This document shows positions 1 to 64,000 of a DNA stretch of 64,000 nt, in pieces (the stretch's first letter is position 1; every line of letters starts with the position of its first letter). The stretch covers positions 39,134,464 through 39,198,463 of the forward strand of contig NC_043011.1 in assembly GCF_006345805.1 (NCBI RefSeq), written 5' to 3'. The notes below the pieces were generated by a model. That model did not search any database. It saw only the letters and a program-made list of their open reading frames with translations, and had not been told where the DNA came from. The stretch is from Octopus sinensis. Lineage: Eukaryota. A program made the position numbers and the translations under genes.

Positions 1-187
1 ACTGCGGCCATGCTGCAACACTGCCTTTAGTCGAGCAAATCAACCCCAGGACTTATTCTTTGTAAGCCTAGTACTTATTCTATTGGTCTCTTTTGCCGAA
101 CCACTAAGTTACGGGTACGTAAACACACTAGCATCGGTTGTCAAGCGATGTTGGGAGGAGACAAACACAGTGTATATGTTTATATAC

Positions 188-234
<47 letters not shown>

Positions 235-404
235 CACACATGTATATGATGGGCTTCCTTCAGTTTCCGTCTACGAAATCCACTCACAAGGCTTTGGTCG
301 GCCCAAAGCTATAGTAGAAGACACTTGCCCAAGGTGCCACACTGTGGGAATGAACCCGGAACCATGTGGTTGGTAAGCAAGCTACTTACCACACAGCCAC
401 TCCC
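1..404 (-). mobile_element. tRNA-derived SINE, family A (dominant family in window), near full length with internal microsatellite
   Basis: Minus strand: tRNA-like head GGAGTGGCTGTGTGGTAAGTAGCTTGCTTACCAACCACATGGTTCCGGGTTCATTCCC (A/B-box like), GGCACCTTGGGCAAGTGTCTTC core, internal (TA/TG)n tract, conserved 3' half. About 20 full or partial copies in the window. Assignment to the published octopus OK/OR SINE families is not verified. Confidence 0.85.
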
Positions 405-609
405 GTAAAATATTTGTTCACAAATATGTAAGTATTGACCTGGAAACTTCCATAAACTAAAACTAAATTTTTATTTTTTGATAAAACAAATAATGACTAA
501 ATATACGTGCAACACCCTGTGTGTGTGTGTGTATGGAAAGAAGAATTGTATTCCTGCACAGAACAAAATACAGAATTTGTCTTCAAACACCAAAGCAAAT
601 TCTATATAT

Positions 610-900
610 ATCATCATCATTTAACATCTGTTATCCATGCTGGCATAGTTTCTTCAGTTGTATGCCCTTCCTAACGCCAACCACTCCGAGAGTTTAATGG
701 GTGCTTTTACATGCCACCAGTATGGGTGACAGTTGCGTGCCACCAGTATCTGCCATGACTACAATTTCACTTGGCTTGATGGGTCATCTCAAGCACAGCA
801 TATTGCTAAAGGGCGCAGCTATTTGTCAATACCTCTATGAGGCCCAACACTTGAATGGTGCTTTTTACATGTCATCGGCATGGGTGCTAGTTACGTACCT
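610..900 (-). mobile_element. RTE-associated 3' tail repeat (family C), partial
   Basis: Shares ATGCCCTTCCTAACGCCAACCACTCCGAGAG and GTGCTTTTACATGCCACC motifs with many other copies in the window. Confidence 0.7.
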
Positions 901-2179
901 CCGTGAGGACCAATGGTTGAAAGGTGTTTTTTACGTGCCAGTTATGTGACACCAACAATGGCCATTATTATTATTATTACTACCTCTGCTTTAGCGAAAG
1001 CGGAGATATTGTTTTCAGTCGTGTTTGTTTGTTTGTATCGACAAGATATCTCAAGAACCGCTGGATGGATCCAGATGAACCTCTCAGGGTTGTTTGGCCT
1101 CATGACTGGCACGAACTGAACCAGATTTTGATATCGATCCAGTACTGAACAAGGATTCCGGATTATTTTTCCTGTTTTTTTTTTACTTAATTTTTGAGAG
1201 CAGTCAGGTTCAGTTTTAGTATTCTTCTTTGTGAGAGCAGTCGAGTTTATTTCAGATATTCTCATTTAAAAAATCGTCTCCAGCTAATCATTGAGAGGAT
1301 GTTGGTGTTGCCCTGGTGGAGGTTTTTTTCGCTGAGTACTCTTGTTATTATTTCAAATGGCTTAATTAGGCTCCATGCCACTTAGAGTTTCACAGGCTCC
1401 TAATGGAAACCTGGCTTGTTGAAGCTCAGATCACACACACACACACTCTGATACTTTGTAGCCATTTTCTTTCCTGTTGCAATTTGGATAACAATGTTTT
1501 TCCTTTGCAATAGGGCATCAGGAAATTTATAGCAGAAGACACTTGCCCAAGGTGCCACACGGTGGGACTGAACCCAGAACCATGTGGTTGGGAAGTAAGC
1601 TTCTTACCACGCAGCCATGCCTGCGCCTATATAAAAAACTTTGTTGTTTTTTTCCCTTCTGTTTTGCGTAATTATATTAGAAATGTGATTTTGAACTTGT
1701 TGACAGGAGTTGTTATTTCGACATGAAAGGGTTATTTTATTACTGAGAAATTACACAGTATGGTAGAGGAATCATAGTATAATATATAGAATGAGAAGGA
1801 GAGAAGGTGAGAGATGAGATAGAAACAGTAACAGGGGGAAAAAAGACATTGTGAAGCAGAGAATTAGAAAGATAAAGCTGTGACATTGATAGCTAGAACA
1901 CTGCAGAAATAGACAAACAAATAGATTAAAAGTTGTATACATATGTATATATATATAGTGTTAGGTGTCTGCGTGTATGTATAATAGTATATATAAATAT
2001 ATAATGCAAACATATATCATATAATTTTATCTTTAATGTATAATTTGAATTGCTGCTTTTTTTTTTCTTTGATTGTTGATGTAAATAATTTTAGTTTATT
2101 TCATTAAAAAATGTTACTTTGTGTGTGTGTATATGTGTGCAAACTGTCATGTACTGTTTTCTGTATGATTAACATATCT

Positions 2180-2505
2180 GTGAAGGTGCGTGGCTTAGTG
2201 GTTAGGGTACTCGGTTCATGATCGTAAGGTCGTGAGTTCAGTTCCCGGCGGTGCGTTGTGTCCTTGAGCAAGACACTTTATTCCACGGTGCTCCAGTCCA
2301 CTCAGCTGGCAAAAATGAGTAGTACCTGTGTTTCAAAGGGCCGGCCTTGTTACACGGTGTCATGCTGAATCTCCCCAAAAACTACATTAAGGGTACACGT
2401 GTTTGTGTAGTGCTCATCCACTTACACGTTAATTTCACGAGCAAGCTGTTCCGTTGATCGTATCAGCTGGGACCCTCGTCGTCACAACTGATGGAGTGCT
2501 CCCTA
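2180..2505 (+). mobile_element. tRNA-derived SINE, family D
   Basis: GGCTTAGTGGTTAGG A-box and GTGAGTTCAGTTCCC B-box-like motifs, then TGTGTCCTTGAGCAAGACACTTTAT core. Homologous reverse copy at about 4060-4345. Confidence 0.8.
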
Positions 2506-2879
2506 ACCTATCTGCATGCACACACACACACACACGTCTACACATGTATGCATACATTTACATACACACACACACAAACTTGTTTATTGTGCCTTTTACT
2601 TTCCTTTTACTGGTTTTAGTCATTTGATTGTGGTCAAGCTGGAGCACCACCTTTAAGTGTTTTAGGGGTAAGAAATCGACTCCAGGACTTGTTCTTTCTA
2701 AGCCTAATACTTATTCTGTCAGCCTCTTTTGCTGATCCACTAAGTTATGGGGATGCAAATACACCAACACCAGTTGTCATTAGGGTGGGTGGTGGAAAAT
2801 ACAGCTGCAAAGGCATACATACATGTGTGAGTGTGTCTGTGTATGTATGTATGTGTGTATATATATATATATTTATTCT

Positions 2880-3286
2880 CTGTTACTTTTTTACTATTTC
2901 AGTCATTTGACTGCAGCCATGCTGGAGCACCAGCTTTAGTCAAACAAACCGACCCCAGCCATTTTCGCTTATCAGTCATTTTTGCTGAACTGCTAGGTTA
3001 TGGGACATAAACACTCCAACATCCGTTGTCAAGTGATGGTGGGAGCACAGGTAGACACACAAATATACACACACACACAAACACACATACATATATACAC
3101 ACACACACACACTCGCACACACATGATGGGCTTCTTTCAGTTTCCATTTACCAAATCCACTCACAGGGTTTGGTCAGCCTGAAGCTATAGCAGAAAACAC
3201 TTGCTGAAGGTGTCTTGCAGTGGAACTGAACCTGGAACCGTTTGGGTGGGGAAGTAAACTTCTTATCTACACAGCCACACCTGCAC

Positions 3287-3290
<4 letters not shown>
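2880..3290 (-). mobile_element. SINE family A copy
   Basis: Same head, core, microsatellite and tail as 1-404; a further partial copy lies at about 2605-2810. Confidence 0.75.
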
Positions 3291-3325
<35 letters not shown>

Positions 3326-4059
3326 ACTTTATAAACATGCATATACATTATAATTACTTATTTAAGCGGACGTTAAATGATGGTGATGATGATAGGCAAT
3401 GCAAACCTACACACACACACACACATGCTGCATGTGTGCAGCATATACATGCACATATGCATATACACCGATACACCAAACTATTCGCAAAAACACATGC
3501 ATCCACCCCCACATGCACAAGGCCACGTATTTTATTCTTTGGTAGTCGTTATTCTATTTCTTGCATCTGTGTAATAAGGAATCAATCAATCAATCAATCA
3601 GTCAATCACCAACAAATGGAGTCCCTTCTTCAGTACAGTATTCATTTAGACTTGTGTACTTCATTTGAGTACAGCTCAATAAAATGGAATATATGTAGGG
3701 TATAGAATGAAATGCGAATTGTAAATTTCCCGCTGTTTCTAAACAGCACTGCCTCTCTTTTCTTTCTCTCTTCCTTCCTTTCGTTCATTCGTTTTCTTCC
3801 CACCCACCTATCTTTTTTATCCATTTATCCAACCATCCTCCCGCTGTGGCTAACCAAAATGTCCTTTGGTACTCTTTGCAGCATGAGGCCTATTGTATAA
3901 CCCGGAAATTAGTGTTATGCAGCAAAGATGAATAAAGGGTCGTTAAATGTACACATCTGGACTTAATGATTTGTTCAATCACATTGTTTCAACAAGGATA
4001 ACGGATGTTGAATGATGACGATAATGAGATAAAGAAACTGGCACTTCTTTGGTGATGAT

Positions 4060-4345
4060 GATTTGGGTTCCTGTTGATCGGATCAACGGAACAGCCTGCT
4101 GGTGAAATTAACGTGCGAGCAGCTGAGCACTCCACAGACACGTGTTCCCTTAATGGTAGCTCTCAGGGAGATTCAGTGTGACACAGAATGTGATAACACT
4201 GGCCCTTTGAAATACAGCTACTACTCATTTTGACCAGCTGAACAGACTAGAGCAACGTGTAATAAAGTGTCTTGCTCAAGGCCACAATCTGTCTCCGTGA
4301 ATTGAACTGTTGACCTTATGATCATAAGTTGAATGCCTTAACCAC
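4060..4345 (-). mobile_element. SINE family D copy
   Basis: Reverse-complement homolog of 2180-2505 (GGCTTAGTGGTTAAGG head, CCTTGAGCAAGACACTTTAT core, GCTGTTCCGTTGATC tail). Confidence 0.75.
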
Positions 4346-4451
4346 TAAGCCATGTGTCTTCAAACACACACACATACACTCACACACTCACACACATATA
4401 GGGCTGGCACATATATATACATATGTATATATAAATATATATATATATATA

Positions 4452-4710
4452 ATCATCGTTTAATGTCCGTTTTCCATACTGGCATGGGTTGGACGGTTTG
4501 ACTGAGGTCTTGAAAGCCAGCAGCTGCACCAGGCTCCAGTCTGATCTGGGAAAGTTTTTACAGCTGGATGCCCTTCCTAACGCCAACCAGTCTGAGAGCA
4601 TAGTGAGTGCTTTTTACATGTTACCGGCACAGGAGCCAGTCAGTTGGCCCTGGCATTGATAACGTTTTGATAGTGCTTTTTACATGCTATTGGTACAGGA
4701 GCCAGTCAGG
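4452..4710 (-). mobile_element. RTE-associated 3' tail repeat (family C)
   Basis: CATCATCGTTTAATGTCCG tail and CAGCTGGATGCCCTTCCTAACGCCAACC motif. Confidence 0.75.
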
Positions 4711-4767
4711 CATATATCATATGTATATGCCAGTTGACATCTATCTATCTATCTATCACATATATAG

Positions 4768-5886
4768 GTAAACCACCGCCTATTGCTTGTCAAGCTTCAA
4801 GCATATAGTTTCCATCCGGATATTGTACGATAGGTTGGTGCCTTGCTCTCAGATCGCTCCTTCCAAGTCCAAGTTAATGGTTCGCGGTCCGACGTCTCCA
4901 GTGCGAGCAGTGGCGTGCCTCAAGGTTCAGTGCTTGGGCCCTTGTTGTTCTTAGTCTTCATAAATGACTTGCCCGACAACCTCACGCAACACACCCTTCT
5001 ATTTGCCGACGATATCAAACTGGTCGCTCCTCGCAGTAATATAGAGGATCTTCGTCGATGCCTCCACCAAATTTGGAAGTGGTCTAACAATTGGGACCTG
5101 TGTCTGAACGTGTCAAAGTGCTGTCATCTGCCTGTCGGCTCTACTCCTGCAAATCAACTTGATTTCGAGCCGGGTCATCTGCTGCTGGAGAGGACCGATC
5201 AGGTAAAGGACCTAGGTATCTTGGTGGATTCCTCCTTTTCGCCTTCGGCCCAGTGCATCCATGCTGCCAACAAAGCACGGGGAATTCTGTTCTTGATTCG
5301 ACGGTCATTCGGAATGCTCACAGCAGCCATATTCCTACCACTCTATGTCACGCTGGTGAGACCCATATTGGAGTATGGGATTCAAGCCTCTTCTCCTTAT
5401 CTCCTCAAAGACATACAGCATCTCGAAAGAGTCCAGAAGCTGGCTACCCGCATGGTTCATGGTCTCAAAAATTTGTCCTATGAAGAAAGGCTGAGGATGC
5501 TCGACCTTTATTCTCTTGAAAAACGCAGCCACCGTGGTGATCTCATTCTCGCCCACAACATCATAAGCGGAAAGTGTAACCTCTCGAAAGAGCTGTTCTT
5601 CACTCCTGCTCCAGAGCGTCGGCTGCGGGGTCATTCCGAAAAGCTCTACCTGCGACGATTTCATCTCAATCGAAGGAGAGGAGCTTTCTCCGTCCGGGTT
5701 GCGGATCCGTGGAACAAGCTGCCAGACGAGATGGTGAAGATGCCGACGACCGCTTTGTTCAAAGCCTCCCTTGACCTCAAGTGGCCTGAACTCTTTACAT
5801 GAACACCACCCTGTACCTAACTCCATGTCCCCCTACATGGCCTTGCTATTTGCTTTTGAGCCAAATTAACTAACTAACTAACTAAC
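4768..5886 (+). mobile_element. 5'-truncated CR1-clade LINE: reverse transcriptase C-terminal half, 3' UTR stem-loop and (TAAC)5 tail
   Basis: In-frame VNHRLLLVKL from 4768, one TAG at 4831-4833, then the 319-aa ORF with SGVPQGSVLGPLLF, LFADD, LVRPILEYG, LERVQKLATR and RGH..L..RR motifs; stop at 5800-5802. Hairpin CCATGT-CCCCCT-ACATGG at 5823-5840; (TAAC)5 at 5867-5886. Confidence 0.95.
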
Positions 5887-6194
5887 ATATGATACACACA
5901 TCATCATAGTCATTGTTTAATGTCCACTTTGCCATCCATGCATGGATCATGCAGAATTTGTTGATGTTTATTTTGCTGCGGTTGGATCCCTTTCGTTTTG
6001 CCAACCCCAACTTGTTTCCAGATATGGTAATACTCCCAATACTTTTAGGGTTGATAAAAGAAGCTCCATTTGAGCACTGGGGTTGATGTAATCAGCTTAC
6101 TCCTTCCTCCATAATTGATGGCCTTGTGCCAAATTCAAAACGTATCATTATTCCACCTCCTCCTCCTCCTCCTCCTCATCATCATCATCATTTA

Positions 6195-6370
6195 TTAGGC
6201 AGTGAGTTGGCAGAATTGTTAGCTGGCCAGGCAAAATGCTTGGCTGTATTTCATCTGTCTGTATGTTCTGTGTTGAAATATGTACCTGTTGAGCCCTGGA
6301 GCCAAAGTAATTGCCCTATCCCTTCCCCTTAAATCTCTGACCTTGTGCCAGATTTCAAACCTTAATTATT
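6195..6370 (+). mobile_element. tRNA-derived SINE, family B, diverged copy
   Basis: GGCAGTGAGTTGGCAGAATTGTTAGC head and GACCTTGTGCC...ATTATTATT tail, like the near-consensus copy at 47431-47646. Confidence 0.65.
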
Positions 6371-7176
6371 ATTATTATTATTATTGTTATTGGGTGAAAG
6401 AGTAGTGCATGCCATCAAAGTGACACTGGGGTAAAATATATGAAGCCCAGTATACCTGTCATGACTACCCGCCTGATAAGGGTATACCAGGCACATGCAT
6501 CATAACCATATGTGCATGACATGGTGATCTCTCTCACATCAAGATAAACATCGCATGACCTTGCTGATGGGGCCCAGTTAGAATTTTCTTCAGGTCGAGT
6601 CGCCCATCCAGCTCAAAAGGTCCCTGAATATGGGTTGTTTAAGGATGTTGAACAAAACACCATTATAAGTACCATTGAGCACTGGGATCAAAATAATTAA
6701 CTCACCCCACCCCTGATATTGCTGGCCTTGTGGTGCCCAAATTTAAAACCACTAATTACAGCATCTCTAAACTTTGAATCTGCCTTCTGAACATCCCATA
6801 TTGTCTCAGAATTCTATTAGAAAGTCTGCTTCCATTTCTCCTACCAGCACCCCTATGATGCTCCACCCAGCCTATTTTTAAACTCATTTATCAAACAGAA
6901 TCTGTTAGAGATTATCTCCATTCTGCATTGTCATCACTCAGCAGTTTTGATAAACTTGCCGCAACCTTGTCTGACCTGTTCCTTATATATATAGCATCAG
7001 TGTAGTCAGTGTCTGTTGTGTATTTTGTTTATCTTCTGCCTGCCTTGCTAATAAAAACGGGTTTCCTCCTTCTGTGTCTACTTGTGTGTGTGTGCACATG
7101 CAAGTGTGTGTGCGCATGCAAGTGTGCATGCATATGTATTGGCACACACACACACACACGCGTGCAAACATACTCT

Positions 7177-7215
<39 letters not shown>

Positions 7216-7265
7216 CTTGTCTGTGTCCCTGTTAACCCCTGTGGTTGTCTGCATATTTTGATGTT

Positions 7266-9117
<1,852 letters not shown>

Positions 9118-9424
9118 TATATATTGAAAATGTAGTTTGAAAATATCTGTTTCTACTATTTCTTAACAGTATTTCTTTAGTGACTCTATGTGATGTTTAC
9201 ATCTGAACCGTGTGTCTGCATTCCAGAGACGTTTAATCTGTTTAAGACATGATAATGTGAGGTATAATTGTCCAATGAACAACCCCAAAAGAAAGGTTCA
9301 TTGTTTCCTCATGTTATTGTTGTTTGTTGGTTTTTATCAACCCTCGAATCGGTTATCGCGAAGCAGACCTGTGGTCATAGAGGGACCCTGCAGCAGTGAC
9401 AATCTGGTTTTCATATTTGTTTTA

Positions 9425-9905
9425 TGTTTTCATGCTGGTGGCACGTAAAAAACACCATTTGAGCATGGCTGTTGCCAGTACCGCCTGACTGGTGGCACGT
9501 AAAAGCACCTGCTACACTCTCAGAATGGTTGGCATTTGGAATGGCATCCAGGTGTACAAACTCTGCCAGATCAAATTGGAGCCTGGTGCAGCCATCTGGT
9601 TCGCCATTCCTCAGTCAAATCATCCAACCCATGCTAGCATGGAAAGCGGATGTTAAACGCTGATGATGATGAGGAGGAGGATCTTTTTGTTGCAAATTTC
9701 TTGGCGACCCTGATGGTGTTGGTGCCATAACAAAAAACAAACAAGCACCCAGTACACTCTTTAAAGTGATTGCTATTAGGAAGGGCATCCTGCTGTAGAA
9801 ACCATACCAAAGCAGACTATAAGAGCCTGACACAACCCTCCAGCTTGCCAACTCTTGTGAAACCGCCCAACCCATTCCAGCATGGAGATTGAACATTAAA
9901 TTATG
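9425..9905 (+). mobile_element. Two adjacent family C (RTE 3' tail) copies
   Basis: GCTGGTGGCACGTAAAAAACACC, GGAAGGGCATCC and GGATGTTAAAC-(GAT)n ends. Confidence 0.75.
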
Positions 9906-10451
9906 ATAATGAATAGGGTAATGTGTTGTGGATTACGGTTACCATGTGACTCACAAGATTGTAATAGCTGTAAAAGATATTGGCATGTGGTGGGGTCATT
10001 GCGATATTAGTGTTGATTTGTCAGTGTGCTATATTTCACATGGATCATCTTTCACTCTTAGCCTTTGGTTTCCCCCTTCGATAAACTGGTAACCGCTACC
10101 CCACCAAGTATCACCTCTTCCTTCCTGTTCATTCTTTCCCTAGCTCAGCTTTATTTCTTTAGTACAGCACCCCCTACTTCTCTTAGAGCGGCACCCCCCT
10201 CTCGCCATCCTACTACGGTGTCACCCTATTATCTCTGTAATAGTTGTAATCAAACGTCACTGTTATACAAGCGGTGTTGTTTGCTTTTTGCCTTCTGTGA
10301 AAGTATGTCTACCATTGGTTGGTGGGTGGGATATTATCTATCTTGGAAACAAGTCAGGGTTGGTGAAGGGTGTCTGGCTATAGAAAACTGACCTCAATAA
10401 ATTCCATCTTACTCATCCATGCATGGGAAAGTGGACGTCAACCCATCTTAA

Positions 10452-10650
10452 CCCTGTCGAAATTTTGAAGACAGTTATATAACTAGGGATTACAACCATA
10501 CCAAAGCATCCAATTAACCTTTATTGCAGGAAATAGACCAAATACAATGGTTAAATAAATGCAAGCACTATTTTGCATCCAGTTAACCTTTATTTCAGTT
10601 AATGAACCAAATACAACTGTCCTCAAATGAGGACAGTGGGTTAATGTGGG
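10452..10650. mobile_element. piggyBac-like MITE, degenerate
   Basis: TTAA|CCCTGTC at 10448-10458 and GACAGTGGG|TTAA at 10632-10644 (second GGG|TTAA to 10654); internal ~69-bp direct repeat GCATCCA.TTAACCTTTATT. Confidence 0.5.
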
Positions 10651-10716
10651 TTAAAGCATGATAATGATGATGATTTTTCAATTATGATATCGTTGAAATT
10701 GATGAGTTTATTAAAA

Positions 10717-10754
10717 CTTAATTATTTTTGTTTTCTTCTTCCTTCTAGGTAAGT
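10717..10754 (+). other. Candidate recursive splice site (3' splice site abutting 5' splice site)
   Basis: Branch-like CTTAAT at 10717-10722, pyrimidine tract TTTTTGTTTTCTTCTTCCTTCT, AG at 10747-10748, GTAAGT at 10749-10754. Confidence 0.5.
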
Positions 10755-11374
10755 TACATCGATTCAGAATTGGAATGTTTGTTCTGTATAGTGTGGATCT
10801 TTTCATTCTTCGGTTCCTCCTCCAAAAATGATGCTCTTTAAACAGAAGATTTCAAAATATAAACCGACTTTGGCATATTTCTGTAAAAATGTATATTTAT
10901 TTTTTCACAAATGCCAATATGGAAATATTGTTGAAGGTATGTTAATATTTCTTCCAGAATCAATAAAGCATTATTGTGTTATTTTCTCGACACCCTGTTT
11001 GATCTCAATTTGAAATTTGTTGTGATTGAATTTGCCTTCCGGGATGGCTAATGGGGGCCTGATGAAATAAGTAGGCAAGTATAGTTAAGCACCTGCAAGC
11101 ATTTCTACAATTGCGTTTAGCTTTTGCAAAGGAAAAGATGAAGAGATGGGTTTTGTTACAATACCAGACTATTGGAAACATATTGAAATTTTTAAGTGTC
11201 AATAATAGTAGATTGATTAGAAATATTTATTTTTTCTCCTTTTCCTTTCTGTTAGGATATGCCATGTGTGTGAGTAAATATGTATATGCACACACACACT
11301 GGCTCTGTCTTCATCTCTTGTGTTGTCTTGTGTCATTGTTGACAACAACAGATGAAATAATAATAATTATAATT

Positions 11375-11508
11375 ATGGAGATGTACTTGCATAGCAAGTG
11401 ACTTGATCTGAGATCATATGTTGGAACGAAAGCAATCGCAGCATGGAAGGTGTTTATAAGCCATTTAAGAATCTTAAATGGCTTATAAACATCTTCCACG
11501 CTGCGATT
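11375..11508 (-). mobile_element. Fold-back insertion of an interspersed repeat (probable Penelope-like 3' end)
   Basis: Homologous to 31122-31292; 36-bp inverted arms at 11434-11469 and 11473-11508. Confidence 0.6.
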
Positions 11509-11514
11509 ATAATA

Positions 11515-12138
11515 ATAAGAAAAATCTTTTCTACTAAAAGCACAAGACCTGAAATTTTGGGGGTGGGGGGGTCTAGTCGATTATATTGACCTGAGTATGT
11601 AAGGATGAAAGTCAGAGTTGACCCCAATGGAATTTGAACTCAGAACGTAATGACAGACAAAATGCTACTGGGCACGACAGTAACGATTCTGCAGCTCACC
11701 GCCTTTAATAAAAATAATGATAATCCCTTCTACTAAAGGCACAAGGCTTGAAATTTGTGAGGAGGGACGTTGTTGATTACATTGACCCCAATGTTTCACT
11801 GGTACTTAATTTATTGACCCCCGAAAGGCAAAGTCGACACCGGCAGAATTTGAACTCAGAACGTAGCGACAGGCAAAATATTGCTAACCATTTCACCACC
11901 ACCTTAATAATAATAATAATAATGGTTCCAAATTTTGCCACAAGGGTAGCAATTTTGGGTGAGAGGATGTGTTGATTACATTGGCCCCAGTGTTTCATTG
12001 GTACTTAATTTACCGACCCCTAAAGAATAAAAAGCAAAGTTGACCTTGGCAGAAGTTGAACTCAGAACATAGCAACGGGCAAAATACTGCTAAGCATTTC
12101 ACCCAGCACGCTAACGATTTTACCAGCTTACTACCTTC

Positions 12139-12177
<39 letters not shown>

Positions 12178-12410
12178 GTAATAATAATAATAGCTTCAAA
12201 TTTTGCCACAAGGGCAACAGTTTTAGGGGAGGGAAAGAGTCGATTACATCGATCCCAGTTTTCAACAGGTACTTATTTTTATTGACCCCAAAAGGATGAA
12301 AGGCAAAGTCAACCGTGGCAGAATTTGAACTCAAAACAAATCGATAAGCAAAATCCTGCTAAGCATTTTGTCAAGCATGCTAACGATTCTACCAGCTTAC
12401 CGCCTTCTTA
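11515..12410 (-). mobile_element. Head-to-tail array of four family B SINEs separated by (AAT)n
   Basis: Repeated GAAATTT...GATTACATTGACCCC...GAATTTGAACTCAGAACG...GCTAACGATT...CCGCC units; a fifth copy lies at about 12720-12860. Confidence 0.85.
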
Positions 12411-13809
12411 ATAATGATTAAAAATAATGATAACGATAATTAGATAAGATCTCAGGAGGACCATGTCTCAGAGAAATCCAAAAGATTGTACTGACAAGTA
12501 CTGCCCTATATCCTTAGAAAGACCCTATCCATTTAAATGTCTCTGTTGTATTACTTGAAGATACTTCGCTACTACCCCTGCCACTTCCCCTCCCCAAGCT
12601 TTCAGTCATACTACAATATCTCTTATCCTTCACTCGCCCTAGGACACTGGGTGTGTCTCGGCAAGTGATTGTAACAAACATGCAGATTAAAAATAAATAA
12701 TAATAATAATAATAATAATAATAATCCTTTCTACTGAAGGCACAAGACCTGAAATTTTCAGGTTGGGGTTAGTCTATTATATTGACCCCAGTTTATAAGG
12801 ATGAAAGGCAAAATTGATCCCAACAGAATTTGAACTGAGAACATAAAGACAAGACAAAATGCATATATTCATGCGCGTGCATGCACATACACACACACAC
12901 ACAAGTATGGCTGTGTGGTTGAGAACTTCCTTCCTCAACTGTTTTCTACTAACTTATGGGGATGTAAACAAACCAACACCATTTGTCAAGTAGTTGGGGT
13001 GATAAAAACAGATACACAAGGATACCCCTTCACACACACATGCACACATATGATGGGCTTCTTTTCAGTTTCCAGCTACCAAATTCACTCATAAGGCTTT
13101 AGTGAAAAATAGAAATATATTTGGCCGAGGTGCCATGCAGTGAGACTGAACCCAGAACCATATGGATTGGAAGCAAACTTCTTACCACACAGCCACGCCT
13201 CTGCATCTTTTTTTTTCTTTTTTTCTTTTTTTCTTTTTGTATTATTTATGGAAAACTTGTAATATGAGGGTCAGAGAAATATAAAAGAATTTTCTCTGAA
13301 CAAAAAAAAAATGTCTGAGAGGGCAGGGCTACTTACTATACAGTTGTAACATTAACCATTTGACCCTTTTCCTCTCCCCACCCCCATGTACTCCCCTCAT
13401 CATTTATCTATCAATTTAACCTTTTCCTAAGGGCACAAAGAGAACTACTGAACCTTTCTTGGAATGCCTCTTTAATTACCTTCTGCTTTTCATAGAGGAA
13501 ATTTTTATGAAAATATGAGTGGTTGTGGGGTTTGGATGAGTGTTTTGACCTTTCTGTGTTGTTACAATTCCGTTTTGTTTTGTGTGTGCCTGTTTACATT
13601 TATATATTTTTGTTTCTGCGAAGAAGGTGAAGGCGTGGGTGGATGTTTGCAGAGTACTCTGACCTTTAGTCTTTTTTTAAGGGCCAGGCTCATTCATGAG
13701 TGATATCCTAATTAGCATATGTATATTGCATTTGGTGTATATGTTGGTATATGTCACTGTGTATGTGTTTTTAAATGCATGTGTATATATATATATATAT
13801 GAGTTGTGG

Positions 13810-13848
<39 letters not shown>

Positions 13849-14012
13849 GTGTGTGTGTGTATGTTCATTATTATATATATATATATATTTGTGTGTATGT
13901 ATATGTGTATATATATATATATGTATATGTGTATATATATATATTATATATATATATATATATACACACATATATATATACACACATATATTTATATATA
14001 CACATATATATG

Positions 14013-14070
<58 letters not shown>

Positions 14071-14076
14071 TATATA

Positions 14077-14272
14077 GCAGAGTAAGCACATAAATGCAAA
14101 ACAGGGTGGAAGAAATAGTATTCGAATACCAGAAGTAGAGTAATATGCTTTATTAAAATGCACCAAAATATCACAAAAACTGTTACTCAGAGTTTCACGT
14201 TCCTGTTCGTCAAACAGTTTTGTTTTAAACTCTGAGTAATAACTTTTGTGATATTTTTGCTGCTTTTTAATA
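14077..14272 (-). mobile_element. Penelope-like retroelement terminal fragment with inverted 5' copy
   Basis: Inverted arms at 14151-14195 and 14227-14272; hammerhead-like fold at 14176-14221; AATAAA just downstream on the minus strand. Confidence 0.7.
14176..14221 (-). ncRNA. Minimal type I hammerhead ribozyme-like motif (variant core)
   Basis: Minus strand: stem I AAAACUGU / ACAGUUUU (8 bp), core UUGACGA (CUGANGA with C3U), stem II ACA-GGAA-CGU, GAAA, stem III ACUC-U-GAGU, cleavage triplet GUA. Confidence 0.7.
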
Positions 14273-14275
14273 CAA

Positions 14276-14352
<77 letters not shown>

Positions 14353-14474
14353 TGTGTGTATGTATATGTGTATATATATATATGTGTGTGTGTGTGTATA
14401 TATTCAAGTATTTGCGTGTGTTTATATATAAAAGTATTTGTATGTATGTGTATATATGTATAAAAATTATATAT

Positions 14475-14608
14475 AAAAATACAAAATGGGACAAGAACGC
14501 AAAATACACAATGAGACGACAGAAAATACGGACGGGTCATTCAAAGCCTCTAATCTTCAGTCAGGAACCGGATCATCCTAGCAAATTTCGGCTGATTAAC
14601 ATGAAGCT
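14475..14608 (-). mobile_element. Possible further Penelope-like terminal fragment
   Basis: Minus strand TCAGCCGAAA resembles the hammerhead half at 24848-24840, and a CTGAAGA follows; no complete fold. Confidence 0.3.
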
Positions 14609-14610
14609 AC

Positions 14611-14890
14611 TGTCCCCCATCCCAGGTTCTCACGGGCCCATACCTCCCGCACCCTCGGGGTTGGCACACTGAAAGGTAGGTCTAGTGATATTGTTGAAAT
14701 GCTTGAACGATGTGTTGATATGTGCTGCATCCAAGAAGTAAGGTGGAGAGGAGGTTCTGCTATGTTCCTCACAGGCAAAGAACACAGGTACAAGATTTTC
14801 TGGGTTGGGGGCATGGGTATACTTCTCGCTGAAAAATGGGTAGATAAGGTAATTGAGGTAGTCAGAGTATGCTCCAGAATACTTAGATTG
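14611..14890 (+). pseudogene. RTE-clade LINE apurinic endonuclease N-terminal relic
   Basis: Translates RVGTLKGRSSDIVEMLERCVDMCCIQEVRWRG...YKIFWVGGMGILLAEKW...RILRL, matching the RTE endonuclease pattern (C.QE.RW, GVG.LL), with internal deletions. Confidence 0.85.
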
Positions 14891-15656
14891 CTTATTTATT
14901 TTATTTACATTGTTTTGAATTAATCATGTATTTTCTCAAAGCCTTGAGACTTTGATAATCATCATTGTCATTATCATTGTTTAAGGGCTATGTTCCATGC
15001 AAGCATGGGTTGAACGGTCTGACAGGAGCCAGACAGAGAGAAGAGTGTCCCAGGCTACTTTATCTGTTTTGGCAGAGTTTTCTTTTTTTTTTTTTAATGA
15101 TTGGATGAAAACAAATGTGACTGTTTATTTTCTGAAGGACATTGTAGGGTTGGTACAAGAGGTCCGGTCTGTCCCGTTTTTCCCTTGAAGGCAGCACTGC
15201 TCCAGTTTGGCCGGCCAGCCAGCCATTGACTGAAACCATTAATTTGATTTTTAACCAGTTGGGAATCAGAGAATTCATAGCTTTTATGAATTATATTCTC
15301 TCCTGCAAGAATCAGCAAATCTGTTTCCCAGTCAAATATTGGAAGCAGTCTCGGTGGCATTGAAGGTTCCGTCTCTGAACTCTCACCGTGGGATTTGAAA
15401 CGAGGAGTTCTAGAACATTTGCAGGTTTTTTTGGGGTTTTTTTCCCCACCAAACCTTTTTTTTTATGAGGGGAAACTTCCAGTGGATAAAACATCATGAA
15501 AAGGTGGATAAATTAAATTTGCTCACTTCCTGTTTTGTGATATTTACCAAACATCAGATACTATACTAAGAGAGAGAGAAGAGATTGATAGAGGGAGGGA
15601 TGGAGAGATAGAGAGAAGTACATATAAACTGGTTGTGCTTGAGAGAAAGCATATAT

Positions 15657-15699
<43 letters not shown>

Positions 15700-15781
15700 T
15701 ATATGTATATGTATATATATATATGTATGTATATTTATGTGTATGTATATATATGTGTATATGTATATATGTATGTATATG

Positions 15782-15823
<42 letters not shown>

Positions 15824-16429
15824 TGTATACCAATACATACATACATACATAGACTGTTAGTGTTTGAGTGAGAGGGAGAGAGAGATATACACAAGCCAAT
15901 TGCATTTGAGAGAAAGAGAGTGCTTGTGTTTAAGACACACACATTTTTATTGGTGAAGACACACTATATTCGAAACACACACATGGATGCACTCGCTTTT
16001 GTTGTCCAAAACACATACATCCAATGCGTTTCAAAGACACACGAGCTTGTTCAAGGTGCACATGTGTGCATTCTATTGTTGCTTAACTCTTTTATGCTGT
16101 AACGTGTTTCAATTGTGAGTCTGTGATCATACTGTTACACTTCCTCAAAGGAATCTAATCAATTATATGAAACCACAGTGCCTGATCTGCAACTACTTCC
16201 TTATTTTTATCTCCGTCAGAAAGATAAAAGGCTATGATATCCGATGTGGAATTTGAACTCAGAGCCTAAAGTAGTGTTGCCGTAAACCACAAAGTACTTT
16301 GCGTGACATTCCACCCACAATCCTGCCACCCCCAATCTTGCCATCCACCCAGTATCTTAGTTAATGCAACAGTTTCCGGACTAGTGTGCAAGATGTATCT
16401 CAGTTAATGCAACAGTTCCCGGACTTGTT

Positions 16430-16550
16430 CTGTATTATTTTAGAATGATATTATGAGGTAGATGTGAAGGGCCAAATTTGGTTAGTTTGAATAAAAGACG
16501 AATGGAATGTTTGGGCTAGATATGGCCAGTTTAAATGCTAAAGAGTGAAT
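16430..16550 (-). mobile_element. piggyBac-type MITE fragment
   Basis: Reverse-complement homolog of 60253-60370 (TTTAGCATTTAAACTGGCCATATC versus TTTTCTATTTAAACTAGACATATC). Confidence 0.55.
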
Positions 16551-16785
16551 AGCATTTTTGCCTCTTCTCTTTCAGAAAGCAATGCACTAGGTCTGGAGTA
16601 TTTGAGTGACAGCAAGCCACAGCTTACACAGATTAATATCTGGTCCCTAGACCTATGGCAGAATCCGGGCAACTTGTCAAGTGTGCTCATGGATTCAGAT
16701 TGTACTGCTTCTATCAAACTTGGCCTTCTTGGTATTTGAAGATAGCATGCAGAGTGGTGGAAGAAATGCCATACAATAATAAGAT

Positions 16786-17020
16786 AAGGTGGCGAGCTGG
16801 CAGGAATGTTAGCATGCCGGACGAAATGCTTAGCTCCAATATTTCGTCTGCCGCTACGTTCGGAGTTCAAATTCCGCCGAGGTTGATTTTGCCTTTCATC
16901 CTTTCAGGGTCGATTAAATAAGTATCAGTTACGCACTGAGGTGATATAATCGACTTAATCCCTTTTTCTGTCCTCGTTTGTCCCCTCTATGTTTAACCCC
17001 TTGTGGGCAATAAAGAAATA
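16786..17020 (+). mobile_element. SINE family B copy with alternative 3' end
   Basis: GGTGGCGAGCTGGCAGGAATGTTAGC head and GAGTTCAAATTCCGCCGAGG B-box region; the 3' part differs from other copies and ends AATAAAGAAATA. Confidence 0.8.
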
Positions 17021-17833
17021 ATACGATAGTTTCTGCCAAGTCATTGTCTATATTATAGGCATGAAAATTGGTTCGCTGTTCTCAGAATTCTCTGAGAATG
17101 GGAAGGACCAGTTTGTCCCGTACTTGCTAAAATATTTGAGAAAATACTTTGCGATTGCTAGTTAAGGTATTTTTACTTTCTGATTTCAAGAACTGCCTAG
17201 GTGGAATTTTGGCTTTCATCCTACCAGGGTTATATCAAATATAAAGTATCTGCTAAGCACCGGGTCGATTTATTTAATCGACTCTACTCACCCTTAAAAT
17301 TTGTGGTCTTGGCCTCCTGTGTGTTTGTGTGTGGTGTTAGAAATCAGTGGCTGTTTGCGTAATGGCAGAGATAACCCAGATAAGGGGCCGTTTAACCAGC
17401 CATAACAGAGAGAGAAAGAAAAGCAGGGAGAGAAACTGAGATTGAGATCATAGAAAAAGCATCTTAATGCATTATGACCTGTAATAAATGCTGTGGCTTT
17501 TCCCAACTGTAATAAAAGCTATCTTAATATGGCTTTTATTACAGTTGGGAAGGCATGAGTGTCACAGTAGATCAGTAGAAGATACGCCGTTGCGGTTGTT
17601 TATCGATAGGCTGTCATTTGTATTTGCTGTGTGTATTGTAATGTGTGTGTGTATATATATATTATATAATATATATGTATAAGTAGATGGATACATAGAT
17701 ATCTACATGTGTGTGTATATATATGTATATACGTATAAAAAGATGGCCATATATATATATATATATATGAATAGATGGCTATATAGATATGTATATTTGT
17801 ATGTATAAATAGATATGGATTTAGATGTGTGTG

Positions 17834-17864
<31 letters not shown>

Positions 17865-18401
17865 ATATGGCCTGGGCCAATAATGGCCGAAACCTATCAA
17901 AGTATCAAAGTATGTGTGTTTGTGTGTGAGGCAGTTTAAATAAGCAGAAGTGTGTTTGTACTTGTATTTTAAGGTGTTTTTTTTTCATTAGAAAAACTGC
18001 GTTTATCTGTGTGTGTATGTGTATGTGTGTAAGCATTGCATGATCCACATTGCAACCGGTATATATACCATTGATGGATGTATGGAAGTTGTGATGTTCC
18101 AACAGATCTTAATCAGATAGCTCGATTTACTTTAATGGCTTTCTTCATTTTTCTACTTTCTTCGTTTTTTTTTTATTGGTTTTTCTTTGTTCTTCTGCGG
18201 AGAGATATCGGTCAACGAAAACACTTTTGTGCTATGGAGCATTTAGTTAATATAAACAGGAATGAGACAGTTTCGGACTCTCTCTCTCTCTCTCTCTTCG
18301 TGTGTGTGTGTGTGTATTTATACATTGATACACATATATAACACTATTGACAACAAGTATGGCACAGTATCTTTGTATGTATATGTATATGTGCGTGCAT
18401 G

Positions 18402-18458
<57 letters not shown>

Positions 18459-18579
18459 ATGTTTGTATGTGTACATATGTATATATGTATGTATATCTAT
18501 CTATATATATGTGTGGTGTATGTATGTATATGTGCATGCATGTATGTATATATATATATATATATTCATATATATATCT

Positions 18580-18870
18580 TCCAAACGTGGCCGATGCCAG
18601 CGCCACCTTGACTGGCTTCTGTGCCGGTGGCACGTAAAAAGCACTAACCAATTGTGGCTGCTGCCAGCCTCCCGTGGCACCTGTGCCGGTGGCATGTAAA
18701 AAGCACCCACTACACTCACAGAGTGGTTGGCGTTAGGAAGGGCATCCAGCTGTAGAAAAACTGCCAGATCAGACTGGAGCCTGGTGCAGCCTCCTGGCTT
18801 CCCGGATCCCGGTCAAACTGTCCAACCCGTGCTAGCACAGAAAACGGACGTTAAACGATGATGATGATGA
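18580..18870 (+). mobile_element. Family C (RTE 3' tail) copy
   Basis: GTGCCGGTGGCACGTAAAAAGCAC subunits, GGCGTTAGGAAGGGCATCCAGC, and GGACGTTAAAC(GAT)n end. Confidence 0.85.
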
Positions 18871-18890
18871 TAAATATATGAATATATATA

Positions 18891-19310
18891 CTCCCTTTAC
18901 TTGTTTCAGTCATTTGACTGTGGCCATGCTGGAGTACCGCCTTTAGTTGAGCAAATCGACCACAGAACTTATTCTTTGTAAGCCTAGTACTTATTCTATC
19001 GGTATCTTTTGCTGAACTGCTAAGTTACGGGGGCGTAAACACACCAGCATCGGTTGTCAAGCGATGTTGGGGGGACAAACACAGACACACAAACATATAC
19101 ACACACAAACACATATATATATACACACACATGTATATACATATATATGATGGGCTTCTTTCAGTTTCCGTCTGCCAAACCCATTCACAAGGCTTTGGTT
19201 GGCCTGAGGCTGTAGTAGCAGACACTTACCCTAGGTGCCACGCAGTGAGACTGATCCCCGAACAATGTGGTTGGTAAGCAAGCTACTTACCACACAACCA
19301 CTCCTGCGCC
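18891..19310 (-). mobile_element. SINE family A, full length
   Basis: Complete head, core, internal microsatellite and tail. Confidence 0.9.
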
Positions 19311-19320
19311 TATATATATA

Positions 19321-19754
19321 ATAATAATAAACATTGTGTACAGTGCTCAGGTGCACTACAACTCATCTAAAGTGCATATATAATCAGGTGTAGTTTCGAC
19401 GGATTTCGGAAAGCATGAGGCCTTAAAGGATGCAGTGTCATGGCAGTCAACAACTGACGCAGGCAGTTTATTCCATGCTTCAGCAACTCTGAGCGTGAAG
19501 AAATGTTTCCGAAAGTCATGGGAGCTGTGTTGTTTTCTGACTTTGTAAGCATGTCCACGTGTGTTAGACACATGGAGATCAAAAAGGTGTTCAGTGTTGT
19601 TATTGGTGAGGTGGTTGACAACTTTGTGGGTGTTTACCAAGTCCGTCGCCAGACGCCGGAGCTTCAGTGAATCCATGCCCAGGGAAACAAGGCGCTCAGA
19701 ATATGGTAGGTGTCTGATGGAGGGTATGCGTTTGGTTGCACGTCTCTGAACCGA
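19321..19754 (-). mobile_element. 5'-truncated CR1-clade LINE 3' end (second family)
   Basis: Minus strand translates SVQRRATKRIPSIRHLPYSERLVSLGMDSLKLRR...TRGHAYKVRK...FFTLRVAEAWNKLP. 3' hairpin AGTGC-ACCTGA-GCACT and (TAT)n tail; inserted in a (TA)n tract. Confidence 0.9.
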
Positions 19755-19960
19755 TTATATATATGTATATGTGTGTGTGTGTGTATGTATATATATATAT
19801 ATATATATTGTGTGTGTGTGTGTATATGTGTATATATATGTGTATATAAGAATATATATAGGTATATATGTGTATTTATGTGTGTATATCTATATCTATA
19901 TATGTGTGTATACATATATTTGTATATATATATATGTATATATGTGTGTGTATATATATA

Positions 19961-19995
<35 letters not shown>

Positions 19996-20003
19996 GTGTG
20001 TGT

Positions 20004-20038
<35 letters not shown>

Positions 20039-21951
20039 GCTGATCAAAAGTTCCGAGTTGCTGTTGATGCCATTCTTGTTGAGGAATAATAAATTTGTAG
20101 TTTACCAAAAGTTTTCTAAAATTGTTTTCATCATTAGTACTGATGCTATGGAGAAAGATATCTAGTACACTCTGTAAAGTGGTTGGCATTATGAAGCGCA
20201 TCTAGCTATTGAATCCATGTCAAAGTAGACATTGGAGTGCAATTTGTAGGATCCTGTGAAATCATCCAATCTATGCCAGTATAGACGGACATTTAAAAGA
20301 TGATGTTTTGATAATATGCCACTGTGTTTGTGTGTGTGTGTTTTCATTCCCTTGTCTTGATACTGTGTGATGGTGGCACATGTGTGTTGTTCATTTTCAG
20401 TTCTTTGTGAAGAACTTGTTTGGCCATGTGGAAATATTATTTGGCTTGGAAACTGGTGAGGGTGAGTGACAGTAAGAGCACCTGGCTGTAAGAAAAAAGA
20501 AACAGTCGGCTTTAATAAATTCAGTCTGATCCGTGCTATCATGGGAAAGTTGAAGTGAAGGTGATGATGGTAGACTCACATATATATATATATACATACA
20601 CACAGGTTATGTAGGTATTCAAATTCAGACATTTTCTGTTTTTTTTTTTTTTAAACTGTCTTCTATTATTAACTTAATGGCTGTTTATTAACTTAGCAGT
20701 TAAGCTGCTTCAGTCAGTTTTAAATACAACACCGCCTGTACTTATACCACGTTAAACCACACTATATACTCGCATGTGGCGGCTCACCTACCACTCTACG
20801 TGTGCACGCATCTCTGCATTTAATTTAAATCTGACAGCAGTTCTCTCAGGAGCATGGAAAGCTAATCCCGATCAAGCTCCATTTTTCTTCTTTGTTTTCG
20901 CTTCTTTTTTTTTTTGTTGTGTTTTCTTTACTGTTGCAGTCGACAACAGAACAGTTTTCTTATGGCTGCATTTCATCAATGATTGAAATCTTCTGTTCTC
21001 ATTGTTCAGTGTGTGTGAGGCTGCTTAAGAAATTTTATTTTTGGGAAAGATTCCTGAGAACATGTGTGCGTGATCTTTCAGAGAAACTTAAACCGATTGG
21101 ATGAAGCAATCGGCTTGTTTTTTTTATGTATGTGTATGTGTATGTATGTGTTTGTGCATGCGTGCGTGTGTTTGTGTGTATTTGCTGTGTTATGCTGGAT
21201 AGCTGCTTGCTTGTCTGCTGGTTTTTACTTGAGTTATTCAAATATAGATAAATACAATCCGGAAGATTTTATTTTGTTTTTTAAAAATCAGTAAAAATAC
21301 TGGTAAAAATACAATAGCAAAAAATGGTTTATAACATAACAATTTGTGTGAAAAAAACTGAAAATAGCACCCCTTATACTTCAAAAAACAACGAAAACAA
21401 CTAAAGTATGAGAGAGTGAAAAAATTCCAAATATTAGGTTTGCATTTACTTTTATATTTAATGCTTACCATTCTTGTTCTCCACTTTGTTATTATTACTT
21501 TCATTTTTGACACATTTTCTTCCATTTGAGATAATACTGGATATTTTTATAGACATCTAGCTGAAATAGGTAATGCGTGTTTACACATACAGCTAGGCAT
21601 GTACGTATGCGTACACACGTACATACGCTCTCATGCACACATACCATTCACATACAAAGATTTGCATAAACAGATGCGAGCACTAACGAATGTGCATGCC
21701 TTGTATACATCATACACCTACACAGACACCTGTGTGCACAGATGCAAGAACTCACTTAAAAAGCCATATATATAGATGCAAACACTCAACCATAATGTGC
21801 ACACACACACACACACACACACATTTGCAGATGCATATAAATATATATATTTACACATGCATATATGTATATATACTTGTATATGTATATATATATATAT
21901 ATTTGTCTGTTCATACATATACAGTCTTATTCACATCCAAATATCCCTTCT

Positions 21952-22000
<49 letters not shown>

Positions 22001-22159
22001 CACACACATTTAGTATGTGTGTATGTGTTCACACACAGACATGCATACAAGCATACACACACACACACACAAACGGTTTATCAATAAATGAATAACAACA
22101 AGGCACATATAGAAATATAAATGTGTGTGTGTATATAGAAATGTATATCTATGTGTAGG

Positions 22160-22520
22160 CACGTGTGTTTGGCAGTGTGGTAAGAAGCTTGCTTGCCACC
22201 TATATAATTTCAGGTTCCGTCCCACTGAGTGGCACCTTGGGTAAGTCTCTACTACTTAGTTTCAGGCTAACCTTGTGGATAGATGTGGTTGATGGAAACT
22301 GAAAGAAGCCCTTTGTGTGTGTGTGTATATATATGGGTGGGGGGGAGTTGTTGCATTCATCCCCCTCCATCAGTTGATAACCAGTGTTGGTGTGTTTACG
22401 ACCCCTGTAACTTAACAGTGCAGCAAAAGAGACCGATAGAATAAGTGCCAGGCTTTAAAAAAATAGAATAGTAATGGGGTCCATTCATTTGACTAGATAT
22501 TCTTCAGGGCAGTGTCCCAG
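22160..22520 (+). mobile_element. SINE family A, diverged
   Basis: GTGTGGTAAGAAGCTTGC head, GGCACCTTGGG core, CAGCAAAAGAGACCGATAGAATAAGT tail. Confidence 0.75.
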
Positions 22521-24783
22521 CATAATCTCAGTCTAATCCTAGAAACCAAGTAGATGGTAAATGTGTGTGTGTGTATGTATATATGTTTGTATATATATAT
22601 ATATATATGTTTGTGTATGTGTATATATATATATAATACACACACACACACACACATTTTACTGAGAGAAGTGAAAAATGTAAGATACAAGAACCTTTAT
22701 TGATCATTACAATTATTTTGACCCATCTAGCATTGATCTCTCGTGGATGGGATATTGAACATTTTCCATTTCTTTCATTGATCAAATACCCAACAAACAC
22801 TGAGCCAGTGAACATACCAAGTGTATAGCATACAGTTTATTAACTAATATATAATAATAATGATAATAGTAATAATAAAGGAGAATAGTCGGAAATCAAA
22901 ACCAATTTTTGCTCCAAAATTTGGGGTTTGAAAACTGGAGAAATTGATCCAGTTTATTTTAGATTATATTGCCATCATTCATTAGGTTTTTATATATATG
23001 CCAAATCCACTCACAAGGCTTTGGTCAGCCCAAGGCTATAGTAGAAGACACTTGCCCAAGGTGCCACGCAGTAGGACTGAACCCGGAACCATGTGGTTTG
23101 TAAGCAAGCTACTTACCACACACCCACTCCTGTGCCTATATAACATCATCATCATCATTGTTTAACATATATATATATATTGTCATTTAACATACGCCTT
23201 CTCCTTGACTTATGACTGAGTTCCTTTCTAACTGACATGTCATAAGTCAATTTGGTCGTATGTCGAATTCATATTTTTCAACACTATTTTCATTCAAACA
23301 GGTTATAAAAATACAGTTTAAATCAATAGCTTCCCTTGACTTCTTACCTGGTGCTCCTGTAGATGAAAGCATCTTTCTTTTACCTGTCAATTTAGGGGTA
23401 TTTCAGATGCAGTTGTTACAAATCCACTTGCAACTGATGCTTGAAAGTGACTGAGTGGGAGACAATGGCAGGTCGTGGGATGCCTGGGTCTGAGGGCGGC
23501 CTGTGTTACCAGATGCCGCCATAGTTATTGTACATGCAACTGCCCAATGTCTGAAAATTGATTATTTATATATTTTTTGTGGTTGTAAGTTGCATAGGTC
23601 GTAAGTTGAGGGGAAGGTGTTTAGGGAAATATTATTTCATATCGTCTCTCACTCATATGAGAAAGACCTCTTGTAATAGTGATGATGATAATAATAAAAA
23701 TAATAATAATAATAATATAGAAAAAGGAAAAGCTATAGATCTTGAAGTGGGTCTCTACCCTCAAAGGGGATCTTCACCCTCTCTTCTATTTCTTAGTAAA
23801 CTCTCTCTCTCTCTCTGTCTCTCTATGTATCTCTCTCTCAAAACAATTGTAGATGGCAGCACTAACAGTTTCCACTGTAAAAATTTCTCCAAAGCTTTCT
23901 GAGTTGGAAAGAGAAAGACATTGTGTTATAGAGAATTAATGATGCTATTGAGGACCAAATGGAATTTAAGTGCTCAATTATGTTTTTCCAATAAAGCTAA
24001 TGTTGTCCAATGAAATCTCAAAGTTGTATTCCAACCCTACACCCCCGCCCACTTCTTATCAGGTCGATGATAAAACACTAACAAAGTAGACAGTGTTTTT
24101 TTTTTGTTTTTTTCTTTTGTTCCAGTATTCTTTTAGAATGTGGTTTGTGCTTACATAAGTGTAATTAAACAAGATGACTAAATCTCGAGTTATCTGAATA
24201 GGACAATTGGTAAACTCTTCTAAATGCTTTTTATTTCCCTGTGAACCAGTTCGATCAGATAAGAAGATATTTTATGCAAAGCAATGATAAATGTAATCAG
24301 CTAATGTAATGAGCTCTTCTGTCATTCTTTGGGGTTTTTTTTTTTTTTTGAGAATTTTTTGCCTTTTTTTCTGTTTGTTTATTCTTTTACCTGTTCATTC
24401 TTTTACTTGTCCTGCAAGTTATTTAGCAGCTCCACTGGTGTTGGTGCCACATAAAAAGCACCAATGCTGTTGTTGTATTAAAAGCGCCCAGTACACTCTG
24501 TAAAATAGTTGGCATTAGGAAGGGCATCTGGCCACAGAAACCCAGTCAACATGGGAGGCAGATGTTAAATGATGATGGTGATGATGATCACCATCATCAT
24601 TGTCATCACCATGTTTATTGTCCATTTTGCCATGCTTATATAAGTCAGTCAAAATTTATTGAGGCAGATTTTATATTGTCAGATGCTCCTCTTGTTACAA
24701 ACCCTTACCTCTTTCCAAGCAAGGTAATATTTTCCCAAAGGCAGACATGTTTTTTTGCAGAATATTGGGAATGAATGACATTT

Positions 24784-24970
24784 ACATTACTTACGTTCGA
24801 CGGATATTTGTCCTCATCTTGTTTGTTGTTAACAAAACGTTTCGGCTGATATACCCTCCAGCCTTCTTTAGGTGTCTTGGGGAAATTTCGAACCTGGGTT
24901 CTCATTCCTAAGGTATTTGTCGAAGTTGTTGTTGTTGTTGTTATTATTATTATTATTATTATCATTATTG

Positions 24971-25013
<43 letters not shown>

Positions 25014-25220
25014 GTTCTGGTCACTGCTTGGAATTGAACTCGGAATTGAACTTGGAATCTTGGGGTTAGTAGCCCGCGCTCTTAACCACTACGCCATATG
25101 CCTGTGGCCTGGGGGGATATATCAGCTGAAACGTTGTGTTAACAACAAAGAAGATGAGGACAAATATCCGTCGAATGTAAATAATGTACATAATTCCTCA
25201 TCTCTTAAATATAGAACTGT
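24784..25220 (-). mobile_element. tRNA-headed, hammerhead-bearing retroelement with inverted 5' copy and 13-bp TSD
   Basis: Direct repeat ATGAATGACATTT at 24771-24783 and 25221-25233; A-box at 25096-25086; B-boxes at 25051-25042 and 25039-25030; (AAT/AAC)n spacer; hammerhead fold at 24876-24831; inverted partial copy at about 25114-25220. Confidence 0.8.
24831..24876 (-). ncRNA. Minimal type I hammerhead ribozyme-like motif (degenerate core)
   Basis: Minus strand: GACAC CUAAAGA A GGCUG-gagggtatat-CAGCC GAAA CGU U UUGUU. The inverted copy at 25123-25140 reads GAAACGUU GUGUU, which restores stem I pairing with GACAC. Confidence 0.7.
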
Positions 25221-25319
25221 ATGAATGACATTTGTTTACATAGGGACTAGGGAAGTTTGGCAATTTGCTGTACTCAATAAGATGCCAGAGACTAAGTAAA
25301 ATCATTGTCTTGCATGCAT

Positions 25320-26235
25320 ACAGGCTTGTACCTTTCAGGTGCTGGTGCCACTTAAAAAGCACCTGTGCTGGTGCTACATTAACACACCTATGCCAGTACT
25401 GTGCAAGTATACCCATGCTGGTGGTATGCAAAAAGCACCTGACACATTCTGTAAAGTGGTTGGTATTAGGAAGGGCATCCAGCTGTAGAAACCTTCCCAA
25501 AATAAAGAGTCTGGACAACTCCCTGCTAGCCTGCTCCATGTCGAACTGGCCAACCCATGCCAGCATAGAAAGCGGACATTAAGTGATGACGATTCACATA
25601 ATGCCGATACAAGGCAACACAAACATACTCTCGCTCACATACATACACACTTACAGCCATGTTGTGCTGGTGGCACATAAAAAGCACCCATTACACTCTT
25701 GAAGTGGTAGGCATTAGGAAGGGCATCCAGCAATAGAAACCCTGCCAAATCAGACTGGAATCCGATGCAGCTCTTGGGCTTATGAGTTCCATTCTAACTA
25801 TCCAATCCATGCCAGCATGGAAAGTGGACGTTAAATGATGATCATGATGATTTACATACATACATCATCATTGTTTAACGTCCGCTTTCCATGCTAGCAT
25901 GGGTTGGACGACTTGACTGTGGTCTGGCGAACCAGATGGCTGCACCAGGCTCCAATCAGATCTGGCAGAGTTTCTACAGCTGGATGCCCTTCCTAACGCC
26001 AACCACTCCGAGAGTGTAGTGGGTGATTTTACATGCCACTGGCACAAGGGTCAGTCAGGCAGTACTGGCAATGGCCACGCTCAAATGGTGCTTTTTATGT
26101 GCCACCTGCACAGGAGCTAGTCCAGCGGCACTGGCAATGACCTCACTCGAATGTTTTTTCATGTGCCACCAGCACAAGTGCCAGTAAGGCGACACAGATA
26201 ACGATCACGCTTGAATGGTGCTTTTTACGTGCCAA
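25320..26235. mobile_element. Cluster of three family C (RTE 3' tail) copies, two plus and one minus
   Basis: Repeated GGAAGGGCATCCAGC / GCTGGATGCCCTTCC motifs and GTGCCAC subunits. Confidence 0.8.
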
Positions 26236-28266
26236 CACACACATACACACATTTGTATATAGACACAGCTATATATGATAGCTCGCTGTTACTTTCCATG
26301 TTAAATCCACTCAGAAGGCTTTGGTGGGCCTCTGGGTACACTGAAAAGGTGCTACGCAGTTGATATTGAACCTGAAACCGTGTGGCTAGGAAACAAACTT
26401 CTTAACCATACGGCCACATCAAATCATACCAGCATAGAACACTGCTGTTAAATGATGATGTTGATGTGATGATTAAGTCTTGGATTGACCCAGGGGTATT
26501 AGGGAACATATTTTGCTTTAGATGTCACACGGTTTGGGATTGAACCCGGTAATATAGGATTACAAAATGAGCATCGTAATTGTATGGCAATACGTCTTTG
26601 CTCATCTTTTCAGACTTCCCTTTCATTTCCTTTTTGTTTCTCTCGTCTCTTATTCCTCTCAAACCATCTCGATTTCTTTTATTCATCTGCACATTTCCTC
26701 TTCATTTGTCTTTCTCGGCACTTTCTCTCTTTTCTTCCGCTCGTAGTTTCAGGCTGTAGGAGAACTTAATGAGCCGCTATTTGCATTCAAAGAGACACAT
26801 CGGAACGTTGTGAAGAATCTCATCAAGCGTCACTTGCTTGTTTACTCGTTCGCTAACTCGCTCGCTCACTTAATTCTTCTACTTCTTACCTCCAAACGAG
26901 TTGTCATTCATTGCAGATCATTAACGCAGAGCGAGAGCCATTCCGTACAAGCAATCAACAGCATAAGCTTTCATGATTAATTCACAGCACACATCCAAAG
27001 CAAATGTCCTACAGGGCTGCTATCTTTATAATCGATGTTTATCCCCCCGAAATTTCTGATTATCTACAGGAAAGGTTTTTCTTGGAGATGGGTGGAGGAA
27101 AAGAGAGAAAGAGAAAGCATTCCATATTCTTGGTTTCGTTTCCTCTTTGTTTATCTCTTTATTTGTGCTTTGTTTATTATTTTCGTAATAAATCCGTGAT
27201 AGATTAAAACGATCAGTTGGTCCAGCTCATAGCATGTTTTTCTTGGACATCAAATACATCATAATGCTAATGATAGTTATTATAATAACAGTGACAAACG
27301 TAGACAGCGGTGGTGACATGCAGATGGTGGTGGTGGTGGCGGCAGTGATAGCGGCGGTGATGGTGGTAGTGAGGTGAGGTGGTGGCTTTAAAAATTTCTA
27401 AGTTGTGGTTTGTAAAATGTAAAACTAATACAAATCAATCGCGTCTTGTTTAAACTCTGCTAATCAATAAAAATTGATACCCTGTTGTTAATTTTCATTC
27501 TCTTTGCCTGCTCACACTCACACACTCTCCTTCTCTCTTTCTCTGTCCGTCTGTCACTTTCTCTCTCTTTCTGTCCGCTCCCCGTCTTCTTCCCTCTCTC
27601 TCTTCATCGCTCTATTATTCTCCATTCTTTCAACATAATCATGACCGAAGGATGAGCAATTATTGAACACTTTATAATTTGGAAACTTACCAAAGATATG
27701 CTGGTCTTTCATGCTTGCATCCTTCTATCTATTGGTCTGTCAGTTTGTCTTTCTCTCCCCATCCTTGTCCACCTCCTCCCTTCATCGTACTATCGTCATC
27801 ATCACCATCGTATTTTATCTATTTTCTTTATTATTATTATTATTATTATTATTATTGTTTCTTCTGTTCATCTGCCCCCCCCCCCCTTACTCTCTTGTTT
27901 ATGTCTTCTGAGAAATTAGAAATTCTCTTTCTCTTCGTTTCCATTCACGTTGCTTTTCCTCTTTGTTCATATTCTTCAGGGTTCCACTTCCTTTGCATTC
28001 AATTCTTTGTTTTCTTACGTATCTCTAATGTCGTCATCGCCCTTCATGTCTGTGGCGGTGGTCGCGGCAGTAATTCCACTAATTGCAGAAAGTTTGATCT
28101 TTCAGAAGAGAAGAATTTTTCTTTCACTTTCAGCGTGAAGTTCCATTATGAAAGCATCATTTGTCTCCATATTTGTTTCACACACACACACACACAAATA
28201 CATATAGACATAAATACATACCATATATGTATATGATATGCCTATACACACACATGTATATATGTA

Positions 28267-28314
<48 letters not shown>

Positions 28315-28531
28315 TACATGCAAAGATACACAAACACATGTACAGATGTACTCCTACATTCATACATGAATATATATATATATGCACCCATGTGTATATA
28401 TATGGTTATATATTGTACACTATATAGCCTCTAGTTAAGGAGCATGCTAATAAAAAAATACATGCTCTTGATTTGCAGAAATGGCCTATTTATGTTATTT
28501 ATTTACAATAATGCATTATATACATGTATAC

Positions 28532-28593
<62 letters not shown>

Positions 28594-28623
28594 ATTTGTG
28601 TGTATGTATGTATATATATATAT

Positions 28624-29012
28624 AGGTACAGGAGTGGCTGTGTAGTAAGTAGCTTGCTTTGCAACCACATGGCTCTGGGTTCAGTCCCACTGCGTGGCAC
28701 CTTGGGCAAGTGTTTTCTACTATAGCCTGGGGTCAACCAAAGGCTTGTGAGTGGATTTGGTAGACAGTAACTCAAAGAAGCCCATTATGCATATATATAT
28801 ATATATATATGTTGTTGTGTGTGTGTGTGTCTATGTTTGTCTCCCACCATTGCTTGGCACCCGATGCTGGTGTGTTTACATCCCCTATAACTTAGCGGTT
28901 CAGCAAAAGAGACCGATAGAATAAGTAGTAGGTTTACAGAGAATAAGTCCTCGAATTGATTTCTTTGACGAAAGACAGTGCTCCAGCATGGCCGCACTCA
29001 AATGACAAACAA
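28624..29012 (+). mobile_element. SINE family A, full length
   Basis: AGGAGTGGCTGTGTAGTAAG head through GTGCTCCAGCATGGCCGCACTCAAATGAC tail. Confidence 0.9.
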
Positions 29013-29299
29013 ATGGAAGATACACCAAGATACCACTGCGTGGTATCTTTTAGCAAATGGATATTGTACATGGTCAATGACAGTGTCGTGTAACTGGCAC
29101 CTGTGCCGGTGGTGTGTAAAAAGCACCCTTCAAACTTTGGGCCTCACAGAGGCAGTGACAACTGACAGAGACCTTTGGTAATGTACTGTGCTTGTCAAGG
29201 TGGCATTAGCGCGCCAGGCAAAATGCTCAATGGTATTTCGTCTCTCTTTACATCCTGAGTTCAAATTGCACCAAGGTCAACTTTGCCTTTCAGAATATT

Positions 29300-29847
29300 C
29301 ACCGAAAAAAAAGTTAGTGGTGTTTGTTTGGTGGTCCAGCACTGGTGTCCTTCATTTCATGAGACCCAGTAAGTCAATTACAATGAATGTATACATCAAT
29401 TGGATAAAATGATGTGTGAACTTGCAATTAAACAATCGAGATTGGTCAATAGAGACAGGCCAATTCTCTTGCAAGACAATGCTCGACCACATGTTGCACA
29501 AAGAATGCTGCTCATGTTACAGGAACTGAACTTGGAAGTACTCTTTCATCCTCCATATTCACTTGAGCTTGCACCAACTGACTATCAGGTTTTCTGGGCA
29601 TTAGACAACTTTTTGCAAGCGAAAAATTTCAAACCTGAAGAAGATGCAAAACAGCCTTTTGTGATTTCATCATCTATTACTCTCCAGAATACTTCACTGC
29701 TGACATAAATAAGCTACCGATAAAATGGCAAAATTGTATTGATAATTTAGATGCATTACTTTGATTAACTGCATTGCTTTTTGTTGAAATAAAATAAAAT
29801 AAACTTTCAGTTCAAAAATCAGGCATTTCATTCTTAATGACCTGATA
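29300..29847 (+). pseudogene. Mariner transposase C-terminal relic with right TIR
   Basis: KKLVVFVWWSSTGVLHF and LLQDNARPHVA...HPPYSLELAPTDY (DNARPH and YSPDLAPSD-type DD34D motifs), frameshifted; ends ...CTTAATGACCTGATA then TA. Confidence 0.9.
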
Positions 29848-31121
29848 TATTTACATCAATCCTTTAAAAAAAAAAAAAAAAGTTTCATTTATGTATGTTT
29901 CTGTTTTGTAACATTCGCAATCTAACAATTAGACACTAATAAAAATAAATTAGATATCATTAACCGAACTTCCTAGAAAACCTTCAAAGCTGAGTTGGTA
30001 ATCGTTCATCATACTCAAGTTTTCTCCTACTCTGTTTCTTGTGTACTCTTGGTATATTTGTTTTTGTCTCAAGCATGGTTGTGTGCTAAGTAGGTTTCTT
30101 CCTATATGTATGGTTTCAGGTTTAGCTCCACTGTGTGGCACCTTGGCCAAATGTCTTCTACTTAGCCCTGGGCTGACCAGAACCTCTGAGTGAATTTGAT
30201 GGACAGAAACTGACAGAAGCCCATTGTGTGTGTGTGTGTGTGTCTGTGTCTGTGTGTGTGTTTGTGTCTTCTTGCTTTGGCATCATGTGGCTGTTATAAA
30301 TGAATGTCATTCATTTCCAATATCCTGCCCAAACATGTCTGACCAGAGGGAAATATTACCTTCCGTTGACAGAAATAAAGTTTGGCAAGAAAGAAAAGAG
30401 AAAAAAAAAAACCCAACCACAGAAACTAAAATCTTTCTTAATAAGTATTCATCTGACCCATGCAGGCAAGGAAAAGTGGACATTAAAATGACGATGATTT
30501 ATTCTCCATTTTCTTCTGACAATAGAAGCTGTGCTTGTTGAGATGTTTGCTTAATGAATGAGCTGAAGGTTAATTTACTTGCGTTAGCTGTTAACTTTTT
30601 AACTGGGTTATTATTTTTTTTTCCGTCATTGTACATACACAATCTCATTATTAATTAAGGGAAGAAAGAAGGATGGCTTGATTGGATTGAATTAACTGCA
30701 AATTTGCATAGGATTGTTTAAATAATTAATGTGTAATATATGCGCAAATTAAACCATGTTTCAGGTGATCATGTCAGTGTAAGCAAACTGTAATAAAAAA
30801 AAAAATATATCATTATCATACTGGTATTGTGGAATTTCATCCACCTTGGCAGTAATTCAGTTAGTGAATGAGTCTGTAAGGGTCTCGCAATATGGTTGGC
30901 CAACTTGCTAGAAATAGCAACCAAATAGTCTTTATTAGATGCTGTCACTTTAAAGTAGAGGAGGAATGCAGTTTGTAATGTGGACCTACATACATTATGG
31001 TTTGAAAAAGAAAGTAATGATTTGGTTGTTACAGTTGGAATGTTAAAGAATTGTTGAATATATTCCTGGGTCATTTGTCTGTTGATGTCTCACACATCTG
31101 ACCAATTCATATATATATATT

Positions 31122-31292
31122 ATGGAGATGTGCTTGCATAGCAAGTGACTTGATCTGAGATCACGTGCTGGAACGAAAACAATTGCAGCGTGGAAGGTGT
31201 TTATAAGCCATTAAGAAACACACAAAAACCATTAGATTCACTTCAACATTGAAATTTAATTTGCCAAAATATTTTTGTTGCTTTGAGACCGC
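31122..31292 (-). mobile_element. Longer copy of the repeat at 11375
   Basis: ATGGAGATGT.CTTGCATAGCAAGTGACTTGATCTGAGATC...GGAAGGTGTTTATAAGCCATT shared with 11375-11469. Confidence 0.75.
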
Positions 31293-32989
31293 TACAATAT
31301 ATATATATGTGTGTGTGTGTGTGTAACTACACACACACACATACATACATATATATATAATTGTATACACACACAATAATTATATACACATATAATTGTA
31401 TACATGCACATAATCATCATCATTGTTTAACCTTTTACCATTTAAAGAGGCCATAGCAGGCCTAAATCCTAAATTTTCTTCTTGTTTTATGCTCAAACTG
31501 GCTAGATCCAGCATCTCATGGGTATATAGTATTGAAAGAGATGAAAATATAAGGGGACAGGAACAGGTGTCTTGCTGTGGAAAATACATAAATTCTCAAA
31601 CTTGGAGAGAGAAAGAGATAGATAGTGAGGGCATTCTCTAAAGGTACAAGGTGAACATGAGAAAGCGAGAATAGGGATGGAAGATTAGCAAGGTGTGGTG
31701 GGTTGGTAAGTTCTTGAAAGTGTGACAGAAGTGTGACTGATGATTAGAGATGGGGGATCGGTGCAGCCATCTGTGATGTCCAGCTATCACACCCTGGATG
31801 TGTCCCTGCATCAAGGATGAAGGAGATAAGAAAATGTCTAGATGTGTGTGTGTGACCATTTAAGCACCTGAAACAATGAGTAAAAGTGTTACGCAACCAT
31901 ACTTGCTCACAAACGATGGCTGGTTGTACTTTGTAAATATCGATCATCTAAAGAGATCAATGACTGAACCAAATGAAAGAATACAGGCTAGACATAAAGC
32001 ACAAAAGACAAAGAATAAATGTTCAAAAGTATTCGTTATTGTAACATTTTTCCATCACCCTAATTATAAAATGTCTAGTCTAGATTTTCAGATTTGGTGG
32101 GTTTTACGACTGTGATTCCAGACACAGATGCGTCGTGCTTTTTCAAAGTTGTATCCAATCTAAACGTTATGTTTGTTTGCTTTCTCATGATAAAGCCAAA
32201 CGCAAATCGCACAGAAGTGACCTCTTGCCAATCTGCTTGCTATTCTTTAGAAATACATATGTTGTAAGTTTTCCAATTCATTAAGCAAACAAACAATAAA
32301 TTAATTGATTTGATCTGGTTTGATTTGATTTGATTGATTATTAAACTATGCTTAATTCAAAAGAGAGGACATTTCTATACTATTTATTGAATGTAAACAA
32401 ATACGAAGCCGAAAGGAGACCTCGAACAGATAGGATACAGTCGGAATGAACAAAAGCTACGAAAAGAGCACCGTTTAAATTAAATTTCCTTTGTCATGGG
32501 CCAGACTAACTGTTGTCTGGTTTCTTTTTTCCTTTTTTATGTCTTTTTGAAATTTGCAATTGTGTTAGTAGTCATCGCTTTTCAACCTTCATACCACGAC
32601 TGGACTTCGAAAACCACACCACACCTCATTCAGCAGAGTGACCCACTCTCCTCTTCGGCTTTGTGTCTCTTGTTCCAGATTCTGTTTTATTGGTTTTTTC
32701 CCATTTCTTGGACAGACACACATACACCGCTTGCTCAATGCTGCAGAACTGAATTTAGCTTACATTTGATCTCAGTTGTGATGTGTGAAAGTTCATCTCC
32801 GCTCGATTGTTTACCTCAGTAGCCCGACACAAGAAATGAAAGCAAAAGAGTGTGTACAAGAGGGAAGGAGAGAGAGAGAGAGAGAGAGAGAGATGTAGGC
32901 AGATATCTTCTATGACTCCCTCCTCTTCCTTTATGTTTCCTCTTTAGCATCTTCTTCAGTTGCTGCTATTTTTTTGTCAAGTAATATTT

Positions 32990-33149
32990 GTTACATTGTC
33001 AGCTCTATATGTTCTGGGTTCATATCTTGCTGTGGCCAATTTTGTCTCTCATCCTTTTGAGGTCAACAAAGTAGTATACCGAGGTCAATGGTTTTAACTA
33101 ACGCTGTCTCCTTAAACTTGTTGGCCTTGTGCCTAAATTAGAAACCATG

Positions 33150-33188
<39 letters not shown>

Positions 33189-33900
33189 GTTATTATTCAA
33201 ATTTCTCCAAGGTTGACTTTGCCTTTCATCTTCTGAAGGTTTATAAAATAAGTACCAGCTGAGTACTGAGGTCGATGTAATCAAATTTTCCCCTCCTCCG
33301 AAATTGGTGGCCTTGTGCTAAAATTTGAAACCATTATCTTTATTATTATTACTATTATTATTATTATTAAGGTGGCAAAGTGGCAGGACTGTTAGCATGC
33401 CAAACTAAATGCTTTGTTGCATTTCGTCTGCCTATACATCCTGAGTTTAGATTCTGCCAAGATTTTCTTTGCCTTTTATCATTTCAGGGTTGATCAAATT
33501 TGTACCTCTTCAGCACTGGGGTCAATGTACTTGAACAGACGCCCCCCCCCCCACTCAACCACCACCACAAAAAAAAAAGGCCTTTTTCCTGTAGTAGAAA
33601 TCATTAAGATGGCAAGCTAGCAGAATCATTAGCATGCTTAGACAGAAAGCTTAGCAGTGTTTCTTCCAGTTCTTTACATTGAGTTACATTGAGTTCAAAC
33701 TCTATCAAGGTTGATTTTGCCTTTCATTCTCCCAGGGTGAATTTAATAATTGCCAGTCAAGCACTGGAGTTGACGCAATTGACTATCTTCCACTGAAATT
33801 TCAGGCCATGTTCCTTCAGTAGAAAAGATTATCAATCCAGCTCTTTACATGTTGAATTAAAATCTCTCTGAGGTCGTCTTTGCCTACCCTTTTTTGTAGA
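32990..33900 (+). mobile_element. Head-to-tail array of about five family B SINE copies
   Basis: Repeated GACTTTGCCTTTCATC...GGTCGATGTAAT...GGCCTTGTGCC units with (ATT)n spacers. Confidence 0.8.
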
Positions 33901-35181
33901 AGTGATGAAATAAGTAACTGAGGCACCCTGGAGGGGCTGATGATAAATACCTTATTTTATAAAACAGAGTTTGTGTAGTATTCAACAAAGTATCTTGAGG
34001 TGATTATTTATGTCTCAGAGCTTGATTTTGCTTTTTGTCCTTTAGGGTGCGATAAGATAAACTATACATGAAGCTTTGGTCAGTATGAGGCTTTAGTAAA
34101 AGAAGCTTGCTCAGGGTGCTACGCAGTGTGACTGAACTCAAAACCATGTGGGTGGGGAGCAAACTTCTTACCACATTGCTACGCATGTACCTATGCCATA
34201 CAGCCATGTCTGTAAGCTTTGCTGAAGAGATTTAATGAGGCTGAAAGGTTCACTTTCATCTCACAGGATTGGTATTCTTGGAATTATTCCCATTTTCTTG
34301 CATTTATTGTTCTTTTTGAGCATATATTGTCCCAGAGGGACGTTTTATCTACTAAATGCAAGGATACTGTTAGTTATTCAGTTTTCAACTTTTTTTTTTG
34401 TTTAACCTCGTACATGCATGTGCACTCAAAATTATAAAGTGCAGTGAGTACATTTATTGAAGTAGAGCACGGAAAAAGAAAGTACCAGTATTATGCTGCA
34501 CAGAGTTTCCTCTCTCGTGATCTTCAGGCAAATTGCATGTGAAAGTTATAGATTTGGATTAAAAAAAACAAGAAAACTAAAAAACTAAAAATAATAATAA
34601 TAATAATGATAATAATAATAATAATAATAATAGTAGTAGTAACAAAAATGATGATGATGATTATGGTTGAAGTCGTATGACTATAAAATGAAGAACATGA
34701 TAGAGGAAATGTGGAACAGCAATGGATTTTATACGCATTTACTTATAAACATGATTGTTCACATATACACTTGAATATATACACAGAGACACAGAAGCAT
34801 ATACACACATGCTCTCATTGCTGTGCTGTACACATGTGTGTATTCACATGCTTTTGCTCACATATACCCATGTATTTACAAAAGCACACACACACACATG
34901 CATACACACATGCATGTGGTCTCATTATTGTTCATACATGCATTTGCTTAGGCCTGTGCATATATTTGCATAATCATATGGTTGCATGCATGCATATTTG
35001 GATAGAGACATGCATGCAGGTGTACGTTCACACATAGTGTATGGTTACACACATGCACACTTTGACGCATTTATACTCATGTACACACATGCACGTACAA
35101 ACGCATAACCGTCTTATGCGTATATTCACAACATAACCACGTCTGCATTCACAAAGATACACACACACACACACATACATC

Positions 35182-35224
<43 letters not shown>

Positions 35225-35309
35225 TCATGTAATCACTTATGCATCTAATGTTAACAATAAAGTGCATCTATATTCACATTGCCAAATATGGATATCTATA
35301 TCCTTTATA

Positions 35310-35870
35310 CCTGATTTGTTTCAGCCATTAGACCGTCGTCATGCTGGAGCACCGTCAGTTAAACGAATAAGCCTGATACTTATTCTGTCGGTTTCTTTTG
35401 CCGAACAGCTATGTTACAGGAGTGTAAACAAAGCAACACTACTTGTCGTCAAGTGGTGGTGGGAGATGAACACAACCACACACACACTCGACGGGCTTCT
35501 TTCAATTACCATCTATCCAATCCACTCACAAGCCTGGGGCTAGACTAGAAGGCACCTGTCTAAAGTGCCTTGCTTTGGGACTGAGCCCATAACCATGTGG
35601 TTCAGAAACAAACTTCTTGCTACACAGCTGAATGAACACATGCACACTCCCACCCACATACATTTATATTCTTTGATTCTTTTAAGCCATTTGACTGTGG
35701 CCATGCTGGTGCATCGCCTTTAGTTGAACAGATCGATCCTAGGAGATATTCTTTGTAAGCCTAGTACTTATTCTGTCGGATGCTTTTGCTGAACCACTAG
35801 GTTATGGGAACATAAACACACCAACATCGGTTGTCAAGCGATGGTGGGGGGACAAACGCAGACACACACA
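35310..35870 (-). mobile_element. Two SINE family A copies
   Basis: Family A tail and head motifs; the second copy is 5'-truncated. Confidence 0.7.
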
Positions 35871-36689
35871 CTCTCGTATATATTTTTAGCAGGTTTTTAG
35901 CCCACTAATTTAATATAAAGTTCAGTCATCCTCCGATTGCTGTTAAAATCAGTCCAGTGAGAAACAACAACAACAACAACTCGAGTGAGATTTGTGAAGA
36001 CTTCATGTACATGAGGGATTTATTCCGATTCGGGATGAGAGCAGTTACACAGCTTGAACATTTACATTCAATAGAACGGAATGGAATTTGAACGAGGAAA
36101 TGTTTACGTCTTGCTGCATTCCATGGATGGTGAAAGAGGATTTAAGAAAATTTCAATCAATGAGAAGTTGTCTTGTAGCAGGAACAGAGAGGGAGAAACC
36201 GTGGCTAATTGCAGGTAGTGTGTGAGAGAAAGAGGATGTTACCTGTGTGTGTGTGTGCATGTCTTTTATAGCTATGTAACGAGCGCCACCTAGTTGCTAA
36301 CGATGTGACAGGGAAGATAACTAGATGACTCACATTAAAACATGACGGCACTGGATTCAGATAATGTTGCCTACATATTCCTTCACAAATGTGTGTGGGT
36401 GTGCACATCTCTGTACTCTTTGTGTGTGTATATTGCTTTATGTACACACACACACACGGCATGATGTCACATTTTCAATTTTGATAGGCACAGGCATGTT
36501 TATGTGGTCAAAAAGCATGCTTTCCAATCATGTGACCTTTTGTTCAGTTCCTCTGTACAGTACCATAGGTAATTGTTTTCTATTATAGCCACAGGTTGAC
36601 CAAAGCCTTGTGAGTGGATATAGTAGATGGAAACTAAAAGAAACCTATCATGTGTCCATATGTGTGTTTTTGTGTCCCCCAAAATTAAA

Positions 36690-37220
36690 ATCAAATTCGA
36701 TGACTGGCGTCCGTGCTAACGGGGTGCAAAGAGCACCATACGAGTGTGATCATTGACAGAGCGGCTAATCGGCTTCCGTGCCAGTGGCACTTAAAGGCAC
36801 CATCAAGTGTGATCGTTACCAGCATTGCCTTACTGGCACTTGAGCCCCATGCCAGTAGGGTATTAAGAGCACCATCCAAGCGTGATCGTTGCCAGAGCGG
36901 CTATCTGGCCTCTGTGCTGGTGGCACATAAAAGACACCATTTGAGCGTGATCGTTACCAGCATCGCCTTACTGTCACCTGTGCCGGTGGCATGCGTAAAA
37001 GATTCGAGCGAGGTCGTTGCCAGTACCACCTGACTGGCACCCACTACACTCTCGGAATGGTTGCCGTTGGGAAGGGCATCCAGCTGTAGAAACATGCCAG
37101 ATCAAGATTGAAGCCTGGTGCAGCCATCTGGTTCGCCAGCCCTCAGTCATTCATCCAACCCATGCTAGCATGGAAAGCGGACATTAAACGATGATGGTGA
37201 TGATGATGATGATGATGATG
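36690..37220 (+). mobile_element. Longest family C copy (RTE 3' tail) with internal ~60-bp modules
   Basis: About five modules of GCACC...GTGATCGTT.CCAG...CTGGC...GTGCC.GTGGCAC, then GGAAGGGCATCCAGC and a (GAT)n tail. Confidence 0.85.
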
Positions 37221-37687
37221 ATGTGGGGGTTTTTTTTGTGCATCCCAATAACTCGGCAGTTCTGCAAAAGTGACTGAGAGCACAAGTACCTAACTTAAAA
37301 GTAAATACAGGGGTTGATTTGTTTGACAAAAGCCTTCAGAGTCATTAGCCAGCATGGCCACCATCTAAAACAAGTAAATATAAAAGATATATATACACAC
37401 CTCAACACATGATCACATACACACACTTATATGCATACATATATACATGGGAAAAGAGATGTGCAACCAGTTTATCAAGCATAGAAGCTCTAAAACTCTG
37501 CGCTCTTTTATTTCCTTATTTTCCTCTTGCTATCATCTATAGCTTGGGGGAAGAATCCTGTTTGAAATTTTGGGCTTACCACTCGCCACAGCTATTTCAC
37601 CTTACTCTTTCTGTCACCTTTCCCAAATACAAGTTTCATCAGCACACTGCACCACTATTCTTTGGGTTTCTTGTTTTATTTTATAAA

Positions 37688-37737
<50 letters not shown>

Positions 37738-38619
37738 CATTTTTGTTCATGCGTGCACACCCAACCAACCCCACGCAAATATATATAGAGGGTGGAAGAC
37801 ATAAAAAAAAAATGAGTGTGAGATAGAGAGGAAGAGAGCACGAGAGAGATAGACAGGTGTGAGGTAGACTGATAGACAGATAGATAGATAAATTGGTGGA
37901 TTAACAAGAGAGAAGAGAGTGAATATATGAAACAGAAAGAGGGTGAGTCGAAGCTTGTGTGTGAAAAGAGTATATAGACAGAAAGAATTGAAATAGTGAG
38001 AAAAATAAATTGCAACTTAGATGATGTGAAAATTGCAGTGGTGGCAGTAGTTGTGTCGTTGGTGGTGATGGTGGGGGTGAAGATGTAGGTGCTTGAGACA
38101 GATCAATAGAATTATTGGTGAAGAATTTTTCTACCAAATTTTTTTTCAATACTTTTTTTATTTTCTTTGCCATCAATGAATGTCCTTAGCTTGTGAAAAT
38201 TGCAACATTTTTCAGTGTTGACAATATTTCATTTTCTTTTAATTATTTTTCTTTTTTCCTTTCTTTTTTTTTTTTTTATATATTTTCATTCATTTTTAAA
38301 GAAGTTGAATTATATAGACATTTAACTGCCAAATTTAACAAGGTGGGTTTTTCAGCTCTGCGCCACCAGTGACTCCATTGCTGCACCCGGCACCAATGCT
38401 GCTCTTTTTTTTTTTTTTTTTGAAATTTCCCCCCCTTAAGCACCCCTCCACCACACCCAAATACACAACAACCATGTCCGTAACATCGATAATTGATTCT
38501 TCGAAATGCACTACGGCTATTACCGATATATCAAATAATCTAATTGACGCATTCTACAACTGCTCGTTAAGAGGAAATGAACTTGATAAAAACCCCACCA
38601 ATTTTTATAGATTGGAGTG

Positions 38620-39110
38620 AGAAAGCTTGTGTGTGTGTGTGTGTGCATGTGTGCGTGCTTGTTGGGTTGTGTGTGATTGTGTGGTTGCATTGAGTATGGT
38701 TAGTGTATGTGTGTGTGGTTTATGCTTGTGTTTGGGTGTGTGTATGTGTATGTGGTGGTGTGTGAATGTATTGTTGGGTTGTGTGTGAGATTCTGTAAAG
38801 TGTGTGTGTGATTGTATGCATGTGTGTAGTTGTGTTTGTGTGCATGTAGCTGTGTGTGTGAGTGTGCATGTAGTTTGTGTGTGTGTGCATGTAGTTTGTG
38901 TGTGTGTGCATGTAGTTTGTGTGTGTGTGTGCATGTAGTTGTGTGTGTGTGTGTGTGAGCATGTAGTTGTGTGTATGTGAGCATGTAGTTGTGTGTGTCT
39001 GCATGTAATTGTGTATGTGTGTATAGTTGTATGTGTGTGCATGTCGTATATATATATATGTGTGTGTGTGTGTGCATGTATATATATGTGTGTAGTTGTG
39101 TGTTTATGTA
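38620..39110. repeat. Degenerate TG-rich minisatellite (TGCATGTAGTT(T)GTGTGTG units)
   Basis: Directly visible periodic units at about 38815-39010. Confidence 0.85.
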
Positions 39111-39583
39111 TATCGTGTGTCTGATGTCATGTGCGTGATTGTGTGTGCGTCGAGTTTTGTTTTTTTTTACATTAGTATTTTTAAAATTTTGCTTTATTAT
39201 CATTCGTTATAATTTTTTTTTACCTCCTGTTACTGCTTTTTTTCCTTTCTTTATAATTTTCTGATATTTTCTAAATTTTATTCATTTTTCTTTCACATTT
39301 TGATATTGGCATTTGAAAAATTAGTGCCAGCATACTCACATTTGTATTTTTTTTGCTGGTTCATACTTTACGACCATATATTTATACATTTATATTATAT
39401 ATGTATATATATACATATACATACACACCCATAATGTATGTATATACATTTACATAGTAGATCATACAAACATGGAAAATTTAACTATTTCTCCGTAAAT
39501 TGGGAAAATGATGAACAGTTTTAATCGATTTTCAAACCATATTGGGTCTGTGTCAGAGATGTGTGTATGTGTGTGTCTATGGT

Positions 39584-39634
<51 letters not shown>

Positions 39635-39639
39635 ATGTA

Positions 39640-40747
39640 CAAGGTGGTATCAAAAGGTTCTCAGACTAGTTCTGTAGCGTGCCAACAGATGGCAGCACAC
39701 AGTTGCGTGCACTGTGAAAGCTAGCAGAGACCTTCAGGAGGCAGTGTGCTGAGTGACATCACTGCGTTTAATTTGGAAGTTGGTGAAATTTGTGTTATCT
39801 TGATCACGTGTATGCTGTAGTCTGTGATTTTGTTGTGGGCAGGAATAAAGAGCAAATGTGAAATTTTGCCTTAAACTTGGGAAGTCTGCTATGGAGGCAT
39901 TGATTATGCCTCAGCAAGCTTATGGCGGTGAGGCAATGGATTGTATACAATGCATCATGTGGCATGCACACTTCAAAAGCGGAAGACCGTCCCTGGAAGA
40001 CCTGCCATGAGTTGTCCCACCTGGAAATGTGGTATTGTGATCACGTGACCGACCAGGCTATCAGATGTTGTAACACATCGCTGGTCAGAATGCGCTTTGC
40101 ATTGTTTTAGCCTTCAAACGACGCCACCACGCTGGCTAAGCGAGCAGAAGAAAGAGTGAGAGAAAGTTGTGGCGAAAGAGTACAGCAAGGATCGCCACCA
40201 CCCCCTGCCGGAGCCTCGTAGAGTTTTAGGTGTTTTTGCTCAATAAACACTCACAACGCCCAGTCTGGGAATCAAAACCATGATCCTACGACCGCGAGTC
40301 CACTGCCCTAACCACTGGACCATTGCGCCTCCACATGGTATTGTGCAATAGGAATTTATTCCCCACGGCGAGACTGTCAACTGGTTCTTTGGAGTGTGAA
40401 GAATTGGGTTCTTCACCAAGCTTTCCTCACTTATGAGTGTCTTGCCGAAAACAACATGGTATCGCTTCTGCACCCATCCTATTCACCAGATTTAGCACCT
40501 GTGGGCTTCCATCTCTTCTCAGAGATAAAAAAAAGTTCAAAGGTTGCCGTTCTAACACCATTGTTGAGATCCAGAGCAAATCACAGAACGTCCTCCACTC
40601 GCTTACCGAAAGCAAATTCCAGGCCAGATTCCTAGTGTTGCTGCACTAGGTAACTATTTCGAAGGAGATGTTGTTAAAGCTTAGGAAATTTTTTTTTTTG
40701 TTTCATTAAACATAACTAGTCTAGTAACCCTTTGAAAAACCACCTTG
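39640..40747 (+). mobile_element. Internally deleted mariner element with both TIRs and TA TSD
   Basis: Left TA|CAAGGTGGTATCAAAAGGTTCTCAGACTAGTT and right AACTAGTCTAGTAACCCTTTGAAAAACCACCTTG|TA. Relic NVKFCLKLGKSAMEAL...KSGRPSLED (HTH region), GIVQ.EFIPHGETVN and HPSYSPDLAP. Confidence 0.9.
40040..40335 (-). mobile_element. tRNA-derived SINE family E nested in the mariner, 10-bp TSD
   Basis: TGGTATTGTG at 40030-40039 and 40336-40345; head GGCGCAATGGTCCAGTGGTTAGGGCAGTGGACTCGCGG...TTTGATTCCC. Confidence 0.85.
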
Positions 40748-41110
40748 TATATATTCCATTCATCAGTTTTTCAACATACATGCCAGGACCAGCTTACCCT
40801 TATCTGTGCTAATTTTCAGCCAGCTTTTTTACCCTGACCACTTAAAAAAAATGGAACTAGGTTCCCCAGTCAGCAGGATGTTTACCTCAGACAGTTAGTC
40901 TCTTTAGATGCAGTCCTTTTATATTTCTCATGTTTCATGTTTTTCTGTTTGCATGGGTTAGAGGAATATAGAACCATTGATAAGGCATTGAGCTGGCAGA
41001 AATGTTGCATGCTGGGCTTAATGGTATTAGTGGTATTTCATCTGTCTTTACGTTCTGAGTTCAAATTCCACCAAGGTCGACTTTGTCTTTCGTCCTTTCG
41101 AGGTTGATGA

Positions 41111-41431
41111 ATTAAGTACTAGTTGCATCCTGAAGTCGATCTAATCGAATGGCCACCTCCCCTAAAATTTCAGGCCTTGTGCCTAGAGTAGAAAAGATTA
41201 CTATAGAACCTTTGATTTACATCTGGTTGGGCTTCTTTCACTGACCTTTCTTGCTTTGCATTTAAGGGATAAATTAAGTACTAGTTGTATCCTGAGGTCG
41301 ATCTAATCGAATGGCCCCCTCCCCCAAAATTTCAGGCCTTGTGCCTAGAGTAGGAAAGATTACTATAGAACCTTTGATTTACATCTGGTTGGCCTTCTTT
41401 CACTGACCCTTCTTGTTTTGCATTTAAGGGA
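41111..41431. repeat. Tandem duplication, 162-bp period (SINE B tail plus flank)
   Basis: ATTAAGTACTAGTTG at 41111 and 41273; the copies differ by several substitutions. Confidence 0.9.
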
Positions 41432-41668
41432 GTTTCCACTTCCATTCCACTTGTTTTTGACAGCAAGCAAATGATTTGTTACCCAGGAAATATCAGGAAA
41501 CAGCAACATTGTAGCTCAGTGCAGAATCTAAGCATTGAGAAACATGTAGATTCACTTGCAACACATTGGACAGTGCTCTAGGATAATAGAAGACACCTTG
41601 TCCAAGGAACTGTGCTGTGAAGCTCAATCTGAAACCACATGATATTGTGCCACATAAAAAAGCATTAA

Positions 41669-41720
41669 CCCTTTCGTTACTATATTTCTGACCAAAACAC
41701 ACCCCTCATGAGTTTCAATT
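41669..41720 (+). mobile_element. piggyBac-like terminal fragment
   Basis: TTAA|CCCTTTCGTTAC; the same TIR start occurs at 50195 and, reverse-complemented, at 53277-53288. Confidence 0.55.
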
Positions 41721-43227
41721 AAATTCCAAATAATAATAATGCTAGCAGGCCTTGCTACCCTAGACTGATGCCGAGAAAGACTCAGAAACATGCATGTCTC
41801 TAGGTGCTGGCCTGGCCGTTGGGAGTGCTTGTCTCCCCTTTGTAAATATAAGGACACAAAAAATGTGTCAAAGCCGACAGAAAGCGTCGACGCTTCCTAG
41901 GGCTAAATCGCGGTGGTGTGATTCCCTTTACGGGACTGTCACGTTAAGTTGACAGTATAAAACCGCTCTATCGTTCCACCACGGCTCATATCTCTCTGTG
42001 ATATTTAGAAATTTAATATTTCTAATAATGCTTGCATTGTTGAATTTTTCCCATTGTGCCATTCGAAAACAAGAAGCGGTTTAAAGTCTTTATACGTTCA
42101 TTCAAAAATTGGGCTTTCACTACTGCGTCCAGACAGACATGCATATACACTCGTGCACACATGCACATCCACACACGCTAATGTGCATGTGGTGTGTATG
42201 CAATTGCAATGTCGTTAACATTTTTGTTCAAGCAAATATTCCTTGACGAGAAGGCTGGTAATTAAAATATACCCAAGGTGGATGCACCTCAGATATAATT
42301 AACTGAGACTTTTAAGATGGGAAATCGCTACATTAACACGTAATCTATGCATGCATATGCATGAAACACACATATACACTTGCATTGAAACTTCTCCTCC
42401 TCCTCCTCCAGTACAAGACATTAGCAAATTTTGTAATTATTCTAGTAAATGTGTATATTTAATTAAAGAACTCAGGCACTATGATTAGTGCGTGTGTGGC
42501 TGGGTTAAGGGGCGGGGGCAGTTAATTAAAACTTTTATTCCTAATGAATTTCTTCAGGTACAATTTATAAACACGCACATGCACGTCAAAAAAATGTGCA
42601 CGTTTGCACACGTATGAAAAAAAAGCACGCCTTCAGAAACACATACATAGAAGTGGATGTATTGCATACATACATACAACTGCAGACACACACACAACAC
42701 AACACAAAAGGATGCATACATTAAGACATACAACCGAATGCATATGCATTGACACATACACAGCACGCACAAATAAACGCACATATAATTGCATATGCAC
42801 ATATGCATACAAATGTGCTTAGATGAATACGCACACAAATGAATGCATGTGCGTATAAACAAAAGGTTGCAGTACACAAATATATAGATACAAATGATCG
42901 CCTATGCACACAAGCGTGCATACATAAACACATGTACTAATGGATGCATACATACGCACACAAACATGCACACATACATACACAACTATGTATGGACATG
43001 TAACTGCTTATATAGAAATGAATGTATATGTATACACACACAAGCGAAACAAAAGTTAAGTTTACATAAACACATACATGCAGAAGATTACATGCACACA
43101 TACGCGTGCACGCGCATGCACAATAAGATGCACGACAGCGAAAGAAATAGAAAAGTGCAAATTGTGACTCTTACTAAATCATGCGTATGTTTGTGCGCAT
43201 GTGTGTCCCTTTGTGTGAAAGGTTCTA

Positions 43228-43258
<31 letters not shown>

Positions 43259-43399
43259 ATGCACGCATGCGCAAGTGTATTTACCTGTAATGTATTTGTG
43301 TGTCTACCTGTCTTTGGACTTGTAGATGATTATGATGGTAGTAAAAGCAAAGCCAAAAAAAAAAAGGTCCATTGTCAAATTGCATTTAAGTACTGAAAA

Positions 43400-44158
43400 A
43401 AATAACCAAAAAAAAAATTCTGTTCCCCCTCCTCCCCAGAATTCCACAAAAAAACTTGTTTTTCCTCATATTCTAGTTATTTCATTTTATGTATATATTT
43501 TTTCATCCCTGCCATTTTTTTCTCTTTTTTTTCCCCCCCCCCAATTTCTTCACCTCACCCCTAATTCATTCATTCTCTCTTCTGCATCACCTGTAAGCTT
43601 AGTCTTCCATTTTTTGTCATTTCATTCTCTATTTTGTTATATTTTAATTTCATTTTATATATATTTTTTTTTTATTTATTACCATTTTTGCATCAACCAG
43701 CAGCAGTGAAATCCCTATCCTTGTGATAGACATTTCCTATATAGCTTTTACAACAGCCTTCATAACCCCTTGACCCCCTTCTGTCTCATCTTGTAATGAT
43801 CCCCCCCTCCACCTTCCTTCCTTCTTTCCTTCTGTCCTTCCTCAGCATGTGGTGTGTATGTAACTGAAACATTTCACTTGCAGAACCTTTTGCTCTCTCC
43901 TCCTCATCCTTCCATAACCCATCTTTTCATTCTTCCCCTCATCCCCCTCAGCTTTCTGTGCCTCTCACTCTTTCTCCCCCTTACTGTCTCTGTTTCTCCC
44001 TTTGTCTCTGTATACCTGTTTGTATCTATCTCCTTTTGTGTCTGTCCCTCTCCCTTTCGCTCCCACACTCACTCTCTCTCTCTCTCTCACTGCCCCCTCT
44101 CTCTCCTCTGTTCTGTTTTTCTGTCCTGTATATCTTTCTTTCTAATCTCCTGTCTCTG

Positions 44159-44191
<33 letters not shown>

Positions 44192-44760
44192 TCTGTTTCT
44201 CCCCCTCTGATCAGTTTCCCTATCTGTCCTCTCTCTCTCCATCCTCTCCCTGTTTCTCTGTCTCTCTCTGCCAGCTCTCAGTCCCCCCTCTCTCTGTCCC
44301 CTTTCTCTCTGCCACCTCTCTCTATGCCCTATTTCTCTCTGCCCCTATTATGTCACTCTATCCTTTCTAGTCTCTACTCTTCTAATTCTTCTTTCTTTTC
44401 CTTCATTTCCTTCCTTCCTTCCTAACAGCTCACTCTCTACATTTGTATTCCATTTCTAAATGCTTCTCTGCTAATTCTTCCTGGAATACCCTCCAAACCT
44501 TTTGTAATCCTTTCGTACCCCATTTTTTCTCTTTTATTTCTCTCTTCATTTTCTTCCCCTTTAACCTTCCTTCTCATTCCTTCCCCAATCCTTCACTCTC
44601 CACAACCTCCTCACCCCTTCACCAATTTCTCTATGTCCCCCCACCCGAGATATGTCCTTCACAAGCCCCCCTCCACATACAAACAGGACTCTCCCCCACC
44701 CCACTGAAAACCTCACTCATCTCCCGCATAAACCTCACTTAATTGTGCTTATGATAAACG
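43400..44760 (+). repeat. Long pyrimidine-biased (CT-rich) low-complexity tract
   Basis: Directly visible; followed by an ACC/CAC-rich tract at about 44800-45270. Confidence 0.9.
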
Positions 44761-45599
44761 ACCTATATGCATGCAGAAACCTACACGGACTCCAAGGAAG
44801 GGTGGCACAACCACCACTATCACTACTGCTACCCATACTATCTTGACAACCATCAGCCACAACCAACACCACTAGTGCCACTCACTGCCACCACCACCTC
44901 CAGTATTCACTGCCAAAACTTATCGCCACACCTACCACATACCATCAGCAGTCATAGCTATCAATGCAACGCAACCACCTCAACCACCACCATCGCTGCT
45001 ACTGTTCACCAAAGCTATGACCACAACATGACAACCACCACACAACATCCGCAGTGTCATCACCATGACCACTGTCCAACATTCACCAGCAAAAAAACTA
45101 TCGCCAGAATATGACTATGGTAACTATTATTACTAGCACCAGCACCACCACCACCAAAACTATCTCTACCACTCACCATCCTTTGCCAAAACTAACACAA
45201 TCACTACCACTAGCGCCACCCCCCCCACTGTCATCATCACTATGACCACCGTCACTATCATCACTACCGCCACCACCCTGATTGAGAACTATGACCTTTG
45301 CAATGACGCAGTGAGGACTACCGTTATGTGGTCTTTCAGCCTTTTACAAATAGTAGCCAGAATCCCTCCTCACAACAGCCCTGAAATTATTCCCCACTGC
45401 TTTTTAGAAGTACAGATAAAACTGGTAAATGCTGGAAAAAGAGGAGTAATGGCCACGGATGGAATGCTTTTAATTGTAGGTCTCTCTGGATTTGACTTGA
45501 TCTGGGTATAATCACCACTGTTGCTGCTGCTACTACTACTACCATCACTATTACCACTACTATCATTAATTATTACCAGTTCTGCTGCTAATAATAATA

Positions 45600-45990
45600 A
45601 TAATAATTAATTATATCAACTCCAGTGTTCCACAGGTACTTATTTCATTGACCCCCCAAAAGGGCGAAAGGCAAAGTTGACCTCGGCAGAATTAGTGACA
45701 GGTGGAATAATTGCTAAGCATTTTGTCTGGTATGCTAACGATTTTGCTAGCTCGCCACTGTAGATGATGATGATGATTTTAAATTTTTGGCGTGGGAGCA
45801 GCTTCGAGGAGGGGATTAAGTCATTTCCATTGACCCCAGTGTTTCACTGGTACGTAATTTATCGAATACGAAAAGAGGAAAGGCAAAGTCAACCTTGGCG
45901 GGATTTGAACTCAGAACGTAGCAGCAGGCAAAATACCGCTAAATATTATTCTGTCCAGCATGCTAACGATTCTGCCAATTCACCACCATA
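45600..45990 (-). mobile_element. Two family B SINE copies
   Basis: GGCAAAGTTGACCTCGGCAGAATT and GCTAACGATT motifs, each present twice. Confidence 0.75.
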
Positions 45991-45991
45991 G

Positions 45992-46023
<32 letters not shown>

Positions 46024-46723
46024 GTTGATATCACTACTATAACTACCACCACTTGCTGCTACTGCTGCTGTAAATACTTCTACTACTACTACTACTACAA
46101 AGACAATCATCACCAATATGACTGCTACCATCACTTGCCCCACCACTACTATTACTGCTACCACCACCACCACCACCATCACTCCCCACCTCCACCACAT
46201 GCTATTGCTGCAACTATTACTCCTACTGCTGCTGCGGCGTCCCTTCTCCATCCCAGTGTGCCATGAAATAAAATTTCCTGACTTTAATATACACAACACC
46301 GTTGTCATTGTCTTAATCTATGTTTAGTTGACTCTAAATAACCATAATTATTTTTACTGGCAGCAACCTGGATGAAAATTACATGTAACCGGTTCTCTGT
46401 GTGTGTGCGTTTGAAGGATGGGATAGGGTGGGGCAAGGCGGCGTGGGGGAGGTGAGGTTTAACGCAGTGGATGTGTAAGCTTGTATATATATGTGTGTGC
46501 ATGTGTCTGCGCATATGTAATTGTGCACATGCATCTGCCTCTGCCGCTAGAGATTTGCTCATAACTACATATACATGTATAGATGCGTTTTGTGTATGTG
46601 TTGGTATGTGTGCATTTACGTGTGTGTGTGTATGTACATACACATAAACATATATATATATATATATATGTATATACACATAAGCATACATATATGTACA
46701 TACACATAAACATATATATATAT

Positions 46724-46755
<32 letters not shown>

Positions 46756-47430
46756 CATAAACATACATATGTACATACACATAAATGTGCATATATAGCC
46801 ATGCACATACATGTGTGTTTGTGCGTGCATGGATATGCATGCAGTCATTCCTGTGGTTCATCTTGCTACTGGCGTGCATGCACAAAAAACCCCATGAACC
46901 ATCACTCAGTCATGCATCACAAAAAACAGTAAGAAGGTTAACATATGCACACACGCACACTCTCGAGAATGAGATGTATGTTACCCCCAGTGACTAATAA
47001 GTCTTAGCAAGGTATTTTTCTCCGAAGTTCTCCACAAATGTTCTTGTGAACTACAAATTATTTGGCGCTATATCCTGAAGTCTACACAGTGAGCGAAGAA
47101 ATAGAAGAAGTGAAATTCTGATAAACAACATAAAAGAAATACGATGAGGATATTTGTAAAGTGATAGCTGAAGATTCTTTTTATATCTGACTATTCAGAG
47201 ATATTTCCCCCCAACATCAAATGTATATTTTCAGTGACACAGAGGTTTTGTTGATTCCTATTGCCAGGAAATGGTTAGGTGCAGTGTTGCCTCATACTGT
47301 AGCAAATGCTTTTAAGCTTTTAATACTTGCAGATATCGCATGGTTAATTTGTATGTCTGAGTAAAACAGAGCGAGCGTCTTCCACCAGCCTGCTACTAAC
47401 CAATGTGAATCAGCTTGGCTGGTGTTTTAT

Positions 47431-47646
47431 TAATCTTTTCTCCTCTAGGCACAAGGCCCAAAATTTTGGGGGAGGGGGACAGTCAATTAGGTCGACCCCA
47501 GTATGCAACTGGTACTTAATTTATCGACCTCGAAAGGATGAAAGGCAAAGTCGACCTCGGCGGAATTTGAACTCAGACGTAACGGCAGACGAAATACCGC
47601 TGAGCATTTTGCCCGGCGTGCTAACGTTTCTGCCAGCTCGCCGCCT
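47431..47646 (-). mobile_element. SINE family B, near-consensus copy
   Basis: Minus strand GGCGGCGAGCTGGCAGAAACGTTAGCACGCCGGGC...GAGTTCAAATTCCGCCGAGGTCGACTTTGCCTTTCATCCTTTCGAGGTCGATAAATTAAGTACC; CpG-rich, so probably young. Confidence 0.9.
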
Positions 47647-48225
47647 TTACGCTGGTGTTTTATTAATAGCGTATGTTACAGTCAAGATTACATGAAGGGG
47701 TGCATGCTGTGAAAAACCACTGGTGAACTGGTCCAGAATTTCTCAAGTGTTTCATGTCAAAACTGTTGTCCTTCAAGTTCCATATATATCTGGAAAGTGC
47801 TGTGGCATTTCTCTTCTCATCATTTGAATAGAATGAAGTGTAAAGGAGGAAGCACTTTTAAATTTGTGTTGTTAAATCTTCATTACAATGTTTAATTAAT
47901 TTTAAAATTTCAGTTAATTAATATTGGCTTAGTAAATCAGGTAATCGGTTTGCATTTCCTCTTACTATATTCGTGTCAACATTAATAAACAATTTTCTTT
48001 TCTGTTATTTGTACGCTTAGTTGGATGTATGTATATATGGATGAGTATGTGCAAATAAACACATGTACGTGTACATATTGATGTACATCTTGGTGTATTT
48101 ACATATGCATTTATCTGCTTATATGTGGGTCTGTATGCACATATGTGCATATATATGTATTTGTGTGTTTGTGATTATATGTGTAACTGTGTTTCTGTAT
48201 ATTGCATACGTATATTTATAAACGT

Positions 48226-48264
48226 CTGTAATACTGTTTTTTTTTCTTTCTATTTCAGGTGAGT
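48226..48264 (+). other. Candidate recursive splice site
   Basis: GTAAT branch-like motif at 48228-48232, pyrimidine tract T9-CTTTCTATTTC, AG at 48257-48258, GTGAGT at 48259-48264. Confidence 0.45.
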
Positions 48265-48804
48265 TATATATATATTTTTTTTTTACATCTAATTTGTTTT
48301 ACCTCTGGATTCCGTTTCCTGTCTGTCTGTCATACCGACAACAAGAATTGGAATGATGCAAAGATGGGAATAAGAGTCTGACAGAGTGAAAAGAAACGAG
48401 ACAAAAGGATTAACTACAATGGAAACGGTTTTCAGGAAGGAATTCTAGCAGTGATTCTAAGATTCTAAGATGACAAAATCACAAACAATACTTCCCTCCC
48501 CCCCACCAAAAAATAAAAAAGAAAGCATAGTAAAACAAACACAACCAATATTGGAATATTGTTCAAACATCAAGGCGACAAAGTATGTTTCTTTTTTGTA
48601 TTTATTTTTGTATTATTAGCAAGGTAAGCAATTTAGCTGGGAATATTCTACATTAGGTTATTTTCTTAAGAGATATGTGTGTGTGTAAGTATTTGTGTAT
48701 GTGTATATATATATGTGTGCATGCATGTGTGGGTAGTTGTGTGTATGTGCATATATGTATGTGTATGTCCATATATGTATATGTATGTGAATATGTATGA
48801 TGTA

Positions 48805-48852
<48 letters not shown>

Positions 48853-49129
48853 TATTTGTTAATATATATATATATATATATACATACACACACACACATA
48901 CACACTTATTAGTAACTACAGTACAAGCACTGTGATAGAGATGTAAGATAAACTTCAGAGGTGTTTTTATTAAGCACACATTTTTAGCCTCTCTATGAAA
49001 GATGTGTACTTTGTTTAAACCAAAAAATATTTCTGTCTTTGACTAGAAAACACATTGATACCTGACTGGCTTTAATGTTGTTTTATTCTTTCATTGGGTT
49101 ATGAATACACACATTACTAATCATAGAGA

Positions 49130-49485
49130 GAATGGTTCTCCCAGACATCCAGTCTTGAAACTCCTCCATGGTAGTCTGTATGAATGAGGGAGGGTTGAGT
49201 ATCCTTACTCATCATAAACTATGACTTTATTTATTGCCCCTCAGTACTTAGTTTACCCTGCTATCACAAAACCCTTCGTTTACATTTAGTTTCCTTAGTT
49301 GAGTTGGGGTGGCACCCTGTCAAAGGCCTTCTCCAAGTCAACAGATACCAAGAATTGTGATTTCTTCTTACCAAAGTATTTCTCCCACGGTTGTCTCATG
49401 ATGAAAATTTCATCCGTGGTTCCTCTGTCGGGCATCAATCCAAACCCCATCTCATCTTGGTCAATTCTCTTTCGAGTCCACTGTG
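49130..49485 (-). pseudogene. RTE-clade reverse transcriptase relic
   Basis: Minus strand FGLMPDRGTTDEIFIMRQPWEKY...SVDLEKAFDRVP, and further on a degraded ...EEFKTGC.. segment. Confidence 0.8.
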
Positions 49486-49739
49486 CTATGACTACACTCT
49501 CTCTTTCTCTCTCTCTCTCTCTTCATAGACTCGTCTAACAATATAGTGCCTCCGTTATTTCCCCTTTCTGAAGAATCTAGGTGTAGATGAAATGCTGGCT
49601 AAAAGGCAAGTTCATTGCAGGTACTAAGGTGAAGAATTCTCTCTTTTGGTGAAAAGGTGTAGAAACTCCATATCTATTCAGTGTTGCTCTTTGTCATATT
49701 CCCAGACATTAATGTTTCCAGCTGTTTAGTCATTATATA

Positions 49740-50190
49740 TCTCTTATTATAAAAGGCAGATTTTATCTGCCTCCCTTTGGGAGTTATAGAAATCTACAAT
49801 ATAGGATTTCTTCAATTACAATTTACCTAGCATTTTTAAGAGTAGAATGCATCGGGTCATGCCAGGTCCAGTTTTTAAAATTTAAACTCCAATTAAGCAA
49901 AATTTACAGAAAACTCACATTCTGGTGTGTATGTCAAATGCTTTTCTTAGTCTGGTTTACAGCACACGCAAACGCACACACACAGTGTGCAACGAATAAA
50001 GTGAAACTAGATGTAATATTTGTTTCTGTCTATCACGCTGATAGATACATGAGTAAAATGTATGGGAAGCTAACAGATAAGAGTGAGTGAAAATGTTCTT
50101 GGAAGAGAGTAAATTAGCGACAGAGTGATTTGAGGAAGACTAAACTGAAAGTATGAAACAGTGTTTATGTATAAACAGACGACACTTATA
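49740..50190 (+). mobile_element. Possible Helitron-like element, 3' end not seen
   Basis: A|TCTCTTATTATAAAAGGCAG start resembles the Helitron 5' ends in this window; 8-bp hairpin AGGCAGAT-TTT-ATCTGCCT at 49754-49772. Confidence 0.3.
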
Positions 50191-50194
50191 TAAA

Positions 50195-50520
50195 CCCTTT
50201 CGTTACCAAACCGCCCGAATTTACCTATTCATATTTAAATGAGAATATCAGAGTAAATCTCTTTAGTACATTCGTGAAAACACGTATTATACTTCGTAAA
50301 CACTTCAAATACAGTTTTGTACAAAAATCGAAGTGTAATTTTAATTCCGTGAATTATGGGAGATTTTTTTCCGAAATTTGTTCCTATTGAGTTTTCAAAA
50401 TTTGTAATTCTGACAAAAAAATGGATACGAATTTCATTATATCAAGCAGCGAGTCAGAATTCGAAGGATTTTCTACTGAAGACCTTCATAAATCTAACTC
50501 TATGACTGAAAAAAAAAAGC
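50195..50520 (+). mobile_element. piggyBac-like element left end with transposase N-terminus
   Basis: CCCTTTCGTTACC TIR; ATG at 50421 gives MDTNFIISSSESEFEGFSTEDL, an acidic N-terminus typical of piggyBac transposases; interrupted by a Helitron. Confidence 0.65.
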
Positions 50521-50521
50521 A

Positions 50522-50916
50522 TCTTTATATAAGAGTGAAGTTGTGTGTCTGTCCCCTTCGATTTAGATTCGTAACTACTCCCACATTTTGCGGTGCAGTT
50601 TAACCAAAAGCGGGTATCTTATAGTCGTGATTCATATCGAGCCCTTCTGGGTATTAGCGCGCGTCTACGATGAGTCTACGATTTAAAAAAAATTTACCAT
50701 CATATTTTTCCATTTTAATGCCCTTTTTTCGCTTTTATATAAGGGAAGTAACTCTCTAAAAATATCTATGATGTGTCAACGATTTAAAAAAAAATTTACC
50801 TTAATTTTTTTTCAATTTTTAATGCATTTTTTTGCTATTTTTTGGCTATAACTCTCTAAAAATGCTTATATAGTTATTTCCCTTACAACCCGAGCAACGC
50901 CGGGTGATACTGCTAG
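50522..50916 (+). mobile_element. Non-autonomous Helitron, copy 1
   Basis: A|TC start, 3' hairpin ACCCG-AGCAACGC-CGGGT (50888-50905), CTAG|T end, no TSD. Confidence 0.9.
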
Positions 50917-50929
50917 TACAAGATAAAAA

Positions 50930-51490
50930 AAACATCATTTAATGTCCATTGTCCATACTGGCATGGGGTGGGTGGTATAACCAGAGCGGGCAAGCTGCAC
51001 CACACCCCAGTGTGATTTGGCATGGTTTCTATGGCTGGGTGCCCTTTCTAACACCAACCACTTTACAGAGTGTGCTGGGTGATTTTATGTGGCACTGCAC
51101 AGGCACTTTTACACATGGCCACTACCATGAGTGCTTTTAATGTGGCATCAATCCAGGACTCTTGCAGGTCAATCCTCAACACTGGGGTAACCGGTCTAAA
51201 TACTTCTGCTGTGGAGCATGAGCCTTCTTGAGTACAGCAAGGAGCTAGGCATCTCGGTTCTCTGTCATCTCACCTGAGGTCATTCTTCAGCACTTCATCC
51301 CATGTCTTCCTGTGTCTCCTACTTCCATGTGTTCCATCTAGTTTGAGAGATCGGCGTTTCTTCATGGAGCTGTTGGTATCCATCCGCATCACATGACCAC
51401 ACTACTGCAGTCTCCTCTCTTGCCCACAGCAGTTAATTCCTCTTATGCCTAACTTCTCTCTCAAAGCACCAGCTCTCTGTCGGACACACT
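50930..51490 (-). mobile_element. RTE LINE 3' end: RT C-terminal relic contiguous with family C tail
   Basis: Minus strand LREKLGIRGI...ERRLQ.CGHVMRM...RKTWDEVLKNDL, followed by the AGAAAGGGCACCCAGC / GGACATTAAATGATG tail. Confidence 0.8.
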
Positions 51491-51908
51491 CTTTACTCTT
51501 TTACTTGTTTCAGTCATGTGACTGTGGTCATGCTGGAGCACCACATTTAGTCGAGCAAATCAACCCAGGGACTTATTCTTTGTAAGCCTAATACTTATTC
51601 TATCGGTCTCTTTTGCCGAACCGCTAAGTGACGGGGACGTAAACACACCAGCATCGGTTGTCATGCAATGTTGGGGGGACAAATATAGACGCACAAACAT
51701 AGACACACACACTCATATATATATATATATATATACACATATATACGACAGCTTTTTTTTTAGTTTCCCTCTTCCAAATCCACTTACAAGGCTTTGGTCT
51801 GCCCGAGGCTATAGTAGAAGACACTTGCCCGAGGTGTCACACGGTGGGACTGAACACGGAACCATGTGGTTTGTAAGCGAGCTACTTACCACACAGCCAC
51901 TCCTACAC
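51489..51908 (-). mobile_element. SINE family A, full length
   Basis: Complete head, core, microsatellite and tail; a further partial copy lies at about 51920-52050. Confidence 0.9.
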
Positions 51909-52899
51909 CTAGATATCTTTCAGTTTGTTTACCAGATCCACTGACAAAGCTTTGGTTGGTCCTAGTCTATACAAGACACTTGAGCAGGGTGCCATATAGT
52001 GAGCATGAACCTGGAATCATGCGACTGAAAAGCAGACTTCTTACCATGCAGCTACTTGTGTACCTATGTCGAACAGCTTTTAAATGCTACTCCCTTTTTA
52101 TCATTTAATCTAGTTTCACTCATTCACTTTACTCACCCCAACCCCATTCACCCACTTCCACTTCATTCGTCACAGGTATGTTATCACCTTACAATTTCTT
52201 GATTTAAATTCTGATTTAAATTAGTCCCCTGCAAATTTAATCAATCTTATCTTACAATCTAATTCCATTTTGACTCCCTTCTTCCTTCTGCTCCTCCCGC
52301 TTGTCTACCGTCTCCCTGTCTCCTCTGTCCTTGTAGGCACTTTATCACTCCCTAGGTATTTCTTTGATATTAAATCTTACAACTAGATTTAACGCAGATT
52401 TACCCAGTTCGTTTAGTGCAAATTATTTCCAGTACAAAGGCGATTAATCCCTTTACGTTAATTTAATACAATTTGTTTTTCCATTCCGTTTTAATGAGAC
52501 ATTTAAGCACACTCTTCACTTTACCTGTTAACTATGTAATATTATTCATTCCTCCTTGTTTCCCTCTCATTTTAAAACACATCACATTAAAGTATTAACT
52601 TTAGCATTTCGCTTTAATTGCTGTTATCCAGAACAGTTAACACGCTCATGCAGGGTTGCGTGGTAAAAAAAATTTGCATGCCAACTGCATGGATTCTCAC
52701 TACGTGGTACTTAGGGTGAGTGTCTCACACTGTAGCCCAGGGTCAACTAGTGCCTTGTGAGTGCATTTGGTAGACAGAAATTGGAAGAAGCCTGTCATGC
52801 GTGCACATGCATGTGTGTGTGTGTGTGTGTATGTATCATCATCATCGTCATCATCATTGTTGTTTAACGTCTGCTTTCTGTGCTGATATGGGTTGGACA

Positions 52900-52962
<63 letters not shown>

Positions 52963-53129
52963 TATGTACAAGTGTGTGTATGTTTGTGTGTGTGCAAAAC
53001 TTTGTGTTTTTGTCTCTCCCCACTGCCACTTAACAAGCAGTGTAGATATTTTTAGACATCCCCATAACTTCACAGTTCAGCAAAAGAGCTTGATAAAATA
53101 AGTCCCTGGCACATTGGGAAAAAAAAAAA

Positions 53130-53288
53130 GAAAACTGCCGATATGTCACATCAGATAGTTTGAGAAGCGCTGGTCTAAATTATAATCTTCCATCAAGATT
53201 TTATGTGAATTTGTTCCAGAATTTGTAATAATGCATTCTTGTAAAAATTAATCAAAACAAAGGCAGCAGAAATATGGTAACAAAAGGG
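53130..53288 (-). mobile_element. piggyBac-like MITE end
   Basis: GGTAACAAAAGGG followed by TTTAA, the reverse complement of the CCCTTTCGTTACC TIR. Confidence 0.55.
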
Positions 53289-53599
53289 TTTAAAATGCCA
53301 AGCTGTCAGAGTCATTAGTGTTTTGTAATACTTAGCTGTATTTCTACTGGCTTCTAATGTTCTGGTTTCAAATTTTGCTTAGGTTGATGTTGCTTTTCAT
53401 CCTTTTAGGATTGATGAAATTAGTATCAGTGATGTACTGGGGGGTTGATGTTCTCGACTAGCCATGCCCACCCCCCTCTAACATTTCAGGCCTTGTGCTT
53501 AAAGTAGAAAGACTTACTGGTTGAGTTTCAAACTGTCTGGGTCATTTGTAGATGTATGTAATTGTTAAGGAATTCAGGAAGAATGCTATGAGTTTTGTG

Positions 53600-53920
53600 G
53601 GCCACAGGCTTGTTGATAGCAATGATGGTGGAGATAAGAGTGATGGTGGTGGCTGTACTGACAGGAACTAAGATGATGACGATGAGGAGGATGGTGGTGG
53701 TGGTGGTGGTTTATAGTGACAGGAATAATGATGGGGTGGCATGATGATGATGATGATGCTGGTGTTGATGGTTGAGGGGATGATGGTGCTATTAGCTGGT
53801 GGGGTGAGATGAGCTAATGGTACTGCTGGTGGTGATGGAGTTTGTAGTGTGATGATGATGATGGAGGTGATGGTGATACCAGAAATGATGGTGGTGGTGG
53901 TGGTGGTGATCCCATTGGTT
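53600..53920. repeat. GGT/GAT-rich trinucleotide low-complexity tract
   Basis: Directly visible. Confidence 0.85.
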
Positions 53921-54373
53921 GTGACTGGAACTTCCCAACATCTTTCCATAAGAGGATGAAGGTTGAAGCTTGCCATTCTTAACTGACAGTCTTCCATGAA
54001 CTCCCTGCTGGTGACAGAGGGGACAGTGAGGGTGGGGAGGTCAAAGAGTAAGGAATTGGGCAGGGATGGAAACTATGGTTGGGGTGATGGGCATCTTTGC
54101 TGATGACAATAGAAACAATAATAGCAAAAATGATGATGATGATGGTAGTCATGGTGATGACAGGACTTCTGTGACCATCCTTCCTGTTTTTCCATTTCCT
54201 ACCTTTCTTCTCTTTGACTCATTTTTTTTTTTGTTTTTGTTTTTGTTTTGATTTAAATATGAGTGTATATGTCTGCAAATGATCAAGTAGGTATATACAT
54301 ATTTATATACATATATTCATGATATTTGTGTGTGTGTGTATGTATATATGTGTGTGTGTATGTCTATGTATGT

Positions 54374-54415
<42 letters not shown>

Positions 54416-55173
54416 ATATGTGTGTGCATATATATGTATATACATATATATGTGTATACATATATATGTGTATACATATGTGTGTGTGTATATATATGTA
54501 TATGTGTGTGTATATATATATATATATGGATGTGTATATATATATGGATGTGTGTGTATACATGTTTATATATGTGTATCTATCTATCCATCCATCCATC
54601 CAGACACCCACACACACATATAGAGTTCACCATATAGATAAGAAGTATAAGATGTTGTTGCCTAGTTGAGAAAAACTTTTGGGGACTGTCCATTGTTTGA
54701 GTTGACCTAATGACCTGGCTACCCTTTCCTCTCCCTCCTATATATATATTTTTTTTGCTCTTTTCACTTTCTCTTTTAATTGTGTGTGTGTGTGTGTGTT
54801 TAGTTTTCTGTTATATATGAGAAGGAAGTAAAAAAAAAAATATATAGATTGAAAGTTAAGGTCAGATCTCTGAGAATAGTATTGATGTGATGTGCTCACA
54901 TCAGACCTTGGGGTAAGAAAGAGGAAAATATGAAGAATAACTTTTGTTGTTGTTTTTTTCATTTTTCTAAATGACAAATGAAGTGTGTGTGGGGGGTAGT
55001 TGTATGTAGGTGGTAAGAGAGATGTTAGCTACATAGGTGGTTTCGGGGGGGGAAAATCTTATCAGTCTTGTATTTTTCACATTATGCACCATACACTTGC
55101 ACACATCCCTCTATAGACAGATGTATACTTTTATGTATGTATGTATGTATATGTGTATGTGTATATCTATGAA

Positions 55174-55206
<33 letters not shown>

Positions 55207-55913
55207 TGATGTGTGTGCATGTATATAGGCATGTTTGTGTATGTATACATATATATATATATATACATATTAATATATGTGCATATATATATATACACAC
55301 ACATACACACTATATGTGCCTATATATAGATAGATAGATACACACATATACACACGGTGTCACACATGTACATCATTATACTGATAGATGTGGGGCGCAC
55401 TAATAGTCGGCGCAATCATTCACACACACACACACACATATATATATACACACACTCACACACATATACTTTTATGCATTTGTGTACGTATATAAATATA
55501 TATGCGTATACACATCAATATATGTATATGTACATGTATAAGCACACACATACGCACAACAATGTATTGATAAATAGGCCTACACAAATAGGTAGCACTT
55601 TCACACACACACACACACACACACACAGAGTCACTAAGGTTGTGAAGGGCATATATTTATTTCTGTATTGTCTTTAAAAATAAGAGTTGGAAGAACAATT
55701 ACTTTTGCACTTTTGTAGGTACTTAAAGTAGTCTAAAATAATATCTTTAGTATCGACTGTCTTGAAAAGCAATAGCAAAAGCGAGACATCGTTTGTTTTT
55801 TTTTTTTTTTTGTTTTTTTGTTTTTTTTTTAATTGTGATATTTCTATGTCTGTACCAGGGGAAAAAAAAATATTGATAAAGATGTAATTCAAAATAGGAA
55901 ATTTCATATTACT

Positions 55914-56098
55914 TTTGAAGAAAGTCTGGACAGGTTTCTATCTGAGATACCAGATGAACCTTACATCTTGGCAGGAGACACAAAGAAGGGGTGCTCCGTC
56001 CAACTCACATCTTCCCCAAAACAATGCCGGAAGCAACACTGAGTAACTATAGGTGGTGCTCCAGCTTGACCTTAGCTCTGGGCTGAAATCAGTAAAAG
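55914..56098 (+). mobile_element. LINE (CR1/L2-group-like) extreme 3' remnant
   Basis: Translates FEESLDRFLSEIPDEP and, after a frameshift, QETQRRGAPSNS; the 3' UTR ends GGTGGTGCTCCAGCTTGACC...GCTGAAATCAGTAAAAG. Confidence 0.6.
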
Positions 56099-56480
56099 AA
56101 ACAAACAAAAACGGTAAAAGTAAAATACAATGACAGTGAGCAGTGATGTGACCACCACTACTGACTTGGCAATAGGAGGGTGTTATGATTCTGGGTTAGA
56201 ACAGCGAATGATCATTGGATAGTGTGTGCAGACACCAATTCCTTTGGGTCAAAGTTACATTTTCTAAAGGTGAAGAAGGGAAAACATATTCCTTTATTTG
56301 AATCTTTATTTTATCTTGTACTGCTTTCAGTCATTAGACTGTGGCCATGCTGCAGCACCTTCTTGAATAATTTTATTTTGAATAAATGGACCCTAGTACT
56401 TATTTTCATGTAAGATTTGGTATTTATTCTGTTGCTCTCCACTGCCAAACAGCAAGATATCATTTCGCCTTTTTTTTTTT

Positions 56481-56872
56481 TTTACTTGATTCAGTCATTG
56501 GACTGCGACCATGCTGGAGCAAATTGACCCCAGGACTTATTCTTTGTAAGCATAGTACTTATTCTATTGGTCTCTTTTGCCAAACCGCTATGTTACGGGG
56601 ACATAAACACACCACCATCGGTTGTCAAGCGATGTTGGGTGGGGGGGCAAACACAGACACACAAACATATACACACCCATACATACACATATATATATAT
56701 ATATATATGACGGGCTTCTTTCAGTTTCCGTCTACCAAATCCACTCACAAGGCTTTGGTCAGCCCAAGGCTATAGTAGAAGACACTTGCCCAAGGTGCCA
56801 CGCAGTGGGAATGAACCCGGAACCATGTGGTTGGTAAGCAGGCTACTTACCACACAGCCACAACTGTGCCTA
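56481..56872 (-). mobile_element. SINE family A, full length
   Basis: Near-consensus copy; partial tails flank it at about 56320-56400 and 56900-57070. Confidence 0.9.
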
Positions 56873-57099
56873 TAAACTTCTAAGCTTTTACTTTTCTTCT
56901 TGGTTTAGTCATTGGACTGCAGTCAAGCTGGGGCATTCCCTGGAAAGGTTTTAGTCAAAGTAATCATCCACTGTACTTGTGTTTTTAGTGTTTATTGTGC
57001 TGGACCACTTAGTTATGGGTATGGAGACATAACCAAACCAACATTGGTTGTCAAGTGGTAGTGAAGAGGCAAACACACATATACATCTATAATGCCTTC

Positions 57100-57600
57100 A
57101 TTAGCAACACCAAAATATAGTAAATGTGTCATTTTGAGAAGATTATTATGATAGCTTCAACAGAAAACTACGAAATACAGAAACAATGTCATTTAGAAAG
57201 ACTCGGTAATAACATTTTCATAAGAAAAAAGAAAATGTAGAAAAGATGTAACTAGAAAAGAAAAGAAAATATGAAAGAGGAGAAAAACATATAAACCATG
57301 AAAGAGAAATATGTAATTTTGAAAAAGATGCAGCCATAATATATTCAACAGAAAGCAGCAAAATATAGAAAAGATGTTATTTTTTTTTAAAAAAAGGGAA
57401 AATTATGATAGCTTAAGCAGCAAGCAACAAAATGTGTAAAAGATGCAATTTTAAAAAGATACAACTGTGATAAAGAAAAAAATGTAATTTTTAAAAGATA
57501 CAGCAATAATACATTCGACAGAAAGAGCCAATTACAGAACAGCTGGCATTTTTAAAAACACATATGTTTTAATGGCTTCATCAGACGCAACAAAATACAG
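57100..57600. repeat. Diverged A-rich minisatellite, ~60-bp unit
   Basis: Recurrent ATTATGATAGCTT, CAACAGAAA, CAAAATATAG, AAAGATG and ATTTT.AAAAG blocks. Confidence 0.65.
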
Positions 57601-57739
57601 TGTAACCATGCGTGTTGGTTTCAATCCCACTATTCGAATCCTTTAACAAGGATTATCTTCTATTATGGCCAGCTCTTGCTAAACTGTCCAACTCCTGCCA
57701 ACATGGAAAGTGGTGGACGTTAAATGATGATTATATATA

Positions 57740-58136
57740 TCTTTATATATAAAAGTGAAGTTGTGTGTCTGTCTCCTACAATTTAGATTCCTAACTACTC
57801 CCACATTTTGCGGTGCAGTTTAACTAAAACTGGGTATCTTATAGTCGTGATCCATATCGAGCCCTTCTGGGTATTAGCGCGTGTCTACGATGAGTCTACG
57901 ATTTAAAAAAAAATTTACCATCATTTTTTTCCATTTTAATGCATTTTTTCGCTATTATATAAGGGAAGTAACTCTCTAAAAATGTCTACGATGAGTCAAC
58001 GATAAAAAAAAAAATTACCATCATTTTTCCCCCATTTTTAATGCATTTTTTTGCTATTTTTTTGCTATAACTCTCTAAAAATGCTTATATAGTTATTTCC
58101 CTTACAAACCCTGGCAACGCCGGGCGATACTGCTAG
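57740..58136 (+). mobile_element. Non-autonomous Helitron, copy 2
   Basis: A|TCTTTATATATAAAAGTGAAG start; CCCTGGCAACGCCGGG hairpin; CTAG|T end. Confidence 0.9.
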
Positions 58137-58544
58137 TATATATATATATAGATATATGTATTTAAATAATGAGGGTGATAAATTGAATATTAATTTAATT
58201 AACATCAATTTAAAACCAGTATAGCATATAGAAAAATCTGAATTTCTCTAGAGAACATTCTTTTCTTTGTAGTTAGATCATAGGTGATCTTCTTCTAGCA
58301 TATTGGATGTACACTTAGTGGTCATCCCTTCTTATACGAATATATATATATATATATAGGTGCATAGCCCTGTTTACATAGTTGCTATATATGTTACATA
58401 CATCATATACCTTTATACTGTGTGAACTAAGATCGTTGTCAGGTCCCTGATATTTAAAAATGGTGTTAAACCTACAGTATGCAAATTAATAGCCCCAGTT
58501 TTCTGCAGCTACTGTAATTGTTGAGTATATAAATGCATTGGCAT

Positions 58545-58690
58545 TAGGAAGGGCATCCAGCTGTAGAAACATTGCCAGATCAGATTGGAGCCTGTTGCAG
58601 CCTCCTGGCTTGCCAGTCCCCAGTCAAACCATCCTACCCATGCCAGTATAGAAAACAGGCGTTAAACGATTATGATGATGATGATGATGG
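58545..58690 (+). mobile_element. Family C (RTE 3' tail) terminal copy
   Basis: GGCATTAGGAAGGGCATCCAGC through GGCGTTAAACGATTATGATGATG. Confidence 0.8.
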
Positions 58691-58851
58691 TGGTGGTTCC
58701 TTGTTTTTCAGGGGTTGGTCAAATTGATGTAGAAGCTTCTGATGAGAATTCAATTAGATTAAAAAATTAAGGTTGTTCGTTAGTTCTTTTCAATTACAGA
58801 GAAACAGCTAAATTAGCCCTATTTATATAGGTACTGTATAGGTTTCATCTA

Positions 58852-59034
58852 CAGTAGTCCCTTGACTCTCATGGGTGTTATGTTCCAAAACACCTTGCAA
58901 TGTTTTTTAAAATTATTTTTATAATTTGTATATATTTATTTTATCATAAATGCACAACAACACTGCAGAGGAATCAATGGAAGCTGAAATAATAAACCAC
59001 AATAGGTGAACCACGATATGGCGAGGGATTACTG
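58852..59034. mobile_element. pogo/Tigger-like MITE
   Basis: TA|CAGTAGTCCCCTTGACTCTCATGG and CCACGATATGGCGAGGGATTACTG|CA are imperfect inverted termini of the CAGTAATCCCTCG type. Confidence 0.6.
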
Positions 59035-59192
59035 CATGTGTATATGTGTGTATATATGTCTTAGCTCTTCTACTGCTTGACAACTGATGTTAGTTTGTTG
59101 ATGTGCCCTGTGACTTAGCGGTTCAGCAAAAGAAACTGATAGACTAAGTACCAGGCTTGGTGAATAAGTACTGGGGACTATGAGTTTTATGT

Positions 59193-59314
59193 TTGTACTT
59201 AAGCCTTTGGTGCCCCTGTATGGTCATGATTTATAGACTTGAAACACGCAAAACTTGTACTTAAGCCTTTGGTGCCCCTGTATGGTCATGATTTATAGAC
59301 TTGAAACGCGCAAA
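59193..59314. repeat. Tandem duplication, 62-bp period
   Basis: TTGTACTTAAGCCTTTGGTGCCCCTGTATGGTCATGATTTATAGACTTGAAAC occurs at 59193 and 59255. Confidence 0.95.
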
Positions 59315-60252
59315 TAACATAAGGGCACCTTCACCAGAAACAATGAAATGCAGGGAGATGTCATTTTAAAAAAAAAGAAATATTTCTGTCTTATATTATA
59401 AGTTATAATTTTTTTTATTCTTTGCTTAGTGTGAGTGTTGTTTTATCTGTTTAGTATTTTTTTTTTTATTTCTCTTTTGTATTTTTCTGGAAAGAAGAAA
59501 ACACAAAAAATAAAGAGAAATAAAAAAAAAATGTGTAAAAATTCTTCTGAATTATTTAAATTTAAAAGTATCCATTTTCTATTTTTTACATACCTAAAAG
59601 TTTCAGAAATTTATTTTGAATTTAGATATTCTATATAAGGTGTGAATAAATGTATGTGTGTGAATATATATATTTATTTTTTTTTTTTGTGAGTGTATGA
59701 TATTCAGTCTCATTTACTTAAGTATTGTATGTATATATTTCTATATTTGAAATTGTGTATCTTTTACATAATGTATATGTTCTAATCATTACATCACTTG
59801 TATCATGATTTGCTGTGGAAAATCTATTGGTTTATCTAAATGTGGGGCACTTATGAAAGCTATAAATAAGCCAGCTAAATGGAATGCTCCAGCATGGCCA
59901 CGGTGTAATGTGTGATGCAAGTAAAAGATAAAAGACAAAATGCCAAAGAGGGTGAAGAATGTTCCCCTAGAATCAACATTTACCATCTGTCCATCCATTT
60001 TCTCAACTCCCCATTCCTCGGTGAATTGTAAGGGCAGAGTCCTCAGGCACTTCCTTCTTGGTGCCCTGTCAGAAGCATCTCTCATTAGCCTTTTCGGTTG
60101 GATTCCCAAGCCTGAGCAACTGAGAGCACCACTTTCAAAGGTTTTAGTCAAAGAAATCAACCCCAGGACTTATTCGTTGTAAGCCTAGTACCTATTCTAT
60201 TGGGCTCTTTTGCCAAACCATTAAGTTGAGGGGACATAAACATACCAACATA

Positions 60253-60478
60253 GCCTTTTCTATTTAAACTAGACATATCTGGCTCGAAGTTTCCACCTGT
60301 TTTATGTTCAAACTGATCAGATCCAGCCTCTCACACTTACCCTACAATGCCATTCTTAAAATAGTGTGTGTCACCTTATTGAAATTTTGAAGCTACAAGG
60401 TAACGCATGATTAACTCAAAGCAATGTGAACAAACAAACAATACATTTGACTGAATAATCTGTGTGCTTGTGGGTTAA
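60253..60478 (+). mobile_element. piggyBac-type MITE, degenerate
   Basis: Homologous to 16430-16550; ends GGG|TTAA at about 60472-60478. Confidence 0.5.
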
Positions 60479-62054
60479 AAGGATTTCTGTCACTCCCATC
60501 AATCCCAGCCATAGTTTCTGTAGCTTAGGTATTTTATCAACCTCTTGTTATCAAACTGCTAAGTTACTTATTCCTGATAGAGGTAATAACTCCACACAAG
60601 ATCAGCCTGCTTCTTTCATTAGCCATCTTTGATTTTCTTCAACGTTGGTAGATATAGTGCCTCTTTAGAATATCTATATAATATTCACTGTCCTCTCTCT
60701 CTCTAACACACACACACACACACTCAGAGATGTGCTGACACACATACACATGTTTATACATGTGCACAATATGCATGCATGTATATTCACACTGAAACCT
60801 ACATGTGAAAATACGCATGTATGAACATAGAGCAAGCATATGTGTGCGCATACAAATGTGTATGTGTAAAAACCATATATTCATAGATGCACATCTCTAA
60901 ACATACTTGTGTATACATATGTTGTAATATAAACATAACTAAACATACATGCTCATATATATGTGCTTATATATGTAACTAAATATACAGGCTTATATGT
61001 GTGTGTGCGTGTCTATACACACCTAGATGTACAGATAATTGTGTATACATACTTATATATCTAAGCTTGTATATATTTATACATACAAGGGTATGTATAC
61101 GTAATTGAACATATATATTACCAAACGCTACCAAACGTACATGGTATATTTATATGCACCCATGTTGATACATGTAATGATATATGTGTGTATGTATGTA
61201 TACATATGTATATATATATATCTAAATATATATATATATATATATATGTATATACACACACAACGAAAAGTACATGAAAGTGCGCACACACCACATACAC
61301 TCATGCATAGACACAAACAAATGTTCATATATAGCCAGCATTACTTTCGTTCGTGTCTTGTTTCTATGTTTAACAAGACCTTGGGGAAATTCTGTGAAGA
61401 ATGACAGCCAAAGTTTATAAATATCACTGGTCGCATTATTCCGCTCCCCTGCTTGCAGACCAAACCTGCATTGATCGTCCTCGCCTTTTGTAATGACTTG
61501 CTAATTGTTCTGTTATTGTTACTACAGTGGAATCACTGCTCTGCTATCATGGCACTAGTGAAGGTGTCAGAAACACACTTCTGCATCTCTCGTGATTGCT
61601 TCTCCCTTGCTCTCGTATTCTGCCACATTTCGCCTTTCGCTGCACGCACTCTCGAAACACAGACGACGCATTATCTTCTGGTGCAGAAACGGCTTTTGTT
61701 CTGATTTGTAGATTCTGTTAACTTGCTCATGTGCAATAATATAATAATAATAAAAAAAAAAAAAAAAAAAAACAGACCAAACAAGATTGGAGTATAATTT
61801 CTTGGCCGGCCATAAATTTACCTGCTCTTAGTATTTTTGTTGTTTTTTTTTCTTCATATATTTATTTTCTCTTTCTTTCACTTCTTGTTTCTCTTTGTCT
61901 TTTGGCCTCTTCCCACCCCCGTCTTCTTGATTTAAAAACAGTGGCGGCAAATGTCTTCTTGCGACTATACAGGTGAAAGACATGGAGTTGAATGAAGTTG
62001 CACATTTATCAATGTTTCTACAACATTGCATGCTATTGCTGCATTGTATTGTTA

Positions 62055-62109
<55 letters not shown>

Positions 62110-62254
62110 CATCATCATCATTATCATTATCATCATCATCACCATTATTATTATTATTATTATTAGTTCTTTTGGTTGCATGCTAATGAAAGTATAAAAA
62201 GAAAAACTATGAATCAAATAATAATAATAATGATAATGGTAATAATAATAATAA

Positions 62255-62550
62255 TAATAATCCTTTCTAATAAAGTCACAAGGCCCAAAATTTTGTGGGC
62301 GGGTTTAAGTTGATTACGTCAACCCCTAGTACTCACTTGATATTTATTTTATTGACCCTGAAAGGATGAAAGGTAGAGTCGACCTCGGCGGAAGTTGAAC
62401 TTAGAATGTAGCGATGGATGAAATACCGCTAGGCATGTTGTCCAGTGTGCTGACAATTCTGTCAGCTTGCCGGAATTTGAACTCAGAGCATTAAGACAGA
62501 TAAATTGCCAGTAAGCATTTAGCTTGGCACGCTGGCAGGTCTGCCAGCTT
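62255..62550 (-). mobile_element. Family B SINE plus partial second copy
   Basis: GGATGAAAGGTAGAGTCGACCTCGGCGGAAGTTGAAC core; (AAT)n tail on its left. Confidence 0.8.
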
Positions 62551-62939
62551 GCTGTTTTCAAAGCGAAAATGATGATAATCTGCTATAATAATACTCTTGT
62601 GTTTTTCTTCGTCGCAACATATGAATGAGAGAGGAAGGGGTGATGGCAAACTGGTAGTGGGAGCTTTTCAACTCTGTGTGAGTGTATGTGTGTGTATGTA
62701 AGAGGCGGGTATGTGAATGTGTGTGTGTGTGTGTGCAATAGAAGTGGGATGGTGAACATTCAATGGTGAAAAGAAAACTCTAACAGCGTTTCAACTCTGT
62801 GTGTGTATAAGAGAAGTATGTGAATGTTTGTATGTGTGAACCAGCGTTCTTTCAGTAACAAACGAAGATCGATGTCGCATCTCAAAAGACAACCACTAAG
62901 TAACATTGACAAGTGTATTAATTTGATTTAACATCCATA

Positions 62940-63245
62940 TCTTTATATATAAAATTGAAGTTGTGTGTGTGAGACTCTGTCTCCTCCGATTTAGATTCCT
63001 AACTACTCCCACATTTTGCGGTTCAGTTTAAACCAAAAGCGGGTATCTTAGTCGTCATTCATATCGAGCCCTTCTGGGTATTAGCGAGCTTCTACGGTGA
63101 GTCTACGATTTTAACAAAAATTTACCATCATTTTTCCGCATTTTTAATGATTATTGCTCGGGTTATATAAGGGAAGTAACTCTCTAAAAATGCTTATATA
63201 GTTATTTCCCTTACAAACCCGAGCAACGCCAGGCGATACTGCTAG
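62940..63245 (+). mobile_element. Non-autonomous Helitron, copy 3 (shorter)
   Basis: A|TC start and CTAG|T end; has one rather than two of the internal subrepeats seen in copies 1 and 2. Confidence 0.9.
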
Positions 63246-63619
63246 TTTATATATAAAATACTACAATTAGCCATCATTGTTGACTGCACAGGGCCAGCTA
63301 GTCAAAATCTTTCTACTCTGGACACAAAACTTGAAATTTTCTTCTGTGTGGTAGGGTAGCTAGTTAATTTTGTTGGCTCCTGTTACTTTATAGACTCTCA
63401 AAGTACAAAAGGCAATATGAAACCTGGTAGCATTGGAATTTGGAATAACAATCCTTTCCAGTAAATGACACAAGGCATGAAATTTATTTATTTATTTTTT
63501 TTTTTTTGGAGAGGTGTGGCTGAATGTTTTGGGGCAGTCTTTCATGGAAGACTGGAAATGAAGAGCATCGCTTGTACTTTGCAACCGTCACATGATGTCA
63601 AGACAAGAACACACACACA

Positions 63620-63785
63620 CACACACAATGGCTTCATCTAGTTTCTGGCTACCAAATCCACTCACCAAGGTTTTTGGTCAACCAGTGGATATAGTAGCAG
63701 ACACCTGCCCAAGGTGCCATGCAGTGGGACTGAACTTAACATGATATGGTTGGGAAGCAAACTTCTCAACCACACAGCCATGTCT
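63620..63785 (-). mobile_element. SINE family A 5' half
   Basis: CCCAAGGTGCCATGCAGTGGGACTGAAC...CACACAGCC. Confidence 0.75.
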
Positions 63786-64000
63786 CTGCATATATATATG
63801 TGTAAATATTTCTCACCCAGCCATTCATTAGCTGTCCTCTGTCTCTCTCTCTCTCTCTTACACACACACACATATACTCACTCATATTCTCACTTACACA
63901 TACATACCATTTCACTTGCTCACACCTGTATGAAGGTCCTTTTCACACTTTCATGTTCAAACATTATACATAGATGTGCCAACTCTCCTATATAAACAAG

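What the first reader, a model, noticed from the sequence alone, without database searches (positions are those of the whole stretch)
10717..10942. Recursive-splice-like site with a downstream poison RS-exon
Seen: branch-like CTTAAT, a ~25-nt pyrimidine tract, then TAG|GTAAGT, a perfect 5' splice site directly after a strong 3' splice site. A second strong donor, GAAG|GTATGT, lies at 10937. The 188-nt segment 10749-10936 has stops in all three incoming frames. Established: zero-length ratchet points (Drosophila) and PTC-containing RS-exons (vertebrate long neuronal genes) have this layout. Inference: the window lies inside a very long plus-strand intron removed in steps, which I do not know to be described for cephalopods. 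Alternative: an ordinary exon carrying an ATG at 10828.
Basis: partly seen in the sequence, partly recalled or inferred. Interest (0 to 1): 0.7.

Follow-up and report, generated by a model that had tools for sequence, protein, structure and literature searches.

The report
Paired recursive-splice-like sites, plus strand
The flagged acceptor-plus-donor splice motif is real, and a second, unrelated copy of the same design lies 37.5 kb downstream on the same strand, so stepwise ("recursive") removal of a very long intron is the best reading, though no RNA or cross-species evidence could be obtained.

Summary
Site A alone would be weak evidence. The 8-mer AGGTRAGT occurs about as often as chance predicts. 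The "stops in all frames" and "downstream donor" details are uninformative.

A second site changes the picture. Site B at 48258|48259 reads tttttttttctttctatttcag|GTGAGT, on the same strand. The window has only two AGGTRAGT copies, and both follow 19/20 pyrimidines, a property of 0.62% of plus-strand positions. Given site A, the chance of a second such site is about 0.004-0.015. A and B share no flanking homology. Both have TT at -6/-5, a branch-like A at -28, and a weaker donor downstream.

No host coding exon was detected in the 64 kb; only transposon fragments were found. T exceeds A on the plus strand in 14-16 of 16 bins, as on the coding strand of introns.

Best reading (about 0.5): A and B are ratchet points of one long plus-strand intron, each with a skipped cryptic exon. 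I could not test transcription, junction reads, conservation, gene identity or the cephalopod origin. If real, this is a new member of a known kind.

The parts
10717..10722 (+). Site A branch-point-like CTTAAT (TTAAT fits yUnAy; candidate branch A at 10721, position -28)
   Evidence: The distance lies within the -36..-21 range reported for fly ratchet-point branch points. The motif is degenerate and was not tested.
10725..10748 (+). Site A pyrimidine tract (19/20 Y before the AG, TT at -6/-5) and 3' splice site TAG
   Evidence: Acceptor PWM score is 13.9; only 11 of 3169 plus-strand AGs score as high.
10749..10754 (+). Site A regenerated 5' splice site GTAAGT, immediately after the AG (candidate ratchet point, boundary 10748|10749)
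   Evidence: Donor score is 10.4.
10749..10936 (+). Candidate cryptic RS-exon A: 188 nt, length not a multiple of 3, stops in all frames
   Evidence: The stop content is uninformative, since 78% of random segments have it. No protein relative was found for its ORF.
10937..10942 (+). RS-exon A donor GAAG|GTATGT, weaker than the ratchet-point donor (8.9 vs 10.4)
   Evidence: It is the first donor-like site scoring >=3 downstream of the ratchet point.
48228..48232 (+). Site B branch-point-like GTAAT (candidate branch A at 48231, position -28)
   Evidence: Degenerate motif; inference only.
48237..48258 (+). Site B pyrimidine tract (19/20 Y, TT at -6/-5) and 3' splice site CAG
   Evidence: Acceptor score is 14.2.
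48259..48264 (+). Site B regenerated 5' splice site GTGAGT (candidate ratchet point, boundary 48258|48259)
   Evidence: Donor score is 13.35.
48259..48623 (+). Candidate cryptic RS-exon B: 365 nt, stops in all frames, ending at donor CAAG|GTAAGC (48624; score 11.0, below 13.35)
   Evidence: The assignment is weak, because such pairs are common by chance.
52156..52181 (+). Weaker third juxtaposed site C, cacag|GTATGT (boundary 52175|52176). It has 15/20 Y, TC at -6/-5 and no good downstream donor.
   Evidence: It is not significant on its own: about 0.4 sites per strand are expected at its thresholds.

Best explanation
Sites A (10748|10749) and B (48258|48259) are recursive splice sites (ratchet points) inside one very long intron of a plus-strand gene. 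The gene's exons lie outside, or undetected within, this window.

1. As the intron is transcribed, the strong acceptor at A is recognised together with the downstream donor at 10937. This is exon definition of a 188-nt cryptic RS-exon.
2. The upstream exon is spliced to 10749, which removes the first intron segment as a lariat. The likely branch point is near 10721.
3. This places the upstream exon directly before GTAAGT, regenerating a strong 5' splice site.
4. That site out-competes the weaker GTATGT donor, so the cryptic exon is removed with the next segment.
5. The same cycle repeats at B, 37.5 kb further on, and possibly at the weaker site C.
6. If the cryptic exon were retained, it would shift the frame and introduce stops.
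For: Shown by sequence and statistics:
- The motif is present exactly as described.
- Only two AGGTRAGT copies exist in the window. Both are on the plus strand and both follow 19/20 pyrimidines, a property of 0.62% of plus-strand and 0.12% of minus-strand positions.
- 2 of the 8 best acceptor-like AGs are followed by GTRAGT, against 0.004 expected.
- Shuffles that preserve local composition expect about 0.003 such sites per strand; 2 were observed.
- A tool scan gave 2 matches against 0.15 expected.
- No comparable site exists on the minus strand.
- A and B are not copies of one another, and each lies in sequence that is unique within the window.

Agreement with published ratchet-point features (Duff et al.; Joseph et al.):
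- TT at -6/-5 in both sites. The base rate among pyrimidine-rich AGs here is 28%.
- A branch-like A at -28 in both.
- The A-to-B spacing of 37.5 kb falls within the 2.6-63.6 kb range of fly segments.
- The ratchet-point donor is stronger than the RS-exon donor at both sites.

Context:
- Pfam matched no host-gene family in 487 ORFs of >=45 aa; only RT and mariner fragments were found.
- T>A on the plus strand is seen in 16/16 bins after masking simple repeats and 14/16 bins in unique sequence (S_TA +0.048, about 6.9 sd). C is slightly above G. These are the signs reported for the coding strand of Drosophila introns.
Against: - No RNA evidence of any kind, no annotation and no orthologous sequence could be obtained.
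- The source organism is unverified.
- The independent statistical support rests on one extra site, with P about 0.004-0.015. The PWM came from my own recollection of human-like frequencies.
- The candidate RS-exons (188 and 365 nt) are longer than the ~50 nt typical of flies. Pseudo-exon pairs of this quality are equally common on both strands.
- Site A has TAG rather than the preferred CAG.
- Donor-like motifs are somewhat more frequent on the minus strand, 64 vs 45.
- Strand skew can also arise from replication.
- Extrapolating the chance rate seen in this window to a genome of gigabase size implies hundreds of chance sites. That is my inference, since the genome size is unknown.
Confidence: 0.5

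Rival explanations
1. Chance pseudo-sites. A and B are non-functional coincidences of T-rich tracts with AGGTRAGT in AT-rich, low-complexity-laden DNA, whether intronic or intergenic. Nothing is spliced there.
For: - The 8-mer is not enriched: 2 observed against about 4.4 expected.
- T-rich and CT-rich tracts are common on this strand.
- B sits between a T run and a (TA)n(T)n run.
- Pseudo-exons abound on both strands.
- No transcript or conservation evidence exists.
Against: - Both of the only two AGGTRAGT copies carry a 19/20 pyrimidine tract. The joint probability is about 4e-5, and the conditional probability for the second is 0.004-0.015.
- Shuffles within 60-nt blocks, which keep local composition, still expect about 0.003.
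- Both sites are on the same strand, both have TT at -6/-5, and both have an A at -28.
Confidence: 0.25
2. Ordinary included exon(s). 10749-10936 (and perhaps 48259-48623) are real cassette, UTR or non-coding-RNA exons that appear in mature transcripts. This includes the reader's alternative of a first coding exon starting at ATG 10828. The initial GTRAGT is then either incidental or makes them 'expressed RS-exons'.
For: - A strong acceptor and a donor at exon-like spacing.
- ATG 10828 has an A at -3 and is open for 36 codons up to the donor.
- Another top-class acceptor lies at 11256, 319 nt after the donor, which resembles a short intron.
- Expressed exons that begin with a 5' splice site are known in flies and humans.
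Against: - No protein in a 5.8-billion-cluster database shares even three 5-residue words with the ORF. Coverage of the source organism is unproven, however.
- Stops occur in all frames, and the length is not a multiple of 3.
- Two unrelated exons both starting with GTRAGT would be about a 1-in-2000 event each unless recursion is involved.
Confidence: 0.13
3. Plain 5' splice site. 10749 is simply the donor of an upstream exon that ends at 10748. One candidate is a short first coding exon from ATG 10702 (MSLLKLNYFCFLLPS, signal-peptide-like). The pyrimidine tract would then be exonic and incidental.
For: - GTAAGT after TAG is a good donor.
- A 15-codon ORF from ATG 10702 runs into the junction (read).
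Against: - The ORF is too short to test.
- Only 0.3% of AG positions carry such a tract, and the same coincidence would have to recur at B.
- No homologue or promoter evidence was found.
Confidence: 0.05
4. Repeat-derived motif. The sites belong to old transposable-element or other repeated sequence that happens to carry a T tract followed by AGGTRAGT. Copies elsewhere in the genome are invisible from a single window.
For: - About half of the window is repeat.
- Both sites are bracketed by SINE-like and MITE-like elements.
- A shared 12-mer, AGAATTGGAATG, lies downstream of both.
Against: - Neither site matches anything else in the window.
- A and B do not align beyond the motif. The best local score is 30, within the shuffle range.
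- There is no Rfam match, including no U1-like gene on the minus strand.
Confidence: 0.05

Closest known systems
Drosophila intronic ratchet points with cryptic RS-exons (Hatton 1998; Burnette 2005; Duff 2015, read as bioRxiv 10.1101/006163; Joseph 2018 and 2021, PMC8605326; Pai 2018, PMC6110457)
   Same: - Juxtaposed strong 3' and 5' splice sites around AG|GT.
- An unusually prominent pyrimidine tract with TT at -6/-5.
- A branch-like A about 28 nt upstream.
- More than one site on one strand, tens of kb apart.
- A downstream donor weaker than the regenerated one.
- An out-of-frame, stop-rich cryptic exon.
   Different: - Candidate cryptic exons are 188 and 365 nt, against about 50 nt in flies.
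- Site A has TAG rather than CAG.
- Junction reads, sawtooth coverage, lariats and deep conservation, the features that actually define fly ratchet points, are untested here.
- The organism is different and unverified.
Vertebrate recursive splice sites with RS-exons in long neuronal genes (Sibley et al. 2015, from my own knowledge; Blazquez et al. 2018, PMC6224609, abstract only)
   Same: - An RS-exon of ordinary exon size, defined by its own donor.
- Inclusion would introduce premature stops.
- Setting in a very large, repeat-rich intron.
   Different: - Gene length, neuronal expression and conservation are unknown.
- Vertebrate sites were defined from RNA data, which is lacking here.
Pseudo-exons and decoy splice sites in long introns (e.g. 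the DMD pseudo-exon review PMC7175933, title and abstract only)
   Same: Acceptor/donor pairs with stop-filled content occur throughout this window on both strands (16 vs 15 pairs).
   Different: Ordinary pseudo-exons do not begin with a consensus GTRAGT directly after a top-0.3% acceptor. Here that happens twice.

Membership tests
Recursive splice site / ratchet point (fly type) | Juxtaposed 3' splice site and 5' splice site, (Y)nNYAG|GTRAGT | tested here: met
   Site A is ttcttcttccttctag|GTAAGT and site B is ttctttctatttcag|GTGAGT. PWM acceptor/donor scores are 13.9/10.4 for A and 14.2/13.35 for B.
Recursive splice site / ratchet point (fly type) | TT at positions -6/-5, found in 99.5% of fly ratchet points | tested here: met
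   A and B both have TT; C has TC. The base rate among pyrimidine-rich AGs in this window is 28%.
Recursive splice site / ratchet point (fly type) | Location inside a long intron (>11 kb in flies), in the sense orientation | tested here: inconclusive
   No host-gene Pfam match in 487 ORFs. T>A on the plus strand holds in 14-16 of 16 bins, the sign seen on the coding strand of introns. No annotation or flanking exons were found.
Recursive splice site / ratchet point (fly type) | Junction reads from the upstream exon to the site, sawtooth read density, and lariats to and from the site | not testable with these tools
Recursive splice site / ratchet point (fly type) | Sharp evolutionary conservation of the AG|GT core relative to its flanks | not testable with these tools
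   Attempts to reach orthologous DNA failed: the metagenome pattern scan gave 0 hits, protein-word searches of flanking ORFs gave 0 hits, and exact look-ups gave 0 of 10.
Recursive splice site / ratchet point (fly type) | Cryptic RS-exon with a downstream donor weaker than the regenerated donor | tested here: met
   A: 8.9 vs 10.4 at 188 nt. B: 11.0 vs 13.35 at 365 nt. This is weakly informative, because pseudo-exon pairs are common. The exon lengths exceed the fly norm of ~50 nt.
Vertebrate RS-exon (poison if included) | RS-exon carries premature stops or shifts the frame | tested here: met
   Stops occur in all three frames and 188 mod 3 = 2. However, 78% of random 188-nt segments have stops in all frames, so this does not discriminate.
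Vertebrate RS-exon (poison if included) | Host gene is very long and expressed in the nervous system | not testable with these tools
   The gene was not identified.
Ordinary protein-coding exon (ATG 10828) | The encoded peptide occurs in a predicted or known protein | tested here: not met
   No candidate shared three 5-residue words with the 73-aa ORF, and the exact 61-aa ORF is absent from the collection. Caveat: no close relative of the window's own LINE RT was found either (best 50% identity), so coverage of the source organism is doubtful.
Known structured RNA (e.g. a U1-like gene on the minus strand, since ACTTACCT equals the U1 5' end) | Match to an Rfam covariance model | tested here: not met
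   There were 0 matches at gathering score across the window. Only chance-level hits appeared in 10200-11500.

The most novel reading that the evidence does not exclude
Fly-style constitutive recursive splicing operates in a cephalopod (lophotrochozoan) giant intron, with several ratchet points per intron and skipped cryptic exons. Stepwise intron removal would then be either ancestral to bilaterians or recruited repeatedly wherever introns become very large.
Probability: 0.4. Interest if true: 0.6.

Novelty: new member of a known kind. Interest (0 to 1): 0.5.

Why it matters
Recursive splicing has been documented from RNA data in insects and vertebrates. The searchable library holds no report for octopus, and only incidental co-mentions for cephalopods or molluscs.

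Cephalopod genomes are, from my own knowledge, repeat-rich with very long neuronal genes. They are therefore a natural place to ask whether long-intron processing by ratchet points is a general bilaterian solution.

This window offers two concrete, testable coordinates on one strand: 10748|10749 and 48258|48259. It also suggests a simple genome-wide predictor, namely AGGTRAGT preceded by >=19/20 pyrimidines and occurring in same-strand clusters. If RNA data confirm the sites, the result extends a known mechanism to a new phylum. It is not a new mechanism.

Tried and rejected
1. Coding exon test. The 73-aa ORF across the candidate exon, and five neighbouring ORFs, found nothing in the large protein database. 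Ten window ORFs were absent by exact look-up.
2. Orthologue hunt by DNA pattern in metagenome contigs gave 0 hits. No collection at hand appears to hold the source organism.
3. Host-gene search. Pfam on all 487 stop-to-stop ORFs of >=45 aa with adequate complexity found only RVT_1 and mariner transposase fragments, plus chance-level hits.
4. Taxon check through the LINE RT. The best relative had 50% identity, the hits were CR1-like from birds, turtles and flukes, and none was named as a cephalopod. The cephalopod origin is therefore unverified.
5. U1-like or other RNA gene on the minus strand: rejected by Rfam.
6. A and B as copies of one element: rejected. The best local alignment lies within the shuffle range, and k-mer sharing is mostly T-rich low complexity.
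7. Downstream donor and 'poison' content as evidence: rejected as uninformative.
8. PAS hexamer depletion on the plus strand (51 vs 85): fully explained by the A/T skew, so it adds nothing.
9. A candidate open pseudo-exon at 2620-2784 turned out to be SINE-like sequence.

Full report
**1. The observation**

Reading the plus strand confirms every element at the stated coordinates:
- CTTAAT at 10717-10722.
- A pyrimidine tract at 10725-10746, with 19 of the 20 bases before the AG being pyrimidines.
- TAG|GTAAGT with the junction at 10748|10749.
- GAAG|GTATGT with the junction at 10936|10937.
- Stops in all three frames of the 188-nt segment between the two junctions.
- An ATG at 10828 that is open for 36 codons plus one base up to the second donor.

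**2. Which details carry information**

Several do not.
- The 8-mer AGGTRAGT occurs twice in the window. The tool's dinucleotide shuffles expect 4.4 on both strands.
- Stops in all three frames are found in 78% of random 188-nt plus-strand segments.
- Acceptor/donor pairs of exon-like spacing and comparable scores are equally frequent on the two strands, 16 and 15. A donor 188 nt downstream says little.

What is rare is the full juxtaposition.
- With a simple position-weight scoring (frequencies from my own recollection of metazoan consensus), site A scores 13.9 as an acceptor and 10.4 as a donor. Only 11 of 3169 plus-strand AGs and 12 of 4197 GTs score that high.

**3. A second site**

The same scan returned a second plus-strand site that meets both of site A's thresholds: ctgtaatactgtttttttttctttctatttcag|GTGAGTTAT, at 48258|48259.
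- It also returned a weaker third site at 52175|52176, cacag|GTATGT.
- Nothing comparable lies on the minus strand.
- Shuffles that preserve dinucleotides within blocks of 64 kb, 1 kb, 200 nt or 60 nt expect 0-0.003 such sites per strand; two were observed.

Measures that do not depend on the PWM agree.
- Both of the window's only two AGGTRAGT copies are preceded by 19/20 pyrimidines. This holds for 0.62% of plus-strand and 0.12% of minus-strand positions.
- Only 8 plus-strand AGs have such a tract, and 2 of them are followed by GTRAGT. That hexamer has an empirical frequency of 30 in 64,000, so 0.004 were expected.
- YYYYYYYYNYAGGTRAGT with one mismatch allowed gives 2 matches against 0.15 expected.

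Site A was picked by eye, so the fair test is the second site. Its chance probability is about 0.004-0.015, depending on how it is computed. Site C is not significant alone, since about 0.4 per strand are expected at its level.

**4. Independence and context**

- A and B are not copies of one element. The best local alignment of their surroundings scores within the shuffle range, and shared k-mers are mostly T-rich.
- Each site lies in sequence with no other match in the window, between SINE-like repeats.
- A curiosity: the 12-mer AGAATTGGAATG occurs only twice in the window, 17 nt after A and 85 nt after B. I cannot explain it, and it may be chance.
- No Rfam family matches. This excludes, for example, a U1-like gene on the minus strand, where the motif reads ACTTACCT.

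**5. Agreement with published ratchet-point anatomy**

Duff et al. report the following for fly ratchet points:
- A more prominent pyrimidine tract than ordinary introns.
- TT at -6/-5 in 99.5% of sites.
- Branch points at -36 to -21.
- Host introns of 11-133 kb.
- One to six sites per intron.
- Segments of 2.6-63.6 kb.

Here:
- A and B both have TT at -6/-5, against a base rate of 28% among pyrimidine-rich AGs in this window.
- Both have a branch-like TAAT with the A at -28.
- They are 37.5 kb apart.

Joseph et al. show that the ratchet point needs a short cryptic exon, whose donor loses to the stronger regenerated donor.
- At both sites the first good downstream donor is weaker: 8.9 vs 10.4 for A and 11.0 vs 13.35 for B.
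- The implied exons, 188 and 365 nt, are longer than the fly norm of about 50 nt and closer to the vertebrate pattern.

**6. Is the window a plus-strand intron?**

- Pfam scans of all 487 stop-to-stop ORFs of at least 45 residues found only transposon fragments and chance-level hits. The fragments were a LINE reverse transcriptase at 4834-5799, a second RT fragment in the last quarter of the window, and a mariner-type transposase at 29373-29705. Nothing contradicts an intronic location, but intergenic DNA would look the same.
- Base composition adds a hint. T exceeds A on the plus strand in 16 of 16 4-kb bins after masking simple repeats.
- In the 33.6 kb that is unique within the window, T exceeds A in 14 of 16 bins (S_TA +0.048; 10,697 T against 9,713 A). 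C is slightly above G.
- These are the signs reported for the coding strand of Drosophila introns. From my own knowledge, T>A also holds for human introns.
- Replication-related skew cannot be excluded.

**7. What could not be done**

- No RNA data, annotation or orthologous DNA could be reached.
- The ORF across the candidate exon and five neighbouring ORFs have no relatives in the large protein database. Ten window ORFs are absent by exact look-up. A DNA pattern scan of metagenome contigs found nothing.
- The window's own LINE RT finds nothing closer than 50% identity, and no hit is named as a cephalopod. The cephalopod origin is therefore unverified. It also means the negative protein searches are weak evidence against a coding exon.
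- The composition (37.6% G+C), the dense (TA)n and (CA)n arrays and the SINE load fit my recollection of octopus genomes. That is a lead, not a test.

**8. Interpretation**

The best-supported reading is that A and B are ratchet points of one long plus-strand intron. Each would be used through a cryptic exon that is then skipped, because the regenerated GTRAGT beats the downstream donor. I put this at about 0.5.

The rivals are:
- Chance pseudo-sites, 0.25.
- Ordinary included exons, including the ATG-10828 idea, 0.13.
- A plain donor of an upstream exon, for example a 15-codon ORF from ATG 10702, 0.05.
- A repeat-derived motif, 0.05.

The mechanism is entirely inferred from anatomy and from the fly and vertebrate literature. 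None of its steps was observed.

**9. Novelty and value**

- The searchable library has no paper linking recursive splicing with octopus. It holds only incidental co-mentions with cephalopods or molluscs.
- If confirmed, this would extend a known mechanism to a new phylum: a new member of a known kind.
- The practical gain is two exact junction coordinates to look for in total RNA-seq, plus a same-strand clustering criterion that could be applied genome-wide.

Noticed in passing
window 48228-48629 (+): A second juxtaposed 3'/5' splice-site motif, tttttttttctttctatttcag|GTGAGT, at 48258|48259. A donor CAAG|GTAAGC lies 365 nt downstream. It was not part of the finding as given and became the main supporting evidence.
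   Followed up: yes
window 52156-52181 (+): A third, weaker juxtaposed site, cacag|GTATGT, with 15/20 pyrimidines, TC at -6/-5 and no good downstream donor. It is not significant alone.
   Followed up: partly
window 10766-10777 and 48344-48355 (+): The 12-mer AGAATTGGAATG occurs only twice in the window, 17 nt and 85 nt downstream of sites A and B. The surrounding sequence is not homologous. It could be chance or a shared exonic element.
   Followed up: partly
window 11234-11261 (+): Another top-class acceptor-like site, ttctccttttcctttctgttag|GATATG (19/20 Y), lies 319 nt after the 10937 donor. The arrangement resembles a short intron following the candidate exon.
   Followed up: no
window 48588-48629 (+): An acceptor-like T-rich tract ending in ...gtattattag lies just 4 nt (CAAG) before the strong donor GTAAGC at 48624. 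This is a near-juxtaposed pair at the end of candidate exon B.
   Followed up: no
window 10506-10616 and 11434-11508: A 69-nt-period tandem duplication (42-nt cores, 86% identical) lies upstream of site A. Downstream is a 37-nt-arm near-perfect palindrome (95%), part of a repeat also present at 31114-31217 (91%). It gives sub-threshold mir-548-like Rfam hits on both strands (E 0.004-0.018). Both look like MITE-type elements.
   Followed up: partly
window 4834-5799 (+), 29373-29705 (+), 19359-19754 (-): Transposon coding remnants. One is a LINE reverse transcriptase (RVT_1 7.7e-14) whose closest database relative has only 50% identity, with CR1-like hits. One is a mariner-type transposase fragment. 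A possible LINE C-terminal fragment lies on the minus strand. A further RVT_1 fragment somewhere in 47.7-64 kb was not located.
   Followed up: partly
whole window: A consistent excess of T over A on the plus strand: S_TA +0.04 to +0.055, in 14-16 of 16 4-kb bins, and also in unique sequence. G/C skew is near zero or slightly C-rich. This is compatible with transcription of the plus strand across all 64 kb.
   Followed up: yes
window 43300-45100 (+): A CT-rich low-complexity block (GC skew about -0.44) contains three of the eight best acceptor-like AGs on the plus strand. It inflates naive counts of polypyrimidine tracts.
   Followed up: no
window 11911-12440 and 41106-41431: Tandem duplications of SINE-like units: period 269 nt at 79% identity, and period 162 nt at 94% identity.
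   Followed up: no
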